In this document: positions 1-64,000 of the stretch, one piece after another | Layout of the letters: every line of letters begins with the position of its first letter | How positions within the stretch are numbered: position 1 is the first letter of the stretch | Virus record (IMG/VR): IMGVR_UViG_3300021401_000005 | Location: 9,766 to 73,765 of that record | Length of the DNA: 64,000 nt | Strand: one strand, 5' to 3' | Source: a virus | Taxonomy: Duplodnaviria > Caudoviricetes | Program-made: the position numbers and the translations under genes | The notes under the pieces: model-generated | Database searches by the model: none | What the model saw: the letters and a program-made list of their open reading frames with translations, nothing else | Told to the model about the DNA's origin: nothing

Positions 1-99
1 GCTATTGGCTGGCGGCGAATCAGCGTTCCCGCGTACTTGGGAAGGGGACGGTTGCGGCGAATGGCGCGTTGGGCTGCCCCAGGCGCGGGCGGTGCAGAA

Positions 100-384
100 G
101 TGAAGCTGCCCAAGCTCGGCCCGACCGGCGACTTCCCGCACGGTAAGCTGTTCGGCGACGATCAGGGCGGCATCAATGTCGCGCTCCGCCGCTTCACCGC
201 TCCGGACGGTCGCCGTATGGTGCGGATCGATTTCGGCAAGCCGGTCGATTGGCTGGCGCTGCCGCGCGAGCAGGCGTTAGCGTTCGCTGCGGTGATCGCG
301 CACTTTGCCGGGGAGGAAGACGATGCCGAAGATCTGGGAAGACGCGGTCCGAGCGATCCGGAAGGCGAGTCCGAACGTCAATGA
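100..384 (+). CDS. Hypothetical phage protein
   Basis: ORF 37..384; GTG at 100 (MKLPKLGPTGDFPHGK) chosen as the likely start. Confidence 0.5.
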   Translation: MKLPKLGPTGDFPHGKLFGDDQGGINVALRRFTAPDGRRMVRIDFGKPVDWLALPREQALAFAAVIAHFAGEEDDAEDLGRRGPSDPEGESERQ

Positions 385-565
385 GTACGCAGTGGCGACG
401 AGCGCCCTCCAAAAGGCGGGCGAATTGAAGCCGGGGACTCGCGAAGCGACCAAGCTCGGGACCAAGCGCGGCAAGATGAGCCGCAAAGAGCGACACGCGA
501 AGCCGCTGGCGGTCGGCGGCGCGGCGAAAGGGCCGTCACTGGGGAGAGCTGCGCGTCCCTCTTGA
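323..565 (+). CDS. Small basic protein with GG motif
   Basis: GGAGG RBS before ATG 323. C-terminal LAVGGAAKGPSLGRAAR resembles FATGGAAKAPSLGRAGR in ORF 7411. Confidence 0.7.
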   Translation: MPKIWEDAVRAIRKASPNVNEYAVATSALQKAGELKPGTREATKLGTKRGKMSRKERHAKPLAVGGAAKGPSLGRAARPS

Positions 566-704
566 CGTCAACTGCCATCCCTGCGCGAACTCCGCCACCG
601 AGATGGCGGACTTCTGACGGCGGACCGGCAGCAAGCGAGCCATGGGAGGGGCACCGCCCGGTCCGTCTCTTGGCGTCCCCTCCCGCCCAACCGGGAGAAA
701 GCCC

Positions 705-1076
705 ATGGCCCAAGCCCCTCAACGCCCAACGCATCAGTCGCAGAGTCAGCAACGCTCCCACCCCGCTCCCACCCCGCCACCGCGCCATCCAGCACAGGGG
801 CCGCCCGCCCGAGCCGGCGTTCCCCAGCGCGATCAGCAGCCGCGCCCGGAACCCGAGGACGAAGCGCCCCCCGAGAAGATCCTCGAAAAGGACGAAGCCC
901 TGGCGCTCTTCCGCGCCGGCCACCGGCTGAAGAAAGCGGGCGACCCGCCAAACAAGTGGATCGCGGCGTCGCGGATACACGGCGTGATGGTCTTGTGCTA
1001 CCCAATGGACGAAGAGATCGAGAAGGGCATCATGGACCAAGAGTTGGTCCTCGCGGATGATCTTCCACAATCTTGA
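705..1076 (+). CDS. Hypothetical protein
   Basis: GGGAGA RBS, ATG 705; ends just before the portal gene. Confidence 0.6.
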   Translation: MAQAPQRPTHQSQSQQRSHPAPTPPPRHPAQGPPARAGVPQRDQQPRPEPEDEAPPEKILEKDEALALFRAGHRLKKAGDPPNKWIAASRIHGVMVLCYPMDEEIEKGIMDQELVLADDLPQS

Positions 1077-1093
1077 TCTGAACGGGGTCGGCG

Positions 1094-3850
1094 ATGGCCG
1101 GGTTTGGCGGATTGGGTGCGATAAGACTCCCGCCGTCAGCCATCGATGGCAGCGTAGACGACCCCGACGACCTCTCGACCCGCTTCGCGCCGAAGACTAT
1201 CGACCTCGACGCTGACGACGGCGACATCGACTACGACAAGGCGACCAAGATCGAGACCGAAGACGGTGGCGTCATCGTCTATGTCGGCCCCAGGCGCATC
1301 CCGAAAGAGGATACCGAGTTCGGCGACAACCTTGCCGAGGTGCTCGGCGACTCTGAGCTGAACGGGATCGCCGACGATCTCCTGCGGCTGATCGAACAAG
1401 ACAACGAATCACGCCGCGAGTGGCTCGACACGCGCGCTCGCGGCATGGAGCTGATGGGCCTTCGCATCGAGTCGATGCGCTCGTCCGGTTCTGACGGCTC
1501 CGCGCCGCTCGAAGGCCAGTCCCAGGTCCGGGCTACGCTACTGGCGGAAGCGGTAATCCGTTTCGGCGCCAACGCTTTCGCCGAGCTGTGCCCCACTGAC
1601 GGGCCAGCCAAGGTCTCCGAAGACACATCGGGCTCGACTGAAGATCTCGACGACCTTTCCGACGCGCTTGAGCACGATCTCAATCACTATCTGACCACCA
1701 CCGACAAGCCGTGGGTCCCTGACACAGACCAGATGCTCCTCCGTGTGGGGCTCGACGGTTGTACCTTCAAGAAAGTCTATCATGACCCGATCCTCCGGCG
1801 GCCGATCTCACGCGCCGTGTTCGGCGACGATCTGATCGTCAACAATAGCGCGACCTCGATCTACGACGCAGGCCGCATCACGCACCGCTCATTCATGCGC
1901 CCGTCGATGATCCGCCGCATGCAGCTCGTCGGGGCCTATCGCGATGTCCCGCTCAACGATACCGGCTTCATCGAAAAGGGACCGATGGAGCTTCAGGCCG
2001 AGCAAATCTCCGGCGTTCGCCGCTTCGACAGCTGGGAGAAGGACGACCGCGATCACGAGATCTTGGAATGCTACTGCGAACTGGACCTACCGGGGTTCGA
2101 GCACGAGACGGATGGCGAGCCGGACGGCTTGGCGGTCCCCTACAAGGTGGCGATCCACAAGGAGACAAGAACAGTCCTTGAGCTGAGAAGGAATTGGAAC
2201 GAAGACGATGAGATGTGTTTGCCGAAAACGTATTTCGTACAGTATCCATTCATTCGCGGGTTCGGATTTTATGCTATTGGCCTAAGTCATCTTCTTGGAA
2301 ATATTACGAACGGCATCACGGCTGCTTGGCGAGAGATCGTCGATGCTGGCATGTTCGCCAACTTTCCAGGCCTTTTAGTTGCGAAGGGCGCGGCTAGACA
2401 GAATAACAACATATTCAGAGTTCCGCCAGGGGGTTCGGCCGAAGTCGAGACCGGCGGCCTGCCAATCCAGCAAGTGGCGATGGGCTTGCCTTACCGATCG
2501 CCAGACTCGGTCTGGGTCGGCTTCGTTCAGCAGCTGAACCAAGAGGGGAAGAGCCTCGGCGGCACGGCCGAGATCATGGTCGGCGAAGGCCGCCAGGACG
2601 CGCCGGTCGGGACGACCCTCGCCCTCATCGAGCAGGCGATCAAACCGCTCATGGCGACGCACAAGAGGCTGTGCGCGGCGCAGAGCGACGAGCTTCAGCT
2701 CCTATGCGAGCGCTTCCGCGAAGATCCGGAGGCGTTTTGGCGCTCGAACAAGCGTTCCGCCTACGACTGGGATGAGCAAGTCTTCCAGCAGGCCTTGAAC
2801 ACGAGCGAAATTGTCACGCGCGCGGACCCGAATACGGCCTCGCATCTCCAGCGAATGTTGAGGAATGCCGCCCTCTACCAGATGGCGAAGGACGAACCGA
2901 GCGCTTTCAACGTCGCTACGATTCGTAAACTCTGCATTCGGGGAATCGGCTTCGCGAACCCTGATCAATTTTTAAATCCGATGCCCTCCGGCCCGCCGCC
3001 GGACCCGAAAGCCCAGGCCGCGATGCTAACCGGGCAGGCGGCGATGATGGATGCGCAGACACGGGCCGGTCAGCTCCAGCTCGACATGCGCGACAAGCCG
3101 ATGGACGACCAGCAGCACCAAGTCGATGCGCAAGTGAAGATGGCGACGTCGAAGATGGCGCTCCAGAAGCAGCAGCTCGCCACCCATACCGCTGGTTTCC
3201 AGGCCCAAAACGAGGCCCGGAAGCCACAGATGGAGGCGCAGAAGCAGCAGCACGAGGCCCAACAGAGCCAGCTCGACCGCGCGCACGACACCGCGAAGCA
3301 ATTGCGCGACCAAGCGCACGAGATGAGCCTGGAAAGAGGCGGCTGGGCGCACGAAGACGCCCGGGAGATGAGGGGTCAACAGCACGAGGCCCAAATGGGC
3401 CAGCAAGAGCAGATGCACGACCGCGTTATGGGCGCGCAGCAGCAGCGATTCGACGCTGTGCGGGACATGCAGGGGCGGCAATTCGACGCCGCGAACGCAC
3501 AGCAGGACCGCGCGCACGAAGACCAGATGGGTCAGCGCGAACAAGCCATCGAATCGCAGCGCGAAGAGCGCGGCCGGCAGCACGAAGAGCAAATGACCGA
3601 CCGCTCGCAGCAGCACGAACGCGTCATGGGCCAGCAACAGGCCCGGGCGAAGATCCAAGAGGTGAAAGCGAGGCCTCAACCGCAGCGCACGAACGGTTCT
3701 GGCTCAGATCGGCAGAAGCGGGCGAGCGGCGGCTCGGTCCATGATGGAATCGACACGCCCTACGGTTTCGCGCGGCGCGCGCCGGACGGAAATCACTACG
3801 TGCAACATCCAAAAACGGGCCAGTACTTCAAGATAACGAGGCGCAAATGA
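1094..3850 (+). CDS. Portal protein (podovirus type) with long Gln/His-rich coiled-coil C-terminal extension
   Basis: 918 aa, first large structural gene. Motifs GCTFKKVYHDP, FIRGFGFYAIGLSHLLGN, DAGMFANFPG and APVGTTLALIEQ are typical of this portal family. Confidence 0.9.
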   Translation: MAGFGGLGAIRLPPSAIDGSVDDPDDLSTRFAPKTIDLDADDGDIDYDKATKIETEDGGVIVYVGPRRIPKEDTEFGDNLAEVLGDSELNGIADDLLRLIEQDNESRREWLDTRARGMELMGLRIESMRSSGSDGSAPLEGQSQVRATLLAEAVIRFGANAFAELCPTDGPAKVSEDTSGSTEDLDDLSDALEHDLNHYLTTTDKPWVPDTDQMLLRVGLDGCTFKKVYHDPILRRPISRAVFGDDLIVNNSATSIYDAGRITHRSFMRPSMIRRMQLVGAYRDVPLNDTGFIEKGPMELQAEQISGVRRFDSWEKDDRDHEILECYCELDLPGFEHETDGEPDGLAVPYKVAIHKETRTVLELRRNWNEDDEMCLPKTYFVQYPFIRGFGFYAIGLSHLLGNITNGITAAWREIVDAGMFANFPGLLVAKGAARQNNNIFRVPPGGSAEVETGGLPIQQVAMGLPYRSPDSVWVGFVQQLNQEGKSLGGTAEIMVGEGRQDAPVGTTLALIEQAIKPLMATHKRLCAAQSDELQLLCERFREDPEAFWRSNKRSAYDWDEQVFQQALNTSEIVTRADPNTASHLQRMLRNAALYQMAKDEPSAFNVATIRKLCIRGIGFANPDQFLNPMPSGPPPDPKAQAAMLTGQAAMMDAQTRAGQLQLDMRDKPMDDQQHQVDAQVKMATSKMALQKQQLATHTAGFQAQNEARKPQMEAQKQQHEAQQSQLDRAHDTAKQLRDQAHEMSLERGGWAHEDAREMRGQQHEAQMGQQEQMHDRVMGAQQQRFDAVRDMQGRQFDAANAQQDRAHEDQMGQREQAIESQREERGRQHEEQMTDRSQQHERVMGQQQARAKIQEVKARPQPQRTNGSGSDRQKRASGGSVHDGIDTPYGFARRAPDGNHYVQHPKTGQYFKITRRK

Positions 3851-4137
3851 GCGAACCACTCGATCCCAATGAAGCGGCCACCCTTTTCTATTCGGGCTCG
3901 CCGATGGCGTTCGTCGCGGTCCCCACCGAGAGCTTCGTCTGCGGCCAATGGATGGGCCAGCGCGCCCTGGTCATGCCGATTCCGTTCGACGATCCTGTCG
4001 CCTACTTCACCGAACACCCGGTGATGCTCTACGACCCCGATTCCGTGCCGTCCGGGCCTGCCGTCTCGGCGACAATCACGGCTGGTGCCCCCTACGCCAC
4101 GGCTCCAAAGGAGAGGAAACATGGTCGCGCTCGTTAA
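3847..4137 (+). CDS. Hypothetical protein
   Basis: ATGA overlap with the portal stop. Confidence 0.6.
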   Translation: MSEPLDPNEAATLFYSGSPMAFVAVPTESFVCGQWMGQRALVMPIPFDDPVAYFTEHPVMLYDPDSVPSGPAVSATITAGAPYATAPKERKHGRAR

Positions 4138-4412
4138 TGGACAATCTGTTGATCTGACCGTCGCCTACACCGATTCTGGAGGTGCGAGCGCCCCCGCGCC
4201 TGGGGCGGTGACTTGGTCGTCGTCTGACGACTCGATCGCTACCGTCGAAGCCAATCCGGACGATGACACTCAGGCGACGGCGGTCTCGGTCGCGGAGGGC
4301 GTTGCGACGATCACCGCCGAGTCCGGCGGGATCGAGACCACCGAGGATGTCGACGTCTCTGCTAGCGAGGCTGTGGCGACTGAGGGCGCCATCACGGCTG
4401 GTGCCCCCTACG
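4075..4412 (+). repeat. Exact 22-bp direct repeat ATCACGGCTGGTGCCCCCTACG (4075-4096 and 4391-4412)
   Basis: Read directly; encodes ITAGAPY in frame in both adjacent ORFs. Confidence 0.9.
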
Positions 4413-4519
4413 ATACGAGTCTGCCGGGAGCGCAGGGCAGCCGTCTGCCGGGTCAGCAGCCGAAGGCTCCGGCGCCTCCCCGGCAAGTTGTGCGGACAAC
4501 GACTACCCAGCGTAGGTAA
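4121..4519 (+). CDS. Ig-like (Big_2-type) domain protein
   Basis: VTWSSSDDSIATV...AVSVAEGVATITAESGG is the bacterial Ig group 2 signature; GGAGAGG RBS. Confidence 0.8.
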   Translation: MVALVNGQSVDLTVAYTDSGGASAPAPGAVTWSSSDDSIATVEANPDDDTQATAVSVAEGVATITAESGGIETTEDVDVSASEAVATEGAITAGAPYDTSLPGAQGSRLPGQQPKAPAPPRQVVRTTTTQRR

Positions 4520-6978
4520 TGGTTGACGATCTCGGCGACTACGACGTCGACCCGGTCGAGGGAAATCCCTTTGGCTCGATGGCGTCGTCGCCGAACGATT
4601 TCGACGTCGCGCCGGTCGATCACGATCCTTTCGCTGGCGCTGGCGGAACCCCGGCGCCAGACCAGTTCGAGCTAGCGTCGAGGCAGCCCGAAGCCACGCC
4701 GTCGAGCGCTGGCGGTCCGCCCTTGGACCCTGGCGATCGGCAAGACCTGATCCGGACTGTCTACGGCGAAGCCGCCGGCGAGCCCGCGCTCGGCCAAGCG
4801 GCAATCGCCCACGCCATCCTCAACCGCGTCCGAGCTGGTGGCTACGGCCAGGGCATTGCTGGCGTCGTCCACGCCCCGGCTGCGGGCGTGAACCCGAAGT
4901 TCGGGTATCATGAGTTCAGCCCCTGGAACACGGGCCGCGCCACGGAAGGCAATCCCGTCGCGCAGAACCTCTCGCCGAAAGACCCGGCTTATGCGCGGAT
5001 CGGCGACATCGTCGACAAGTCCTATTCGGGTCTCATACCCGATCCGACGCACGGCGCGACGCACTATTATGGGCGAATGCCGCACCCGCCGTCATGGGCG
5101 CCGCCGCTCGCCGCGCTGAACAAGGTCAGGATCGGCGGCCAGACCTTCGTCGGTGGCGCGGAAGGCCCAGGTCGAACGCCGATCCAGACTGCCGGCGGCT
5201 ACGCGGGCGGTGGCCCGGTGCAGATGAACGCGGACTTGCAGCGGCGTCTTGCGATGATAACGCGGCCTCGACACGGGTTCGCCGACGGTGGCGATCCGGA
5301 CCAGCCCGCGCCAGATGATGCGGCTCCCGCCATCATGGGCCACGTCGCAGCGACGCCAGACCCCAATCAGCCAATGACGGCGCGCTACCTCGAAACCCGT
5401 CCGCAGGGATCGATCGCGCCTTACGACCCGTCATGGGGCGAGCGGATTCAGCAGGGCGTCAGCGAAGCGGGGCAGGCGCTCGGTCAGCCTGCTCAAGGTG
5501 CTGAGCGCCTAGGCGAGGCGGTGCGGACCGGCGCGGAGATGGTGCCCATCTCCGGCAACATCCTGTCTGGCAACGAAGCCTATCGCGACGTCCAGTCTGG
5601 CAATTACGGCTCTGCGGCGCTGAGCACGCTCGCCGCCTTTCCGATCCCCGGCGCAACCGCCGAGGAGGGCGCAACGCGCAGTGTCTTGCGTCACGCTGAC
5701 GAGGCTTTCCCCGAGGGGCGGATCGCCACGGCGGTGCCGTCCAACAAGGCGCTCGTCGATTCGGCGCACGCCTCGAACGATCGGACCATCAGCTTCGACA
5801 CCATGCGAGCCGACCCTGTCATGTACGGCAAGACTGCCGATCTCATTCGCAGCATGCCCGACATCCAGCTCCCGCCGAATGCCACCGACGACGAGGTGCA
5901 TCAGGCGTTCATCGCTCACGCCAAGAGCAACATTTTGGCGCTGCACGACGCTGTCCCTGACGACATCCGAGGCGGCTCGCAACAGTGGTACGACGGGGCC
6001 AACCAGATCGCGGGCGATCGGGCGCAGCGGTTCAATCGCCCGCTCGAAAACGTCGCGGGCGTCTATGCCGCGCTCTCCCCGAAAATGGACTGGTTCAAGA
6101 ACGTCAGCCTCGGCGACCGGCTGATGGACATCATGCACAACCAGAAATGGTCTGGCTTTACTCCCGAGATGGATGCCTGGGTCGCCAATCGCTACGGCGG
6201 CAGCCAAGTGCCGGCCGACGTCAAGGCCGCCACTGCTTATGCGAACCTCAAGGCCAAGATGGGCCAAGGCCAGATGCTCGGCGATCTCTCTGACCCGATC
6301 GAGCAAGCGCACTTCGTCCGCGCCTATGACGAAGCGCACAACCCTCGCGGCTACAACATCGTCAATCCCGATGGCTCGTTCGCAGGCCCAGCCATGACCG
6401 GGAAAGGCGAGGAAGGCGAAGTCGGTTGGGCCGGGTTCAACGCGATGGCGAACGCCATCAAGTCATTCAACGCACAAGACATGACGACGGTCTCGAAAGC
6501 GATGGGCGACCGGCACAAGGTGCGCTCGTTCTACAACAACATCGTCGCGCCGAACTCGCTCGCTGGCGATGTCACTGCCGACACGCACGCTATCGCCGCC
6601 TCGCACTTGCGACCCTTCTCGCTCGCTGACGAAGAGGTGACTAACGGTCTTGGAAGCACTGGACCGAAGTCAGGCGAAACCGGCGCCAAAGGGCTCTATG
6701 GACTCTACGCCGATGCTTATCGGCAGGCGGCGGCCGAGCGCGGGATTCTACCGCGCCAGATGCAATCGATCACTTGGGAGGCGCTGCGCGGCCTGTGGAC
6801 CCCGGCAGAGAAGCGCAGCGCTTCCATCAAGCAGGGGGTCGAGGATTCGTGGAACGCCTACGGGGGGCGCAACGGCCTGACACTGCCGCAAGTCCAACAG
6901 CGGCTGATCGGAACGCCGTCGCGCATCAGGGCACCGTCTTGGCACACGGGCGCCGCCGGGGAGGAGCTGGAGCCCTAG
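4519..6978 (+). CDS. Multidomain protein: SleB-like cell wall hydrolase plus C-terminal DUF7178/HhH-like domain
   Basis: RTVYGEAAGEPALGQAAIAHAILNR...GATHYY (Hydrolase_2). Later QWYDGA, YAALSP, KVRSFYNNI, VTADTHA and AYRQAAAERGILPRQMQSITWEALR. Confidence 0.75.
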   Translation: MVDDLGDYDVDPVEGNPFGSMASSPNDFDVAPVDHDPFAGAGGTPAPDQFELASRQPEATPSSAGGPPLDPGDRQDLIRTVYGEAAGEPALGQAAIAHAILNRVRAGGYGQGIAGVVHAPAAGVNPKFGYHEFSPWNTGRATEGNPVAQNLSPKDPAYARIGDIVDKSYSGLIPDPTHGATHYYGRMPHPPSWAPPLAALNKVRIGGQTFVGGAEGPGRTPIQTAGGYAGGGPVQMNADLQRRLAMITRPRHGFADGGDPDQPAPDDAAPAIMGHVAATPDPNQPMTARYLETRPQGSIAPYDPSWGERIQQGVSEAGQALGQPAQGAERLGEAVRTGAEMVPISGNILSGNEAYRDVQSGNYGSAALSTLAAFPIPGATAEEGATRSVLRHADEAFPEGRIATAVPSNKALVDSAHASNDRTISFDTMRADPVMYGKTADLIRSMPDIQLPPNATDDEVHQAFIAHAKSNILALHDAVPDDIRGGSQQWYDGANQIAGDRAQRFNRPLENVAGVYAALSPKMDWFKNVSLGDRLMDIMHNQKWSGFTPEMDAWVANRYGGSQVPADVKAATAYANLKAKMGQGQMLGDLSDPIEQAHFVRAYDEAHNPRGYNIVNPDGSFAGPAMTGKGEEGEVGWAGFNAMANAIKSFNAQDMTTVSKAMGDRHKVRSFYNNIVAPNSLAGDVTADTHAIAASHLRPFSLADEEVTNGLGSTGPKSGETGAKGLYGLYADAYRQAAAERGILPRQMQSITWEALRGLWTPAEKRSASIKQGVEDSWNAYGGRNGLTLPQVQQRLIGTPSRIRAPSWHTGAAGEELEP

Positions 6979-7190
6979 CCCCGCTCCACCCGCTGCCAAG
7001 GCTCCGGCAGCTCGGCCTCGTCCTCGGCCGTCCACGGCTTCGGCGTATCGCCGCCCCAGTTCAGGTCGATCCACGTCTGCCGGGTGAGCGGCAGGCCGTT
7101 CTTGATCATGTAGGCCAGCATCGGGTTGTGCTGGGCCGCGTGGAGCAGCTCCGGGTCGACTCGTCGTTGGGTCTGCTGGATTTGGGCCAT
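6975..7190 (-). CDS. Small hypothetical protein, antisense within the late region
   Basis: GGAGG RBS on the - strand; 71 aa with normal composition; convergent overlap with the 4519 ORF. Confidence 0.65.
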   Translation of the reverse strand: MAQIQQTQRRVDPELLHAAQHNPMLAYMIKNGLPLTRQTWIDLNWGGDTPKPWTAEDEAELPEPWQRVERG

Positions 7191-7240
7191 CCCAGCCTCC
7201 TATTGGAATGGGGCGGGACCTAAGCCCCGCCCCCCGCGCC

Positions 7241-7305
7241 TGCCTTGCCGTGCCATGCCGGACCGAGTCCAGCCTCGCCCAGCCAAGCCGCGCCTTGCCA
7301 CGCCT
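7241..7305. repeat. Array of 13 pentamers, consensus NGCCN
   Basis: tgcct tgccg tgcca tgccg gaccg agtcc agcct cgccc agcca agccg cgcct tgcca cgcct. Confidence 0.85.
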
Positions 7306-7314
7306 CGGTGCGAT

Positions 7315-7329
7315 TTGCACCAACTGCAA
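7315..7329. promoter_or_regulatory. Palindromic operator TTGCA-N5-TGCAA
   Basis: GATTTGCACCAACTGCAAGAT is 20/21 identical to the copy at 34185-34205. Confidence 0.75.
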
Positions 7330-7410
7330 GATAAGAGCCCTTTCGCCCAATTGCAATCGGCGCCATAAACTCACGCCGTTGAAAGGCTGGACCCGAACGA
7401 GGGTCAAGCC

Positions 7411-8457
7411 ATGGGCCAATATTCACAGAAGTCGTTCACGACCGACAAATTGAAAAAATTTGCGGTCAGTGGCAACAACGGCAGCAACGGCGACAAAGCC
7501 GAGGCGGCCGACGATTACGGGCGGAAAGCCGCCAAATCGAGCGATTCTTCGGCCTTCGCCACGGGCGGGGCGGCGAAGGCGCCATCGCTTGGTCGCGCCG
7601 GCAGAGCTGGCGGCGGCCGGGTTGCGCGCGCCGAGGGCGGCAGGACGCGCGACCTCAGCAAGCTCACCGACGGCGGCCCGGAATCCTATGGCGACCGGCC
7701 TCTCATTCGCGCCAAGGGCGGCCGAATCGGGAAGCAGCTCGGCGGCGCTCTGCCACAAGGGACGCCCCCTGGCTTGGCCGCGCCGCCCCCGGCGGGCCAG
7801 ATCCCTGGCCTGCCTGGGCTGGGGCGCAAGAAGGGCGGCCGGGTCGGGCGCTGGAAGGGCGGCCCGTCGTATGACCGGCTCGGCCAGAAAGACGCTATGG
7901 CCTCGGACGCCCCCGGTTACGGGGAGGACATCCCTGGTGGCCGAGAATACTACGACTTCATTCGCGGTGGTCTCGGCACCTCGAAGATCGGAGCGCCGCG
8001 AGGCCAAGGCGGCATTGGCTCCGATGAGACCGCTGAGCCAACGGACCAGCGTCGTGGCGGCCGGGTCGGCCGCGCGCATGGCGGACGCACCAAGGGCAAG
8101 GGCAAGACCGTCGTCAACGTCATCGTCGGCGGCCACGGCGATCAGCAGCAGCCCCCGCCGCCGCCCGTCATGCCGCATCCAGCGATGCCGCCGCCTCCAC
8201 CTCCGCCGCAGGCCGCGCCACCGAAGCCGCCGATGCCGATGGGCATGCCTATGATGCCTCCCGGCGCCATGGGCGGCGCTCCGCCGATGGGCATGCCGCC
8301 CCCAGGAGGCGGAGGCATGCCTCCTGGGATGCCGCCTCCCGGCATGGGCCGCGCTCACGGCGGCCGGATCAACGAGAGATTCGGCGCGGCGTCCGGCCAG
8401 GGCCGGATGGAGAAGGCGCGTCGCGAGAACGATGGAAAGGTGAAGTTGGCCGAATGA
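7411..8457 (+). CDS. Gly/Pro-rich low-complexity protein with about 10 [RFK]-x-x-GG motifs (probable internal head protein)
   Basis: FATGG, RAGGG, RAEGG, RAKGG, KQLGG, RKKGG, RWKGG, QRRGG and RAHGG x2. Confidence 0.75.
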   Translation: MGQYSQKSFTTDKLKKFAVSGNNGSNGDKAEAADDYGRKAAKSSDSSAFATGGAAKAPSLGRAGRAGGGRVARAEGGRTRDLSKLTDGGPESYGDRPLIRAKGGRIGKQLGGALPQGTPPGLAAPPPAGQIPGLPGLGRKKGGRVGRWKGGPSYDRLGQKDAMASDAPGYGEDIPGGREYYDFIRGGLGTSKIGAPRGQGGIGSDETAEPTDQRRGGRVGRAHGGRTKGKGKTVVNVIVGGHGDQQQPPPPPVMPHPAMPPPPPPPQAAPPKPPMPMGMPMMPPGAMGGAPPMGMPPPGGGGMPPGMPPPGMGRAHGGRINERFGAASGQGRMEKARRENDGKVKLAE

Positions 8458-8687
8458 GCATGTTCGTGAACAGCGAATCGGACGATCGCACCATCAACAA
8501 CGACGTCAGGCATCAGTACCGAGTTCTCACTGATGCCGAGAAGACGATCATGGTCCGCATCAAGGACGAGGGCGCGCTGTTTCTGGCGATGATCGATTCC
8601 GTCATCCCGCAAGGCCGGGAGAACTCGCTCGCTAAGACGAAGATCGAGGAGGCCGTCATGTGGGCCGTCAAAGGGCTCACGAAATAG
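8454..8687 (+). CDS. Acb2/Tad1-like cyclic nucleotide sponge candidate (anti-defence)
   Basis: YRVLTDAEKTIMVRIKDEGALF and GRENSLAKTKIEEAVMWAVK match the helical-hairpin pattern recalled for Acb2/Tad1-family proteins. Confidence 0.65.
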   Translation: MSMFVNSESDDRTINNDVRHQYRVLTDAEKTIMVRIKDEGALFLAMIDSVIPQGRENSLAKTKIEEAVMWAVKGLTK

Positions 8688-8912
8688 ATGGACGCGACCT
8701 CAGTCTTCCTCGCCAACAAGCTGATCGAGCGCATCGAGGCCAAGCAGAAGGAAATGTTGCGTCCGCTGATCAACGGCGCGGCGACTGACTTCCCCGACTA
8801 CAAAAAACGCGCCGGATACCTTGAGGCGCTTGGTCACGTCATCGACTGGATTGGCGAAATCAGCGCCGAAGAAGACGAACACGGAAGAGGCCCAATTGCC
8901 CGCGCATCATAG
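8688..8912 (+). CDS. Hypothetical protein preceding the GroES-like gene
   Basis: Tightly coupled ORF; small helical protein. Confidence 0.65.
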   Translation: MDATSVFLANKLIERIEAKQKEMLRPLINGAATDFPDYKKRAGYLEALGHVIDWIGEISAEEDEHGRGPIARAS

Positions 8913-9303
8913 AATCGTAACCCTCCATCTGGAGGACCCGCGAGACACTATCTGGAACGGTTGCGGCGAGGATCTCGGCAAGGTCGAGCCCTTCAACCAA
9001 CAGGTGCTCGTCGCGACCTATATCCGCCCCGCCACGCGCACCGCGAGCGGCCTGGAGATCGCCGAAGAGGCGGTCGATGAGGATCGCTATCAAGGCAAGA
9101 TCGGCATGGTCTTGAAGAAGGGGCCGCGCGCTTTCGTCGATGACGGTCCGGTCCAGTTTTATGGCCAGAATGTTGAGCCTGGGGACTGGGTGGTCTTCCG
9201 GGGTTCTGACGGCCTCAAGAGCATGATCGGCTCCCGCGAGGTCCGGTTCATTCCCGACGTTTTCATCAAGGCGAAAATCGATCACCCGGACGCGGTATTC
9301 TGA
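8896..9303 (+). CDS. GroES/Cpn10-like co-chaperonin
   Basis: VEPFNQQVLV...RTASGLEI...GMVLKKGPRAF...VEPGDWVVF is the Cpn10 pattern. TTG start at 8896 inferred from the GGAAGAGG RBS. Confidence 0.8.
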   Translation: MPAHHRIVTLHLEDPRDTIWNGCGEDLGKVEPFNQQVLVATYIRPATRTASGLEIAEEAVDEDRYQGKIGMVLKKGPRAFVDDGPVQFYGQNVEPGDWVVFRGSDGLKSMIGSREVRFIPDVFIKAKIDHPDAVF

Positions 9304-10364
9304 TGCCACGAGAGACGGACGACCCCGAGCAGGCGACGCACTTCGGCGCGCTGATCGACGAACCGGACGACGATCTCTCGCCGGAGGAGCGATTAGAGCC
9401 GAAAACCGTCGTTGTCGGCGGCGCGCCGGTCCGCAAGGGCGACAAAAAGCCCACGCCGGCCGAGGTAGACTCGCCGATGCGGGCGTCGCCGGAGCCCCCG
9501 CCGGAGGATGAGGGCGTCCTTGAGCTGAAGCGCCAGCTCGCCAACCAGCAAAGTATGACGGCGCGCGCGGCCCAAGTGGCCCAGGCCGAGCACCAGCGGC
9601 GCATCCAGGCCGAACGCGGCCTAACCCAGTCGAATGTGCAGATGGTCGACGCCGCGATCGAGGCGGCGAAGCGCGATTCCGAACAGGCGCGAGCCTACTT
9701 CCAGGGCGCGCTCGATCGCGGCGACCACAAGGGCGCGTCCGAGGCCCAGGTCCTGCTCTCCGACGCCCGAGCCAACCTTCTGCGGCTGATGGAGATGCGC
9801 GAAGGCGTCGTCGCCGAGGCGCAGCAGCAGCCACAGCAGCAGCCGCAGCCGAGGCAGGCGCCGCAACCGCAGCGCCAGTACACGGACCCCAGCCAGCTGA
9901 TGCAGGCCAACGTCCAAAACCTCTCCGGCCACCTCGACCGAACCGGCTTCCCGAAGAGCGCTGCGTGGATCAGGTCCCACCCCGAGGCGGTCAAGGATCA
10001 GGCGGCGATCGACTCGGTCGACGGCGCGCACAACGCTGCCGTCAAGACGTTCAAATTGATCCCCGAAACAGACGCCTACTTCGACAAAATCGAGGAGCTG
10101 CTTGGCGCAGGAGAAGACCGACAGATGGGACCACAGACGCGCCAGGGCCAGCGCCAGATGGGCCAGTTGCAGCGAAACATGGCCGCGCCGGCCCGCGCCG
10201 AAGCGCCAAGCTTGCGCACCGGCCGCACGCGCGGCACGGCGGTCGCGCTCACCGCTCGCCAGCGTGAGCATGCCCGCGACGTCCTCGGCATGAGCGACGA
10301 CGAGTACGCGGCCGAGCTGCTCGACGCTCAGTCGCGAGGCAAAATGTTGGGAGCCCGCTCATGA
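9303..10364 (+). CDS. Probable capsid scaffolding protein
   Basis: Acidic N-terminus, coiled coil, C-terminal VALTARQREHARDVLGMSDDEYA; lies upstream of the capsid genes. Confidence 0.7.
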   Translation: MPRETDDPEQATHFGALIDEPDDDLSPEERLEPKTVVVGGAPVRKGDKKPTPAEVDSPMRASPEPPPEDEGVLELKRQLANQQSMTARAAQVAQAEHQRRIQAERGLTQSNVQMVDAAIEAAKRDSEQARAYFQGALDRGDHKGASEAQVLLSDARANLLRLMEMREGVVAEAQQQPQQQPQPRQAPQPQRQYTDPSQLMQANVQNLSGHLDRTGFPKSAAWIRSHPEAVKDQAAIDSVDGAHNAAVKTFKLIPETDAYFDKIEELLGAGEDRQMGPQTRQGQRQMGQLQRNMAAPARAEAPSLRTGRTRGTAVALTARQREHARDVLGMSDDEYAAELLDAQSRGKMLGARS

Positions 10365-10933
10365 CCCTTCGTACCAACGGCGACGAGGAGCCGGCCGGCT
10401 TCATGGGTGCTAGGCGTCCAGGCATCCGAACTGAAGAAGAAGCCCGCCCTGGCTACGTCGACCACGCCGAGCGTGCGCGGCTTAGGATCTCCGAGCTGCG
10501 CGCCCAGTACGGCGATCTCGATGACGAGGGAGATGGCGATCTCTACCTCGACCGCTTCTATGCCGAAGCGCCTCCCGGCTGGACCTATGAGTGGAAAACC
10601 CACACGGTCTTCAATAAGACGTTCCCCCATTACACGAACCAGCTGCTTAGGAGTGGTTGGTCGCCGGTTCCGGCCAACCGCCACCGCGAGCTTCTGTATC
10701 CTGAATACACGGATGAGTCCGTGATTCTGGACGGCCTTATGTTGATGGAAAGGCCTAAAGAACTGACTGATCGGCGCAGGATGCGCGAGCGCATCAAAGC
10801 GACCGAGCAAGTAAGGACGTCCGAGGCGAAGTTGGTTGAGGCGCCACCCGGGACGGCGCCACGCGATCAGCATCGGAAAACGCATCCTCGGGTGGGGTCC
10901 ACCGTGGGTCCCATAGGCATTCCCGACGACTAG
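10361..10933 (+). CDS. Conserved head-region hypothetical protein
   Basis: PPGWTYEW...GWSPVP...DGLMLMERP; coupled to the scaffold gene. Confidence 0.65.
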   Translation: MTLRTNGDEEPAGFMGARRPGIRTEEEARPGYVDHAERARLRISELRAQYGDLDDEGDGDLYLDRFYAEAPPGWTYEWKTHTVFNKTFPHYTNQLLRSGWSPVPANRHRELLYPEYTDESVILDGLMLMERPKELTDRRRMRERIKATEQVRTSEAKLVEAPPGTAPRDQHRKTHPRVGSTVGPIGIPDD

Positions 10934-10935
10934 CC

Positions 10936-11175
10936 TTGACAGATCGCCGAATCTTGCGCGAGAAACTGAACCGCCACCGACAAGTGCGTAATTCGGAGCC
11001 TCGCGAGCATCGGAAAGCGCAAACTCCGGACGGGCAACACCGTCGGCCCATGGCATTCCCGACTTAGGCGGTAGGTGAGGGTGCGGCGCTCGTGCTCTCG
11101 CTTGAAAGACTGCAAGTCACGTCCGGCGCTCGGTGTGACGAACCCTGAAATCCCGCAATCGCGGAAGGGATCGTC
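10936..11175 (+). promoter_or_regulatory. Candidate promoter (TTGACA at 10936) and structured ~240-nt leader of the capsid operon
   Basis: Perfect -35 hexamer but no clear -10; several hairpins, two carrying CGGCGCTCG. Confidence 0.45.
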
Positions 11176-11775
11176 ATGGCCAATACGAATGCGCCTTTCG
11201 GCTTCGCTGACTCACACCGCCTCGGCGCCGCCGTCAATTATCAGATGTCCCGCCGCTGGATCTCGGCCAGCAACCCCACTCCCATTTTCACGGGCGATCC
11301 AATCGTCCAGCTCTCGACCGGCTACATCGCCCAGGCCGCCCCTAGCGGGACCCAGATCGGCGGCATCTTTGTCGGTTGCGAGTATATGTCGGCGTCGCAG
11401 AAGAAGTGGATCGCCGTCCCGTATTGGCCTGGGAACGACGCGGTCCTGAGTGGCTCCGGCTTCGACGTCCAGGCGAAAATCATTGACGATCCGCTGACCG
11501 TCTTCAGGGTTCAGGGCAACGGCTCGATCACGCTCGCGATGGTGGGCATGAACGGCCAGTTTGCGATCGGCACGGGCAATACGGTGAGCGGCAGATCGGG
11601 CGCGACGCTCGATGTGGTGACCAACATACCCGCTGTGACGGCGGGCTTCCCGTTCCGCATCATCGACCTCGTTCGGGACCCGCCGGGGAGCCAGGGGGCG
11701 GATCTGACGACGCCCTACAATTGGGCCTACGTCACCTTCAATAATCAGGATTACAAATCCCTAACGGGCATCTGA
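11176..11775 (+). CDS. Capsid decoration/cement protein
   Basis: MANTNAPFGF start, IFTGDPI, GIFVGCEY, IIDDPLTVFRVQ; immediately before the major capsid gene. Confidence 0.7.
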   Translation: MANTNAPFGFADSHRLGAAVNYQMSRRWISASNPTPIFTGDPIVQLSTGYIAQAAPSGTQIGGIFVGCEYMSASQKKWIAVPYWPGNDAVLSGSGFDVQAKIIDDPLTVFRVQGNGSITLAMVGMNGQFAIGTGNTVSGRSGATLDVVTNIPAVTAGFPFRIIDLVRDPPGSQGADLTTPYNWAYVTFNNQDYKSLTGI

Positions 11776-11789
11776 GGAGGATCTGACCG

Positions 11790-12704
11790 ATGGCTGTCTC
11801 AGTCGCCCAGGCTTATGACCTCCTGTTTCCCGGCCTCCGAAAGGTGGCGGGGCAGTACAAGGACATCGACCGGATTTATCCGAAAATCTATAAGGTCGAT
11901 AAATCCAACATGTCCGTGGAGCGCACCGCCTCGATGCGCTTCCTCGGCCTCGCTGCACTGAAGAACGAGGGCGGACCGACCACTTTCGATAATCAGGCCG
12001 GCGAGAGGTACGTCTATAACCAGTACCACAAGGAAATCGGCCTCGGGTACGCCTTCACCCGAAAGATGATCGACGACAATCTGTACAAGAGACAATGGCA
12101 GCCATCGAACCTCGGGCTGCAAAAGTCTTTCAATCAGACCAAGGAAATCTACGGGGCTTATCCCCTCAACAACGCGACGGTTTACGACCCCACGATCTTA
12201 GGGGATCAGCAACCGCTTTGCTCGCTCAATCATCCTATCGACACGGGCGTCGTTCCCAACCGCTTCGCCGTCGACATGGATCTGAACGAGGCCTCGCTGC
12301 TCAGCGCCCAGGCCTCGATTCGCGGCTTGTTCCGCGACAACGCCGGCCTCCGCATGCAGGCCCGCGCCCGCAAGCTGGTCGTCCCCATCGCGCTCGAACC
12401 GATCGCCATCCGGCTGCTAAGAACAGTCTTGCGTCCTGGCACCAGCGACAATGACGTCAACGCAATTCCGGAGACCTCTGGAGGTATTCCCGATGGTCAT
12501 CTGGTGCATGATTACCTGACATCGCCGACAGCTTGGTTCGTAATGACGGATCAAGAAGGCTTGCTATACTTGCAGCGAGTGTCATTTGAGCTTGATATGC
12601 AAGTGGACTTTACTAGCGACAACTTGCTTGTGAAGGGTTACGAGCGCTATAGCTTCGGCTATTTCGACTTCAGAGCGATCTGGGGTTCGTTCCCTACCCA
12701 ATAA
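11790..12704 (+). CDS. Major capsid protein (Mu gpT-like HK97 fold)
   Basis: 304 aa. LLFPGL, LGYAFTRKMIDDNLY, DLNEASL, HDYLTSPTAWF and KGYERYSFGYFDFRAIWGS; GAGGAGG RBS. Confidence 0.92.
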   Translation: MAVSVAQAYDLLFPGLRKVAGQYKDIDRIYPKIYKVDKSNMSVERTASMRFLGLAALKNEGGPTTFDNQAGERYVYNQYHKEIGLGYAFTRKMIDDNLYKRQWQPSNLGLQKSFNQTKEIYGAYPLNNATVYDPTILGDQQPLCSLNHPIDTGVVPNRFAVDMDLNEASLLSAQASIRGLFRDNAGLRMQARARKLVVPIALEPIAIRLLRTVLRPGTSDNDVNAIPETSGGIPDGHLVHDYLTSPTAWFVMTDQEGLLYLQRVSFELDMQVDFTSDNLLVKGYERYSFGYFDFRAIWGSFPTQ

Positions 12705-12718
12705 ACTGAGGAAATACG

Positions 12719-13939
12719 ATGGCCAAGGAAACATTTACCGGGCCAATCCTCGTCCTCGGTGGGCTGGCTGGCGGTCCTAGCGGCGGGCAACCGAGGGAAT
12801 ATTCGGACGAGATCGGCCCCTCGCTGTTCTGGGGCGGCTACGGGATTCCTGCGACCGGCGCGGTTGCCAGCAAGGATAAAACCGGCCCGGGGACGATCCC
12901 CTGCATCACCGGGGCGAGCCCGATCAAGACGGTCAGCGTGCCCGTGACCCCCGGCGCAGCCGCGCTAACCACCGCCGCCAATGCCGTCGCCGGCACGCCC
13001 TTGCCGAACCTGACGACTTACAACGCTGGCCGCGCGCCCGTTCCGGCCCTCGTCGGCGGCCAGACGGTGAACGCCATCGCCTTGGACATGGGCATCGACA
13101 CGGCCACCTTCCAAACGGCTGGAACGGTGACGCTGGCGGTCGCCGCCAACGCATGGCGCTATTCGAGACCCGGCATGTGGCTGGCGCTGCTCAACGGCGG
13201 CGTTGCCGGCGCGTGCTTCTTCACCCAGGTCCGGTCCGTCAACCTCGCCACGGGCGTGATCACCGTCTCCCCCGCGCCGACAAGCGCGAACAATGCGACC
13301 GGCCAGATCTCGTTCACCAGCCGCTTCAACCCGAACAGCTACGGCTTCCCGGCGCCGACCGGCGTGTCGGGCGAAGCGCCCGCCGGGAGCGCGCGCATCA
13401 GCATTCCGGAGATGGGCAACGGGCGCGGCGTCGGCGTGACGGGCGTCGCGGGCGGCACGGGTGGCCCCGTCCTGATCCAGGGCGTCGATGTTTTCGGCGC
13501 GCCCACCAGCGAAATCATCGTCGCCGGGGCCGGCGCGGGCACGACCTGGGGCAAGAAAACCTACGACGTGTTCATCTCGGCGACGCCGCAGTTCACCAAC
13601 GCCGCCAACTATACCGTCGTCACCTCCGACCTCATCGGCTTGCCGATTACCCTGCTCGGGCCGAGCGGCCTCTATGCGGTGATCTTCGGCGCCACGACGG
13701 AACCAGCGGCGGATTACACCATCGTCCCCGGCGACCTGACCTTCCCGGCCACGCAAACGACCGGCGATCCGCGTGGCGGCATTCAAGTCACCGCCAATGG
13801 TCCGGCGGCTGCGCCTGGAACGCCGCTCGTCCTCGACGGCACGACCGTGCTCCAGATTTGGCAGATACTGGACCCGCTCCAAGTCGCGCTTGCGACCACG
13901 ACCAATCCCGGTCCATTGCTGGGCGTGCCATCGGTTTAA
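12719..13939 (+). CDS. Virion structural protein
   Basis: MAKETFTGP start, beta-rich and Gly/Thr-rich; directly after the capsid gene. Confidence 0.65.
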   Translation: MAKETFTGPILVLGGLAGGPSGGQPREYSDEIGPSLFWGGYGIPATGAVASKDKTGPGTIPCITGASPIKTVSVPVTPGAAALTTAANAVAGTPLPNLTTYNAGRAPVPALVGGQTVNAIALDMGIDTATFQTAGTVTLAVAANAWRYSRPGMWLALLNGGVAGACFFTQVRSVNLATGVITVSPAPTSANNATGQISFTSRFNPNSYGFPAPTGVSGEAPAGSARISIPEMGNGRGVGVTGVAGGTGGPVLIQGVDVFGAPTSEIIVAGAGAGTTWGKKTYDVFISATPQFTNAANYTVVTSDLIGLPITLLGPSGLYAVIFGATTEPAADYTIVPGDLTFPATQTTGDPRGGIQVTANGPAAAPGTPLVLDGTTVLQIWQILDPLQVALATTTNPGPLLGVPSV

Positions 13940-13949
13940 GGAGGCTTCG

Positions 13950-14333
13950 ATGCGAGGCGAATCGGGTCGCAGTAATCGGGCGTCTGGCGGCAGCGCGCTC
14001 AAGAAGCAGTCAGCCAAGCATGTCGTGCGTGAGGCGAAAGGCGCCCATCCGCACAACGAGCCTGACGACGCCACCTCGCGCGGCGATGGACCGATCTTCC
14101 GCGCCAAGGGCGGCAAGGTGAAGAAATTCGCCGACGGCGGCGCGCTCAAGCGGGCCTTCGGCGGCGCAACGATCGGCGGCGGCGGCAAGAAGCCCTCGGC
14201 AGGGCGAGCCGCTCGCGCACGCGGCGGCGGCGTCGGCGCGGATCTGCATCCCAAAACGCACGAGGGTGGCTCCGGACCGAAAGGCCGCAAGATCATGAGC
14301 GATTCGGAGAAAGAACCCGAGGACTGCAACTAA
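13950..14333 (+). CDS. Small basic protein with five xAxGG motifs
   Basis: AAGGAGG RBS before ATG 13950; RASGG, RAKGG, FADGG, RAFGG, RARGG. Confidence 0.75.
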   Translation: MRGESGRSNRASGGSALKKQSAKHVVREAKGAHPHNEPDDATSRGDGPIFRAKGGKVKKFADGGALKRAFGGATIGGGGKKPSAGRAARARGGGVGADLHPKTHEGGSGPKGRKIMSDSEKEPEDCN

Positions 14334-14406
14334 TTCGGAGAGACGCCCGCGACTTTTGTCGAACCGGCAGCCCAGCCTCTCAACACCCGGGCGTCTATAT
14401 CCGCAT

Positions 14407-14435
14407 ACGCCGCCCTCCAAGGCGGCGTTTTCTTT
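14407..14435 (+). terminator. Rho-independent terminator
   Basis: ACGCCGCC-ctccaa-GGCGGCGT followed by TTTCTTT. Confidence 0.75.
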
Positions 14436-14446
14436 AGGAGAGTTGA

Positions 14447-14785
14447 ATGCGCCCGATCTCAGTGACCCAGGCAGGCGTAGGCGCATCGCAAATGGTGCGC
14501 TTGGATGAGTGGGCGGACGCGCCAGTCGGCATTCAGGTCTCGATCCTCGCGGGCTCGCCAACCTTCACGGTCCAACATTCGTTCGACGACCCGAATGACT
14601 TGATCAATCCCGTGCCTGTGGGGAGCATGTTCTGGGATACAGGGCTCGTCCCGGCTGGAGCTGTCGGCGGGACGGCGGGTCTGACCTTCTCGATAGCGAC
14701 CGCGCCGCTCTGGATGAGGCTCAACGTGACCGCAGCGGGCACGGCCAAGATGGTCGTCACGCAATACAATGTCGTTGAGGGATGA
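14447..14785 (+). CDS. Virion protein, paralog 1 of 3
   Basis: HSFDDPNDLINPVPVGSMFWD...ATAPLWMRL is shared with the next two ORFs. Confidence 0.75.
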   Translation: MRPISVTQAGVGASQMVRLDEWADAPVGIQVSILAGSPTFTVQHSFDDPNDLINPVPVGSMFWDTGLVPAGAVGGTAGLTFSIATAPLWMRLNVTAAGTAKMVVTQYNVVEG

Positions 14786-14786
14786 T

Positions 14787-15224
14787 GTGCGCGCGATCAC
14801 CGCCGTCGTGAGTCCGGGATCAGCCAACCTTCAGGCGATGATCCGCATGGACAATTTCGCGACGGCGGTCCTCGGCGGCCAAATCATCGCCTCGGGCGGC
14901 GCCACGTATCAGCTCAGACATTCGTGCGACGACCCGAACGACCTCGTGAATCCGGTGCCGGTCAACTCGATGTTCTGGGACAACTCGCTCCTGCCAACCG
15001 AGATGCAGCCCACTCCCGCGACCGCGAGCGGCAGCTTTCAGATAATGGCCACGCCGTTGTGGTTCAGGCTTCTCCTCGTCAATGGGCAAGGCTCGGTGCG
15101 CTTGACGCTGCTTCAGGTGGGCGAGCACAGCCACTCGAACATCACCCAAGGGCCGTTCGCGCCGGCTGGTACTGTCGACGATGAGGTGCCCGAAGGCTCG
15201 AACTTTAGGGCGATGATGAAATGA
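14787..15224 (+). CDS. Virion protein, paralog 2 of 3
   Basis: HSCDDPNDLVNPVPVNSMFWD...ATPLWFRL; GTG start inferred. Confidence 0.7.
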   Translation: MRAITAVVSPGSANLQAMIRMDNFATAVLGGQIIASGGATYQLRHSCDDPNDLVNPVPVNSMFWDNSLLPTEMQPTPATASGSFQIMATPLWFRLLLVNGQGSVRLTLLQVGEHSHSNITQGPFAPAGTVDDEVPEGSNFRAMMK

Positions 15225-16177
15225 GGGCGCTCACCGCCATCGCGACTCCAGCAGCGCCATCGCCGATGGTCTGCCTCGATTCGTGGGCGGGTTCGATGCT
15301 GGGCGTTCAGGTCGTCCCATCGGGTGGCGCGCAATTCACGATTGACTACAGCTTCGACAACCCGAATGACTTGATCTCGCCCGTTCCAGCTGGGTCCATG
15401 TCCTTCGACAGCTCGATGGTTCCGGCTGGGGCAGTTGGCGGGGCGGCTAGCGTAAGCTTTCAGATCCCGGCCGCGCCGATCTGGGGGCGGCTAAGGCTTC
15501 TGAACGGTTTGGGTCAGGTGCGCGCGGTCTTTCTCCAGCCAGGAAAGCGCGCCTATCCGCCCGCCGTTAGCGGGGCGCCTCCGGTTGTCACTTCGGTCTG
15601 GAGCCCCTCGGACGCCGCCGCCAATGGCATGACGCTCACCAATGGCGGGCTGACGGTGACGCCGTCTGGTTTTGTTGGCAATCAAGCCATACGGGGAAGT
15701 ATAAGTCATAACACTGGCAGGTATTATGTTGAATTTTTGACCACTGTAGCGGCGGTAAATGGGAATATGATGTTTGGAATGGCCGATACAACTTTCAATG
15801 CGGCCGATCAATATCCAGGATCGAATGGAATTTCTTTTGGTTTCCAATTGGCTGGAGCAACCTATCAGACGGCTGGTTTTACCGCTCACTTCACTCCTAC
15901 AGCGACGCCAAATGCCAATGATGTGTTTGCGTTTGCGGTGGATTTTGATGCTGGCGCAGTCTGGATGGCTTTAAACAATGTTTGGTATGGCGAAGGCAAT
16001 CCAACCGTTGGTATTGGAGTAAATCCGACCATGACTATGAGTGCAGCGCCTGCTCTTGGCGCTGCACTTTTTCCTGCTTTGGGATTTTACGGGTCAAGCC
16101 AAGGCGTCTGGACCCTTCAGCCGACCGCCGCCAGCCAGAAGTACGCCCCGCCAACCGGGTTCAGCCGATGGGGATGA
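15221..16177 (+). CDS. Virion protein, paralog 3, fused to a SPRY/B30.2-like domain
   Basis: YSFDNPNDLISPVP N-domain, then MTLTNGGLTV...GRYYVEF...FAVDFDAGAVWMALNNVW (SPRY/ConA-like). Confidence 0.75.
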   Translation: MRALTAIATPAAPSPMVCLDSWAGSMLGVQVVPSGGAQFTIDYSFDNPNDLISPVPAGSMSFDSSMVPAGAVGGAASVSFQIPAAPIWGRLRLLNGLGQVRAVFLQPGKRAYPPAVSGAPPVVTSVWSPSDAAANGMTLTNGGLTVTPSGFVGNQAIRGSISHNTGRYYVEFLTTVAAVNGNMMFGMADTTFNAADQYPGSNGISFGFQLAGATYQTAGFTAHFTPTATPNANDVFAFAVDFDAGAVWMALNNVWYGEGNPTVGIGVNPTMTMSAAPALGAALFPALGFYGSSQGVWTLQPTAASQKYAPPTGFSRWG

Positions 16178-16181
16178 TCTG

Positions 16182-16889
16182 ATGAGCAACGGCGTCGTTC
16201 AGCCGAGCAATACGAGCGGCAGCTTCGGCTTCTTCCCTTCGCTGGGCGAGGTCACGCTCAACGCCCTCTCGCGCATCCGGATTCGCGGCCCGATGGTGCT
16301 CGCCGAGCACCTCCACCAAGCCTGGATGGAGGCGAACCTTCTACAGGTCGAGTGGTCGAACAAAGGCCCCAATCTCTGGAAGGTCACCGAGCAAGTCATC
16401 GAGACGGTTCCGGGCGTGCCGACCTATCCGATCCCGAGCACGACGATCATGGTGCTCAACGTCACGATCGGCACCGGAGACCCGCCGAACGAGACCGAGC
16501 TGACCATCACGCCGATGACGCGGCAAGAGTACACGATGCAGCCGAACAAGTTGCAGCAAGCGAGGCCGACGACGTTCTGGTTCGACCGCACGATCTCGCC
16601 GACGATCACGCTCTGGCCCTGCCCGAATCAGGTCTTCAACATGCATGTGTGGAGCTTCGGTCAGCAGATGGACGCGATGCAACGCGGTGCGATGCAGCTC
16701 GACGTTCCCTATCGTTGGCTCGATGCGGCGGCGGCCGGCCTCGCCTACCGACTCGCGATGCATTACGCCAATGATCTCGAAGCGCAGCGCAAAGCGCAGT
16801 CGGATGACGCCTATCAGGCCGCCGCGACGCAGGACACGGAGACCGGATCGATCTACGTTCTGCCGATGATCCAGGGCTACTACGATTGA
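16182..16889 (+). CDS. Probable head-to-tail adaptor
   Basis: NLLQVEWSNKGPNLWKV, PNKLQQARPTTFWFDR, ITLWPCP, DVPYRWLDAAAAGLAYRLA. Confidence 0.7.
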   Translation: MSNGVVQPSNTSGSFGFFPSLGEVTLNALSRIRIRGPMVLAEHLHQAWMEANLLQVEWSNKGPNLWKVTEQVIETVPGVPTYPIPSTTIMVLNVTIGTGDPPNETELTITPMTRQEYTMQPNKLQQARPTTFWFDRTISPTITLWPCPNQVFNMHVWSFGQQMDAMQRGAMQLDVPYRWLDAAAAGLAYRLAMHYANDLEAQRKAQSDDAYQAAATQDTETGSIYVLPMIQGYYD

Positions 16890-16900
16890 GGTAGGACCAG

Positions 16901-17278
16901 ATGGGGTACGCGAGCCAATCCGGCCGAGCCATCACCAACCCCGGAGCGCCACGCGCCTTCGGCGTCTGCGATCGGTGCGGCATTTGGTACAACCTCCACA
17001 GGCTCGGCTATCAGTACGAGTGGCAAGGCACCCAGCTCATCAATACGCGCATGCGCGTCTGCTACCTGTGCAAGGATCGCCCGAATCCGCAGATGAAGGC
17101 GAAGGTCGCGCCGCCTGATCCGGTGCCCGTGTACGATCCGCGCCCCGAGAATTTCATCGCCAGCCGCTTCGATCCGGCGCCCGTCTCGGGGAACCCGCTC
17201 ACCACGCAGCAGCAGCCTCCGCCACGGTTCCGGCCGATCATGACCGAAGGCAGCGCCGACGCGATCGCGATCGAATAG
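16901..17278 (+). CDS. Cys-motif tail-region protein
   Basis: AFGVCDRCG...VCYLCKDRPNPQ...DPRPE. Confidence 0.65.
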   Translation: MGYASQSGRAITNPGAPRAFGVCDRCGIWYNLHRLGYQYEWQGTQLINTRMRVCYLCKDRPNPQMKAKVAPPDPVPVYDPRPENFIASRFDPAPVSGNPLTTQQQPPPRFRPIMTEGSADAIAIE

Positions 17279-17286
17279 GGGGCTCC

Positions 17287-19878
17287 ATGAACAAGCGCGT
17301 CCTGCCTCCGACCGTTCCCGATCCGGCTGCGCCGTCGTCGCCGATCGAAGGCGTGCCTGGACCCGCTACCTGGGACCCTGGCCAAGCGCCGCAGAACACG
17401 ACGCCGATCTCGGAGCTGCCGCTAGCCGGCGCGCTCCAGGGTCCCGAATTGATGGCGGTGGTTCAGGGCGGGATCACTGCTCAGACATCGATTGCGCAGC
17501 TCATTCGGTTCGTCGAAATGCCGACGCCGATCGCGGTGGGGCTGGGCGGCACGGGCACCGCGTCTCTCCCGCCGAACAGCGTGCTTCTCGGCGGCGTGAC
17601 CCAAGTCGGCGTGATCTTACCGCAGACGAACGGCTCGGTGCTCGTCAGCGGCGTGGGGCCGCATTGGACGCCGGCCGGCGCTGCCGGCCAGTTTTTGCAA
17701 AGCCAGGGCGCGGGGAACGATCCGATCTGGTCGGCGATAGCGGGGATTCCCGGGCCTGCGGGACCGACTGGGCCGCAGGGGGCGACCGGCGCGCCAGGGC
17801 CGCAAGGTTCTCCGGGTCTTGCGGGGCCGCCAGGAGCGCAAGGACTGCCCGGGCCGCAGGGCTCGACCGGCTTGACCGGCGCGCAAGGGCCGACCGGCGC
17901 GCAAGGACCGCCAGGGGCCACCGGGCCGCAGGGGCCGACTGGGCCGGAGGGCGCCGATGGTCAGAGCGCGGTCATCATCGGCGAGTTCGGCGCATCCAAG
18001 ACGCCGGCCAATCTGCCAGCCAACGGTATCATTCCGGCGAACTGGGACGCTGCTGGCGTTCCGCCTGCGCAAATTACGATGGGGCTCAGCCAAGCTCTCG
18101 TTTACACGGTCAATGAGAACATCTGGGTCTATGTCGGCACGAGCGTTGTCTCGGCCGGATGGATTGACATTGGAGCTGCGGAGGGTCCTGCGGGGCCGAC
18201 CGGGCCGCAGGGGCCGGCCGGCGCGACTGGGTCGACTGGGCCGCAGGGGGCGACTGGGCCGCAGGGGGCGACTGGGCCGACGGGACCTACCGGGCCGACA
18301 GGTCCGCAAGGGCCGACCGCTGTGTCAACCAATGCGGGCAATCAGGCCACGCTTGGGACCGATAGCCTGACGTATGTTCCCCTCGGCGCCGGGGTTAACC
18401 CAGGCGCCGCTACGCCGCTCATGGACGGGACGGCGTCGGTCGGGTCGTCAGCGCTCTATTCGAGACAGGATCACGTTCACCCGAGCGATACATCGCGCTA
18501 CGCCGCTTCCAACCCGTCCGGCTTCCAGACGGCTGCGCAAGTCACAGCTTCGCTCGGCAACTATCTGCCGCTGTCGGGCGGCACGGTCTCGGGTGGCACC
18601 GCCTTCACCGCCGGGATCATTCTCGCAGGCCCCACCAATCTCAACCTTGGCGGCGGCTCGGCGGGACAGGTTCTAACCGCCACTGGCACCGGCGCCCTGC
18701 TGTCGTGGGGCGCTGTTGTGCCCGCCGCCTCGACCACCACGCCGTTGGTGGCTAGTGGGGCGGGGGCGATCGGCTCCTTGGCCACCTCTTTCGCGCTCGC
18801 CGATCATGTCCACCCAGCGCAGACCGTTTCGGCCGGCGATACTACGGACATCGCTTATTTCGGCGATGGGTCGGACGGCGCGGTCAGCATCACCACCACG
18901 GTCGCACTGACCCGCGACATGTACTATTCGAGCCTGACGATCAGCGGCGCGGGCATCCTGCAAACAAATGGTTGGCGGGTGTTTGTTTCTGGCGTGCTCG
19001 ACCTTTCATCGGCGGGCGCGGGCGCGATTTTCCCTACAACCTTACCGTCGACTGTTGGAGGCAACGGCGGCAGTCCGACAGGGGGGACCGGTGGGCTGAA
19101 TAGGCAAGGACAATGGTTCACAAGTGTGTCGGGCGGTGTGGGTGGCGCAGGTTCCAGCACCGCTAACGGCAACGGTACTGCGGGAGGCTTGGTTACCCCG
19201 CCAAATAGCATCACAGGTTGTCTCGGCGGCGCGGGCGGCGTTGGCGGCGTTGGCGGATCACCTGGGATCGGGGGGGCTCCAGGGAACGGTGGCGCCATGA
19301 ACTACACTTTGGGTCGCCTTCGTTATCCAACGGTTTTCCCCCTTTATCCCATCAGCAGCAGCCCCGCCCCTACGTATTGTGGCGGCCTTCCCGGTTCGGG
19401 TGGCGGCGGGGGCGGCAGCCCCAATGGTGTATCCAGTCAAGGGGGCGGAGGGGGCGGAGGGGGCGCGGGTGGCGTTCTCTTCATCTGGGCGCGCACCATC
19501 AATCGCGGCGTAGGGACAGCGGCGGGAGTGATCAATCTGTCGGGTTTCAATGGCGGCAACGGTGGCGCTGTCGCCAATAGCGGTGGAGGCGGCGGAGGGG
19601 GTGGAGGCGGTGGCGGGGTTTATCTCGTTTTCCGGTTCTTGACCGGGACGCCTGTAGCCAATGCGATCAATCTGTCGGGCGGCAATGGCGGCAACGCCGG
19701 AACCGGGACTGCTGCTGCTCAAGGGCAAGGCGGTGCGGGCGGCAGCGCTGGGACTTTGACGATGTGCAATATCGCTGCTGACACGGTGACGGCGCAAATC
19801 GGATCGCCGGGGAGTCCGCCAACCGGCACCGGCAGTGTGACCGGCGGCTTGGGCGGCGTGGGCTTGTTCACCCTATGA
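17287..19878 (+). CDS. Tail fibre with collagen-like G-X-Y repeats and Gly-rich C-terminus
   Basis: Two runs of GPTGPQGAT-type triplets; DHVHP motifs; [10 protein letters not shown] followed by a Gly-rich domain. Confidence 0.85.
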
Positions 19879-20096
19879 GCACGATCACCGACATGTATGG
19901 CCGGGAGATCACCATTCAGACGGGCGTCGTGACGCAGACGATGGAGGGCGCTGTAACTGAGGATGTCTACTCGCTCGATGGCGTCGATGTCTGGCTTCCG
20001 GCCGGGACGCCTCAGAATGTTGCTTTGCAGACGATCGAGGCGATGGCCCCGGATTGGTGGACGACGCCAGAGCCGGATCAAGGGCTGCCGTCGTGA
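19875..20096 (+). CDS. Small acidic protein (possible fibre chaperone)
   Basis: ATGA overlap with the fibre gene stop. Confidence 0.55.
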   Translation: MSTITDMYGREITIQTGVVTQTMEGAVTEDVYSLDGVDVWLPAGTPQNVALQTIEAMAPDWWTTPEPDQGLPS

Positions 20097-20893
20097 GCTA
20101 CACCTACGCCAGCTTCCAGAAGGCGCTCGCGCTGGAGATGATCATCCCCAACGCCAACGTGAGCGATCCGAACTTCGTCGCCATCCTGCCGACCATCGTC
20201 GATTACGCCGAGCAGCGCATCTATCGCGAACTCGACCTCCTGGCCACCCAGGTGGTGCAATGGTTCGCCATGACCCCGAACTCGCGCGCGCAGAGCTTCG
20301 CGGCTAGCAGTTCCGTCTACGCCAATCATACCCCGGCGCAGCAAATCCTCGTCGTTGAGCGGGTCCGGGTGATGCCTCCCACCGCGACCCCTGGCGGCGG
20401 CTTCAATCAGGGCGGCGAGCCGCTTACTCCGAGCAGCATGGATTATCTCGACGCCGTCTACAGCGGCATCTTCCCGGCCCCAGGCCCGACCGGGCGGCCT
20501 GTAAAGTTTTCGCAGCGCGACGATCAGACGATCGTCTTCGGCCCCACGCCGGATCAGGCCTATTTCTTCGACATCCAGGGTGAAGCGCGCCCGGTGCCGC
20601 TCTATAGCGCCGCGCCTGGAGACGGCTCGCAGACGACGTTCCTGACGACGGTCCTGCCCGATCTCTTCCTCGCAGGCGCGATGATCGCGGCGTCCGGCTA
20701 TCGTCACAACTTCGGCGCTCAGTCCGACGATCCGCGCATGGCGCTGAGCTGGGAGAGCCAGTACATGGAGCTGCTCCTTTCCGCGAAGACGGAAGAGGTG
20801 CGCAAGCGGTTCCTCGGCTGGCAGCAAATGTCATCGCGCAGCGGACCGGCGAGTGCAGGCGGAGCCGCGCCCCCGGCGCCAGCTGGGGGATGA
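20093..20893 (+). CDS. Probable tail tubular/adaptor protein
   Basis: IVDYAEQRIYRELDL, FGPTPDQAY, TFLTTVLPDLFL; GTG start inferred. Confidence 0.7.
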   Translation: MSYTYASFQKALALEMIIPNANVSDPNFVAILPTIVDYAEQRIYRELDLLATQVVQWFAMTPNSRAQSFAASSSVYANHTPAQQILVVERVRVMPPTATPGGGFNQGGEPLTPSSMDYLDAVYSGIFPAPGPTGRPVKFSQRDDQTIVFGPTPDQAYFFDIQGEARPVPLYSAAPGDGSQTTFLTTVLPDLFLAGAMIAASGYRHNFGAQSDDPRMALSWESQYMELLLSAKTEEVRKRFLGWQQMSSRSGPASAGGAAPPAPAGG

Positions 20894-20896
20894 GCT

Positions 20897-23800
20897 TTGC
20901 CCTTCTTGACCGTCAAGATTCAGCCTGGGGTCAAGACCATCGCGACCCCGACGCTGCTCAACGCGAACATCGTCGCCTCAAACTTGATCCGCTGGCGCGG
21001 CGGCCTGCCCGAGAAGTACGGCGGCTGGATGAATTTCTTCACCAACCTAGGCCCGGGCGGCGGCCCGGGCGCCGCCACCCTTCCGGGTATCGTCCGCGAC
21101 ATGTGCGCCTGGGCGGACCTCGACACCATCAACCACCTCGCGCTTGGCGGAACCAATGGCTTGACAGCCCTGACGCCAAACGCGGCGGGAGGGCCGCCGA
21201 CGGTGGGCGATATCGCGCCGCGCTACGTGCTGACCACGAGCACGACTGCGATCACGACCGATGGGTCGACCTTTTCGTCATACGCTCTAGACGCATCACC
21301 GCCAGGAAGCATGACTATCACCCTTGCTGGCAACGTAGCCGCGTCGGTGCAAGTCGGATGGCGCGTTCGCTGCTTTGGCTCCAGCGCAGGGGGCCCCCTT
21401 GGCCCCACGTTCGCGATCCCGCAGGGGACAGTCGTCACCGCGATAGCCCTGGCGCCTCCGCCCGGAGGCGGCGGCGACGTGACGACAATCACTTTAAGCC
21501 AGCCAGTTGCGCCAGGGTTTCCTGGGGTAGCGGGCGCTCCTGGGCCAGGGGTGGAGCAAGCCGCTGAGATTGTTTTCGACAGCCCCGCGACAATCATCAC
21601 GTTCACCGACCCCAGCATGCCATCGGGGTTCAACACCCACTGCTCGATCCAGGTTCTGAACCACGTCTGGCTCGGCGACGGGCAGATCCTGTTGGGGACA
21701 TATCCGGTACAAACCGTCACGCAGGGTTTGAGCGGGGTCTTCACGATCGCCGCGCCGCCGGGGTGGTTTTACTGTGCCACGCCGGCCGTGCTGAGTCTCC
21801 AACTAACTAACGGCGTCGCCGGCCCACCAGAGGGGATAGGCACCTTCCCTTACACACTGAACATTGGCGGCAGCGGCGGCTACAACATCGCAACGGTCGG
21901 CATAGTGCCATATCAGGCGGGCGGCACGCTCGCTATCGCAGCGCCGACGACCTTTGGCGGGGTCAATTTTGAGGGGCAGTTTTACGCGATCACGGCGCTC
22001 GACGTGGGGCAAAACATTCCAATGAACACCGGGCGAAGTTTCGCCTTCAGCCTACCCAATCCCCCCAGTGCAAACGGCAACGTGAACGAAGGCAATCTCG
22101 TCAGCCCGCAAATCGCGGAGATTATTTACTGGCTTTCGGAGCCGCCCGTAGGCACGGCGCACAACGCGCGCGGCGCGCTCGGCGGGAATCCTTACCCGCC
22201 TCTCTACGGCAGTGCGGACTATGGAGCGCGCTGGGTCGGCGGTGTCACCAGTGACGACTGGTCGCTCGCCAACTTCGGCTCGACGCTCCTATCGAGCCCG
22301 CTCAATGGGCCACTGTTCCAGTGGGACCCGACGGCGGGCGTTCCGAACTCGGCCGCGATCGGCGGCGCGCCCACCACTTGCGCGGGCTTTTTTGTCGGCA
22401 TGCCCGAGCAGCAGATCATTGTTTACGGGGCAAGCTACGATCAGGTGCAGGACCCTCTGCTCGTCGCGTGGTGCGACAACGCCAACTACAACGTTTGGAT
22501 TGCCAATACCGACAATCAGGCTGGGACGTTTCGGCTGTCGCGCGGAAGCAAGATTGTCGGCGGCATCCAGGGGCCGCAGCAGGCGATGCTGTGGACCGAT
22601 GTCGGTCTCTGGGTGATGAGTTACATCGGATATCCGGATGTGTTCGGGTTCAATGAGGTGGCGCAGGGATGCGGGCTGATCGGCAAGCACGCCGTCGCGG
22701 TCTACGGCCCCCAGGTGTTCTGGATGGGACGCGACGCCTTCTGGGTTTACGCTAACGGCGCGGCGCAGCGGCTCCCGTGCGATGTGTGGGACGTCATCGT
22801 CAAGAACCTCAACAATACGCGAAACACCAACGGGGATTACGTCTATTGGGGCCACATTCGCGGAGCCGCGAACTCGGACTATGACGAAGTCGCGTGGCAC
22901 TTCCCCTCACAGGCCGCGACGGACGGCGAGAACGACAGCTTCGTCAAATTCAATACGGTCACCGGGGAATGGGACTATTCGATCTCGACCCCGCAACAAG
23001 GCATGGTCGGCAATACGCCGGTCCGGATAACCGAGTGGACCGACCACAATATTTTCGGTCACCCGCTCTCGGTGATGCTTGGCCACACCGTCATAACCGG
23101 GGTGGCCTCCATCGGAGGCCTCGCAGGCGCAACCACTTTCTCGCTCGTTGGGGGGCTGCCCGCAGGCGTTCTCGTCGGGATGACTATCGCCGACCTCACC
23201 AACCCGGCTGCGATTACGGCTGGGACCCAGTTGTCCATCGTCACGACCCAAGTGACTTTGAGCCTGCCTTTGACGGCAAACGTGCCTGTCGGGAGTTTGA
23301 TTACCTTTGTGGCGCCAAGCGGCTATCCGTCCATGACCGTGGCCACGAGCGCGGCGAGTGCTTCTGGATCATCCGTTCTGATCTTCACTACCAATCTGGC
23401 GGGGCTCGCTGTCGGCTGGGAGGTCTTTGCTTTCGCTGGCGCGATAGCAACCGCGACCACGGTAAGCAGCTTCATCGCGTCGCAGATCACGGTGAGCGAG
23501 CCTTTGGCGGCGAATGTCTCGGCTGGCGACACGATCCAGTTCACCGGCTGGAACTCATCGGTGATGCAGCATGAAATGGGAATGGACGCCAACGGCTCGC
23601 CCATCAATTGGATGGTCCAGACCGGCTTCTTCATGCTCAGCGACGGCGAGGACAAAGTCTTCGTCGACTATATGCTGCCCGACTTCCTATGGCGGCGGTG
23701 GCAACAGCCGCAGTCCACCAGCGCCACAGTCGAGATCACGCTCTACACCGCCGATGAGCCGGACGATCCGACTGACCCGTGGATCGCCTACGGGCCTTTT

Positions 23801-23941
23801 GTGGTGACCAACGCCTCCGGGGGCGTCGAGGTCCGATGCAGAGGCCGATACTTTTTCGCCTTGATCCAAGGCAATGACCTTGGATCGTTCGTCCGGTTGG
23901 GCGGCATCAAGTTTCGCTTTGCACCTGACGGGCGCAATTAG
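20897..23941 (+). CDS. Tail nozzle / stabilisation protein (beta-propeller) with inserted domains
   Basis: IQPGV, IRWRGGLPEKYGGW, WSLANFG, NQAGTFRLSRGSKIVG, CGLIG, C-terminal PDGRN. Confidence 0.75.
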   Translation: MPFLTVKIQPGVKTIATPTLLNANIVASNLIRWRGGLPEKYGGWMNFFTNLGPGGGPGAATLPGIVRDMCAWADLDTINHLALGGTNGLTALTPNAAGGPPTVGDIAPRYVLTTSTTAITTDGSTFSSYALDASPPGSMTITLAGNVAASVQVGWRVRCFGSSAGGPLGPTFAIPQGTVVTAIALAPPPGGGGDVTTITLSQPVAPGFPGVAGAPGPGVEQAAEIVFDSPATIITFTDPSMPSGFNTHCSIQVLNHVWLGDGQILLGTYPVQTVTQGLSGVFTIAAPPGWFYCATPAVLSLQLTNGVAGPPEGIGTFPYTLNIGGSGGYNIATVGIVPYQAGGTLAIAAPTTFGGVNFEGQFYAITALDVGQNIPMNTGRSFAFSLPNPPSANGNVNEGNLVSPQIAEIIYWLSEPPVGTAHNARGALGGNPYPPLYGSADYGARWVGGVTSDDWSLANFGSTLLSSPLNGPLFQWDPTAGVPNSAAIGGAPTTCAGFFVGMPEQQIIVYGASYDQVQDPLLVAWCDNANYNVWIANTDNQAGTFRLSRGSKIVGGIQGPQQAMLWTDVGLWVMSYIGYPDVFGFNEVAQGCGLIGKHAVAVYGPQVFWMGRDAFWVYANGAAQRLPCDVWDVIVKNLNNTRNTNGDYVYWGHIRGAANSDYDEVAWHFPSQAATDGENDSFVKFNTVTGEWDYSISTPQQGMVGNTPVRITEWTDHNIFGHPLSVMLGHTVITGVASIGGLAGATTFSLVGGLPAGVLVGMTIADLTNPAAITAGTQLSIVTTQVTLSLPLTANVPVGSLITFVAPSGYPSMTVATSAASASGSSVLIFTTNLAGLAVGWEVFAFAGAIATATTVSSFIASQITVSEPLAANVSAGDTIQFTGWNSSVMQHEMGMDANGSPINWMVQTGFFMLSDGEDKVFVDYMLPDFLWRRWQQPQSTSATVEITLYTADEPDDPTDPWIAYGPFVVTNASGGVEVRCRGRYFFALIQGNDLGSFVRLGGIKFRFAPDGRN

Positions 23942-23952
23942 GGAGAAGGGCT

Positions 23953-24300
23953 ATGGCCGACATCGGCGCGGGCGACCTCCAGACGCTGATCTCGACGTTG
24001 CAGAACAGCAACAAGCAGTCCGGCCATATCATCAAAGCCATCGAAGGGGTCGGCAGTTCGTTGGCCAGCTCTTTGAGCGGCAGTATCGGTACGAGCGTCG
24101 CCCAAGCCGTCTCTCAAGCCCTCGCCTCCGCGAGCGCGGCCCAAAGCGCTGTCACGCCCATGAGCGCGCGGGTGACGGCCGAGCCCTCGTTCGGAGCCAC
24201 GACAGAGGGCGGGCCTCTCCCGGCTGAGCCGGACGGCTACATCACCATCACCATTCCTGGCGTCGGGGATCGCTTCATCCCCTATTACTCGGCGGGGTAG
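23953..24300 (+). CDS. Hypothetical virion protein
   Basis: RBS present; in operon. Confidence 0.6.
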   Translation: MADIGAGDLQTLISTLQNSNKQSGHIIKAIEGVGSSLASSLSGSIGTSVAQAVSQALASASAAQSAVTPMSARVTAEPSFGATTEGGPLPAEPDGYITITIPGVGDRFIPYYSAG

Positions 24301-24305
24301 GCCTC

Positions 24306-25019
24306 ATGCCCGGTTACAATCCATCGTCAATTAGAATCCAGCGCATGCTTGGCGCGACGGCGCCTATCCGCCCGCCGAAGATGCCGAAACCGATGTCGAC
24401 GCCGAAGTTCGGCCCCGGGATCAGCGATCGGATGCTGATGCGGCCAGGGCGCGCCGACGGCGGCGGCATCACCGACAGTCCCGCCTCACCCTTCGCGGGC
24501 GGCATCATGTCGACCGGCGCGGGCCGCGCCGACGACGTCCCGATGCATGTCCCGAACGGGGCCTATGTCATGCCAGCCTGGGCGGTCAGCCATCTCGGCG
24601 AGGGGAACACCATCAACGGCATGAGCCAATTGAAGATGATGTTCGGCAGTCCGTGGGGCGCGCCAAAGACGCCGTTCGGCGCTCCGAGCCCCGCGCTTTC
24701 GGTCGGCAAGGGCGTCCCCATGCCGCATCCGAAGCCTCCGCCCATGCACTTCCAACCACCGAATTTCTACCCACAGGGCATGTCGGCGGAGAACCCGGCG
24801 CTGAGCGACAAGCAGAAGCACGGCGGTGCGGCGGTCGGCGGTGGGGGAGCGATCCCGATCAACGCGAGCGGCGGCGAGTTCGTGATCGACCCGGACGAGG
24901 TTGCGAGAATCGGGGACGGCAACGTCAATAAGGGACACAAGGTCCTCGACTTGTGGGTCATGAAGTTGAAGAAAGAGGCAGCCGACACGCTCAAGAAGCT
25001 CCCCGGTCCGGCGAAATAG
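24306..25019 (+). CDS. Protein with duplicated GG...G(E/A)(F/Y)V module
   Basis: RADGG...GAGRADDVPMHVPNGAYVMPAWAVSHLGEGN and KHGG...INASGGEFVIDPDEVARIGDGN. Confidence 0.7.
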   Translation: MPGYNPSSIRIQRMLGATAPIRPPKMPKPMSTPKFGPGISDRMLMRPGRADGGGITDSPASPFAGGIMSTGAGRADDVPMHVPNGAYVMPAWAVSHLGEGNTINGMSQLKMMFGSPWGAPKTPFGAPSPALSVGKGVPMPHPKPPPMHFQPPNFYPQGMSAENPALSDKQKHGGAAVGGGGAIPINASGGEFVIDPDEVARIGDGNVNKGHKVLDLWVMKLKKEAADTLKKLPGPAK

Positions 25020-25029
25020 GAGGCGAGGC

Positions 25030-25596
25030 GTGAAAGAGTTCTCGCGCGAGCACGAAGCCGAGCTGCGGGACACGCCGCCGCGCACCCCGATCCGCTTAGC
25101 CGATGACGACGACGAGCTGGGCATCCTCGACATGTGTCGGCTGATGCACCGAGAGCAGCCCTATCACCCGCTCAACGTCGGCAAGGTGGCGGCGATGATC
25201 AGGCTCGCCATCCATCAGGGGCCGGAGCGGCGTGGCATCCTCGGCGTGATCGGCGAGCGCGACCATCTCCGGGGCGCGATCTTCCTGCTGATCGAACCAA
25301 TCTGGTACTCGGACGACTGGCAGCTGCTTGAGTTTTTCAATTACGTGCGGCCGGAATATCGGCGCGAGGGCTACGCCCAAGATCTCATAGCCTACGCCAA
25401 GCGGTGCAGCGATCAGATCGGCATCGACCTCACCATCGGCGTGTTCTCGAACATCCGGACCGCCGCGAAGATCCGCCTCTATCGCCGCTGGGTCCCGCAG
25501 TTCGGCGCGTTCTTCTGTTACGCGCCCCCGAACCGGAAACCGTTTATCGATCGCCTCGCTGAAATGACGCCCGTGAACAAAGTCGCGGCGGAGTAG
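25030..25596 (+). CDS. GNAT-family acetyltransferase-like protein
   Basis: IRLADDDD, FFNYVRPEYRREGYAQDLIAYAK (GNAT motif A); precedes the ejection genes. Confidence 0.75.
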   Translation: MKEFSREHEAELRDTPPRTPIRLADDDDELGILDMCRLMHREQPYHPLNVGKVAAMIRLAIHQGPERRGILGVIGERDHLRGAIFLLIEPIWYSDDWQLLEFFNYVRPEYRREGYAQDLIAYAKRCSDQIGIDLTIGVFSNIRTAAKIRLYRRWVPQFGAFFCYAPPNRKPFIDRLAEMTPVNKVAAE

Positions 25597-25601
25597 CAAC
25601 C

Positions 25602-28600
25602 ATGGGCTCGAAGGGCGGCACCACTCAGCAGACATCGACGCAATCCTCGTCGGGTCCCCCGCCCCAGGTCCTGGCCGAGTATCAAGGCCTCGTCGACCGC
25701 GCGACCAACGTCGCGAACCAACCCTATCAGCCCTACCAGGGCGAACAGGTCGCCCCGCTGGCGTCCCAAACGCTTCAGGGGCTTGGCCAGATCGGGCAGT
25801 ACGCCAACGCGGCCCAACTTCCCTTATTTGGAGCGAGCGCGGGCACCTCCCAGGCAATGCAATCGGCGACGGACGAAGCTCTGGGCTCGGCTGGCGCAGC
25901 ATCGGGCATGACTGGGAATGTGGCGAACGCGGCCATGGGCATGACCGAAGCCGCCGCCGCGCCCGTCAACGCGGAGCAATTCCAGGGCCAAAGTTCGCTC
26001 CAGCCTTTTATGAACCCGTACACGTCCGATGTTGTCCAGGCGACCCAGAACGAGTTCAATAATCAGAACCAACAGCAGGCACAGTTTCTCAACAGCGCGA
26101 ACATAAGTTCAGGCGCGTTCGGCGGCGACAGGGCTGGCGTCAGCCAGGGGATTCTGGCCAATCAGCAGCAGCTCGCCGAAGCGCCGACGATCGCCGGCTT
26201 GAACCAAGCCAACTTCACCCAGGCCATGCAGGACTGGCAGCAGCAGCAAGGGGTGAACCTCGGGGCAGCGCAAGCGAATCGCAGCGCCTTGATGGGCGCC
26301 GCGAACCAGTACGGAAACCTCGGCCTGACTGCCGCCAACCAGATTGGGAACCTCGGCCTAAACGCCGCGCAAGAAGTCGGGAATGTCGGCCTAGCCGGGT
26401 CGAACCAGATGGGGCAGATCGGCCTGTCTGAGCAGCAAGCAGGGCTTCAGGGCGGCCAAGCGCAGATCCAAGCCGGCACGATCCCGCAGACCGAACAGCA
26501 GGCGATCGATACCGCCGCCCAGAACATGTACCAGACTGGGCAATCGTATCCGTTCACCACCACCGGCTGGCTCGGCAACATCATCGAGGGAACCGGAAGC
26601 CTCTCCGGCGGCCAGGGCTCCAGCACCACGACCTCTCCTGGGCCGAACGCGATCACTCAGGGGCTCGGCGCGGCCTCGCAAGGCGTTGGGCTCCTGGGCA
26701 GCATAATGTCGCTCTCCGACGAGCGCGCGAAGGAGAACATCGAGCCGATCGGCGAGACCTACGACAATCAGAAAATCTACAGGTACAACTTCAAGGGTGA
26801 CCCGCGCACCCAGATCGGCTTGCTGGCGCAAGAAGAGGCCTATCACCATCCAGGCAGCGTCCAGCGGATCGGCATGGGCGATCTGCTTGGCATCGACTAC
26901 GGCGGCGCGACCGAAGACGCGGCCGATCGCGGTCACTTTGCCTCTGGCGGCGCGCCGCCGGCGAGCATGGCGGGGCTGGGCGCCATGGGCGGGATGGGCG
27001 GCGGCGGCGCGATGTCTCCGGGCTCGGATCTCATGTTTAGCGGCGATCCTGGCGCGCGGATGGGCATGGGCACGTTCGCTCTCATGGGCGGCTCCAATGT
27101 CCGTCCGGAACCGACTACGGCCATGTCGCGTCCGCCTGGGTGGGAGCCTCCATATCAGCCTGCGCCGCAGGCGCCTCCGCCGCAGCAGAATTTGCCACAG
27201 TCTTCGTTTCGCCAGTTGCAGCAGTATGGTCTTAGCGGAGGCGAGGCCCGCCCGAGCTTCCAAGGCGGCGGCACGGCCATCACTACCCCAGAGGAAGCCA
27301 TTCCGATCGGCACGAGCGGCCAGTCCAGCTACACCCAAGGCTGGCAGCCGGGGGATCTCCTGAACCCTGCCGCTGGTGTATCCGAGGCGTTGTTCGGCGA
27401 GGCGACGGCGGGGTCGAAGACCCCCTACTACGGGCTGGATCTCGACCAGCTGAACGCGATCGGCGGCGGGCAATGGATGCCGCCGGACACCAACGCGCCG
27501 CAGCCGGACTATGGGAACCTCCAGAACTCGCCGCAGTTCGGCGCGGCCGAGAAGTCGCTCTCGGGCCTGTTCGGCCCCGGCTACACGCCGGGATCGACCG
27601 GCGCTCCGCCTGCGACATCTCCGGTGGCCGCCGCCGCCGCCAAGCCCGCCGCGCAACAGCAACCAGCGGGGCATTGGCAATCAGTTGGCGGGACGACCAC
27701 TGGCGGTGCAGCCGGGGGCGAAAACCTGGGCATGGGCGCTCAGATCGGAAACGTCTTTCAAAATGAATGGGTGCCCGACCCGGCCGTGTCGACCGTAGCG
27801 GCCACCGCCGCGCCGGGGCTCGCGACGGGAAAAGCAGACGGCGGAGGAGTGAGCATGAGATCCGGCTTCCAGCGCGGCGGCTTCCCGCAATTCACCACCT
27901 ACCAGCCGACCGCGAACCCGGCGCGCACCCCGCCGACCTATACCGCGCTCGATCTCTCGCACATGTTCGGCGGCGGGCAGCAGCCGCAGCAAGCGCCGCG
28001 CGCCATCCAGATCCAGCGCCAGCTCGGGCAGGCGCGCGCCCAGGCGGCGGCCCAGCGTGGCATCGTGCGGCCTCGCGTCATCGCCCCGGACCCGGTGACC
28101 GGCCAGCATCACGACATCACCCCGCCCGACCATCCTTCGACCGCGCGCTATCCCGGCTGGCCGACTCCTGGGCCGGGAAACGCAACCCCTGATGGCTTGC
28201 CGATGAGGCCGCCAGCGCGGGTGCCGCTCCAGACCTCGCCGAACGCCTTTCCTGGGGGCGTGGCCAATCCGACCATTCCGTCTTCGCGCGGCGGCGGCAT
28301 GGGCTTCCCGAGTTTGGGCATGGTGCCCGCAGCGGCGGCTGGCACGCCACCGGGACCGCTGGCCTCGGCGTCGTGGTGGGGCGGTTTGCCGAAGGAGGAA
28401 CTGCCTTCGAGATCTCGTGGCCTGACAACGGTCGCGCCGCCGCTTGATGGCACGCAGGAATGGAACAAGCCTTCGGCCGAGGTCGAGAGCCCCCGCGAGA
28501 GCGCCGAATTTTCAGAGGCGGGGCGACCGCTGATGGCGCCGAGGCTCATTGGCGCCGATCCTGGCGGGCAGCACACTTTGCTAGGGCCGCACTCGATGCA

Positions 28601-31600
28601 GGCGCTCCCGCCGCCGTCCGGCGACGAAGCGCCCATGCACAGTGGCTGGGACGTCGACCTCCCGGGCGTCTTCCGAGGCGGTGGCCACGGGATCGCCGCC
28701 GAGGCGCGCGGCGGGCGGGTTCCTCGCTACTACGGAGGCCGGATCGGCCGCGATGACGGCGGCTCGATCCCGATCGGCGGTGGCGCGGGCAACGTCATGG
28801 AGGCACCCACTGGCACCCCTGCCTCGCCCGATCTCAGCGATATCGATTGGAACTCGATCTTCGGCGGGGACCCAGGCCAGGGAGCGGTTAGGACGCCGGA
28901 CTTCTCCGCGCTTCCCGATGATACGTTCGATCTCGGCGGCGGCTCTCCGCAGCGCGCCCAGATCGATCCGCGAGCTGTCGCCCAAGCGCCTAGCTTCCAG
29001 GGCGCAAGCGGGGGCGGAGGCGGCGGCCCTCACTTTACCCAGGTCTCCAACATGGGCGGGCCGCCGATCTCCGCGCTTGACCTCTCGGGCCACTACACGC
29101 CGACCACCGGCAACGCGCGCGGCGCAACCTATGTCCCGGGAGCCGGCGGCGCAGCTGGCGCAGGGATCAGCCCGAACGCGCGCGCTGAAGCGCCGGAGCA
29201 CCCAGCGATTGCGGTGGCGCGCCATATCGCCAGCAGAGCGCACGCGGCAGGATTCGCGGCGGGCCACGCGGCGGGGAGAGGGGCGTCGGGGAGAATCATC
29301 CCGACCCAGATGGGGCCGGAGGGGGTAGCCAGTCCGAGGCCCTACGGGCCACAGCTGTCCACGAACCCCACCCAGATGGGGCCGGAGGGGGTAGCGAATT
29401 ATCAGGGCGGCGGCGGCGTCATGGGCTCCTCGCCCGTCATGAACGCGGGCGCCTACACCCCGCAGGGCGAGGGCGTGACAGGCCAGACCTCGCAGGGTCG
29501 AGGCATGGGGTTCGGCGATCTGTTCGGCGGCGGCGACCGCGCTGGCTTCCAAACCGGCGGAGAGGCCGGGGTCGATCCGTTCCTGGCGGCGATTGACGCC
29601 GCCGTGACGCAGGGGCCGAGAGGACAAGGCCCGCCCCAGGCGCCCCAGGCGCCCAAGCCGCCGGAGCCGCCGGGGCAGGGGCAGCAACCGGGAGGCGACC
29701 TCGGCAAGAACATCCAGAGCCTTACCAGCGGTATCAAAGGCCTCGGCGGCCAATCGCAAGGCGGGGGCGGGGGCGGGGACGGCTCATCGGGCCTGACCGG
29801 CGGCGACCCGAGTGACCTCTCCGGAGGCTGGGGCGACATGGCGGGCACGCCGAATATGGACGACGCCTCGCTCGGTCTGTCCATGGGCGATGATTTCGGC
29901 TTTGCGATGGGAGGTGGCGTGGGGCTTGGCTCCCTACGCGGTGGCTTTTCCGATGGCGGGACGCCGGACCTCGATGCGCTCGATGCCGAGGTTGCAGGGG
30001 CTCCGCCCCCTGGCCAAGTAGCGGCCGCTCCCGCGACGGGCGCAGGCAAAGGAGGCGGAGGCGGGAACGTCTCTGACCTCATCAATCAGAATTTCGGCAA
30101 TCGAGCGGGATACGCCTCGACGATCTCCTCGCTCGAAAGCAGCATGGGCAAGAACTATGTCGGCGACGGCGGCTCGTCCTTCGGGCCGTACATGCTGCAC
30201 TACGGCGGGGTCAGTCAGAAGTATCCGCACCCCGGTCTCGGTGATGAGTTCACCAAGCAGACCGGCCTCGATGCGCGCGATCCGTCGACCGTGCCGCAAC
30301 AGATCAAATTCGTTGCGGATTACACCGCCGCGCACGGCTGGCACGATTGGTCGACGAAGGCCCAAGCCGACAAGCTAACGGGCGGCGCGCCGACTGCGGT
30401 GGCCGGCGCTGATGTCCCGTCTGCGGCAGCTCAGCCCGCGCAGGCGAGCACGGAAGCCTACGGCGGCGGCTTCCAGATTCCTCCTGGCCAGGGCAGTCCG
30501 CCTCCTGGGCAGCTGAACCGGGCCAATCTTCAGGCGCCCACCATGGGCGACGAGATCCGGCACGATCCGTTCGGCTACATGATGACGGTCGGCGCGGGGA
30601 TGATGGCTTCGCGCTCGCCGTGGCTCGGCGTGGGGATCGGCGAAGGCTTCGAGGCCGGGAACAAATACCTCCAGTCGCAGAAAGAGCTGGAGAAGAGCTG
30701 GGGCCAGACGCAGGCGCAGATCAACAACCTGTCGCAGGAAGCGCGCGATCATGGCGCGGACGCGGATCTGAAGGCCCAGCAGCTCCAGACTGCGTCGCTG
30801 ATGAACAAGCTCATGATTGAGAGGATGCGCCAGAAAGGTCTGATCCCCGGCGGGACCAGCGGCGCGCCCTCGCCAGCGCCCACAGGAGGCCCAGGACAGG
30901 GCCTCCAGCCTACCCAGCCCCTTACGACCCTCGGCGGCGGCTCGGGCTCCAGCGGGGCTCCTAGCGGCCCCAGCGCGCCATCCGGAGGTGCCGCCGCTCC
31001 TTCCGGTCCGGCTCCTGCGGACCCAGATGCGGCCCCGAGGATCGAGGACGACCCGCTCTACAAGCAGGCCCAGGATCTATACACGAAGGCTCAAGACGCG
31101 GAACTCGACGACAGATTGATGGGCACGCACACGGCCGAGGATATGCGGGCACAGGCTAAGGAGCTGAGCGACGCCGCGCAGAAGAATTTCGAGAAAACCT
31201 CGGCCCCCTACGGCGCGAAAATCGAAGCGCAAAAGGCTGGCTTTACCGAGTACCAGAAGAGGGCTGACGAGTTCACTGGCGACTATCAGAGCAATGTCGA
31301 GATGCTTCAGCAGCTCGGGAAGATCTACCAGCACTATCGATCCGGAACCGGCGCGGGAGACATCGGCGAAATTCAGGGCTTCGCCGATCGCTTCGGCCTC
31401 GGCGGTGTTCTGCCGCAGGGGTGGGACAAGGCCGGTTATGACGCCGCCATGAAGACGGCGGTCGATGCCGCCTTCCAAAAGATGCAGTCCAGCGGAGCTA
31501 ACAAGGCGCCCAGGTCCATCATGCAAGAGGCGTTGACGACTTCGCCGACGCCAACCAACGATCCGGCAGCCAACTGGAAGATCATCACCGAGACCCTGGC

Positions 31601-31871
31601 GCGGCTCAAATACAGCAAGGAGATGATGGACTCGGTCATGGGGAGCGGTTCACTCAACGTTACCAAGGCTGAGAACGCCTGGATGAAGACACACGCCTCG
31701 CTTGATCCCTATCGGTCCGAGGCGCGCAAGAACACGCCAGTGTTCATGGGCATGACGCCTGACACCTATGCTCAAGTCACCGGCGCCAAGCTGGAGAAGG
31801 CCAAAGATGGTCGAGTTTTCGACCGCGAGAGCGGCAAGGTGTGGGACGCGAAGGGCAACCCGTTGAACTAA
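25602..31871 (+). CDS. Large DNA ejection/internal virion polyprotein with an internal peptidase S74-like domain and a lysozyme-like domain
   Basis: 2089 aa. N-terminal QPYQPYQG/FMNPY/GAFGGDRAG ejection-type region; SDERAKENI...IYRYNFKGD...IGLLAQE (S74, ~26715-26910); ISSLESS...SSFGPYMLH...WHDWST (~30075-30365). Confidence 0.8.
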   Translation: MGSKGGTTQQTSTQSSSGPPPQVLAEYQGLVDRATNVANQPYQPYQGEQVAPLASQTLQGLGQIGQYANAAQLPLFGASAGTSQAMQSATDEALGSAGAASGMTGNVANAAMGMTEAAAAPVNAEQFQGQSSLQPFMNPYTSDVVQATQNEFNNQNQQQAQFLNSANISSGAFGGDRAGVSQGILANQQQLAEAPTIAGLNQANFTQAMQDWQQQQGVNLGAAQANRSALMGAANQYGNLGLTAANQIGNLGLNAAQEVGNVGLAGSNQMGQIGLSEQQAGLQGGQAQIQAGTIPQTEQQAIDTAAQNMYQTGQSYPFTTTGWLGNIIEGTGSLSGGQGSSTTTSPGPNAITQGLGAASQGVGLLGSIMSLSDERAKENIEPIGETYDNQKIYRYNFKGDPRTQIGLLAQEEAYHHPGSVQRIGMGDLLGIDYGGATEDAADRGHFASGGAPPASMAGLGAMGGMGGGGAMSPGSDLMFSGDPGARMGMGTFALMGGSNVRPEPTTAMSRPPGWEPPYQPAPQAPPPQQNLPQSSFRQLQQYGLSGGEARPSFQGGGTAITTPEEAIPIGTSGQSSYTQGWQPGDLLNPAAGVSEALFGEATAGSKTPYYGLDLDQLNAIGGGQWMPPDTNAPQPDYGNLQNSPQFGAAEKSLSGLFGPGYTPGSTGAPPATSPVAAAAAKPAAQQQPAGHWQSVGGTTTGGAAGGENLGMGAQIGNVFQNEWVPDPAVSTVAATAAPGLATGKADGGGVSMRSGFQRGGFPQFTTYQPTANPARTPPTYTALDLSHMFGGGQQPQQAPRAIQIQRQLGQARAQAAAQRGIVRPRVIAPDPVTGQHHDITPPDHPSTARYPGWPTPGPGNATPDGLPMRPPARVPLQTSPNAFPGGVANPTIPSSRGGGMGFPSLGMVPAAAAGTPPGPLASASWWGGLPKEELPSRSRGLTTVAPPLDGTQEWNKPSAEVESPRESAEFSEAGRPLMAPRLIGADPGGQHTLLGPHSMQALPPPSGDEAPMHSGWDVDLPGVFRGGGHGIAAEARGGRVPRYYGGRIGRDDGGSIPIGGGAGNVMEAPTGTPASPDLSDIDWNSIFGGDPGQGAVRTPDFSALPDDTFDLGGGSPQRAQIDPRAVAQAPSFQGASGGGGGGPHFTQVSNMGGPPISALDLSGHYTPTTGNARGATYVPGAGGAAGAGISPNARAEAPEHPAIAVARHIASRAHAAGFAAGHAAGRGASGRIIPTQMGPEGVASPRPYGPQLSTNPTQMGPEGVANYQGGGGVMGSSPVMNAGAYTPQGEGVTGQTSQGRGMGFGDLFGGGDRAGFQTGGEAGVDPFLAAIDAAVTQGPRGQGPPQAPQAPKPPEPPGQGQQPGGDLGKNIQSLTSGIKGLGGQSQGGGGGGDGSSGLTGGDPSDLSGGWGDMAGTPNMDDASLGLSMGDDFGFAMGGGVGLGSLRGGFSDGGTPDLDALDAEVAGAPPPGQVAAAPATGAGKGGGGGNVSDLINQNFGNRAGYASTISSLESSMGKNYVGDGGSSFGPYMLHYGGVSQKYPHPGLGDEFTKQTGLDARDPSTVPQQIKFVADYTAAHGWHDWSTKAQADKLTGGAPTAVAGADVPSAAAQPAQASTEAYGGGFQIPPGQGSPPPGQLNRANLQAPTMGDEIRHDPFGYMMTVGAGMMASRSPWLGVGIGEGFEAGNKYLQSQKELEKSWGQTQAQINNLSQEARDHGADADLKAQQLQTASLMNKLMIERMRQKGLIPGGTSGAPSPAPTGGPGQGLQPTQPLTTLGGGSGSSGAPSGPSAPSGGAAAPSGPAPADPDAAPRIEDDPLYKQAQDLYTKAQDAELDDRLMGTHTAEDMRAQAKELSDAAQKNFEKTSAPYGAKIEAQKAGFTEYQKRADEFTGDYQSNVEMLQQLGKIYQHYRSGTGAGDIGEIQGFADRFGLGGVLPQGWDKAGYDAAMKTAVDAAFQKMQSSGANKAPRSIMQEALTTSPTPTNDPAANWKIITETLARLKYSKEMMDSVMGSGSLNVTKAENAWMKTHASLDPYRSEARKNTPVFMGMTPDTYAQVTGAKLEKAKDGRVFDRESGKVWDAKGNPLN

Positions 31872-31872
31872 G

Positions 31873-33630
31873 ATGGCCAACGACACCAACCCTGACCTGA
31901 CCATCCCCGATCAATCCGAAACGACGCCCTATGTCCCATCAGCTGGGGCGCCGCCTGTGGCAGCGCCGCCCGTGGCAGCGGGGTCAACTGATCTTCCTGC
32001 CCCTTCGGAAACGACGCCCTATGTCCCAGGGGCGCCGAAACCTGGGGCGGCGCCAGTTACGGCAGGCGGGGTGGCCGCGCAGTTCGGCCGGGGCGCTGAA
32101 TCCGCGCCCTATCACGTCGCCGGGACGCCGGTCGATCTCGGCACCACGGTGCATGACGTGGTGAATAACCCGAAATTCTGGAGCGTTTTCGGCCCCGGAG
32201 TGTCGTTCAGCGATATGCCGAAGCGCGATCAGCCCGTCGTTGGTGGCTCCGACTGGCTAATGCAGCAGGCCGGGGAGAAAATCAGCCCGCAGCTCAACCC
32301 CAACAATTACCCACCGCAGAACGAGGCGGAGCGCCTCGCGCGAAGCGCAGGCGACGTCGGAACGCAAGCGCTGATGGGTCGAGGCATCTTTGCTGGGGTC
32401 GGGGCATTAAGGGGCGTGCCGTCGTCAATCAGCATCGGCAGACAGCTCGCGGGCGCTGGGGTTGGCGGGATGGGAGGCGGATTCGGCGGTGTGGCGGGGC
32501 GCGACGCCGCGTCCAAGGCCATCGATCTCTATCCCAACTTTCGCGCGCAGCACCCCGACGCAGCCCAGACGATCGAGACCGCCAGCGGTTTTGTCGGTGG
32601 CGGCGTTGGCGGCCTGACTGGTTCCGGCATCGCCAACCGCTTCGGGGCTCCTGGCGGTGCGCCTGCGGCTAGCCAGTCTCCCAAGGAATTGGAAACGATC
32701 GCCAAGAACCAATACACGACCGCGAATAATATCCCGGCAAACTTCACGCCGTCAGGGGTCGCCGCCTGGGCCAATTGGCACTTGCAGAACCTCTACAAGA
32801 ACTATGGATCGGCGGATATTGGCCCGGTTGTGTCGCGGCTGAATAAGCTCGCCAATCCTCCGGCGAATGCCGTTCATGTTCCGCTAAAAGAGCTAACTTC
32901 CCTCGATGACGATCTCGGCGGGGTCGGTAAAATTCTTCCCGGCGGCGTGGATAAGTTGCGTTCGGCCGCCGCAGACACGCAACGCTCGATCAAAGGTTTC
33001 ATCCGGAACCCACCACCAGGGACCATCCACTCGGGTGATCCCATTTTGGCCGCGCAAACTTACAAGACGGCTGACGCAAATTTCGGCGCGGCTAGGCGAG
33101 GCCAGAAGTTAGCGGACATCCAGACGGACGCCGCGCTGCCGGGGAGACCTTCGGCGCGAGCGCAAGTCACGAATCTTGTTCGCCCGAGCGTGATCGACAA
33201 GCAGTTACGTGGGTTCCCAGATGAAGACAGACAAAGTCTGACCGAGTACGCCCACGGAACGCCGCTCGGGAATGCCCTAGAGAATTTTGCTGGGCCAGCT
33301 GGCGGTCATGGCGGGAGCGGCGCCTTTGGGGCGCTATACCCAGTGATCGAGGGCGCGAAAGTCGGCGGCGAATTGGGGCACCATATAGGCGGCCTGCCCG
33401 GTCGGGTTATCGGCGGCACGCTTGGTGCTTTTGCTTACCCCGCCGCAAAGGGGATCGCGCGGCGAGCCGCAAACTGGCGGCAGCCCCAACTCAGCCCGAT
33501 CATCCAGCAAACAATGTCCAGGGCGCCGGGTTACCAAACTCCCACGCCCGCCTCGCCGTTCCGGACTGCGGTTCCAGTCGGCCTTGGCGCTCTCAGTGGT
33601 CTCGCGGATCAAGAGGGCGACGGTCAATGA
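31873..33630 (+). CDS. Probable DNA ejection / internal virion protein
   Basis: Follows the polyprotein; Gly/Ala-rich amphipathic segments; SETTPYVP x2. Confidence 0.65.
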   Translation: MANDTNPDLTIPDQSETTPYVPSAGAPPVAAPPVAAGSTDLPAPSETTPYVPGAPKPGAAPVTAGGVAAQFGRGAESAPYHVAGTPVDLGTTVHDVVNNPKFWSVFGPGVSFSDMPKRDQPVVGGSDWLMQQAGEKISPQLNPNNYPPQNEAERLARSAGDVGTQALMGRGIFAGVGALRGVPSSISIGRQLAGAGVGGMGGGFGGVAGRDAASKAIDLYPNFRAQHPDAAQTIETASGFVGGGVGGLTGSGIANRFGAPGGAPAASQSPKELETIAKNQYTTANNIPANFTPSGVAAWANWHLQNLYKNYGSADIGPVVSRLNKLANPPANAVHVPLKELTSLDDDLGGVGKILPGGVDKLRSAAADTQRSIKGFIRNPPPGTIHSGDPILAAQTYKTADANFGAARRGQKLADIQTDAALPGRPSARAQVTNLVRPSVIDKQLRGFPDEDRQSLTEYAHGTPLGNALENFAGPAGGHGGSGAFGALYPVIEGAKVGGELGHHIGGLPGRVIGGTLGAFAYPAAKGIARRAANWRQPQLSPIIQQTMSRAPGYQTPTPASPFRTAVPVGLGALSGLADQEGDGQ

Positions 33631-33902
33631 GGCAAGACGAGGAACAGTGCTCCGAGGATGGAGCAGAGAACGACGGCGACACTCGCGAGTACTGTCAAGT
33701 CATGCTTTCGCTCGGCTGCGGTTGGACGATGGGCGGAAATCCTCGCGTCGCGGGCCGACCGGACTATCATAGCGATGACGGAAATTACCCCCACGAGCGT
33801 CACCCAAAAGATCGCCCAAAGCACCACGCCTAACGCGCCGCCACCCACCGCAAGGGCGAGCGAAAACATCATCGTGAAAAACAGGACCCACAAGCTTGCC
33901 AT
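33624..33902 (-). CDS. Small membrane protein (about 3 TM)
   Basis: MASLWVLFFTMMFSLALAVGGGALGVVLWAIFW... hydrophobic segments. Confidence 0.6.
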   Translation of the reverse strand: MASLWVLFFTMMFSLALAVGGGALGVVLWAIFWVTLVGVISVIAMIVRSARDARISAHRPTAAERKHDLTVLASVAVVLCSILGALFLVLPH

Positions 33903-33906
33903 CGCC

Positions 33907-34149
33907 CTATCTCCCCAGCTTCTCGTTGGGCAAGGTGATGATGATCGGCTGCGGGGCGGGTTGATGGGCATTCAAGTAGGTCACGATCACGCCGCCAATG
34001 ACGCCTCCGGCGACAAGGAGACTGACCATAAGAGCCGCGAACTGAATGCGGTACTTGCGCGGCTCGAAAATAATTTCTTGGGTTTTGCGCGCGATGTCTG
34101 TGCGGATTTGCTCGCGCCGCAATTCGTCCGCGTGGTCGGCTAGGCTCAT
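33907..34149 (-). CDS. Small single-TM protein
   Basis: GGAGTCGAAACC-ATG at 34149; TM segment IQFAALMVSLLVAGGVIGGVIVTYL. Confidence 0.7.
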   Translation of the reverse strand: MSLADHADELRREQIRTDIARKTQEIIFEPRKYRIQFAALMVSLLVAGGVIGGVIVTYLNAHQPAPQPIIITLPNEKLGR

Positions 34150-34175
34150 GGTTTCGACTCCTGTAGGCCACCCAA

Positions 34176-34205
34176 ATATAGCGTGATTTGCACGAACTGC
34201 AAGAT
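34176..34205 (-). promoter_or_regulatory. Sigma70-like promoter overlapped by a TTGCA-N5-TGCAA operator (34188-34202)
   Basis: CTTGCA-N16-CTATAT on the - strand, Rhizobiales-type consensus. Confidence 0.7.
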
Positions 34206-34528
34206 CAGCCCTCGCGCCGCTGCCGCGCTTTCGCCTCAAGCCGCTCCGCTCGGCGGATCATGCCCGCAGCCCTTGCTCTCAATGACTGGGCTTCATGCTC
34301 CAAAATATCAGGGGCCAATTCCTCGGCCAAATAGCGCTCGCCGTCGAAGGCAAGCATCAGCTGGTCCGGATCGTTCAGCTCAATTGCGATCAGCTGACGC
34401 AGTCGGACCCGACCCAGGCGCTCGCGGGTTTTTTCCGGAAGGGCTTCCCAGACTGCGTCCTCAAGTGGGACGGCGCGGTGGACATCGGCAACGGCATCTT
34501 TGATCAGGTCCGAGATCCGGTCGCTCAT
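34205..34528 (-). CDS. Hypothetical protein
   Basis: 107-aa ORF, divergent from 34614. Confidence 0.55.
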   Translation of the reverse strand: MSDRISDLIKDAVADVHRAVPLEDAVWEALPEKTRERLGRVRLRQLIAIELNDPDQLMLAFDGERYLAEELAPDILEHEAQSLRARAAGMIRRAERLEAKARQRREG

Positions 34529-34540
34529 CGGTCATGCTCA

Positions 34541-34612
34541 CTTATCGTTTCGTTATGGTCCCGTTTATCGTAATGGCATGACGATAAGCAAGGCCGATAA
34601 AGGGACGATAAG
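34541..34612. promoter_or_regulatory. Array of five TTATCG/CGATAA boxes between divergent genes
   Basis: TTATCG at 34542 and 34565; CGATAA at 34582, 34595 and 34606. Confidence 0.65.
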
Positions 34613-34613
34613 C

Positions 34614-34955
34614 ATGCCTCGTGGATTAGGTAGGGTGCAGTTGGCGATCGTTGAGCGACTCCGGCTCGCGTCGGAAAGGAAGCTCGGCCGCTTCGTGGAA
34701 GATCAGACTCCAGTTCAGCTGGCGTGTCACATCTATGGGTATGAGGAGCCCCGAGAGGTCACTGACAATCAGCTGCAAGCGATCCGGAAGGCGCTCAGAT
34801 CTCTGTTGCGGTACTCGATCGTTACGACCCTCGATTACCGATCGCCAGAAGGCGAGCGGAGATACCAGCTCCACAAACGTGCGCTGTCGAGCCGCAAGCT
34901 TAAGCCGCGAGGGGATGGGCCGCCGAAGCCGAGTGGCCTGAAGGTCGTCAAATGA
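34614..34955 (+). CDS. Basic protein, possible winged-helix DNA-binding protein
   Basis: MPRGLGRVQLAIVERL...AIRKALRSLLRYSIV; adjacent to the box array. Confidence 0.5.
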   Translation: MPRGLGRVQLAIVERLRLASERKLGRFVEDQTPVQLACHIYGYEEPREVTDNQLQAIRKALRSLLRYSIVTTLDYRSPEGERRYQLHKRALSSRKLKPRGDGPPKPSGLKVVK

Positions 34956-35058
34956 GAGGGGATCGGTGATCTCGCGCGTTGACGGTAGCCCGGGCGTCAT
35001 CGAATCGTGCTACTCGCAAGGCGCTGAAAGGGAAGAAACCCCCCAAAGGAGAAACGTA

Positions 35059-35724
35059 ATGGCAAGAGGAAAGCAATTAGTCTGGATTACCCCCGTTCAT
35101 TTTGATCATGCAGGACGCCCCGTCGATCCCGATTACGGCGTCGATGAAGGCGTTGACCCAGGATACGGCATTCCGGGCGGCGGTCGCCCTCCTCACGTCG
35201 GCAACCGGCCTCCTGGCTCTTGGGGCGGGTTCCCTGGCCATCCTGACCAGGGGCTTCCCGGCGGCGGCTGGGGCGGTCGCCCGGTCGATCCGGGCTACGG
35301 CGTCGAGGGCGGCGGCGAGGCGGGTCAGCTCCCGGTCTTCCCGGTCGATCCCGAGCACCCGGATCAGGGTTTGCCGCCGGAAGTGCCACCGGGCATTCCG
35401 GAGCTTCCCCCAGGCACTATCTGGCCGCCGCTGCCGCCCAGCATTCCCGCCGGCAAGGCGATTGCTGTGGTCTGGATTTCCGGCGTCGGCTCGCGCTACG
35501 CGGTGATCGACATTCCGGAGCGCCCGGTCGATCCGGGCTACGGCGTCGGCGAAGAGCATCCGGACCAAGGCTTGCCTCCGACACGCCCTCGTCCGCCGAC
35601 CGCAGGCCAACCCTTGCCCCCGACCGGCCGCCCGCCGCGTCCTGGCCAAGGCCTGCCCCGCCCGCCAGGAGCCCCGCCGCGTCCGGATCAGGGCTTGCCT
35701 CCGACGGCCCAGCCGAAGCGGTAA
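35059..35724 (+). CDS. Pro/Gly-rich repeat protein (VDPGYG and PDQGLP repeats)
   Basis: AAGGAG RBS; VDP[DG]YG x4 and PDQGLP x4; own terminator. Confidence 0.75.
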   Translation: MARGKQLVWITPVHFDHAGRPVDPDYGVDEGVDPGYGIPGGGRPPHVGNRPPGSWGGFPGHPDQGLPGGGWGGRPVDPGYGVEGGGEAGQLPVFPVDPEHPDQGLPPEVPPGIPELPPGTIWPPLPPSIPAGKAIAVVWISGVGSRYAVIDIPERPVDPGYGVGEEHPDQGLPPTRPRPPTAGQPLPPTGRPPRPGQGLPRPPGAPPRPDQGLPPTAQPKR

Positions 35725-35774
35725 ACACCGCCGAATCGCTGAGGTCTCTCGCGCAGGGGCAGTAGGCGATTAAA

Positions 35775-35822
35775 GCGGCGGCGGCGCGTACCTCCCACGG
35801 CGCCGCCGCTGCCGACCTTTTT
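35775..35822 (+). terminator. Rho-independent terminator
   Basis: GCGGCGGCGGCGC...GCGCCGCCGCTGC followed by TTTTT. Confidence 0.65.
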
Positions 35823-35926
35823 ACGTCGAAATTGCGACGGATTTGGCGCCCCGTGCGAGTGAGTGTTATCAAACTGTGTTTGTAGAGTTGTAGGGGGGAC
35901 CTACAGCTGAAACACGGGATGATGTA

Positions 35927-36583
35927 ATGCACAAGCTTCTTTTGTCCGCCGCGATGCTCGCTGCGATCGGCGTTTCGCCCGCTCATGCGACGCTGCAAAT
36001 CGAGATCTTCGATAATGGGACGCTGATCGACAACGTCACGGGAATCACCACGGGCGCGGCGAGCCTCACCACCAACGACGCCAACTTCGCCAACATCACC
36101 ATCAACGCGCAGGGCTCACCCATCCTGCCCAATGCGGACCTGTCCAGCGTCACGCTCGACGCCACCGCTTCGGCCGGCTTCACGGGCTCGCACGAACTGA
36201 CGTTTGACGTCATTCAAAGCGCCGTGGCTGGGACCGGGAACACGCAATCGACCTTCACGGTCAACGGGCTGGTCAACGATCCCGGCCCGACAACCGAGCG
36301 CACGTTCGCAGATGGCGTGCTGCTCGCCTCGCACACGTTCCCTGTCGGGCTGCTTGACGGCTCTTTTGGCCCGGTCTCGGCAGCGACTGGTGCATTCACC
36401 GAGGATGAAATCCAATTCGCCGTCGACTTCACGGCAGCGAGGCAATCGTTCGGCGGTTCGGCCCAGCTAACGACTAGCATTCCAGAGACGAAGACCTGGG
36501 CGATGATGCTGCTCGGCTTCGGCCTGATGGCGTTCCTTGGTGTCAGGAAGTCCCGCAAGGACAGGTTGGCCGCATTCGCATAG
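35927..36583 (+). CDS. Secreted protein with PEP-CTERM (PEPxxWA-type) sorting signal
   Basis: Signal peptide MHKLLLSAAMLAAIGVSPAHA; C-terminus IPETKTWAMMLLGFGLMAFLGVRKSRK. Confidence 0.85.
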   Translation: MHKLLLSAAMLAAIGVSPAHATLQIEIFDNGTLIDNVTGITTGAASLTTNDANFANITINAQGSPILPNADLSSVTLDATASAGFTGSHELTFDVIQSAVAGTGNTQSTFTVNGLVNDPGPTTERTFADGVLLASHTFPVGLLDGSFGPVSAATGAFTEDEIQFAVDFTAARQSFGGSAQLTTSIPETKTWAMMLLGFGLMAFLGVRKSRKDRLAAFA

Positions 36584-36694
36584 GGGCGGGCGTAGGGCTG
36601 GGGCTTTTTCAACGAAATTTATCAATTCCGGACGCTCTATTTGCGTCCGGATTCCGGGGCGACGGCTTCGCCCATTAAAGGCATGGGTGACACT

Positions 36695-36982
36695 ATGAAG
36701 CGCATTCTTCTGGCAACGGTTGCATTGTTTGCTCTCGCGGATGTGGCTTACGCCGCTTCGGCTGCGGTCGGCGCGGCCACGTCCACGTCCAGCGTGGTCA
36801 CGGTCGGGCGCGGTGCTGGTTCGGCCAGCAATGCCTCGGCCGGTCTTGGCGTTGGCGTTTCCCGCCCCGGCGTTACGGTCGGCTTCGGCGCCGCGACCAC
36901 CAACTCGGCAGGCGCGAGCGTTGGCCATGCGGCCACCTTCACCACCGGCTCGGCGTTTGGCGCAGGCGCGGGCGTTCACTAA
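36695..36982 (+). CDS. Small secreted Ala/Gly/Ser/Thr-rich protein
   Basis: Signal peptide MKRILLATVALFALADVAYA. Confidence 0.75.
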   Translation: MKRILLATVALFALADVAYAASAAVGAATSTSSVVTVGRGAGSASNASAGLGVGVSRPGVTVGFGAATTNSAGASVGHAATFTTGSAFGAGAGVH

Positions 36983-36995
36983 GCCGTCGTCAAAC

Positions 36996-37031
36996 AGCCC
37001 CCGCTCCCAAGACCGGGCGGGGGCTTTCTTC
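36996..37031 (+). terminator. Rho-independent terminator
   Basis: AGCCCCCGCTC...GGGCGGGGGCT followed by TTCTT. Confidence 0.6.
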
Positions 37032-37052
37032 TCTCTCATGGAGGGCGATGTG

Positions 37053-37415
37053 ATGAAGCGATACGCACTTTTATTTCTGGGCATGACGCTGGCCGCGTCA
37101 GCCGCCACTGCCGGGTCAGTCAGTCTGCCTAAGCCTGGAGCGGCGCCGACTGCGGCAGGCCAGGGCGTCACCACCAATATCGGCGGCGGCACGGCAGTTG
37201 GCCATACGCCGACGATCTCGATCTCGACCTCGGCTGGCGCAGGAGCGAATCCAACGGCAAGCGCCTTTGGCAATTCGGCGGCGAGCAACCCAGGCAACGG
37301 CACGTCGCGGGCGGGCGCAGTGGCGCTGACCTCGGCGTCTGGCACGGGCGCAGGCGGCGCAGCCGCAGCGGTCGGCGCTGGCAATGTCAGCAATGGAGCG
37401 ACGACCACGCACTGA
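37053..37415 (+). CDS. Small secreted Ala/Gly/Ser/Thr-rich protein
   Basis: Signal peptide MKRYALLFLGMTLAASAATA; GGAGG RBS. Confidence 0.75.
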   Translation: MKRYALLFLGMTLAASAATAGSVSLPKPGAAPTAAGQGVTTNIGGGTAVGHTPTISISTSAGAGANPTASAFGNSAASNPGNGTSRAGAVALTSASGTGAGGAAAAVGAGNVSNGATTTH

Positions 37416-37425
37416 GGAGGGAGCG

Positions 37426-37794
37426 ATGAAACGATTGGGAATTGCGCTGGGCGCTGTCGCTCTGGCTAGCGCCGCTTACGCGCAGGACATCACCCGCGTC
37501 TTGCCCAACGGCTCGACGCTGACCATCGACAAGTCGCCGGGGACGATCACCGTGTCGAAGCAAGGCGTGTCGAATAGTGGCCGGGAGGTGTCGTGGTCGC
37601 GCACCAGAACCGACGCTGGCACGGTGTCGGCCAGCTCCACCGCATCAGCGACCGGCACGCACTTCGCTTATGCGAAGGCCACTGCCAGCACGTCGGAGAG
37701 GGTGACGCCGAGTGGTAAGGATATCGGCATTGCCAAAGCCCGCGCAGTGGCGATTGGCAATCTCACCACTTCAACTTCGGCGGTCACCAAGTAG
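37426..37794 (+). CDS. Small secreted Ser/Thr-rich protein
   Basis: Signal peptide MKRLGIALGAVALASAAYA; GAGGAGG RBS. Confidence 0.75.
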   Translation: MKRLGIALGAVALASAAYAQDITRVLPNGSTLTIDKSPGTITVSKQGVSNSGREVSWSRTRTDAGTVSASSTASATGTHFAYAKATASTSERVTPSGKDIGIAKARAVAIGNLTTSTSAVTK

Positions 37795-37815
37795 GCTGGT
37801 TCACGGGGATGAGCC

Positions 37816-38571
37816 ATGCGCAAAGCCGTCCAGTATCCCTTGGCATTCGGCGCGCCGATGCTGGGGATGCTGCTGCTCATCGATACGGTTGCTGAACCAG
37901 AATCGCTCGTCCGTCGCGCGCGGCAGATGGCCGACGACCTTGCATCGGCCGTCACCAAGGTAATCACCAAAGCCAGCTATCCCCACATGCCGTGGCCGCC
38001 CGCCGTGGTCGCCAAACTCAAGCCAATCGATCCTGACGACGTTCAAAAGAACGACAAGCACTTATTTTGGCGCACGGTGTACGACACCAACGAAATCCAT
38101 CGCGTTGAGGCCGATCCGCCGCCAGCAATGAATTTCAACACTTCGGTGGCTCAGCCGCCGTTGCCGCCAACGGTTACTTTCAACGATGGCGGCTCTTCGT
38201 CGGGCGGCGGCGCGACCGACTCGACCACGCCTTGCATGACGGCGATGGTCGGTGGCGTCTGCCCCGTGCCATGCTCATCGAATGATATTTCTCTGTTGTG
38301 CGAGGAAAAGAAGGTGGACACCGCCGCTGCCGATCTCTCCCCGGCCTTGCAGAAGCTGCTTGGCTTTGATGATCCCGGCGCCCCAGTGATCGGCGATCCG
38401 CCGCATGTCGGCGGCATTGGCGGCTTCGCAGGGGGTGGCGGCGGCGGCGCAGGCGGCGCAGGCACCATCCCCGAGCCGTCCACATGGGTGATGCTGATCT
38501 TTGGCTTTGGGCTGATGGCATGGATGAGTCGACGCTCCATCGCGCGGCGGGCTTCTTCGTCAATGGACTGA
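37816..38571 (+). CDS. Protein with PEP-CTERM sorting signal
   Basis: C-terminus IPEPSTWVMLIFGFGLMAWMSRRSIARR; hydrophobic N-terminus. Confidence 0.85.
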   Translation: MRKAVQYPLAFGAPMLGMLLLIDTVAEPESLVRRARQMADDLASAVTKVITKASYPHMPWPPAVVAKLKPIDPDDVQKNDKHLFWRTVYDTNEIHRVEADPPPAMNFNTSVAQPPLPPTVTFNDGGSSSGGGATDSTTPCMTAMVGGVCPVPCSSNDISLLCEEKKVDTAAADLSPALQKLLGFDDPGAPVIGDPPHVGGIGGFAGGGGGGAGGAGTIPEPSTWVMLIFGFGLMAWMSRRSIARRASSSMD

Positions 38572-38690
38572 TCGCGCTCGCGCTCAGCATGCTGATCTGG
38601 AGATTGACCGGCAACGTCCTGGGCTGGGCAGTCCTGTTCGGCCCAGGCGCCGCGCTCGTGATCCGGGGCATTGCCTTGCTGGTTCTCTGA
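38520..38690 (+). CDS. Possible small 2-TM protein
   Basis: Two hydrophobic segments, but overlaps the upstream gene by about 50 nt. Confidence 0.4.
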   Translation: MDESTLHRAAGFFVNGLIALALSMLIWRLTGNVLGWAVLFGPGAALVIRGIALLVL

Positions 38691-38785
38691 TCGTTCTCGA
38701 AGAACGAATCGCGAATGGGGACAACCGTCATCGGTCTATGGCATAAGCATGTCGGGCTAGCCGTTCGGCAGTGGGAGAATCCCCC

Positions 38786-39457
38786 ATGCCGTATGATCGT
38801 AAGCACTTCTTCGACACGGTCCGAAAGGATCTCTTTCGCGGCAACCTGACCCAGTCTCAGGTCGACGGGATGAACTATCTCCTCGAAGTGTGGGAGCTGC
38901 ATTTCGAGGCGGCCAATCCGCGCGACGGCACCAACTGGCTGGCCTACGCCCTGGCGACTTTCTTTCACGAAACCGCTGAGACGATGCAGCCGATCGAGGA
39001 ATACGGCAAAGGCTCCGGCAAGAGCTACGGCCAGCCGGCGGGGCCGCATGGCCAGCGATATTACGGGCGCGGCCACGTCCAGCTCACCTGGGAAGAAAAT
39101 TACAAAAACGGCCAGAAATTCCTCAAAGACCGCTACAACGTCCACGCCAACATCCACCCTGAAGCGCATCTGATGCTGCACCCGCAGACGTCAGCCCTGG
39201 TCAGTTATGACGGGATGATTCATGGCTGGTTCACGGGAGTCGGGTTGCCCAAATACTTCAATGCGACGGTCGAGGACCCGCGCAACGCGCGCCGGATCGT
39301 CAACGGCACCGACAAGATGGACCTCATCGCTGGCTACTATTCCAAGTTCAAGAAGGCGCTGAAACAGGTGCCTGCGGCGCCGCCGCTAGAAGAGGCTGAG
39401 CTGCCTGGGCTTCCCGAGTGCCCGTGCATGCCCGAGCCGACAGCGACGACCTCCTAA
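38786..39457 (+). CDS. Endolysin, glycoside hydrolase family 19
   Basis: AYALATFFHET...PIEEYG...YYGRGHVQLTWEENY...ARRIVNGTD. Confidence 0.9.
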   Translation: MPYDRKHFFDTVRKDLFRGNLTQSQVDGMNYLLEVWELHFEAANPRDGTNWLAYALATFFHETAETMQPIEEYGKGSGKSYGQPAGPHGQRYYGRGHVQLTWEENYKNGQKFLKDRYNVHANIHPEAHLMLHPQTSALVSYDGMIHGWFTGVGLPKYFNATVEDPRNARRIVNGTDKMDLIAGYYSKFKKALKQVPAAPPLEEAELPGLPECPCMPEPTATTS

Positions 39458-39463
39458 AATGAG

Positions 39464-39685
39464 ATGGCGCATGTCAGCGGCATCATCGCGATCTGCGGCG
39501 CGCTGGCGATCCTTGGGGTTTTTGCGGCGATGGACTTCTATGCGGTGCGCCAATGCTTCTCGCTAGCGCACAGCGGGATCGCCCAGACCGAGCTGTGCGC
39601 GCCGGAGCACATCTTCCGGACCGCGCTAGAAATCGGGGGGATGGCGATCGGCATGTACGGCGTCGCCCGCGTGATGAAGTCGTGA
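39464..39685 (+). CDS. Small membrane protein of the lysis module
   Basis: Hydrophobic termini; follows the endolysin. Confidence 0.55.
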   Translation: MAHVSGIIAICGALAILGVFAAMDFYAVRQCFSLAHSGIAQTELCAPEHIFRTALEIGGMAIGMYGVARVMKS

Positions 39686-39990
39686 GCCCTGGCGATCTGA
39701 TCAACGCGCCGCCGTCGCCCAAAGTTCTCGATTATCCAGGCGCCATGGGGATCGGGATCGGCATCGTATTCACGGCGGCCTTGCTGTTCGTCGCCGGCAA
39801 GTTCGATCCGACCCACGGCACGCTGACGATCTCGATCTTGGTGACGGTTTCGTTTTTCGCGGTCGTCGCAGTGTGCCTGTTCTATACAATCCCCGTGGAC
39901 GAAGCGACGTCGATGGTCATCGGCGCGCTGGTCGCAGCGTTCGGCGCCGTGGTGGCGCATTGGCTTGGTCGCCCGAGGGATAAGCCATGA
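39682..39990 (+). CDS. Holin candidate (3 TM)
   Basis: GTG overlap start; three hydrophobic helices, basic C-terminus. Confidence 0.6.
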   Translation: MSPGDLINAPPSPKVLDYPGAMGIGIGIVFTAALLFVAGKFDPTHGTLTISILVTVSFFAVVAVCLFYTIPVDEATSMVIGALVAAFGAVVAHWLGRPRDKP

Positions 39991-40169
39991 GCCTGGGAAC
40001 CCTCCTCCTCATCATCCTGATCATCATCCTGATTGGAGGCGTCGGCCCGCGCTTCTACTCCGGCGCACCCTGGCAACCGGGCTACGGCTTTGGCAACGGC
40101 GGCATCAGCCTGATCGGCATCCTGCTGATCATCGTCGTCGTCTTGCTGCTGACAGGCAGGCTAGGCTAG
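39987..40169 (+). CDS. DUF3309-like small membrane protein
   Basis: MSLGTLLLIILIIILIGG...GYG...GILLIIVVVLLLTGRL. Confidence 0.75.
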   Translation: MSLGTLLLIILIIILIGGVGPRFYSGAPWQPGYGFGNGGISLIGILLIIVVVLLLTGRLG

Positions 40170-40198
40170 TTTCGATCCACGCCCCTCTGCGGGGCGAC
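40169..40198 (-). CRISPR. Solitary type I-C-like CRISPR repeat (no array, no cas genes)
   Basis: The - strand reads GTCGCCCCGCAGAGGGGCGTGGATCGAAAC: GTCGC 5' end, CGCCCC/GGGGCG stem and GCGTGGATCGAAAC 3' end typical of I-C repeats. Confidence 0.75.
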
Positions 40199-40403
40199 TC
40201 GGTTTTAAAAGAGGGAGACCGCGCTTCCGTAGGAGGTAAAAATCTATTGAAGGCGGTCTCCCGAAGTGCCCCCAGGCGAGGCGGCGCCGGGGGCAAAGCC
40301 GGGTTGTGGGACCCGGCTCAATTCGCGTGTAACGCAAATTTGAACAATTTGCACGTTCTGTTTTAGCGCTAGGCCTGGGAAAAATTACCTAACCGCGTTG
40401 AGA

Positions 40404-40434
40404 AGGAGGGGCGGGTTAGGTGCCCGCCCCTCCT
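40404..40434 (-). promoter_or_regulatory. 12-bp hairpin with CACCUAA loop (GCCUA family; may also act as a terminator)
   Basis: AGGAGGGGCGGG-CACCTAA-CCCGCCCCTCCT on the - strand. Confidence 0.65.
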
Positions 40435-40455
40435 AAATGCACGGCCTGCCACGCC

Positions 40456-40525
40456 TGCCGTGCCTTGCCGAGCGACGCCGCGCCTAACCGCGCCATGCCG
40501 CGCCGAGCCCAGCTCTGCCATGCCT
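40456..40525. repeat. Array of 14 pentamers, consensus NGCCN
   Basis: tgccg tgcct tgccg agcga cgccg cgcct aaccg cgcca tgccg cgccg agccc agctc tgcca tgcct. Confidence 0.85.
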
Positions 40526-40540
40526 GCCACAGCTTATGCC

Positions 40541-40906
40541 TTACCCTTCAAGCGAAATCAACATGTCCGCGATGCTGTAGGCCGTGTCCGCGTCCTTCGT
40601 CGACCAGTCGCTGATCGGGCTCTCGCCCCGCCGATGGATCGCCAGCGCGACCATGAGAATGGCATCTCGCCGCGCCTCGGAGCGCTTCTTGGCATTGCCG
40701 TTGGCGGCGGCGGCGATGCCGTGGTCTGCGTCGCCCAGGATCTCCTTTTCGCTTGGCGGGATGGCGCCGAGCATGCGCTTGAAGGCGGGGATCTCGCGCG
40801 TGGGCTCGCGCGTCGGGGTTGCGGGGATGCCGACGCCGGCGCCGGCGCGAACCTCGGCTTGTCCTTCGATGGTGGGTCGCCACGTCTGGTTCAACTCGTC
40901 ACTCAT
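40541..40906 (-). CDS. Hypothetical protein
   Basis: AAGGAG RBS; last gene of the leftward operon. Confidence 0.6.
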   Translation of the reverse strand: MSDELNQTWRPTIEGQAEVRAGAGVGIPATPTREPTREIPAFKRMLGAIPPSEKEILGDADHGIAAAANGNAKKRSEARRDAILMVALAIHRRGESPISDWSTKDADTAYSIADMLISLEG

Positions 40907-41178
40907 TTCAGTTGCTCCTTTAGCTTGTTGAGGCCCCTGGCCCGGTCAGGGTCTTCGGCGGGCGGCTCGTCATCGAGCTTCCAAGTCGGCGGCAGCTTGA
41001 CGATCTCGACCTTCCAGTCGTGGTCTTGCTCCTCGGCCCGATGGACGAGGGGCTGCGGCGCATAGGCGGTGAAGCAGCGTTGCGGAAAAGGGTAGTGCCA
41101 GATGCTGTGCATGCGACATGCGGCGGCCGGGTCCGTCGCCAGTGTGATGGCGATCACAGCCAGGGCCGCGCGCCTCAT
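40903..41178 (-). CDS. Small secreted hypothetical protein
   Basis: MRRAALAVIAITLATDPAAA signal-like start; coupled to neighbours. Confidence 0.55.
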   Translation of the reverse strand: MRRAALAVIAITLATDPAAACRMHSIWHYPFPQRCFTAYAPQPLVHRAEEQDHDWKVEIVKLPPTWKLDDEPPAEDPDRARGLNKLKEQLK

Positions 41179-41720
41179 GCTCCACCTAGAGCTTGGAGAA
41201 CCTGGGCGAACGAATGGTTTCCCTCTTGCACATTGCCGTGCGTCTTCTCCAGCCACTCGCCATTGTCCATCATGTACGGCGGAACCAGCACCATCCCGTT
41301 CTCGTTGTCGAAGCGGACGAGGCCGACGAATCCCGTGCGCCGGATCAGCCACGCCCGCAGCGCGGGATCGCGATGGGCGTCAGGAAATTTCGGGTCAACC
41401 CAGATCTGGACGGCGGGGATTTTGATCTCGCCGAGCTTGGGGTCCTGTGCCGTGACGAAGTCGGGCATGATATCAATTACACAATGACTGCGGTCAGGGC
41501 GGCTCAGATCGCCCGTGTCTTCGCCTTGCAGCCAAATGCAATTCCATAGGCCGCACTCCCACGGGAACCCTTTCTCGGGCTTGTGGTAGACCTGACAGCC
41601 TGAGTGGCGTTGGAATTTGCAGCGCGTGTTCGCTGGCTTGTTGAGGCCCTTCACGGGCAAGAGCTTGCAACATAAGTTGCAGTCACCGCACTCACGCCTC
41701 TGACGCGAGACAATTTTCAT
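41175..41720 (-). CDS. YkgJ-like CxxCxxCC (Zn/Fe-S) protein
   Basis: CGDCNLCCK...C...GCQVY...ECGLWNCIWL. Confidence 0.7.
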   Translation of the reverse strand: MKIVSRQRRECGDCNLCCKLLPVKGLNKPANTRCKFQRHSGCQVYHKPEKGFPWECGLWNCIWLQGEDTGDLSRPDRSHCVIDIMPDFVTAQDPKLGEIKIPAVQIWVDPKFPDAHRDPALRAWLIRRTGFVGLVRFDNENGMVLVPPYMMDNGEWLEKTHGNVQEGNHSFAQVLQALGGA

Positions 41721-41761
41721 CGACTCATTCCTTGTTGGGGGCTAGGCGCGCCCCCGTTAGC

Positions 41762-42316
41762 TCACTCGCTGATGTCGCCGAGCATGACGCCGCGAAAGGC
41801 GTCGTGGCGCGCGGGGACGCAATTGCAGAAGTCGAGCATCGGCGTGATCTGCTGAGCCTGCATCCTAGCCTGCGCCGCCTGCGCCGCCTCCGCCCCCGCC
41901 TGCGCCGCCTGCGAGTTCAGCGCGTTCATCAATCGCCGCTGCGTCGTCTCATCCATCTGTCTGGCGACCAGAGGCCTACCCACGCCCACCGTCAGAGGCC
42001 CGCCGGCCCCGCCGCCCGTGACCATGATCTGCGGCGGCATTTCGGTGATGTACCGCCGCGCCAAGAGATCGCGCTCCAGGCGATGGCGCATCTCCTGCGC
42101 ATGAATCTGGGCTTGAAGCCGCCTGTTCTCGTCGAGCAACTCATCGACCCGGCGTTCCTCGTCGAGTAGCTCATCGACCCGGCGTTCCAGCGCATCGATC
42201 CTCGCATCGTACTCGGCGAGACTGAGCGTCGGCTCTGGCTCTGGGTCCGGTCTCGGCCCCTCAAACCGGGCGAGTATCGCGGTCGAAACGAACGCGAGCA
42301 TGTCTGTGAGTGTCAT
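41762..42316 (-). CDS. Hypothetical coiled-coil protein with a 10-aa tandem duplication
   Basis: RRVDELLDEE-RRVDELLDEN. Confidence 0.6.
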   Translation of the reverse strand: MTLTDMLAFVSTAILARFEGPRPDPEPEPTLSLAEYDARIDALERRVDELLDEERRVDELLDENRRLQAQIHAQEMRHRLERDLLARRYITEMPPQIMVTGGGAGGPLTVGVGRPLVARQMDETTQRRLMNALNSQAAQAGAEAAQAAQARMQAQQITPMLDFCNCVPARHDAFRGVMLGDISE

Positions 42317-42573
42317 TAGGCCTCTCCCTCTTCAAACAGATCCATCGTCTGCGGGACGACGAACTTCGACTTCACGCCTAGCGCATCGAACTCGTTCCAT
42401 TCCAGGCGCATGAAGGCATCTCCGGCAGGCTCGCCTCGCGCCTTGGGGATCGTGCAATAGGCCCGAATCCCCCAGCTCTTCACCGTATTGACCACGAGGA
42501 TACAGCGGAACCAGTGCGCCGGTCCGTCCTCGTTAACTTGAATCAGGTCACCTTCCGAAACCTCTTTGCGCAT
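42316..42573 (-). CDS. Hypothetical protein
   Basis: Coupled ORF in the operon. Confidence 0.6.
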   Translation of the reverse strand: MRKEVSEGDLIQVNEDGPAHWFRCILVVNTVKSWGIRAYCTIPKARGEPAGDAFMRLEWNEFDALGVKSKFVVPQTMDLFEEGEA

Positions 42574-42775
42574 TGGGCGCGTCCTTCAGCTGTCGTTCCT
42601 CCAGCGCGTCGAGCCGCGCTATCAGCCATCCAATCTCCCGGCGATATTCCCGGATCGCGTTCAGCGTTAGGGTGACGTTCTTCTTCGTCTTGAGCGCGTA
42701 CCAAGCGCCGAGCCCTACGGCGATCAGGATCACGATCTGCATCACGGCAGTGGCGAGTTGGAGCCACGCGATCAT
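42548..42775 (-). CDS. Small TM protein
   Basis: N-terminal hydrophobic helix; ATGA coupling. Confidence 0.5.
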   Translation of the reverse strand: MIAWLQLATAVMQIVILIAVGLGAWYALKTKKNVTLTLNAIREYRREIGWLIARLDALEERQLKDAPNAQRGFGR

Positions 42776-42984
42776 TGGATCGACTCGATCCATCGGATGA
42801 CCGCAGGCGAATCATCGCTCATGGCGTGCATTGTACCGGCCAAGATCTGAGCGTGGTGGACCTTCATGTCCTGCCGGCGGTTGACCTCGATGCCGATCAG
42901 GCTGACCGCGTGCTGGAGATCCCCGGCGCGCGCCAGCTCCAAGGCGCGCCTCTTCAGATCGGCGAGCCACTCCTCCTTGGTCAC
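42772..42984 (-). CDS. Hypothetical protein
   Basis: GTGA overlap with the RecT stop. Confidence 0.55.
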   Translation of the reverse strand: MTKEEWLADLKRRALELARAGDLQHAVSLIGIEVNRRQDMKVHHAQILAGTMHAMSDDSPAVIRWIESIQ

Positions 42985-44228
42985 CGCGCGCCCACCTTGT
43001 CGGCGACGTTGCGCCATGCCTTGAGCTGGGCCAGGGAGATCCGCGCCATTTCATCTGGGGGTAATTCGTTTACCCAGCGCTCCAGCTCGGGACGGCCTTT
43101 CTTGGCCATGTCCGCGCCGCGCTCTTCGACCGGCGGCGTCAGCAGAAGATCGGGGGCGGAACCACCGGGAGCCGGCGCGGGGGTTTGCGATGCTCCCGGT
43201 GGCGCCTGTGAGCCGGGAGAGTGGCGCCCTTCCGGCTCTGGCGGCGCGCGGTGCGAAGGCGCGCCATCCGGGGCGGGGGGGATCTCCGCCCTGGATTCGA
43301 GAGGTTGCGCGGCCCCCTCGTCTCCGGCGCCTACTCCGGAGATGTCATGGGGGGCCGCGCGTTCCTGCGACAGGGGAGTCGACACCCGGTCAGCAGAACC
43401 AAATTCACCAGTCTCGGGATCGACTCCGACGAGAAGCTCTAGGCGGTCATCGAGTACGCTCGGCGCTTGAATACGGTCGGCGCGATCTCGCTCGACATTA
43501 TATAGCTCATCGTCGCGCGATAACAAACCCATGATGTCGCTGGACATCGGCAATTGCTTGGCGTGCCTCCTCGCGATCGTCTTTTTCGCCATCTCGTCGA
43601 AGCTCTTGCGCCACGCGGGCGAGAACTCGCCCTTGCGGTTCTTCCGCGCATACGTGTCGCGCACCAGCTCGACCTCGGCGCGCGTCATGACGTCCCGGCT
43701 TTTGTCGCCGCCTCTGATTTTGGCGACCGAATAGACGTGGGTCAGGAGCCCGTGGTCGAGATGCCGGCGCAGGCGCTTGTTGTAATCCTCGTCGGTTTCG
43801 CCGTCGGCGCGCACCAGCTCCGGCGCCATGTAGGGCTTGTGCTTGATGAACGGATCATCGCCCAGCTCGTAGTCGAAGAAGTCTTTGGCGTGGACCGCCG
43901 TAACGTCCCAGCTGGTCACCTCGCCAGAGCGGCGGACCTTCTTCCGGACGCCCGCCACCATTGGCATCCATGTCACTTGGCCGTCGAAGGGCACGAGCGC
44001 GCCGTCGTGGCCGTCAGGCAGGAGCCCATCGCTCGCCGCCTTCATGGCCGCGTTCATCAGGCTGCGCCGATTGCAGTTGAGCAGATTGGGGTCGAGGTTG
44101 ATCGCCGTCATGATGACGCGGACGAACTTCTTGGGATCGACGCCAGACCCGGTTAGCGCCGCCTCGAACTGGGTCATCCGCTGGCCCAGCTCCTGCGGGA
44201 TCGTAAGCTCCTTAGACTCCGCCATCAT
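42981..44228 (-). CDS. recT: RecT-family single-strand annealing protein
   Basis: SLMNAAMKAASDGLLPDGHDGALVPF, SPAWRKSFDEMAKKTIARRHAKQLPMS; adjacent to an exonuclease. Confidence 0.88.
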   Translation of the reverse strand: MMAESKELTIPQELGQRMTQFEAALTGSGVDPKKFVRVIMTAINLDPNLLNCNRRSLMNAAMKAASDGLLPDGHDGALVPFDGQVTWMPMVAGVRKKVRRSGEVTSWDVTAVHAKDFFDYELGDDPFIKHKPYMAPELVRADGETDEDYNKRLRRHLDHGLLTHVYSVAKIRGGDKSRDVMTRAEVELVRDTYARKNRKGEFSPAWRKSFDEMAKKTIARRHAKQLPMSSDIMGLLSRDDELYNVERDRADRIQAPSVLDDRLELLVGVDPETGEFGSADRVSTPLSQERAAPHDISGVGAGDEGAAQPLESRAEIPPAPDGAPSHRAPPEPEGRHSPGSQAPPGASQTPAPAPGGSAPDLLLTPPVEERGADMAKKGRPELERWVNELPPDEMARISLAQLKAWRNVADKVGAR

Positions 44229-45165
44229 CGACTCCCTTGACCGAAACTTGCGGGTATTGCGTCGCCTTCACGGTATATGATTTCTTCTTCACAACCTTCA
44301 CCGTCACCACGCGCGAACCGCAGCGCGCGCCAGGAGCGTTGGCCAGCTTGGTCATGATTCGCGCGTCGAGGATCTTGCGCTGATCCGTCGCGTCGGCACC
44401 CGCCTTCTCAACTTGCTTGAGCTGCGCTCTGTCGTTCAGGATCTCGCGGAACTCGACGTCGGGCGTGAGATCGATGATCGGCCCGGTGCCCTCCTCGTAG
44501 AGATCGAAGACCACCTTGCGGTCGCGGCCGAAGTCCGGATCGTAGGGGTCTCCCTCGGCCACCCGGCGCCATAGCTCGCCGGTCAGATCCTCGATCTTGT
44601 GGATAAGGTGCGGCTTGAGCGGGATGTCGATGTAGACGACCTCGATGCCGCCATCGCCCAGCTTCATCGCGGCCACGCCGGCCCAGCTGGCGCCGGTCAG
44701 ATAGGCTTCAATCGAGGCCTGGACGGCCACCCAGGTGGGCACCGCAATGTTGCCGTGCTCGTCATGCCAGCGGCGCTTGAAGGCGAACTGGCCGACGGTT
44801 TTGATCTGCACGATGCCAGCACCCCCATAGGCGGCGTCCTCTGGCCGGACCGCCCTAGCGTCCGGCGTGCAGCCGATCCGGGTCTCGTCGTCCCAGAAAT
44901 AGTGGTCGCTCTTGTCGAGCTTCCAGCTCGGATAATCCTCGCGCAGGATGTCGACGACGACCGGCTCGAACCGGCGCCCGCGCCGCAGCGTCGGGTTGTC
45001 TTCCTCATCGGGGAGCTTGCCGCTCTTCGCCGCCCAGAGCTTAAATGGAGTCCAGTACGGGTGAATATCGGGGCCAAATAGGCCCGCCGCTTCCGACGCA
45101 TTCACATTGCTGCGGCGCCTCGCTAACCATTGCTCGCGAGAGGTTATGGGCCAGCTGTGAATCAT
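44212..45165 (-). CDS. YqaJ-family (lambda-type) exonuclease
   Basis: WLARRRSNVNASEAA, TPFKLWAAKSG, RRGRRFEP, IGCTPDA, VQIKT. Confidence 0.88.
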   Translation of the reverse strand: MIHSWPITSREQWLARRRSNVNASEAAGLFGPDIHPYWTPFKLWAAKSGKLPDEEDNPTLRRGRRFEPVVVDILREDYPSWKLDKSDHYFWDDETRIGCTPDARAVRPEDAAYGGAGIVQIKTVGQFAFKRRWHDEHGNIAVPTWVAVQASIEAYLTGASWAGVAAMKLGDGGIEVVYIDIPLKPHLIHKIEDLTGELWRRVAEGDPYDPDFGRDRKVVFDLYEEGTGPIIDLTPDVEFREILNDRAQLKQVEKAGADATDQRKILDARIMTKLANAPGARCGSRVVTVKVVKKKSYTVKATQYPQVSVKGVDDGGV

Positions 45166-45413
45166 CGACGGGGCCTCTGATTTAGCCGCTGCTCTTTCCG
45201 AGTTGCCCCATGGATAGTTTTGGCGGCGGCGGCGCGCTCAAGCATGAGGCAGCCGCAGGATTGAGTGGTGCCTGACCTCAAGCGATCTTTCCGCGTCGTT
45301 TTCTGCCCGCCGCAATCACAACGACAGACAGCGAGGATGCGCCTCCCATCGCCTTGAAGCTCGATGACAGTGAGTCGTCCGAACCGGCGACCTATCAAGC
45401 TTTCAGGGATCAC
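45162..45413 (-). CDS. Isolated Zn-ribbon module of the AP2/HNH homing-endonuclease type (possible remnant)
   Basis: LIGRRFGRLTV...CRCDCG...LRSGTTQSCGC with no nuclease domain following. Confidence 0.6.
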   Translation of the reverse strand: MIPESLIGRRFGRLTVIELQGDGRRILAVCRCDCGGQKTTRKDRLRSGTTQSCGCLMLERAAAAKTIHGATRKEQRLNQRPRR

Positions 45414-45703
45414 GCGTGGCCCTCTGTTTCGGGCTGGCCCTCGAACCGGGCGATCATCTCCTTGAACAGCGTCACGATGTCGCGTCGGTCAGCGCCATTG
45501 CTGATGAAGTTCGCCCGTCCCTCGTGATCGGCGAAGGGAAACACGAGAAGGACGAATCCGGTCTTGCGGTCCTTGCCCTTGGCTTTGCCATTGAACATCT
45601 CATCGAGAGCGCCCGCCATCGCGTTCATCATCTCGATGTATTCTGGCTCGATCGGCCCGTCGCCGAGTGAATGCTTAACCATCGGCCTTCTCCGATATTT
45701 CAT
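45410..45703 (-). CDS. Hypothetical protein
   Basis: GFVLLVFPF...ANFISNGADRRD; start at 45703 or 45682. Confidence 0.6.
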   Translation of the reverse strand: MKYRRRPMVKHSLGDGPIEPEYIEMMNAMAGALDEMFNGKAKGKDRKTGFVLLVFPFADHEGRANFISNGADRRDIVTLFKEMIARFEGQPETEGHA

Positions 45704-46017
45704 CGCTGGAAAACCGTGACGCGGATAAAGGAATCCGGCCCGCGCATGCGCCGGACCCAATCGGCGAAGCTCTCGCCCTCCGGACAGAAGCCGTGGATGA
45801 AGTGCTCTTCGTTGCAGCGCTTGATCTCTGCGAGGCCGCGCTCCGCGCACTTGGGACAATAGGAATACGAGCCGAACAGGAAGCCGCCGCTCTCCGGCCG
45901 GTTCGTCCAATCCTGGCTGCAAATATCGCAGACGACCGTGGCGCCGATCAGAACCTTGGTTCCCGGCTCGGCGAAGGCCTTCGACCATTTGCCATGCAGA
46001 TCGTCAGGTATTGTCAT
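45700..46017 (-). CDS. Cys-containing hypothetical protein
   Basis: CDIC...CPKC. Confidence 0.6.
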   Translation of the reverse strand: MTIPDDLHGKWSKAFAEPGTKVLIGATVVCDICSQDWTNRPESGGFLFGSYSYCPKCAERGLAEIKRCNEEHFIHGFCPEGESFADWVRRMRGPDSFIRVTVFQR

Positions 46018-46438
46018 CGACCTTCACCGCGCGCGTTTTCTGGTTGACGAGGTATTTCCGGACCGCCGCCCGATGCCCGATTTCGGCGTCGTCCCAAGAC
46101 GAATAACGCTCCTGACAGAGCGTCTCGGGGACTGGCTCCGGCGGGCCGCCGCAGAAGCTCATCGTCCGGCCCTCTTGCTGGAAAGCCATGGTCTCGAACA
46201 GAAGCGGCGGCCCCTTGCCCAAGTGCCAGCGATGATCGAGGCCCATGAACACCGTCGAAACCCACTTAGTCGCGTTGCCGCTCCACCAGAGGCTTCGATG
46301 CGCAGGCTCCTCCAGCCACCGGCCCCACTTGTGCATGCTGTAGCAGGGGATTGGCGTGTGCCCGTCCTCGCCGCCCAGGATGTATTGGCCGAGCCACGGA
46401 AGGTCAGGAAAATCATCCAGCATGCGCCGCTTCGGCAT
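46004..46438 (-). CDS. Conserved phage hypothetical protein
   Basis: WVSTVFMGLDH...PLLFETMAF...RYSSWDDAEIGH. Confidence 0.65.
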   Translation of the reverse strand: MPKRRMLDDFPDLPWLGQYILGGEDGHTPIPCYSMHKWGRWLEEPAHRSLWWSGNATKWVSTVFMGLDHRWHLGKGPPLLFETMAFQQEGRTMSFCGGPPEPVPETLCQERYSSWDDAEIGHRAAVRKYLVNQKTRAVKVDDNT

Positions 46439-46772
46439 CGTTTAGGCTCCACAATCCACCGTCCGAGCGGATCTTCCCCTCTTTCCGCCACTTGGCGATC
46501 AGGCCGTTCAGCGAAGATTCGGCGAACCCGGCAATCCCGAGGGCCTGTCGCAGCTCGCCCCAGCGCTTAGGTCCAGTCTTCAGGGCGCCGTGGAGGATTT
46601 CGCCTGACGACACATAAATACCCACCGCTGCCTTTTTGGGCGGCTCGATCGCTGCAACCTCCTCGACCGGCCAGACCTTCAGGTCCGGGTCCCACTGGGC
46701 GCCCTTGAACGCGGCATCGATGATGGCGGCCAGACGGTCCCCGCTGACTGTCACCTGAATGCGGTATTTCAT
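46413..46772 (-). CDS. First gene of the leftward operon, possible winged-helix C-terminus
   Basis: GGAGTCGAAA-ATG at 46772. Confidence 0.65.
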   Translation of the reverse strand: MKYRIQVTVSGDRLAAIIDAAFKGAQWDPDLKVWPVEEVAAIEPPKKAAVGIYVSSGEILHGALKTGPKRWGELRQALGIAGFAESSLNGLIAKWRKEGKIRSDGGLWSLNDAEAAHAG

Positions 46773-46925
46773 TTTCGACTCCTGCGGGGGACGACCCTGA
46801 CTGGGGCCGCCCCCCGACCTCCCGTGGATCGGCCAGCTATTGGCGCGCGCCTTAGCGGCCTGCCTCGCTGCCGTTCCCGACGCCAGCGCTCGATTCGGCC
46901 GAACAGCTAACCGATGGGCGAATCC

Positions 46926-46990
46926 ATCTTGCAGAACGTGCAAGACGCGGTCAAATGGAATTTGCATCGACCGCAACTCGCGCGCTATCC
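46926..46990. promoter_or_regulatory. Divergent promoters with two operators
   Basis: Leftward TTGACC-N17-CAAGAT (46954-46926); rightward TTGCAT-N17-CTATCC (46962-46990); operators at 46929-46943 and 46962-46976. Confidence 0.75.
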
Positions 46991-46997
46991 TGCGGCG

Positions 46998-47225
46998 ATG
47001 CGCTTGAGCGAATATCTGGCCAAGAACGAAATGAACCCCGAGCAATTCGCGGCGAAGGTGGGCGTCCACCCGACCACGATCTATCGACTGCTCTCGGGCG
47101 CGACCATCCCCAAGCGCCAAAACCTTAAGAAAATCATGGCGGCGACCGAGGGCGAGGTCGATATCAGTGATCTGATGTTTGCTGTCTCCTCCCAGTCGAA
47201 ACCCGATGCCAAGGAGGCAGTATGA
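46998..47225 (+). CDS. Cro-like HTH regulator
   Basis: MRLSEYLAKNEMNPEQFAAKVGVHPTTIYRLLSGATIP...TEGEVDISDL. Confidence 0.85.
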   Translation: MRLSEYLAKNEMNPEQFAAKVGVHPTTIYRLLSGATIPKRQNLKKIMAATEGEVDISDLMFAVSSQSKPDAKEAV

Positions 47226-47662
47226 CCGAGCGACCGAACGGGCCAACCCAAGAGGAAACAGAGGAAGTCGTCCAAGCGATCGAGGGGTACATGGCGGACC
47301 TTCAGTCCGAGAAATCCCTCTATATGTCCCGGTGCAAGCCGATCCACGAGGCGATCAAGGACACCATCGAGGATGCGGTCAAAACCAAGGGGTTCGACAA
47401 AAAAGCGTTGAAGGTGGGCGTCAAGCAGCGCGAATTTCTCCGCAAAATGGAGAAGCTTGAAAACGAGCTGGACGAGGTCACCCAGCACGCGCTCGACCGG
47501 CTCCAGCTCCACCTCGGGACGTTCGTTGATTCGCCGCTCGGCAGGGCGGCCATGGATGCGGCAAGGGCTGGCACGGTGCGGCGCCCGCGTAAGAGGCGCG
47601 ATCCCATCGAGGAGCTGGTGCGCGAGGACGAGCCGCCGGAAGACGCCGCCGCCGCCGAATAG
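47222..47662 (+). CDS. GapR-like (DUF2312) DNA-binding protein
   Basis: IKDTIEDAVKTKGFDKKALK...LGTFVDSPLGRAA pattern. Confidence 0.6.
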   Translation: MTERPNGPTQEETEEVVQAIEGYMADLQSEKSLYMSRCKPIHEAIKDTIEDAVKTKGFDKKALKVGVKQREFLRKMEKLENELDEVTQHALDRLQLHLGTFVDSPLGRAAMDAARAGTVRRPRKRRDPIEELVREDEPPEDAAAAE

Positions 47663-47671
47663 CTGGCGGCC

Positions 47672-48229
47672 ATGCCCAAAATCCTCGCCATCGATGCGGC
47701 GACGCAATGCGGCCTTGCTTCCGGCGAGGCCGGAGAAATTCCACGGCTCGGAACCGAACAGTTTGGGGATAGCGGGGACAACCAGCTGGAGGTTGGCGCC
47801 CGGTGCTTGAGATGGATCGCCCATCGGCTGACAGATGACCGTCCGGATGAAATTTGGATGGAGGAACCGTTGCCGTTTGGGGGGAAGGAAGGCCAATCGA
47901 GCGCGGCGTCCCGCCTCCGGCTTACCGGGCTCGTCATGGTCATCGGCTCAGCCGCGCGCCTCAAGGGCGTACCCGTACACATGGTCCGGATCACGACGGC
48001 CCGCAAAGGCTTCATCGGCCATGGCGGGCTCAAGCGCGAGATCGCCAAGAAGCGCTCGCGCGCCATGTGCCGGTTGCTCGGCTGGAACCCGATGAACGAC
48101 GACGAGGCGGACGCGGGCTGCATCTTCTGGTTCGCCAGCCTCGCCCACGGCAAGGCGCCGCTGATCTCCAAGCTGATGCACAAGCAGTGCGTCGAGGTTG
48201 TTCCGTTCCGACGGCGGGTGGCCGCATGA
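47672..48229 (+). CDS. RuvC-like Holliday junction resolvase
   Basis: ILAIDAATQCG, IWMEEP, ARKGFIGHGG, DDEADA. Confidence 0.75.
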   Translation: MPKILAIDAATQCGLASGEAGEIPRLGTEQFGDSGDNQLEVGARCLRWIAHRLTDDRPDEIWMEEPLPFGGKEGQSSAASRLRLTGLVMVIGSAARLKGVPVHMVRITTARKGFIGHGGLKREIAKKRSRAMCRLLGWNPMNDDEADAGCIFWFASLAHGKAPLISKLMHKQCVEVVPFRRRVAA

Positions 48230-48447
48230 TCGACGCCGAATGGCACGCCATGCGCAAACGCTATGAGGCGTTTCTCGCCACCGATCTGGGCAAGCTCTAT
48301 CGCGCTTACGATCACGCGACCATCGACTATTGGCGGCGCGACGGCGACGACAGCATCTCCCCAGCGCGGCTAAGGGAGCTTGACCAGATCTGCCGGGAGA
48401 AGACCAACGCCTTCGTCGCCAAGCTGATGGAACTGGCGAATGTCTGA
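48226..48447 (+). CDS. Hypothetical protein
   Basis: ATGA coupling. Confidence 0.55.
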   Translation: MIDAEWHAMRKRYEAFLATDLGKLYRAYDHATIDYWRRDGDDSISPARLRELDQICREKTNAFVAKLMELANV

Positions 48448-48769
48448 CGCGCCCGTCATCGACCACAGGGCCGAAGAGGAGGAGGCCAAGGACCGGAAGC
48501 GCGAGGCGATGCTTTGCTTCATCCGCGACGTGCTCATCGAGAGCGCCTGCGGCCTACGCACCGGCTTCGAGGCCAACAGCTTCCTCTACTGCCAGAGCAA
48601 AGAGGGCAAGGCCCAGCTGAAGCGCGTCGTCGCCATGGAGGCGGCGGCCGACGTGTTCACGCACATCGTCGGCCAATGGCAGAATGTCGATCAGAAGCAC
48701 CCGCGCCAAGACTGGGTGAAGACGATCGCCAAGCAGGCGATGGCGACGTTCATCGAGGCGTTCCGATGA
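48440..48769 (+). CDS. Hypothetical protein
   Basis: Coupled ORF. Confidence 0.55.
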   Translation: MSDAPVIDHRAEEEEAKDRKREAMLCFIRDVLIESACGLRTGFEANSFLYCQSKEGKAQLKRVVAMEAAADVFTHIVGQWQNVDQKHPRQDWVKTIAKQAMATFIEAFR

Positions 48770-48948
48770 CGATGCCCAAAGAGGTCTGGCAGTGGGAAAG
48801 CAGGCCACTGACGCGCAAGCAGGCTGAGCTATTCCAGCCACGCGGCGCGTCGCGCAAACCGTCCCAGGTCTACGACCGGGATGCGGTGAGGGAATATCTG
48901 AGCGGCAAGATCAGCCGCGAGGAGATGCTGAGACGAATAAGAAGTTGA
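48766..48948 (+). CDS. Hypothetical protein
   Basis: ATGA coupling. Confidence 0.45.
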   Translation: MTMPKEVWQWESRPLTRKQAELFQPRGASRKPSQVYDRDAVREYLSGKISREEMLRRIRS

Positions 48949-48982
48949 ACTTAGCGCCCAATTCGGAAGGCGGACCGAGCGA

Positions 48983-50179
48983 ATGGCGCGTGCAAGTAGA
49001 GCCGAATGGGAGAACTGGATCGCGCTCGCTCGAACGCGGGACATCCATGACGTCGCCGTCGAGCATGGCGCGCACCTAAAGCGCGAGGGCCACGAATGGA
49101 TCGGCCCCTGCCCGATCTGCGGCGGCCGAGACCGCTTCGCCGTCAATCAGCAAAAGCGGATCTTCAATTGTCGAGGCGCCGGCGAAGGCACCTATGGCGC
49201 GGGCGACAACATCAATCTCGTGATGCATGTCGTCGGCTGCGACTTCATCGAGGCGGTCGAGCGCATCACCGGCACGCCGCGCCCGGATCGGACCCGCGAC
49301 GAGAACGCGGACGAGCGCAAGAAACGAGAGCTACGGCACGCCGCGCTGGCGACCGAATATGCCCGCCGGGAGGCAGAAGAGCGGGCCGCGCTGGAGGCCA
49401 AGGCGGCGGCGGACGAGGCCAAGGTCGCCGACGTCATCAAGCGCGCCAAGCCGCTCGACGGGACAACCCACGCGGACGCTTACATGCGCGAGACGCGCGG
49501 CCTGACCCCGCCGCGTTGGCTCACGGGCGATCTCCGGTTTGTGGCGTCCCTTGATTATTGGGGGGCGGGCGACAACGGCTCCAACGAGCCCGTTCTCCTC
49601 GCCAGCGTACCAGCTCTGATCGCCATAATCCGAGACGCGCTCGGCGACGTCATCGGCATCTCCCAGACCTATCTCGACCCCAACGAGCCCCGGAAATGGA
49701 CGCCAACCGGGAGCCCGCGAAACAGCCCGAAGAAAATTCGCGGCAAGAAACACGGCGGCATGATCCGTCTCGGGCGTCCGGCCGAGACGATCGCGATAGC
49801 GGAGGGCTGGGAGAATGCGCTCGCTTGGTATCAGCTCGGGCTCGGCCCCGAAGAGGTGATGCTGGCCGCCGCAGTCGACCTGGGGAACCTCGCCGGCCGC
49901 GCGACCGGCCAAATCGCCCATAAGACGCTAGTCGATCCGGAAGGGCGGCCCAGGCGTATGCCCAACGGCAAGCCAGACCCGAAGGCTCCAGGCCTCATCC
50001 TGCCGCAGGGCATCCGCTCCGTGATCATCATCGCCGACACCGATTCCGAGAGCTACGCCACGGCAGGGCTTCTCGCGGTCGCGGTGCGCCGTTTCCAGGC
50101 GCAGGAACTCAACGTCGAGATCAGCTGGCCGCCGGCCGGCAAGGATTACAACCAAATTTTGCTGGAGGAGAGTCGATGA
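48983..50179 (+). CDS. DNA primase (Zn finger plus Toprim)
   Basis: GPCPICGGRDRF...FNCRG; IAIAEGWENALA; IIIADTD; PPAGKDYN. Confidence 0.85.
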   Translation: MARASRAEWENWIALARTRDIHDVAVEHGAHLKREGHEWIGPCPICGGRDRFAVNQQKRIFNCRGAGEGTYGAGDNINLVMHVVGCDFIEAVERITGTPRPDRTRDENADERKKRELRHAALATEYARREAEERAALEAKAAADEAKVADVIKRAKPLDGTTHADAYMRETRGLTPPRWLTGDLRFVASLDYWGAGDNGSNEPVLLASVPALIAIIRDALGDVIGISQTYLDPNEPRKWTPTGSPRNSPKKIRGKKHGGMIRLGRPAETIAIAEGWENALAWYQLGLGPEEVMLAAAVDLGNLAGRATGQIAHKTLVDPEGRPRRMPNGKPDPKAPGLILPQGIRSVIIIADTDSESYATAGLLAVAVRRFQAQELNVEISWPPAGKDYNQILLEESR

Positions 50180-50185
50180 GCCCAC

Positions 50186-50200
50186 TTGCACGAACTGCAA
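50186..50200. promoter_or_regulatory. Operator TTGCACGAACTGCAA between primase and helicase
   Basis: Identical to 34188-34202. Confidence 0.7.
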
Positions 50201-50216
50201 ATGCCGGGGTAGGCTG

Positions 50217-51542
50217 ATGACCGTCTACCCCGCCGTTCTGGAGCACCCGGTCGGGATCGAGTCGGGCACCGATTTCCTCAAGCGCATCGCCTTCATTTTT
50301 GAGGAGCCGGTCCGCAGCAAGTTTGGAGCTTTGTACTTGGACCAGCTCGACGATCCTGGCCCGGAGCACAATTGGCTGGTAGCTGGCTGGCTCGCCGCTA
50401 ACGAGGTTTCCGTGGTCGCCGGGGCCTCGCGCTCGGGCAAGTCATTTCTCGCCCTCGAAACCGGGTTATGCGTCGCCGAGGCGCGCCCGCTCTTTGGCTT
50501 GAAGGTCAAGCATGGCGCGGTGGTCTATCAAGCGGGCGAGGGCGCGATAGGCGTCAAAAAGCGGTTGCGTGCTTGGCGCCAGCATCACGGCCGGATCTGG
50601 ACCCGTGAGACGCCGTTCGTCTTGTTGCAGCGGCCGATCGATATCTATCACTCCACCGAAGACGTCGATTCGCTGATCGCCGAGATCTTAGCTCATGCCA
50701 AGGTTTTCGAGGACCCGCTCCGCCTCGTCGTCATCGATACGCTCGCGACCGCAACCCCAGGCGCCGATGAGAACTCGGGCCGGGACATGTCGACGGTTCT
50801 CGGGAATGTCGCGCGAATCAGCGACAAGTGCGGTTGTCACGTCATGCTCGTCCACCACCTCAACGCGGCGGGCGGCAAGCTGCGCGGCCACACATCGGTC
50901 TACGCGAATGTTGGCCAAGTGATCTTGGTCGAGCGCGACGAGGAAACCGGAATCAGGACGGTCAAGCTCGACAAACAGAAAGACGACGAAGACGGCAAGA
51001 CGATGAAATTCGAGCTGATGCAGATCACGATCGGCGTCGATGAGGACGGCGAGAAAATCACGTCATGCGTCTGCCTGCCGGTCGGCGAGAAGGACGCCGT
51101 CAGGCGCGAGGAGGAGCTGAAGGGCTTCCGCCTCAACAAGACCCAAGAGGTGTTTATGCAGGCCTTCTTCGACTGCGAGCGCCGATATGGCACCCCGGTG
51201 CCCCGAGAGGTTTCCTTGCCTGTCTATGTGCGTTCTCTGGCCCCGTGGGAGGACGTCAAGCGGATCTATGGCGACATGAGCCCATCTGATGCGCTGACGC
51301 CGGACCAGCAGACCACCGCAGAGGCGGAGATCGCCGACAGGCGCTGGAGGGAAACCATGAAGAAACGGATTCAGCGGATGCGCGAGGACTTGGAGGCGCT
51401 GGGCGTCCTGGGCGTCGTGCGCCACGAGGGAAAGACCTCAGTGTACTGGACCGGCAAGCCGCTCCGCGCGTTTCCCGAAACACAACCCCGCCAGAAGCCC
51501 GAGAGTGAAGACTCGGAGCCCGTGGCTGACGTGGATTTTTGA
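50217..51542 (+). CDS. RepA-like (AAA_25, SF4) replicative helicase
   Basis: GASRSGKS Walker A, VVYQAGEG, LVVIDTL Walker B, MLVHH, LRGHTS. Confidence 0.88.
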   Translation: MTVYPAVLEHPVGIESGTDFLKRIAFIFEEPVRSKFGALYLDQLDDPGPEHNWLVAGWLAANEVSVVAGASRSGKSFLALETGLCVAEARPLFGLKVKHGAVVYQAGEGAIGVKKRLRAWRQHHGRIWTRETPFVLLQRPIDIYHSTEDVDSLIAEILAHAKVFEDPLRLVVIDTLATATPGADENSGRDMSTVLGNVARISDKCGCHVMLVHHLNAAGGKLRGHTSVYANVGQVILVERDEETGIRTVKLDKQKDDEDGKTMKFELMQITIGVDEDGEKITSCVCLPVGEKDAVRREEELKGFRLNKTQEVFMQAFFDCERRYGTPVPREVSLPVYVRSLAPWEDVKRIYGDMSPSDALTPDQQTTAEAEIADRRWRETMKKRIQRMREDLEALGVLGVVRHEGKTSVYWTGKPLRAFPETQPRQKPESEDSEPVADVDF

Positions 51543-51543
51543 T

Positions 51544-51768
51544 ATGGCGCGCAAGACAATCCCGGCCGCCGAAGAGGTGCAGTGGATGGGCCTGTGCCCG
51601 TGCGGCTGCGGCTCGTTCAAGGCCGTGCTGGTCGACGCGAACGACAAGTGCATCGCCACGTTTGGATGGGACCGCGAGGGCTGGGTGGCGTTCACGGCCG
51701 GCGTGATCCGGCAGATTGATGGAGAGTCGATGGATGGCACGATCTGCCCAAGCCACACGGCGCATTGA
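51544..51768 (+). CDS. Small Cys-rich protein
   Basis: CPCGCG. Confidence 0.5.
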   Translation: MARKTIPAAEEVQWMGLCPCGCGSFKAVLVDANDKCIATFGWDREGWVAFTAGVIRQIDGESMDGTICPSHTAH

Positions 51769-52172
51769 TGGGTGAGAAGAAACGGCGCGGCGGCGGTCTG
51801 CACGAGCGGATCAACGCGCGCCTTCACGCGCCCGACCATCGTATGCCCCCGTCCGCCTGTCTTGAGTGCGGCAAGCTGCTCGACTGCGCCTCGGTCACCG
51901 ACGGCGAGGATGTCGCGCCCCATCCCGGTGCGATCTCGATCTGCTTCTCTTGCGGCCACATCCAAGCTTTTGGCGACGATCTGAGGTTCCGGCCACTCAC
52001 CGACGAGGAAATCTACGACATCGCCGGCCATCCAGAGATCGTCATGGCTGGAACCGTGCTCGCGCCCTGGCGCGAGCTATACGAGCAACGGGACGCGCTC
52101 ACCGAGAAGGAAATCGAGGCGCGCTTGACCATCATCATCAAGGCGATGGCCAAAGCCGAGAGGAGCCGCTGA
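51768..52172 (+). CDS. Zn-finger hypothetical protein
   Basis: CLECG...PHPGAISICFSCG. Confidence 0.6.
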   Translation: MGEKKRRGGGLHERINARLHAPDHRMPPSACLECGKLLDCASVTDGEDVAPHPGAISICFSCGHIQAFGDDLRFRPLTDEEIYDIAGHPEIVMAGTVLAPWRELYEQRDALTEKEIEARLTIIIKAMAKAERSR

Positions 52173-52381
52173 TGATGGGTCCAGGCAGATACGACGACGA
52201 AGCCACGAAGGTCATGGAAGCCACCAAAGCCAACGGCGTGATCGTCATCGTGATCGGCGGCAACAAGGGCGAAGGCTTTGCCTGTCAGGCGACGCTGGAG
52301 GTCACACACGCCTTGCCTTCGATGCTGAGACATATCGCCGATCAAATCGAGGCCGACTTCAATACGGGAGATCACCATTGA
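52172..52381 (+). CDS. Hypothetical protein
   Basis: GAGGAG RBS; MMGPGRYDDEAT. Confidence 0.6.
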   Translation: MMGPGRYDDEATKVMEATKANGVIVIVIGGNKGEGFACQATLEVTHALPSMLRHIADQIEADFNTGDHH

Positions 52382-52662
52382 ACGACGAGACCCCGAAAGA
52401 GGCTCCTCATCCCTTCCCGCGATCGGTCGAGGCGTTCGAGGAGGTTCTCAAGCGCGCGCACGACGCTACGATCGCCGCCTTCGCTGTGCTGACCATCGAC
52501 CCCGCCGGCATCGTTAAGTGGACTTGGCATTTTGGCGCCCGCCCGCAAACGGACCTGATCGGCGGCCTCGAATGTATGCGGTGGACGATTGTCACCAAAG
52601 CCATGCAGCCGGTCGAGCCGCCGCCGCCGATACCGGACCCGCCGACCAACGTGCGCCAATGA
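52378..52662 (+). CDS. Hypothetical protein
   Basis: TTG start coupled to the upstream stop; GGGAG RBS. Confidence 0.5.
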   Translation: MNDETPKEAPHPFPRSVEAFEEVLKRAHDATIAAFAVLTIDPAGIVKWTWHFGARPQTDLIGGLECMRWTIVTKAMQPVEPPPPIPDPPTNVRQ

Positions 52663-52758
52663 AAACGCCGCACGACGAGAAGTTGAAGGCGACGATTCAC
52701 GAGTGCCAATGCTCGATTGACGAGATCGAGGCCTACATCAACGATTTGAGAAGTCGAC

Positions 52759-53118
52759 ATGGAACTGTGGAAGCTCAAGCGCCTGAGACAGTGCGAGCAT
52801 TGCCCTTGGAGAAAGGCGACAAACCCCCACGACATCCCAAACGGCTACACCGAAGAGCGGCACCGTAACCTCAAGGAGACGATCGCGGCGGACCCCATGG
52901 CTTCGCTCGCCGCCTACCTCGAAGGGCGCGAGATGAAGATTATGGCGTGTCACGAAATGCAGGACACGCATTGCGTCGGGTGGCTCAACCATCAGCTCGG
53001 CCCCGGCAACAATGTGCAGCTGCGCCTGCACATGCGCGGCTGCACCAACGCCAAGGCTATTCGCCTGCGGGGTCCCCAGCACCTGACGTTTGAGGATACC
53101 TTGCCGCCCGACGCTTGA
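52759..53118 (+). CDS. Cys/His-rich hypothetical protein
   Basis: QCEHCPWRK...MACHE...HCVGWL. Confidence 0.6.
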   Translation: MELWKLKRLRQCEHCPWRKATNPHDIPNGYTEERHRNLKETIAADPMASLAAYLEGREMKIMACHEMQDTHCVGWLNHQLGPGNNVQLRLHMRGCTNAKAIRLRGPQHLTFEDTLPPDA

Positions 53119-53246
53119 GCGTGTCAGCGAGCGCGGCCTTGGCCGTCATAAATGATCGGTAATAGCCAAGGACGCAGTAGCCCTCACTGAGGACGTAGGT
53201 CCAGCCAACGATAGACTTGAACTTTGTGATGCGCATGGGGGAATCG

Positions 53247-53756
53247 TTGGGCAAGCGATCGACTTTCGCGAGGGTCGAGAGAGATCTCTACCAGACGCCC
53301 GTGGAGGCCGTCAGGCCACTGCTGCGCTGGCTCAAGCCGCAAACCCCGTTCATCGAGCCATGCTGCGGCGAAGGGGCGCTGGCGGGCATCCTAGAGGCTT
53401 CTGGGCACCGTCTCGTTGGCAGCTTCGATCTGCCGACTGACGCGCGCTCTCACTCCTACAGCCCCTATTCGGTGCCTGGAGTGATCTTCATTACGAATCC
53501 CCCCTTCTGGGGGAGGCCCAAGGAGCTGCACCCGCTGATCGAAAACTTGTCGGATCAGGCGCCAACATGGCTCCTGATGTCGGCCGATTGGCTTTTCAAC
53601 CAAACGTCCGGCCCCCTCGTCGCCAAGCGGCTGCGCCGGGTTGTCGCGATCGGCCGCGTCAAGTGGATCGAAGGATCGCCCCATGTCGGTAAGGACAATT
53701 GCGCGTGGATGCTGTTTTACAAGCACGGGCGCCGCGCCACATTCATCGGGCGATGA
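53247..53756 (+). CDS. DNA amino-methyltransferase (N6-adenine type)
   Basis: DLYQTP, IEPCCGEGAL (motif I), ITNPPF (motif IV); TTG start inferred. Confidence 0.8.
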   Translation: MGKRSTFARVERDLYQTPVEAVRPLLRWLKPQTPFIEPCCGEGALAGILEASGHRLVGSFDLPTDARSHSYSPYSVPGVIFITNPPFWGRPKELHPLIENLSDQAPTWLLMSADWLFNQTSGPLVAKRLRRVVAIGRVKWIEGSPHVGKDNCAWMLFYKHGRRATFIGR

Positions 53757-53768
53757 TATGACTGGGGC

Positions 53769-54008
53769 ATGGACTCGGCCGCAACGCTGGCTCACGACCT
53801 CTCGCCACGCGAGCGCGAATGCCTGCTGTGGGTTGCGCGCGGCAAGACCTATGCGGAAGCCGCGCTGATTATTGGAATGTCGTTCGGCTCGGTGAAAACC
53901 TACCTCGACAATGCGCGCTACAAATTGAATTGCGCCACCCTGGCCCAGGCGACAGCCAAGGCGGTCACCCTTGGCATTTTCACCGCTGACGATCTGGCAG
54001 GGCGCTAG
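53769..54008 (+). CDS. LuxR-type HTH regulator (DNA-binding domain only)
   Basis: LSPRERECLLWVARGKTYAEAALIIGMSFGSVKTYLDNARYKL. Confidence 0.88.
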   Translation: MDSAATLAHDLSPRERECLLWVARGKTYAEAALIIGMSFGSVKTYLDNARYKLNCATLAQATAKAVTLGIFTADDLAGR

Positions 54009-54331
54009 CCCAGCTTGAGCGCCTTAGCGCGCTCGCGCACTTCCTTCGCAAAGATCCACCAGTTCTCGTCCTGCGGCAGGCTGGCGACATAGCTCAACTT
54101 GAATCTTTGATGATACTTACGCGCAAACTCATCGTCGCCTGTCGCATGCGCCAGGAGCGCGAGCGCGAGTTGAGCTGGGCCGCTTCCGCCGTAACCCCAC
54201 TCGAAACCGTCAGGGGAGTGGTTGTCGAGGTCGAGGCGCAGGGGAAGTTCCCTCGTGTCAACCTCGACGTGAGTGGAGCCCTTCTCGTCGCGATAGCCGA
54301 TGTAAAGATGGTTGCGCCGCCGCCAGCTCAC
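54005..54331 (-). CDS. DUF6166-like protein
   Basis: NHSPDGFEWGYGGSGPAQLALALL. Confidence 0.75.
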   Translation of the reverse strand: MSWRRRNHLYIGYRDEKGSTHVEVDTRELPLRLDLDNHSPDGFEWGYGGSGPAQLALALLAHATGDDEFARKYHQRFKLSYVASLPQDENWWIFAKEVRERAKALKLG

Positions 54332-54534
54332 GCGGGCCTCCTGTCATCGTCGGGGGTCAGCGGGCCGTGCGGCAGCGACCAGCGGTTCGACCACAACACT
54401 TTGCGCAACTTGTAGGGCAGCGCGTCCTTGTCGATGGCCGCAAGGCCGAGATTCACCGCCTCGCGCAAGACCTCGTACTCATTGTCTGTAAGGCGCACGC
54501 GCCAGCCCCGGCGCATCCGGGCGACTTCCATCAC
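54328..54534 (-). CDS. Hypothetical protein
   Basis: GGAGTCGA RBS. Confidence 0.6.
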   Translation of the reverse strand: MMEVARMRRGWRVRLTDNEYEVLREAVNLGLAAIDKDALPYKLRKVLWSNRWSLPHGPLTPDDDRRPA

Positions 54535-54812
54535 TGTTTCGACTCCTCAAGGTTGAGAACCACGCGCGTCCCGTCTTTGAAGTTGAGAACCCCATCCGAG
54601 AACATCGAGCGCAGGAGAATCCCCGCCGTCATGCGCTTGGTTCCATTATTGCCGTCGCTCGGGATCAGCTCCTCGGCATCGAGCGCCTTGAACAGCTCGA
54701 CCATTTTCGCGAACGAAAACTTGCCGTCGTCGCCCATTGACGCCTCGCTGATGAAGCGGTCGAAGGCATCGCCCGAATGCTTGGGGTATTGGCGGCGCCT
54801 AATCCGGCTCAC
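54531..54812 (-). CDS. Hypothetical protein
   Basis: Coupled ORF. Confidence 0.6.
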   Translation of the reverse strand: MSRIRRRQYPKHSGDAFDRFISEASMGDDGKFSFAKMVELFKALDAEELIPSDGNNGTKRMTAGILLRSMFSDGVLNFKDGTRVVLNLEESKQ

Positions 54813-55240
54813 GGCAGATACTCCGCCGCCATCTGGCGCAGCACGCTGATGTGGTACGGGCGGGCGAAATGCTCATACGCCGCGCGGGCGAGCGTTTCGG
54901 CGTCGCCGCCTTTAGCGTGCTCTTTCATCCACGCGCGGACCGTCTCGGGCAAGGCGTCTTCCTGGGTCCAATCCGGCTCATCTGGCTTTTGCTTTGCCAT
55001 GAAATCGGCGTTGAGCTGCTTGAACTCGGGATCAACCACGCCGCCGTCAGGCGCCTCGCCAGCGTGGACGATCACCTTGGTGACGCGCGCGGGATCGTTC
55101 TCGGTGACCCACGGGAAGTCAGCGCTGCGCGCCATGTCGAGCGCTTTGGCTTGCGCCTCGGCGAGCCCCTCGGACACGACCTCGACTGTCGCGGTCTGGA
55201 GCGGGTATCGGGTCAGATCGATGGTGTAGCGCTGCCTCAT
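54809..55240 (-). CDS. Hypothetical protein
   Basis: GAGGA RBS; coupled. Confidence 0.6.
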   Translation of the reverse strand: MRQRYTIDLTRYPLQTATVEVVSEGLAEAQAKALDMARSADFPWVTENDPARVTKVIVHAGEAPDGGVVDPEFKQLNADFMAKQKPDEPDWTQEDALPETVRAWMKEHAKGGDAETLARAAYEHFARPYHISVLRQMAAEYLP

Positions 55241-55361
55241 AGACGTCCTCGTTTCTTTCGCACAACTGGAGTTCGATCTACGCTGAGCGCATCAAATACC
55301 GCGCCGCTTATCAGCCCGATTATGTTCACAACCAGCAGCACCAAAACGATTTCTAAGATCG

Positions 55362-55844
55362 TCAATTCGCCCTCCCGCGATCGTCCATCAGGAGGTTGTC
55401 GAAGATGCCAGAGGAGATCCGGTCCTCGGGACCGTCCAGACGGCGCAGCTCGCGCGTGCGTCCCTGGAAGTCGCGCACAATCTCCCAATGACGGTAAATG
55501 TGCGTGCCATCGCGAGAGGCGGCCATGGCGATGACCGCCTCTTTGCGGTCAGCGCGCTCGCTCGGCGGCGGTCCCGTGTATTCCGGCCCCACCTCTGCGG
55601 CTGGCAGCACGCTGTACCAAGCCTCGGTCAGCAGGCTGTAGGCGGTCGCGCTTTGCTCGCGCATCAGCGCTCGCATGAGTTCGACCGTCATCTGCTTTTG
55701 GTCGCTGTTCGCCCACGGCGTGGCGATGACCTCAAGCTTGCCCTGCGAGTGGACGAGCCAGAGCGGCGTCAGCTCCTCGCGCGTGCCGATCAGGACGCGC
55801 CGCGCCTGATCCTCGGCGAGTTTGATCATGTGCTCTAGGTCCAT
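55362..55844 (-). CDS. Hypothetical protein
   Basis: YSLLTEAW...PPSERADRKEAV. Confidence 0.6.
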   Translation of the reverse strand: MDLEHMIKLAEDQARRVLIGTREELTPLWLVHSQGKLEVIATPWANSDQKQMTVELMRALMREQSATAYSLLTEAWYSVLPAAEVGPEYTGPPPSERADRKEAVIAMAASRDGTHIYRHWEIVRDFQGRTRELRRLDGPEDRISSGIFDNLLMDDRGRAN

Positions 55845-55845
55845 C

Positions 55846-56151
55846 TCAGCCCTCCGATCCGCGCTCGTCCGCGTCATCGCCAAAGATCGCATTGCGCGCG
55901 GGATCGAACTCGACGCCGAGATCCATCGCGCGACGCTCCAGCGGACTGACCCGCGCGTACATATTAAACTTGGGCGGCGTTTCCTCCTGGGTCTCCCAAT
56001 ATTCGCGCAGCTCGGACAACGTGCGCTCGACGCCAATCAGGGCGTGCCCTAGCCCCTTCCAGTCGTCCTGCGTCAGGTGATGCACAGCGTTCACTGAAAA
56101 CCCTGCCAAGGCCTTCGCGCGCGCGATGGCGTCGCTTTTCGTTATTGTCAT
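55846..56151 (-). CDS. Hypothetical protein
   Basis: GGAGAGTCGA RBS. Confidence 0.6.
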   Translation of the reverse strand: MTITKSDAIARAKALAGFSVNAVHHLTQDDWKGLGHALIGVERTLSELREYWETQEETPPKFNMYARVSPLERRAMDLGVEFDPARNAIFGDDADERGSEG

Positions 56152-56221
56152 CGTCTCGACTCTCCACCGGGCGGATTGCCCGCGACCGCGCCACGAAACG
56201 TCGAGGCGCGCGCGCTGGCAG

Positions 56222-58225
56222 TCACGCAGCGGATTTGATAATCGCTAGGAGATCAGCCGGAAGTTGGCGATGGTACTTGAGGACGATCTTGCGCCCCAGG
56301 GCGGCCTGCTTGGCGGTGAGCCGGGGGGACGTGGCCAGCGATTTGCCGACATGCGTATCCATGCGGTTGAACCCCATGTCATCCAAGCTGGCGGCGCCGT
56401 CGCAGATGCCAGCCAGCGCACGCAGAGCCGCGTGGACGGCCAGGACGGCCTCTGGGCTAATCTTCACCGCCTCCTCGGCTACTTGCGCCTGGGTGACCGC
56501 CCTAGTGGCCGGAGGCCCCGCCCTATCGGCCGGGGGAACGTCAACCGGCTCGACGTCTGGGAGCCGTTCCTTGTCGTCGAGGGCCGCGTCGAGGTTGCGC
56601 TGCTTCTCGACGAGGATCTCCGCCGCTCTCTGTTCGTAGCTCCCGTCAAGCACAAGATGCTGGATCAGCACTGACTGATCCTGCCCCCTCCTGTGCGCGC
56701 GGTCCTCGGCCTGCGTCATATTGCCGGGGACGACATCAAGCTCCCCGAAAACGACGAGGCTCGCCGCTGTCAGCGTGATGGCCACGCCGGCCGCTTTGAT
56801 CGAGCCGATAAACAGCGTCTTGGCCGGGTTCGTCTGGAACGCATCCACCTCGGCCATGCGGTCCCGCTGCGCCGTCTCGCCGGTCACCATCACGGAGGCC
56901 GCGCCGAAATGCGCCTTGAGCGCGTTCGCCACGTCGTGGTGCCAAATCATCACGATCGTCTTGCCCTGATTCTCAATGCACTCTTCGAGGTGCGTGATCA
57001 GCTGGGGAATCTTGGCGACCGCGACCTCATGACGAACACGGCTGATCTCGGCGAAGTCCACCGCTGCGGCCTCACGCAGGGCCGCCACGGCGTTCCGATA
57101 GTCGGCTGGGTCCTCTGACGCCTTGGACAGCTCAACGGCCAGCCGTAGGGCTTCCAGGCGCTTCTCGGACGCTGCCTCGGCAGCGCTCTCCCGCGCCAGC
57201 GCTTTCTTGGCGGCGGCGCCCTCGGGGGCGATAACCACGATCTGGCGCCGCTTCGCCGGCAGTTCCTTGAGGACATCGCGCTTAAGGCGGCGAATCATGA
57301 TCGACGCGCGAAGCTTCGCCTGTAGCTCATCGAGGTTCGACGCGCCGGACACGTCCCAGCCATAGGAGCCGTGATAGCCCGCGCAGTAGCGCGTCACGAA
57401 GCTCTTCCAATTGGCGCCCAGGCCTTTCTTGTCGAGCGCCTGGACGATCGGCCAAAGCTCGATGGGCCGATTGAGGAACGGCGTTCCGCTCAGAAACACC
57501 CGGCGCCGCGCCTTGAGCGGCTCGATCTCCCAGGCGCGCGCCTTCGCGTCCCACTTGCCGAAAACCAGCGAGGTGCGCTGCGCCTTCTTATTTTTCAGGT
57601 AGTGAAATTCATCCGAGACAAGCATGTCCCACTGGCGCGCACGCAACGCATCGTGATGCTTGCTCAACATTTCATAGTTGATGATCACGACATCTGTCGC
57701 CGGAAACGCGCCATTGGCCACGCCGACAGACATGTCGCGGACCAGCCATTTCTTGGCCTCGCGCTTCCAATTGAGCTTGGGCGTGGCTGGGCAAATGATC
57801 AGCACGCTCTTGATGCTCTGATCGGCGTTGATGATGCCCAGAGCCTCGATCGTTTTGCCGAGTCCCATTTCGTCGCCGATCAGAACGCTCGGGCGATTCA
57901 TCGCGTAAGCGACCGCCGCGCGCTGGTACGCGTCAAACTTGCAGCCCTCGGGGGCTGGGATATCAACGTCTGCATCGGCCGCGCGGGAGGCCTCGATCGC
58001 CGCTGCATCGCGATCGTGCTTGGCTTGGCGTTGCGCGGTGAGGTTCGCAGCTAGCTCGCCGGGGTCCTTCCCTAGCTGGGCCGCGATTGACGCGTCCCCA
58101 GTCCACCAATATTTGTTGACGGGATCGAACCGGAAACCGGCGGCCTTAACGAGGTCTTTCGTCGCGTAGTCAAAGGGAAACCGGGCGATGAATTTGCCGC
58201 CCTCTTGCGTGACTGTGATGCTCAT
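56222..58225 (-). CDS. SNF2-family (SMARCAL1/HARP-like) helicase
   Basis: [42 protein letters not shown]; start 58225 after GGAGTCGA. Confidence 0.9.
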
Positions 58226-58248
58226 GAACTCGACTCCAGAAAGGGAAA

Positions 58249-58303
58249 ACCGGGCGGTAGGCGCCGCCCGGTCTGATATGGCACTAAACGCAAAAACCGT
58301 CAA
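58249..58303 (-). promoter_or_regulatory. Promoter TTGACG-N17-CATATC plus CGCCUA-loop hairpin
   Basis: ACCGGGCGG-CGCCTA-CCGCCCGGT immediately downstream of the -10. Confidence 0.7.
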
Positions 58304-58611
58304 CCTTGCGACAGTTTTTTCTGCGCCTCATCCTCAATATATCCCCTCGCATAGGCCTTGCGCGCGTAACTCAGGGCGCAGCGCAGCGTGCAGAACGGCT
58401 CATAGCCGCCCAGCCAGGACTTGCCGTCCCAAACCTCGATGTGGCGGATTGATGCGCCATCGGCGCGCTTGCGCACCGCGTCGCTTCTGACGATGCGTAG
58501 GTTGCCCTCATAAACAGCCTCCGCCGCCCCCTGGACCCAACATAGGGTCACAGTGTGAGTGTGCCGCTGGCCATAACGCTCGCCGCAATGGCCGCAAACC
58601 GGGCGAGTCAT
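58300..58611 (-). CDS. Cys-motif hypothetical protein
   Basis: CGHCG...FCTLRCA. Confidence 0.6.
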
Positions 58612-58901
58612 CGGATCGATCCCGCCGGGAACTTGAACCGCACCAGCCAGGACGGGCCGCGCGAGTTGCGCAAGTACGCAAGCGGCTGGATGTGCCGATC
58701 GGCGACGCCCATATACTCGTGACGCTCCCACGCGGTCCCCAGAGCGGCCCGCCAGCGGCGTCCGTACACCTTGCGCCACGCCACCATCGCTTCTAGCTCG
58801 ACGTCGGTCAGCGGGCGCGTGATGCGCCCCGCCTTGTAGCCGGCCATGTCATCCCAGCGCACGCGGTACGTCAGGCGCGAGGGCGTTCCTTCGTCGCTCA
58901 T
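58608..58901 (-). CDS. Hypothetical protein
   Basis: YGRRWRAAL...LRNSRGPSWL. Confidence 0.6.
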   Translation of the reverse strand: MSDEGTPSRLTYRVRWDDMAGYKAGRITRPLTDVELEAMVAWRKVYGRRWRAALGTAWERHEYMGVADRHIQPLAYLRNSRGPSWLVRFKFPAGSIR

Positions 58902-59191
58902 GACAGCGCCTCGTTGCTGACCCAGCTATCGCGCGGCGCCGCCCACTTGGGGTTGCCATGCTGCTCGACAATGCGCTCGATCTTGCGCTGATTCAGCTCC
59001 TCATATTCGGTCTTCGCGATCTCGACCGCCGGATTCGGATAGACGCTCGGGCTGGCGGGTTTCATGCTGAACCCGTAGCTCGTCACGCGGTGCGCGTCGC
59101 ACTGTATCCACGCGCTGAGATAGACGCGGCTCTCGCTCCCGCGAAACACCGTGAAGCGACCGTTCGTCGCCTTGAAATAGCGGAGCGGCAT
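58898..59191 (-). CDS. Hypothetical protein
   Basis: GGAG RBS; coupled. Confidence 0.55.
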   Translation of the reverse strand: MPLRYFKATNGRFTVFRGSESRVYLSAWIQCDAHRVTSYGFSMKPASPSVYPNPAVEIAKTEYEELNQRKIERIVEQHGNPKWAAPRDSWVSNEALS

Positions 59192-59391
59192 CAGATCAAC
59201 TCCGCATCGGGCGAGCCGCAGGCGGTCCGCGCCTCTTCCAGCGTGGGGTAAATCTCGCCCAGCTGGGGGACATTTCGGCGCAAAAAGCGGATCGGCTGGA
59301 AGCCGTAGGTCTGCGGCACCATCGAGCGCGCAGCCACAGAACCGGGCTGCACATCCCGCACTTGCTGGATGTACCAAACATTCAATTTCAT
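59191..59391 (-). CDS. Hypothetical protein
   Basis: GGAGTCGAAACC-ATG. Confidence 0.6.
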   Translation of the reverse strand: MKLNVWYIQQVRDVQPGSVAARSMVPQTYGFQPIRFLRRNVPQLGEIYPTLEEARTACGSPDAELI

Positions 59392-59464
59392 GGTTTCGAC
59401 TCCTTGTCGGGCAAGAGCGCCCGCGAGGCGGCGACGATCGCTCGACGCCGTCCCGCTCGCGTTC

Positions 59465-60391
59465 TCAGGCTGCTAGAAGCGCAGGCGCGCCCGTGGACGC
59501 CTCTTCGTCCGCGTCCGCCTCCTCGGCCGCCGCCGCGCCTCGGAGCCAGTCTACAGCCTTGCTGGCCGCGCTGGCGGCGGTGATGATCGCCGTTTCCCGC
59601 TCCTCAAGCAGCGAAACCCAAGTCTCGATGTAGGAAGCAGGAGCCTCGCCCATATCGATCCCCCACTCCGCACAGACGAACGCGCTGGTTAGCTCCGCGA
59701 TCAATTCCTCGGCCGCATAGGTCCGGTCGCCAAACTTGGCCCCAAAGGTCCGGTTGAGGCGCGAGGGATGTCCACTGGCGTGGCCCATCTCATGGAACAT
59801 GGTCGCGTAGTAGGGATGGGCGCCCTTGAACTGCGCGAAAGGCGGCATCTCGATGCGGTCGAGCAACGGCGAATATTGCGCCTTGCTGCCCTGCTCAACG
59901 AACCGAATCTCGGTCGCCGCAACGAAGGCGTCGAGGTCACCATCGCGCCCGTCCGGATTGACCGGCGCATGCTGGCGCGGCGCGCCAATGCCCAGGACTG
60001 AGTCCGGCAGCCCGTCGCACTGCGCGACGTTGAAAACCGGGTACGCCTTGAGGAAACCAATGCTCTTGTGCTTGTCGGGGTCCTGCCGATCGCGCACGAC
60101 CATTTTCTTGACGAAGATCACGGTGAGGCTCTTCTCGCCCGCGCGAACGGTTCCGCCGGCCGCCTTCGCTTGCTTGAACGTGAGCCAGCGCGGACCCCAG
60201 CCGTTCGCCTCGGCATGCGACCAGAGCAGGATGACGTTGGCGCCGCTGTAGGCGTGTCCGGTGACCGCGTTGCGCGGCATCACGCTTCCGTGAGCCTGGA
60301 CGCGCTCGGACCATGGCTTGCGCCACGGCGCAACGCCGGTCTTGAGCATGGCGAGGATTTTGTCGGTGATTTCGCGGTGCATGTCGCGCAT
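59465..60391 (-). CDS. ardC: ArdC antirestriction protein (ssDNA-binding plus zincin-like domain)
   Basis: GVAPWRKPW, YSGANVILLW, WLTFKQA, VFNVAQ, FHEMGHASGHPSRLNR, YAAEELIAEL. Confidence 0.9.
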   Translation of the reverse strand: MRDMHREITDKILAMLKTGVAPWRKPWSERVQAHGSVMPRNAVTGHAYSGANVILLWSHAEANGWGPRWLTFKQAKAAGGTVRAGEKSLTVIFVKKMVVRDRQDPDKHKSIGFLKAYPVFNVAQCDGLPDSVLGIGAPRQHAPVNPDGRDGDLDAFVAATEIRFVEQGSKAQYSPLLDRIEMPPFAQFKGAHPYYATMFHEMGHASGHPSRLNRTFGAKFGDRTYAAEELIAELTSAFVCAEWGIDMGEAPASYIETWVSLLEERETAIITAASAASKAVDWLRGAAAAEEADADEEASTGAPALLAA

Positions 60392-60412
60392 TGGGTTCGA
60401 CTCCAAAAAGTT

Positions 60413-60468
60413 AGGGGCGGGTTAGGCGCCCGCCCCTCTCATATAGCAGCGTCTGCAAAAGATGTCAC
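60413..60468 (-). promoter_or_regulatory. Promoter GTGACA-N16-CTATAT with near-operator and CGCCUAA-loop hairpin
   Basis: AGGGGCGGG-CGCCTAA-CCCGCCCCT; TTGCA-gacgc-TGCTA overlaps the spacer and -10. Confidence 0.7.
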
Positions 60469-60549
60469 CATCACGACGCTTTTTATTTTCAGATGCGCCC
60501 GCTCGCCATCATGAACAGCGCGAAAGCAAGCGACAGGCCGGTGCAAAGT

Positions 60550-60834
60550 TCAGCCACGGCGCACCTCCGTTAGCCGGATGGCGACCGTCCCGCCGCGCAC
60601 GACGCCCTGCCCCGCCTCGCAGCGGTAGACGCCAATTGCAGCCTGGAACGCGCACGGCGCGCACTGCATCAGGAACGAGGATTCGGCCTCGTCGCCATAG
60701 CGGCGGCGCGCGGCAAGGTTGGCGACATGGCGCGCAACCGTGAACGCATCGCCCTCAATCGCCACGGTGCAGAATCGGTCGCTCTCGCTCGGGTCAGCGG
60801 CGAGGTGGACGACATCGGCGGTGAAGCGGGTCAT
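60550..60834 (-). CDS. Hypothetical protein
   Basis: GGAGG RBS. Confidence 0.55.
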   Translation of the reverse strand: MTRFTADVVHLAADPSESDRFCTVAIEGDAFTVARHVANLAARRRYGDEAESSFLMQCAPCAFQAAIGVYRCEAGQGVVRGGTVAIRLTEVRRG

Positions 60835-61053
60835 TTAGCCCACCTCCCCGGCGACGACGATTCCAAGCTCGGCGAGCGACGTCTCGACCTGTAGCCGGCA
60901 GGCCGCCCGCTCGGCCGACTTGCGCGCGGTGAACGTCTTACCCTCGCGCATCTCGATCTCGCGCCCGTCGCGCAGGAAGAGCGCATAGCGGCGCTCGCCT
61001 TTCGAGGGATAGCGCGGGTTCAGGTCCGCGTAGACCTTGAGGCGGCACGTCAC
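60835..61053 (-). CDS. Hypothetical protein
   Basis: GTGA coupling. Confidence 0.5.
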   Translation of the reverse strand: MTCRLKVYADLNPRYPSKGERRYALFLRDGREIEMREGKTFTARKSAERAACRLQVETSLAELGIVVAGEVG

Positions 61054-61451
61054 GAGCGCACCGCCCGCTCGATGTTGCCCCACGGGGCTTGGGCGTAATC
61101 AACGCCCGCGTGCGGCAGGCGCGCCTCAAGGTGACCGATCACCCGGCGCGCCTCGGAGGCCTCCCAGGCGTCATGCTCGCAGGCTTGGTAGGCGTAGCAA
61201 TCGACGATCTTGCCGGCGGCGCCAGCGGCCAGCGTCAGCGGCTCGAAGCGATAGGCCTCGACGTCCGCCAGATAGCGCGCATGCTCTTCTGCGTGGCGCT
61301 TGGGCATGGCGTAGCGGTAGGCTACGCTCTTGACGTTCTCGCCCCAAAGCAGGCGGCCCAGGAGGTTCGCCGGCCGGGTTGAGACGCCCAACTCCAGGGC
61401 GATGGTGACAATGGCGTCAATATCGCGTTTAGAGACAACAAAAGCAGACAT
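61050..61451 (-). CDS. Conserved phage early hypothetical protein
   Basis: MSAFVVS...LWGENVKSVAYRY...CYAYQACEH; directly downstream of the ribozyme. Confidence 0.7.
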   Translation of the reverse strand: MSAFVVSKRDIDAIVTIALELGVSTRPANLLGRLLWGENVKSVAYRYAMPKRHAEEHARYLADVEAYRFEPLTLAAGAAGKIVDCYAYQACEHDAWEASEARRVIGHLEARLPHAGVDYAQAPWGNIERAVRS

Positions 61452-61472
61452 GTTTCGACTCCTCAGATTGGC

Positions 61473-61541
61473 TGACGCTTAGGCTCATCAGCTGGCGCAT
61501 CACGCCAGGACGCGAGAGGTCGAGCCCCTCGTGTTTCGCCT
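61473..61541 (-). ncRNA. Type II hammerhead ribozyme
   Basis: The - strand reads AGGC GAAA CACGAGGGG-CTCGA-CCTCTCGCG TC^ CTGGCG-TGATG-CGCCAG CTGATGA GCCT AAG CGTCA. It has the intact CUGAUGA and GAAA core, a GUC cleavage triplet, three stems, and loop I UGAUG complementary to the 3' tail CGUCA (pseudoknot). Confidence 0.9.
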
Positions 61542-61723
61542 TATTGCTCGACGCTGAACTGCCCCACCTTGTTGCCGTTGGCGTCCACCAGCGCTCCAAC
61601 CGTCTCGGTTTCGCCGCTGAACGCCAGCCGGTCGGTCACGGTGCGGAGGAGGCGCTCTATCTCGCCCAGGCAATCGTCCTCGAAAGCGGCGTTGTCGCAG
61701 GTAATCTCAATGCGCAATTTCAT
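61541..61723 (-). CDS. Conserved small phage protein
   Basis: ITCDNAAFED...LVDANGNKVG. Confidence 0.7.
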   Translation of the reverse strand: MKLRIEITCDNAAFEDDCLGEIERLLRTVTDRLAFSGETETVGALVDANGNKVGQFSVEQ

Positions 61724-61726
61724 GGT

Positions 61727-61966
61727 TCAAGCCCTCCCGCGCAGGAGGGCATGAATCCGGCGAGCCTCGGCGTTCGACACGCGAGACGAACGGCGCGCGC
61801 TGGCGATAGCCTTGTCGATCGCAATCTCTTGCTCGCGACGGGCGATGAAACGCTCGGCCGCATTGGACCCAGCGAAACCAGCGACCATCACGCCGCGATC
61901 AAAAACAAGCCAATCGTGCTCGGCGTGCTCGCTCCACTCGTTAAACTTCATCTCAAAACGGGACAT
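61727..61966 (-). CDS. Hypothetical early protein
   Basis: AAGGAGTCGAGATC-ATG at 61966. Confidence 0.65.
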   Translation of the reverse strand: MSRFEMKFNEWSEHAEHDWLVFDRGVMVAGFAGSNAAERFIARREQEIAIDKAIASARRSSRVSNAEARRIHALLRGRA

Positions 61967-61985
61967 GATCTCGACTCCTTTTTCG

Positions 61986-62042
61986 GGCGCCGTAGGCCAG
62001 CGCCTGTCCTCCAAATAGTGGGTTGGGATACACGCTGTCAAG
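61986..62042 (-). promoter_or_regulatory. Promoter TTGACA-N17-CTATTT plus GCCUA-loop hairpin
   Basis: GGCGCTG-GCCTA-CGGCGCC downstream of the -10. Confidence 0.7.
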
Positions 62043-62155
62043 CTTTTTCGGTCGCCATCGTGACGATATTTTGCGGCCGCTCTCGACTCCTTATTACATT
62101 GTCCCGCTCGACGTCCACGCAACCCCTAGCAATCCCTCGCATCACGCTTGCGCCA

Positions 62156-62236
62156 TGTCCCAGGATGTCCCAAACGTGTCCCGCCGCCTCGGACACGCTT
62201 AAATAGGCGGGACTGAGGCGGGACAAGCCAGGGACA
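62156..62236. repeat. Helically phased inverted TGTCCC/GGGACA array (candidate origin or packaging site)
   Basis: TGTCCC at 62156, 62166 and 62177; GGGAC[TA] at 62209, 62220 and 62231. Confidence 0.7.
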
Positions 62237-62453
62237 AACGCCTCAAACCCACCAAACACGATAGGCCTTTAATCGCGCTCAGAAGCCCGTTGAATGGGGT
62301 CTATTTTTTTGCATGATCTGCTATGGGCGTTTTTTGCCCCCATCAGGCGAGCCCCGCAATAGCCCTAGCGTCAATGTCTATTAGATCGGTAGGTGAAAAT
62401 TACGCGCCTAGTCGACTTTCCGATCTCGAGGCGTTTTTCAGAAATTCTGCCAA

Positions 62454-62663
62454 TCACTCAATGCCCTCAACGACATACCAATTCTTCTCGCCCTCCGGGC
62501 ACTCCTCCCGCATCAGCGCCAAACAACGCCGGATCGAGGCCTCGCCCGTCCCAAAGGATTCCGTCGTCGCCCCGCATCGCGAGCACGCCAGGATCACGCT
62601 CGGCACCAAACCATGGTCGCCCTCAAGCTCGGTTTCCTCCACCTCGCAGACGACGCGAGCCAT
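62454..62663 (-). CDS. Small Cys-containing protein
   Basis: CSRCG...CLALMREECP. Confidence 0.6.
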   Translation of the reverse strand: MARVVCEVEETELEGDHGLVPSVILACSRCGATTESFGTGEASIRRCLALMREECPEGEKNWYVVEGIE

Positions 62664-62666
62664 GGC

Positions 62667-62975
62667 TCACTCGTCGCCCTCTGGCGGCTTGATCACCTCG
62701 CGCCCCATGAGGCGGAAACTGATCACAAGGCGGACAAGCTCGGCCGCGAGCTTGGTCTCTTCGTTCGCCTGCGCTTTGTCGATTGCAGCGAGTTCAGCGC
62801 TCGTCGATGCCTTCGCTCGGCGCGCAATGACCCGCGTCTCAAGCTCGTCAAGCTTCGCCATATGCCATTCGTCCAGCAACGCCTCGTTGGACATGGCGAA
62901 CAATTGTTTGACGGTTGGCCGTGGGCGCATCGCACGCTTCTCGGCTCGGTCCTCCTCGGTCTCCTCATAGGTCAT
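62667..62975 (-). CDS. Hypothetical protein
   Basis: Coupled ORF. Confidence 0.55.
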   Translation of the reverse strand: MTYEETEEDRAEKRAMRPRPTVKQLFAMSNEALLDEWHMAKLDELETRVIARRAKASTSAELAAIDKAQANEETKLAAELVRLVISFRLMGREVIKPPEGDE

Positions 62976-63235
62976 GGTTTGCCCCGCTCGATCACCGCGT
63001 CACGCGCGGCATACAGGCGTTCGCGGTGAACCGAGACCCGTGCTCGACGCTTGCCCTTGCACAGTCGCCCAGGGCCGGCGCCGCATCGCGGACAAGGCAT
63101 CAAGAGCGCTGCATTGCGCGTCCAGCCGGCTGCGATTGTCGCCTTGGGTTTCGGCTCGTTTCGCATCAAACGCCAGTCTGCGGCCTTTCTCTGGCCCTTG
63201 TCGAGCCCTTTTTGCACCAAACGCCAGCCAACCAA
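62972..63235 (-). CDS. Small Zn-finger protein
   Basis: PCPRCGAGPGRLC...VHRER; start uncertain. Confidence 0.5.
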   Translation of the reverse strand: MVGWRLVQKGLDKGQRKAADWRLMRNEPKPKATIAAGWTRNAALLMPCPRCGAGPGRLCKGKRRARVSVHRERLYAARDAVIERGKP

Positions 63236-64000
63236 ATCAGCCGCTTAGACATTTATTTTTGAACCCGTCGCCATCACGACGCAAAGTCGCCTTGTCCCCT
63301 TGACACGCCAAATACATTCCCCCCCTAAAACCCTCCATCCCCTCGATCACGGTCCGTGAATTAGTGGCACAAGGGACGGAGCGCGCGGCATTCTTCGCCG
63401 CGCTCTTAGCGAGGTCCCGAAGTGCCCAGGCCCCAGGCGTTCAAACATTAGCGCTCCGCTGCAATCCTGGTTGTTCATTAGGTGGGGTTTTGCCCTCTTT
63501 CTGTCCCGCCTTTGTCCCGCAGAGGGACAAGAAAAGGGCGCTTCGCGTCCCGTTGGGCAGACCCTTTTCTCGTCCCTCCGCTAACGCCCGCAAAGCTCCT
63601 CCAAAAGGCAGCGGCCAGTGATCAGCCGCTCGTTTCATTCCCCGCTGGTTCCCTCTCCGGAAGCGAAGATTGATTGTCGGCGCGCGGTGCGCTGGCGTCC
63701 CGCTTTGCGGCGGTTCGCGGCGGTCAGCGGCGGTTCTGCGGCGGTCGAGCGGTGAGCGCCGCATGTCGAGCGGCTCGTCCTCGCAAAGCCCAGCGTTTGC
63801 AGGCGTCTCCGAGGATCGCTGTGCTTGTATCTCCGGATTGTGAGACACGCGTCAAATGCATGCCTAAACGTGAGCAATATCAGGCACATAGCCTGTTGAC
63901 GCGTCACATGAGGCCAGTGCCTATTCAGTGCCGTCGCTGTGCCAATAGAGTGCCGATATAGTGCCAGGAGGGTGGGGGGGGGGAGCGCCCCTTCGCTTCA

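What the first reader, a model, noticed from the sequence alone, without database searches (positions are those of the whole stretch)
61471..61541. Hammerhead ribozyme whose catalytic core overlaps a GCCUA-loop hairpin: possible switchable self-cleaving leader
Seen: a full type II hammerhead starting at the stop codon of ORF 61723, with predicted cleavage between 61509 and 61508, about 57 nt upstream of the ATG at 61451. The 3' tail CGUCA(GC) can pair with loop I (active pseudoknot) or with GCUGAUG of the core, forming a 7-bp hairpin with an AGCCUAAG loop like the other early leaders. The two folds are mutually exclusive. Inference: cleavage creates a promoter-independent 5' end that refolds into the standard leader, or a GCCUA-binding protein turns the ribozyme off. 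Hammerheads in phages are known; I do not know of this coupling being described.
Basis: partly seen in the sequence, partly recalled or inferred. Interest (0 to 1): 0.9.

Follow-up and report, generated by a model that had tools for sequence, protein, structure and literature searches.

The report
Phage hammerhead ribozyme with core-masking hairpin
A very likely genuine self-cutting hammerhead RNA sits between two small early genes of a soil phage, and its tail can fold back over the catalytic bases into a hairpin that resembles the hairpins heading this phage's other early messages.

Summary
Window 61481-61541 (minus strand) is a complete type II hammerhead. It fills the gap between the stop codon of the 60-aa gene and the ribosome site of the 133-aa gene, and the predicted cut is at 61509/61508. 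Rfam does not call it (21.7 bits, cut-off 37). But 22 relatives from one phage group keep every core base while stems I and III change in matched pairs. A structure descriptor hits the window once and 0 of 100 shuffles.

The 7-bp hairpin 61492-61471 that hides the core is real. In relatives, the one free core base (N7) matches its tail partner: C with G in 7 of 7, U with A in 9 and G in 5. The same rule holds in unrelated phage hammerheads (Fisher 1.7e-5). The within-group signal alone is weak.

The proposed loop I pseudoknot is not supported in this group. The GCCUA loop does match a conserved hairpin after this phage group's early promoters.

Clustered phage hammerheads are known (Perreault 2011). 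My searches found no paper describing the masking hairpin, but earlier notes of this scan report it in other phages. Its role is untested. Verdict: a new variant of a known kind.

The parts
61481..61541 (-). Type II hammerhead ribozyme (stem II open, stems I and III capped)
   Evidence: Read directly. Descriptor scan gives 1 hit in the window and 0 in 100 shuffles. Stems I and III covary in 22 relatives. Rfam RF02276 scores 21.7 bits, below the cut-off of 37.
61538..61541 (-). Stem II 5' strand AGGC; its first A is the last base of the TAA stop of the upstream gene
   Evidence: A.U or G.U plus three invariant pairs in 22 relatives.
61510..61537 (-). GAAA (61537-61534) and the stem III hairpin, including A15.1:U16.1 (61534:61510)
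   Evidence: Four of its five outer pairs change on both sides in relatives.
61508..61509 (-). Predicted cleavage site: after C61509 of GUC, before C61508
   Evidence: Position relative to the core, from the established hammerhead numbering. Cleavage itself is not shown.
61492..61508 (-). Stem I hairpin (6 bp plus UGAUG loop); it would be the 5' end of the downstream product
   Evidence: All six pairs change on both sides in relatives.
61485..61491 (-). Catalytic core CUGAUGA (C3-A9; N7 = U)
   Evidence: Invariant in 22 relatives except N7, which is U or C.
61471..61492 (-). Core-masking hairpin: GCUGAUG paired with CGUCAGC, 8-nt loop AGCCUAAG that holds the stem II 3' strand
   Evidence: In the MFE fold. 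Nearest-neighbour energy -27.7 to -28.7 against -25.5 kcal/mol for the hammerhead fold. N7 and its partner match in relatives and in unrelated hammerheads.
61449..61462 (-). Ribosome site GGAGUCGA (61462-61455) and ATG (61451-61449) of the 133-aa gene
   Evidence: GGAGTCGA occurs exactly 11 times on the minus strand; 10 of the 11 are followed within about 16 nt by ATG or GTG, the exception being 62090.
61541..61723 (-). Upstream 60-aa early gene (phrog_9027, function unknown)
61050..61451 (-). Downstream 133-aa early gene, no family match; 98% identical in L005
61986..62041 (-). Promoter-like TTGACA-18 nt-TATTTG, then the GCCUA-loop leader hairpin (62004-61986) that heads the operon holding the hammerhead
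   Evidence: The promoter is read by eye; the sigma-70 scan found none.
60413..60437 (-). CGCCUAA-loop hairpin (9 bp, followed by a U run) before the ArdC-like gene; leader or terminator of the next unit
58247..58274 (-). CGCCUA-loop hairpin (11 bp) before the gene that starts at ATG 58222 (the SNF2-helicase frame, ORF 56222-58303)
41737..41755 (-). GCGCCUA-loop hairpin before UGAGUCGAUG

Best explanation
This is a working type II hammerhead ribozyme. It cuts the first early polycistronic mRNA of the phage between its second and third genes.

The upstream piece would end in the stem III hairpin with a cyclic phosphate. The downstream piece would begin with a 5'-hydroxyl and the stem I hairpin, 57 nt before the ATG. 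The two pieces are then held together only by the 4-bp stem II. Once that opens, the core bases CUGAUG pair with the tail CGUCAG.

This masking hairpin is a selected, catalytically dead second fold. It removes the free core and shows GCCUA in its loop at the usual distance from GGAGUCGA. The processed message therefore carries the same kind of leader as messages that start at the phage's own early promoters. In effect it is a natural ribozyme-plus-hairpin gene-start module.

Before cleavage, the same hairpin competes with stem II and so also limits how fast or how completely the RNA is cut.

Shown: the anatomy, the conservation and the matched changes. Inferred: cleavage, the order of events and the benefit to translation or stability.
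For: Hammerhead:
- All core bases are present.
- In 22 relatives of one phage group, 99.4% of 330 cells pair and 10 of 15 pairs change on both sides. 0 of 500 shuffles reach this, and slid controls give 24-47% paired.
- The core columns are invariant.
- Descriptor scan: 1 hit in the window, 0 in 100 shuffles.
- In 27 of 28 group members an open frame of at least 40 codons ends -1 to 12 nt before the ribozyme, and the ribosome site follows 6-20 nt after stem II.
- Clustered, active hammerheads that flank single prophage genes are in print (PMC3088659, passages read).

Mask:
- 21 of 28 group members have a long tail with a YRYCWG-like word opposite the core.
- With N7 = C the partner is G in 7 of 7. 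With N7 = U it is A in 9 and G in 5. There is never a C opposite an A (Fisher 0.007, relatedness not corrected).
- Three tail types each occur in a U/A form and a C/G form.
- Outside the group, 30 of 113 C7 hammerheads have a perfect 6-nt complement (2.6 expected), and 14 of 126 U7 ones do (5.2 expected). Partner counts are C7:G 27, U7:A 6, U7:G 2 (Fisher 1.7e-5). The 27 fall into 18 stem I clusters.
- Energies of the two folds are close.

Leader likeness:
- 33 of 64 listed CCUA-loop hairpins in 24 loci are non-hammerhead hairpins that sit after TTGAC..TATnT promoter-like sites and 6-13 nt before GGAGUCGA (UGAGUCGA at window 41755), with differing stems.
- GCCUA follows the core in all 13 of 13 hammerheads recovered by a pattern that did not ask for it, against 23 of 120 outside the group.
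Against: - No RNA data: no RNA run was listed, so neither cleavage nor either fold is observed.
- Rfam does not reach its cut-off here or in relatives: 0 of 16 at gathering, with the best at 32.6 bits.
- Within the group, the tool's own shuffle control for the mask is not significant. 123 of 500 shuffles reach the observed value, only one pair can vary, and 86.8% of cells pair.
- 7 of 28 group members have short tails and no mask.
- 12 of the 21 long tails are imperfect: 9 carry one internal mismatch, 2 are degenerate, and one is a 4-bp remnant. One more (L160) has a perfect mask of only 5 bp. The hairpin is therefore dispensable.
- GCC(U) in the loop is dictated by stem II, so part of the likeness to the leaders is forced.
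- The global MFE of the region (-35.6 kcal/mol) is a third fold that is neither of the two.
- No tertiary contact for this subgroup was found, so activity at cellular Mg2+ is an assumption.
Confidence: 0.55

Rival explanations
1. Kinetic brake or translation-coupled switch. The masking hairpin acts mainly before cleavage. It forms as soon as the tail leaves the polymerase and keeps most transcripts uncut. Cleavage happens only when something opens it, for example a ribosome loading on GGAGUCGA 8 nt downstream, or release of the ribosome that terminates on the stop codon overlapping stem II. The ribozyme would then report on translation.
For: The mask fold is 2-3 kcal/mol more stable than the hammerhead secondary structure. 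The hammerhead-like fold is favoured only until about 10-13 nt more are made. The stop codon lies -1 to 12 nt from the ribozyme in 27 of 28 members. The hairpin's 3' end is 20 nt from the ATG. Perreault 2011 raises regulated cleavage for phage hammerheads as a possibility (passages).
Against: Nothing here shows timing. 7 of 28 relatives do without the hairpin, and many others carry a weakened one. Tight gene packing is usual in phages and need not mean coupling.
Confidence: 0.25
2. The tail CGUCA pairs either with loop I (active pseudoknot) or with the core (inactive), and a protein that binds GCCUA loops sets the balance.
For: Both pairings are possible in the window. Pseudoknots between loop I and the tail are the published norm for type II (PMC3088659) and show up in my control set: own loop at least 5 bp in 23%, against 8% for swapped loops. 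By eye, four unrelated hammerheads listed (L048, L222, L249, L300) have a loop I that resembles the core, so their tail fits both. The GCCUA loop is a conserved motif of the leaders.
Against: In the 28 group members the loop I-tail pairing is no better than with swapped loops (3.21 against 3.33). The same tail goes with different loops, and the same loop goes with tails that lack the word. Loop I is only 5 nt, or 3 nt if the U.G pair closes. No binding protein is identified.
Confidence: 0.12
3. Constitutive ribozyme, with the hairpin of no consequence. The tail word is kept for another reason (a standby site for the ribosome, shared descent, recombination), and its fit to the core is incidental.
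For: The window and L005 share the whole 3' part because the downstream module is nearly identical (98% protein identity). Within-group covariation is weak by the shuffle control. Transitions opposite G and U are always tolerated.
Against: Enrichment of 11-fold (C7) and nearly 3-fold (U7) over shuffled tails in unrelated hammerheads, with the partner following N7.
Confidence: 0.06
4. Not an active ribozyme: a relic, or a look-alike that Rfam rightly leaves below threshold.
For: No Rfam hit at gathering score. No recognisable tertiary contact. One A/C mismatch in stem III.
Against: Invariant core with freely covarying stems across 22-28 relatives. 0 of 100 shuffles give a hit.
Confidence: 0.05

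Closest known systems
Type II hammerhead ribozymes clustered around single genes in prophages (Perreault et al. 2011, PMC3088659; Rfam RF02276)
   Same: Same core, same permuted topology, same setting between small phage genes near an anti-restriction gene (an ArdC-like gene lies three genes downstream here). Same proposed role of cutting long phage transcripts into gene-length mRNAs (passages read).
   Different: The published consensus has a loop I/3'-tail pseudoknot, which this subgroup does not show. The subgroup scores below the Rfam cut-off. In the passages I read, that paper does not mention a tail that pairs with the core; I could not see its supplements.
Core-masking hairpins on phage hammerheads noted earlier in this scan (AI notes, not publications)
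   Same: Tail complementary to CUGAYG, with the partner following N7. I reached the same result independently and tested it.
   Different: Here the loop is longer (6-8 nt instead of about 4). It carries GCCUA and matches the loop of the promoter-proximal leader hairpins of the same phage group.
RiboJ synthetic insulator: satellite-RNA hammerhead followed by a 23-nt hairpin (described in PMC8794103, passages read)
   Same: Ribozyme, then a hairpin, then a ribosome site. Cleavage removes the upstream context and leaves a standard structured leader.
   Different: RiboJ is engineered, and its hairpin is separate from the ribozyme. Here the hairpin is built from the catalytic core itself, so the ribozyme and the leader cannot exist at the same time.
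Alternative inactive folds of viroid and satellite hammerheads, and flanking-sequence pairings that inhibit the HDV ribozyme (recalled, not checked in a call)
   Same: Self-cleaving motif whose catalytic bases are sequestered in a more stable competing structure.
   Different: Those act in circular replicating RNAs to spare the mature genome. This one is in a DNA phage mRNA leader, directly before a ribosome site.
Engineered cis-blocking strands for ribozymes (PMC3553993, search listing and abstract only)
   Same: A strand in cis that pairs with the ribozyme to keep it uncut.
   Different: Man-made tool, not a natural, conserved element.

Membership tests
Hammerhead ribozyme, type II (Rfam RF02276) | Conserved core: CUGANGA, GAAA, A15.1-U16.1 pair, non-G at position 17, G10.1-C11.1 | tested here: met
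   All present at 61541-61481. The same columns are invariant in 22 relatives.
Hammerhead ribozyme, type II (Rfam RF02276) | Three helices around the core, with stems I and III capped by loops and stem II open | tested here: met
   99.4% of cells paired. 10 of 15 pairs change on both sides, and 0 of 500 shuffles reach this. Stem II (3-4 bp) never varies, so it is neither supported nor contradicted.
Hammerhead ribozyme, type II (Rfam RF02276) | Score at or above Rfam's gathering cut-off (37 bits) | tested here: not met
   21.7 bits. Relatives: 0 of 16 reach it, best 32.6 and 32.1 bits. This is a curated score threshold, not a structural feature.
Hammerhead ribozyme, type II (Rfam RF02276) | [quoted passage not shown] | tested here: inconclusive
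   A 5-bp pairing is possible in the window, but there is no signal across 28 relatives (3.21 against 3.33). The paper itself says many members use other contacts or none.
Hammerhead ribozyme, type II (Rfam RF02276) | Site-specific self-cleavage giving 2',3'-cyclic phosphate and 5'-OH ends | not testable with these tools
   No RNA run was listed. Needs a bench assay.
Hammerhead ribozyme, type III (Rfam RF00008) | Open stem III closing the motif, with GAAA downstream of a capped stem II | tested here: not met
   The 25-bit alignment (cut-off 48.5) uses the GAAAC of the ribosome-site motif. It marks 3 of 7 stem III pairs and 1 of 4 stem II pairs as non-standard. That GAAAC is not kept in relatives.
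Intrinsic terminator (for the masking hairpin) | G+C-rich hairpin followed by a U run | tested here: not met
   Not listed by the terminator scan of 57900-62400; the tail after 61471 has no U run.

The most novel reading that the evidence does not exclude
In this phage group, hammerheads and promoters are interchangeable gene-start modules that converge on one leader: a (G)CCUA-loop hairpin 6-13 nt before GGAGUCGA. The ribozyme builds that leader from its own catalytic core after cutting. A shared trans factor, from phage or host, reads the GCCUA loop to set translation or stability. It can also hold the uncut ribozyme in the off state, which would make cleavage a regulated step of the early programme.
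Probability: 0.2. Interest if true: 0.8.

Novelty: new variant of a known kind. Interest (0 to 1): 0.55.

Why it matters
What hammerheads do in bacteria and phages is still an open question. The 2019 review I read says additional work is needed to define their purpose (PMC6765202).

A conserved fold that switches the ribozyme off by pairing its catalytic bases gives that question a handle. The fold is short, it can be broken and restored with two-base changes, and N7 offers a natural compensatory test.

The added point here is that the off state is not just a lock. It reproduces the leader hairpin found after this phage's promoters. That suggests why a phage would place ribozymes between genes: to give internal genes of an operon the same standard 5' end as promoter-proximal ones. 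This is the logic synthetic biologists arrived at with ribozyme insulators.

Practically, this subgroup falls below Rfam's cut-off (0 of 16), so such ribozymes are under-counted in phage annotation.

Tried and rejected
- **Rfam.** At gathering score on the whole window: nothing.
- **Type III reading** offered by Rfam at E = 0.0027: rejected. It borrows the GAAAC of the ribosome-site motif GGAGUCGAAAC, its closing stem is poor, and relatives lack that GAAAC.
- **Phage GenBank records.** Searched by blastn with 1.5 kb around the site: no match.
- **Bacterial and archaeal species genomes.** Scanned with core + GCCTA + GGAGTCGA: 34 stretches, none with a hammerhead upstream, all chance matches. 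That scan was wasted on too loose a pattern.
- **N7 = A, C or G with GCCTA and GGAGTCGA in viral contigs.** Only 6 stretches, with one new hammerhead (L160) and one chance match (L159).
- **Metagenome scan.** Added 11 stretches.
- **Sequencing runs.** No RNA holder was listed, and read laying was not used.
- **Sigma-70 scan of 57900-62400.** It found no promoter.
- **Own covariance model R1 on the window.** It returns only the seed site (75.8 bits, circular). It also returns weak hits (8-14 bits), some of them on the leader hairpins, which I take as alignment to GCCUA and GGAGUCGA only.
- **The count of structure pairs on the mask.** Not significant by the shuffle control. One row (L160) is misaligned there and counts as unpaired; I left it in.
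- **Pfam and PHROGs on the flanking small proteins.** No function found.
- **Ideas considered and dropped.** An N4-type hairpin promoter, a tRNA-like T-arm in GGAGUCGAAUCC, and a boxB-like antiterminator site for the GCCUA hairpins. I ran no test that could decide any of them.
- **Supplements of Perreault 2011.** These hold the alignments and the Agrobacterium and Azorhizobium ribozymes.

Full report
**What is there.**
The window is part of a 73.8-kb virus record from IMG/VR, estimated 94% complete, with 64% G+C. On the minus strand, the 89 nt between the stop of a 60-aa gene (61723-61541) and the ATG of a 133-aa gene (61451) hold a complete type II hammerhead.

- Stem II is AGGC/GCCU (61541-61538 with 61484-61481).
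- GAAA is at 61537-61534.
- Stem III is a 9-pair hairpin with one A/C mismatch (61534-61510).
- GUC is followed by the predicted scissile bond at 61509/61508.
- Stem I is a 6-bp hairpin (61508-61492).
- The core CUGAUGA is at 61491-61485.

**Is it more than chance, given that Rfam is silent?**
Rfam gives nothing at gathering score. Its type II model scores 21.7 bits against a cut-off of 37. Its type III model scores 25 bits against 48.5 by borrowing a downstream GAAAC.

That GAAAC belongs to GGAGUCGAAAC, the extended ribosome site of this phage. GGAGTCGA occurs exactly 11 times on the minus strand; 10 of the 11 are followed within about 16 nt by ATG or GTG. The borrowed GAAAC is not kept in relatives.

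A descriptor of my own (core words, U-H, two hairpins, 3-bp stem II) finds this one site in the window and none in 100 block shuffles.

The stronger argument is comparative:

- The locus with a 98% identical downstream protein (L005) has a hammerhead at the same place. Its stems I and III are almost wholly different in sequence yet still pair.
- Pattern scans of viral contigs and metagenomes recovered 28 distinct hammerheads of one phage group that shares the GGAGUCGA ribosome site.
- On an alignment of 22 of them, 99.4% of 330 cells pair and 10 of 15 pairs change on both sides. No shuffle of 500 reaches this, and slid controls give 24-47% paired. The core columns are invariant.
- The Rfam model under-scores the whole subgroup. 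In six relatives' loci holding 16 of these ribozymes, only two surface at E ≤ 0.05, at 32.6 and 32.1 bits, and none reaches 37.

I take the ribozyme as genuine with about 0.85-0.9 confidence. Cleavage itself is not shown.

**Setting.**
The operon appears to start at a TTGACA-18 nt-TATTTG site (62041-62012), read by eye. The sigma-70 scan found no promoter there. After that site come:

1. a 7-bp hairpin with a GCCUA loop (62004-61986);
2. GGAGUCGA;
3. a 79-aa gene, then the 60-aa gene;
4. the hammerhead;
5. the 133-aa gene and two more small genes;
6. the next promoter-like site and hairpin (60437-60413), before an ArdC-like anti-restriction gene.

The flanking small proteins have no known function.

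Across the group the ribozyme fills the intergenic gap. In 27 of 28 members an open frame of at least 40 codons ends -1 to 12 nt before stem II. The ribosome site follows 6-20 nt after stem II.

This is the arrangement Perreault et al. described for prophages of Agrobacterium, Azorhizobium and Clostridium. There, several hammerheads flank single genes, one next to the anti-restriction gene ardA, and they cleave in vitro and in E. coli (PMC3088659, passages read).

**The core-masking hairpin.**
GCUGAUG (61492-61486) pairs with CGUCAGC (61477-61471) around the loop AGCCUAAG. This loop contains the 3' strand of stem II, so the hairpin and the ribozyme exclude each other. The hairpin is part of the MFE fold.

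Nearest-neighbour energies are as follows:

| Fold | kcal/mol |
|---|---|
| Hammerhead secondary structure | -25.5 |
| Stems I and III plus the hairpin | -27.7 to -28.7 |
| A third, unrelated global fold | -35.6 |

Until the tail is made, a hammerhead-like fold is favoured.

*In the group.* 21 of 28 members have a long tail with a word opposite the core, and 7 have short tails and no mask. Only one core base, N7, is free to vary, and it matches its partner. N7 = C goes with G in 7 of 7. N7 = U goes with A in 9 and G in 5. C is never opposite A (Fisher 0.007, relatedness not corrected).

Three tail types each occur in a U/A form and a C/G form: ..UCAG, ..CCAG with an A/C mismatch, and ..UCUG with a U/U mismatch. 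That looks like three separate double changes.

The tool's own count on 20 of these rows (14 distinct) is less kind. 86.8% of cells pair, against 16-58% when slid. But 123 of 500 shuffles reach the observed covariation, because only one pair can vary and U accepts both A and G. The group alone is therefore only suggestive.

*Outside the group* the signal is clear. I used type II hammerheads with the same stem II from other viral contigs.

| Set | Perfect 6-nt complement to own core within 25 nt | Expected from shuffled tails |
|---|---|---|
| C7 (n = 113) | 30 | 2.6 |
| U7 (n = 126) | 14 | 5.2 |

The partner word is GUCAG in 27 C7 cases. In U7 cases it is AUCAG in 6 and GUCAG in 2 (Fisher 1.7e-5). 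The 27 fall into 18 clusters by stem I.

I conclude, at about 0.75, that the masking hairpin is a selected alternative fold of many phage type II hammerheads, the window's included.

Earlier notes of this scan report the same thing in several other phages. I reached it independently and then tested it. I found no paper describing it (searches; the closest is an engineered cis-blocking strategy, seen in the listing only).

**The pseudoknot.**
That follows from loop I having the same letters as the core.

Across the 28 group members, a tail pairs with its own loop I no better than with other members' loops (mean longest run 3.21 against 3.33). My control set of unrelated hammerheads shows the published pseudoknot signal: at least 5 bp in 23% with the own loop, against 8% with swapped loops.

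L027 has the identical stem-loop I but a short tail without the word. L005 has the same tail but loop UUUGG. Loop I in this subgroup is only U-N-N-N-G. So this half of the switch is not supported, and the tertiary contact of the subgroup is unknown.

**The GCCUA loop and the other leaders.**
This part of the finding holds up, and it is what sets this case apart. In the window, four other minus-strand hairpins carry GCCUA in the loop, 7-9 nt before GGAGUCGA (UGAGUCGA at 41755) and a start codon.

In 24 loci of the group I listed 64 hairpins of at least 6 bp with CCUA in the loop:

- 33 are non-hammerhead hairpins that sit 6-13 nt before GGAGUCGA (UGAGUCGA in the window's 41755 case). They follow sites that read TTGAC(A/C/G), a spacer of about 17 nt, and (C)TATnT. 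Their stems differ widely and include G.U pairs that only work on this strand.
- 8 are hammerhead masks.
- 23 lie elsewhere and look like chance.

Several of the leader hairpins have long G+C stems followed by U runs, and they overlap the presumed start site. They may therefore also terminate read-through from upstream. The exact 5' ends are not known.

In the hammerheads, GCC(U) is forced by stem II. But the following A is also invariant. GCCUA follows the core in 13 of 13 hammerheads recovered by a pattern that did not ask for it, against 23 of 120 outside the group. In the masks, GCCUA sits at the 3' side of the loop, as it does in the leaders.

**How it most likely works.**
My best reading (0.55) has these steps:

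1. The ribozyme cuts the early polycistronic RNA just before the ribosome site of the third gene.
2. The pieces part, because only the 4-bp stem II holds them together.
3. The core and tail of the downstream piece snap into the masking hairpin next to the stem I hairpin.
4. The result is a 5'-hydroxyl message with a structured 5' end. Its GCCUA-loop hairpin sits at the standard distance from GGAGUCGA, the same leader that primary transcripts of this phage carry.

This is the design principle of the synthetic insulator RiboJ, a hammerhead followed by a hairpin before the ribosome site (PMC8794103, passages). The difference is that here the hairpin is made from the catalytic core.

The same hairpin must also compete with stem II before cleavage. 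A rival reading (0.25) therefore has it acting mainly as a brake, perhaps relieved by ribosomes, given the overlap with the upstream stop codon and the closeness to the ribosome site.

The remaining rivals:

- an incidental hairpin, about 0.06;
- a dead relic, about 0.05.

**Novelty and score.**
The ribozyme and its gene context are a known kind. In the papers I could search, the masking hairpin is undescribed, but this scan has seen it repeatedly. The match between the mask loop and the promoter-leader loop is new to me and specific to this phage group.

I class the finding as a new variant of a known kind, with interest 0.55. It gives a cheap and decisive set of mutants for the open question of what phage hammerheads are for, but nothing about function is shown yet.

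Noticed in passing
window 62041-61986, 60477-60413, 58310-58247 (minus strand); L005, L017, L027, L036, L140, L142-L144, L150-L152, L160, L196-L198, L203: A conserved early-leader module: TTGAC(A/C/G), a spacer of about 17 nt, (C)TATnT, then a hairpin whose stem differs between phages (with G.U pairs) but whose loop keeps (G)CCUA, then 6-13 nt and GGAGUCGA. 33 such hairpins were listed. Several also look like intrinsic terminators that overlap the next promoter. No Rfam family matches.
   Followed up: partly
window about 62064-62051 and 60477-60464 (minus strand), and the same place in relatives: An operator-like inverted repeat of the form GTCRC-N4-GYGAC sits just upstream of, or overlapping, the -35 of the early promoter-like sites, after a run of A. 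It could be a repressor site.
   Followed up: no
window, minus strand, 11 exact sites from 62090 to 34161: The extended ribosome-site motif GGAGUCGA, followed within about 16 nt by ATG or GTG at 10 of its 11 sites (62090 is the exception), heads most early genes and is shared by the related phages. Its frequent form GGAGUCGAAAC misleads Rfam's type III hammerhead model.
   Followed up: yes
window 61541-61455 compared with L005:1404-1496, L027:3258-3327 and L200:2890-2980: The ribozyme sits at a mosaic junction. The window and L005 share the tail and the downstream gene but differ in the upstream gene and in stems I and III. The window and L027 share stem-loop I exactly but differ in stem III and tail. 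L200 has L005's ribozyme and tail before a different gene. The invariant core words may serve as short homology patches for module exchange.
   Followed up: partly
L017 (four sites) plus L160, both from one 18.8-kb contig; L150 and L151 (three each): Related phages carry three to five hammerheads in a row, one before each small early gene, whereas this window has only one.
   Followed up: partly
window 59450-59408 (minus strand), and L027, L036, L150, L151, L055: A second conserved intergenic motif before GGAGUCGA: a palindromic ..GUCGAGCGAUCGUCGCC.. stretch, then a short CGGGCG/UGCCCG hairpin.
   Followed up: no
L048, L222, L249, L300 (unrelated viral contigs): In a few unrelated type II hammerheads, loop I contains the same letters as the core (UGAC..). 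One tail word then fits both the published pseudoknot and the mask. These would be the best cases for testing a true two-state switch.
   Followed up: no
L151:1639-1711 (minus strand): A tRNA gene (Rfam, 59.2 bits) in a related 78-kb phage contig.
   Followed up: no
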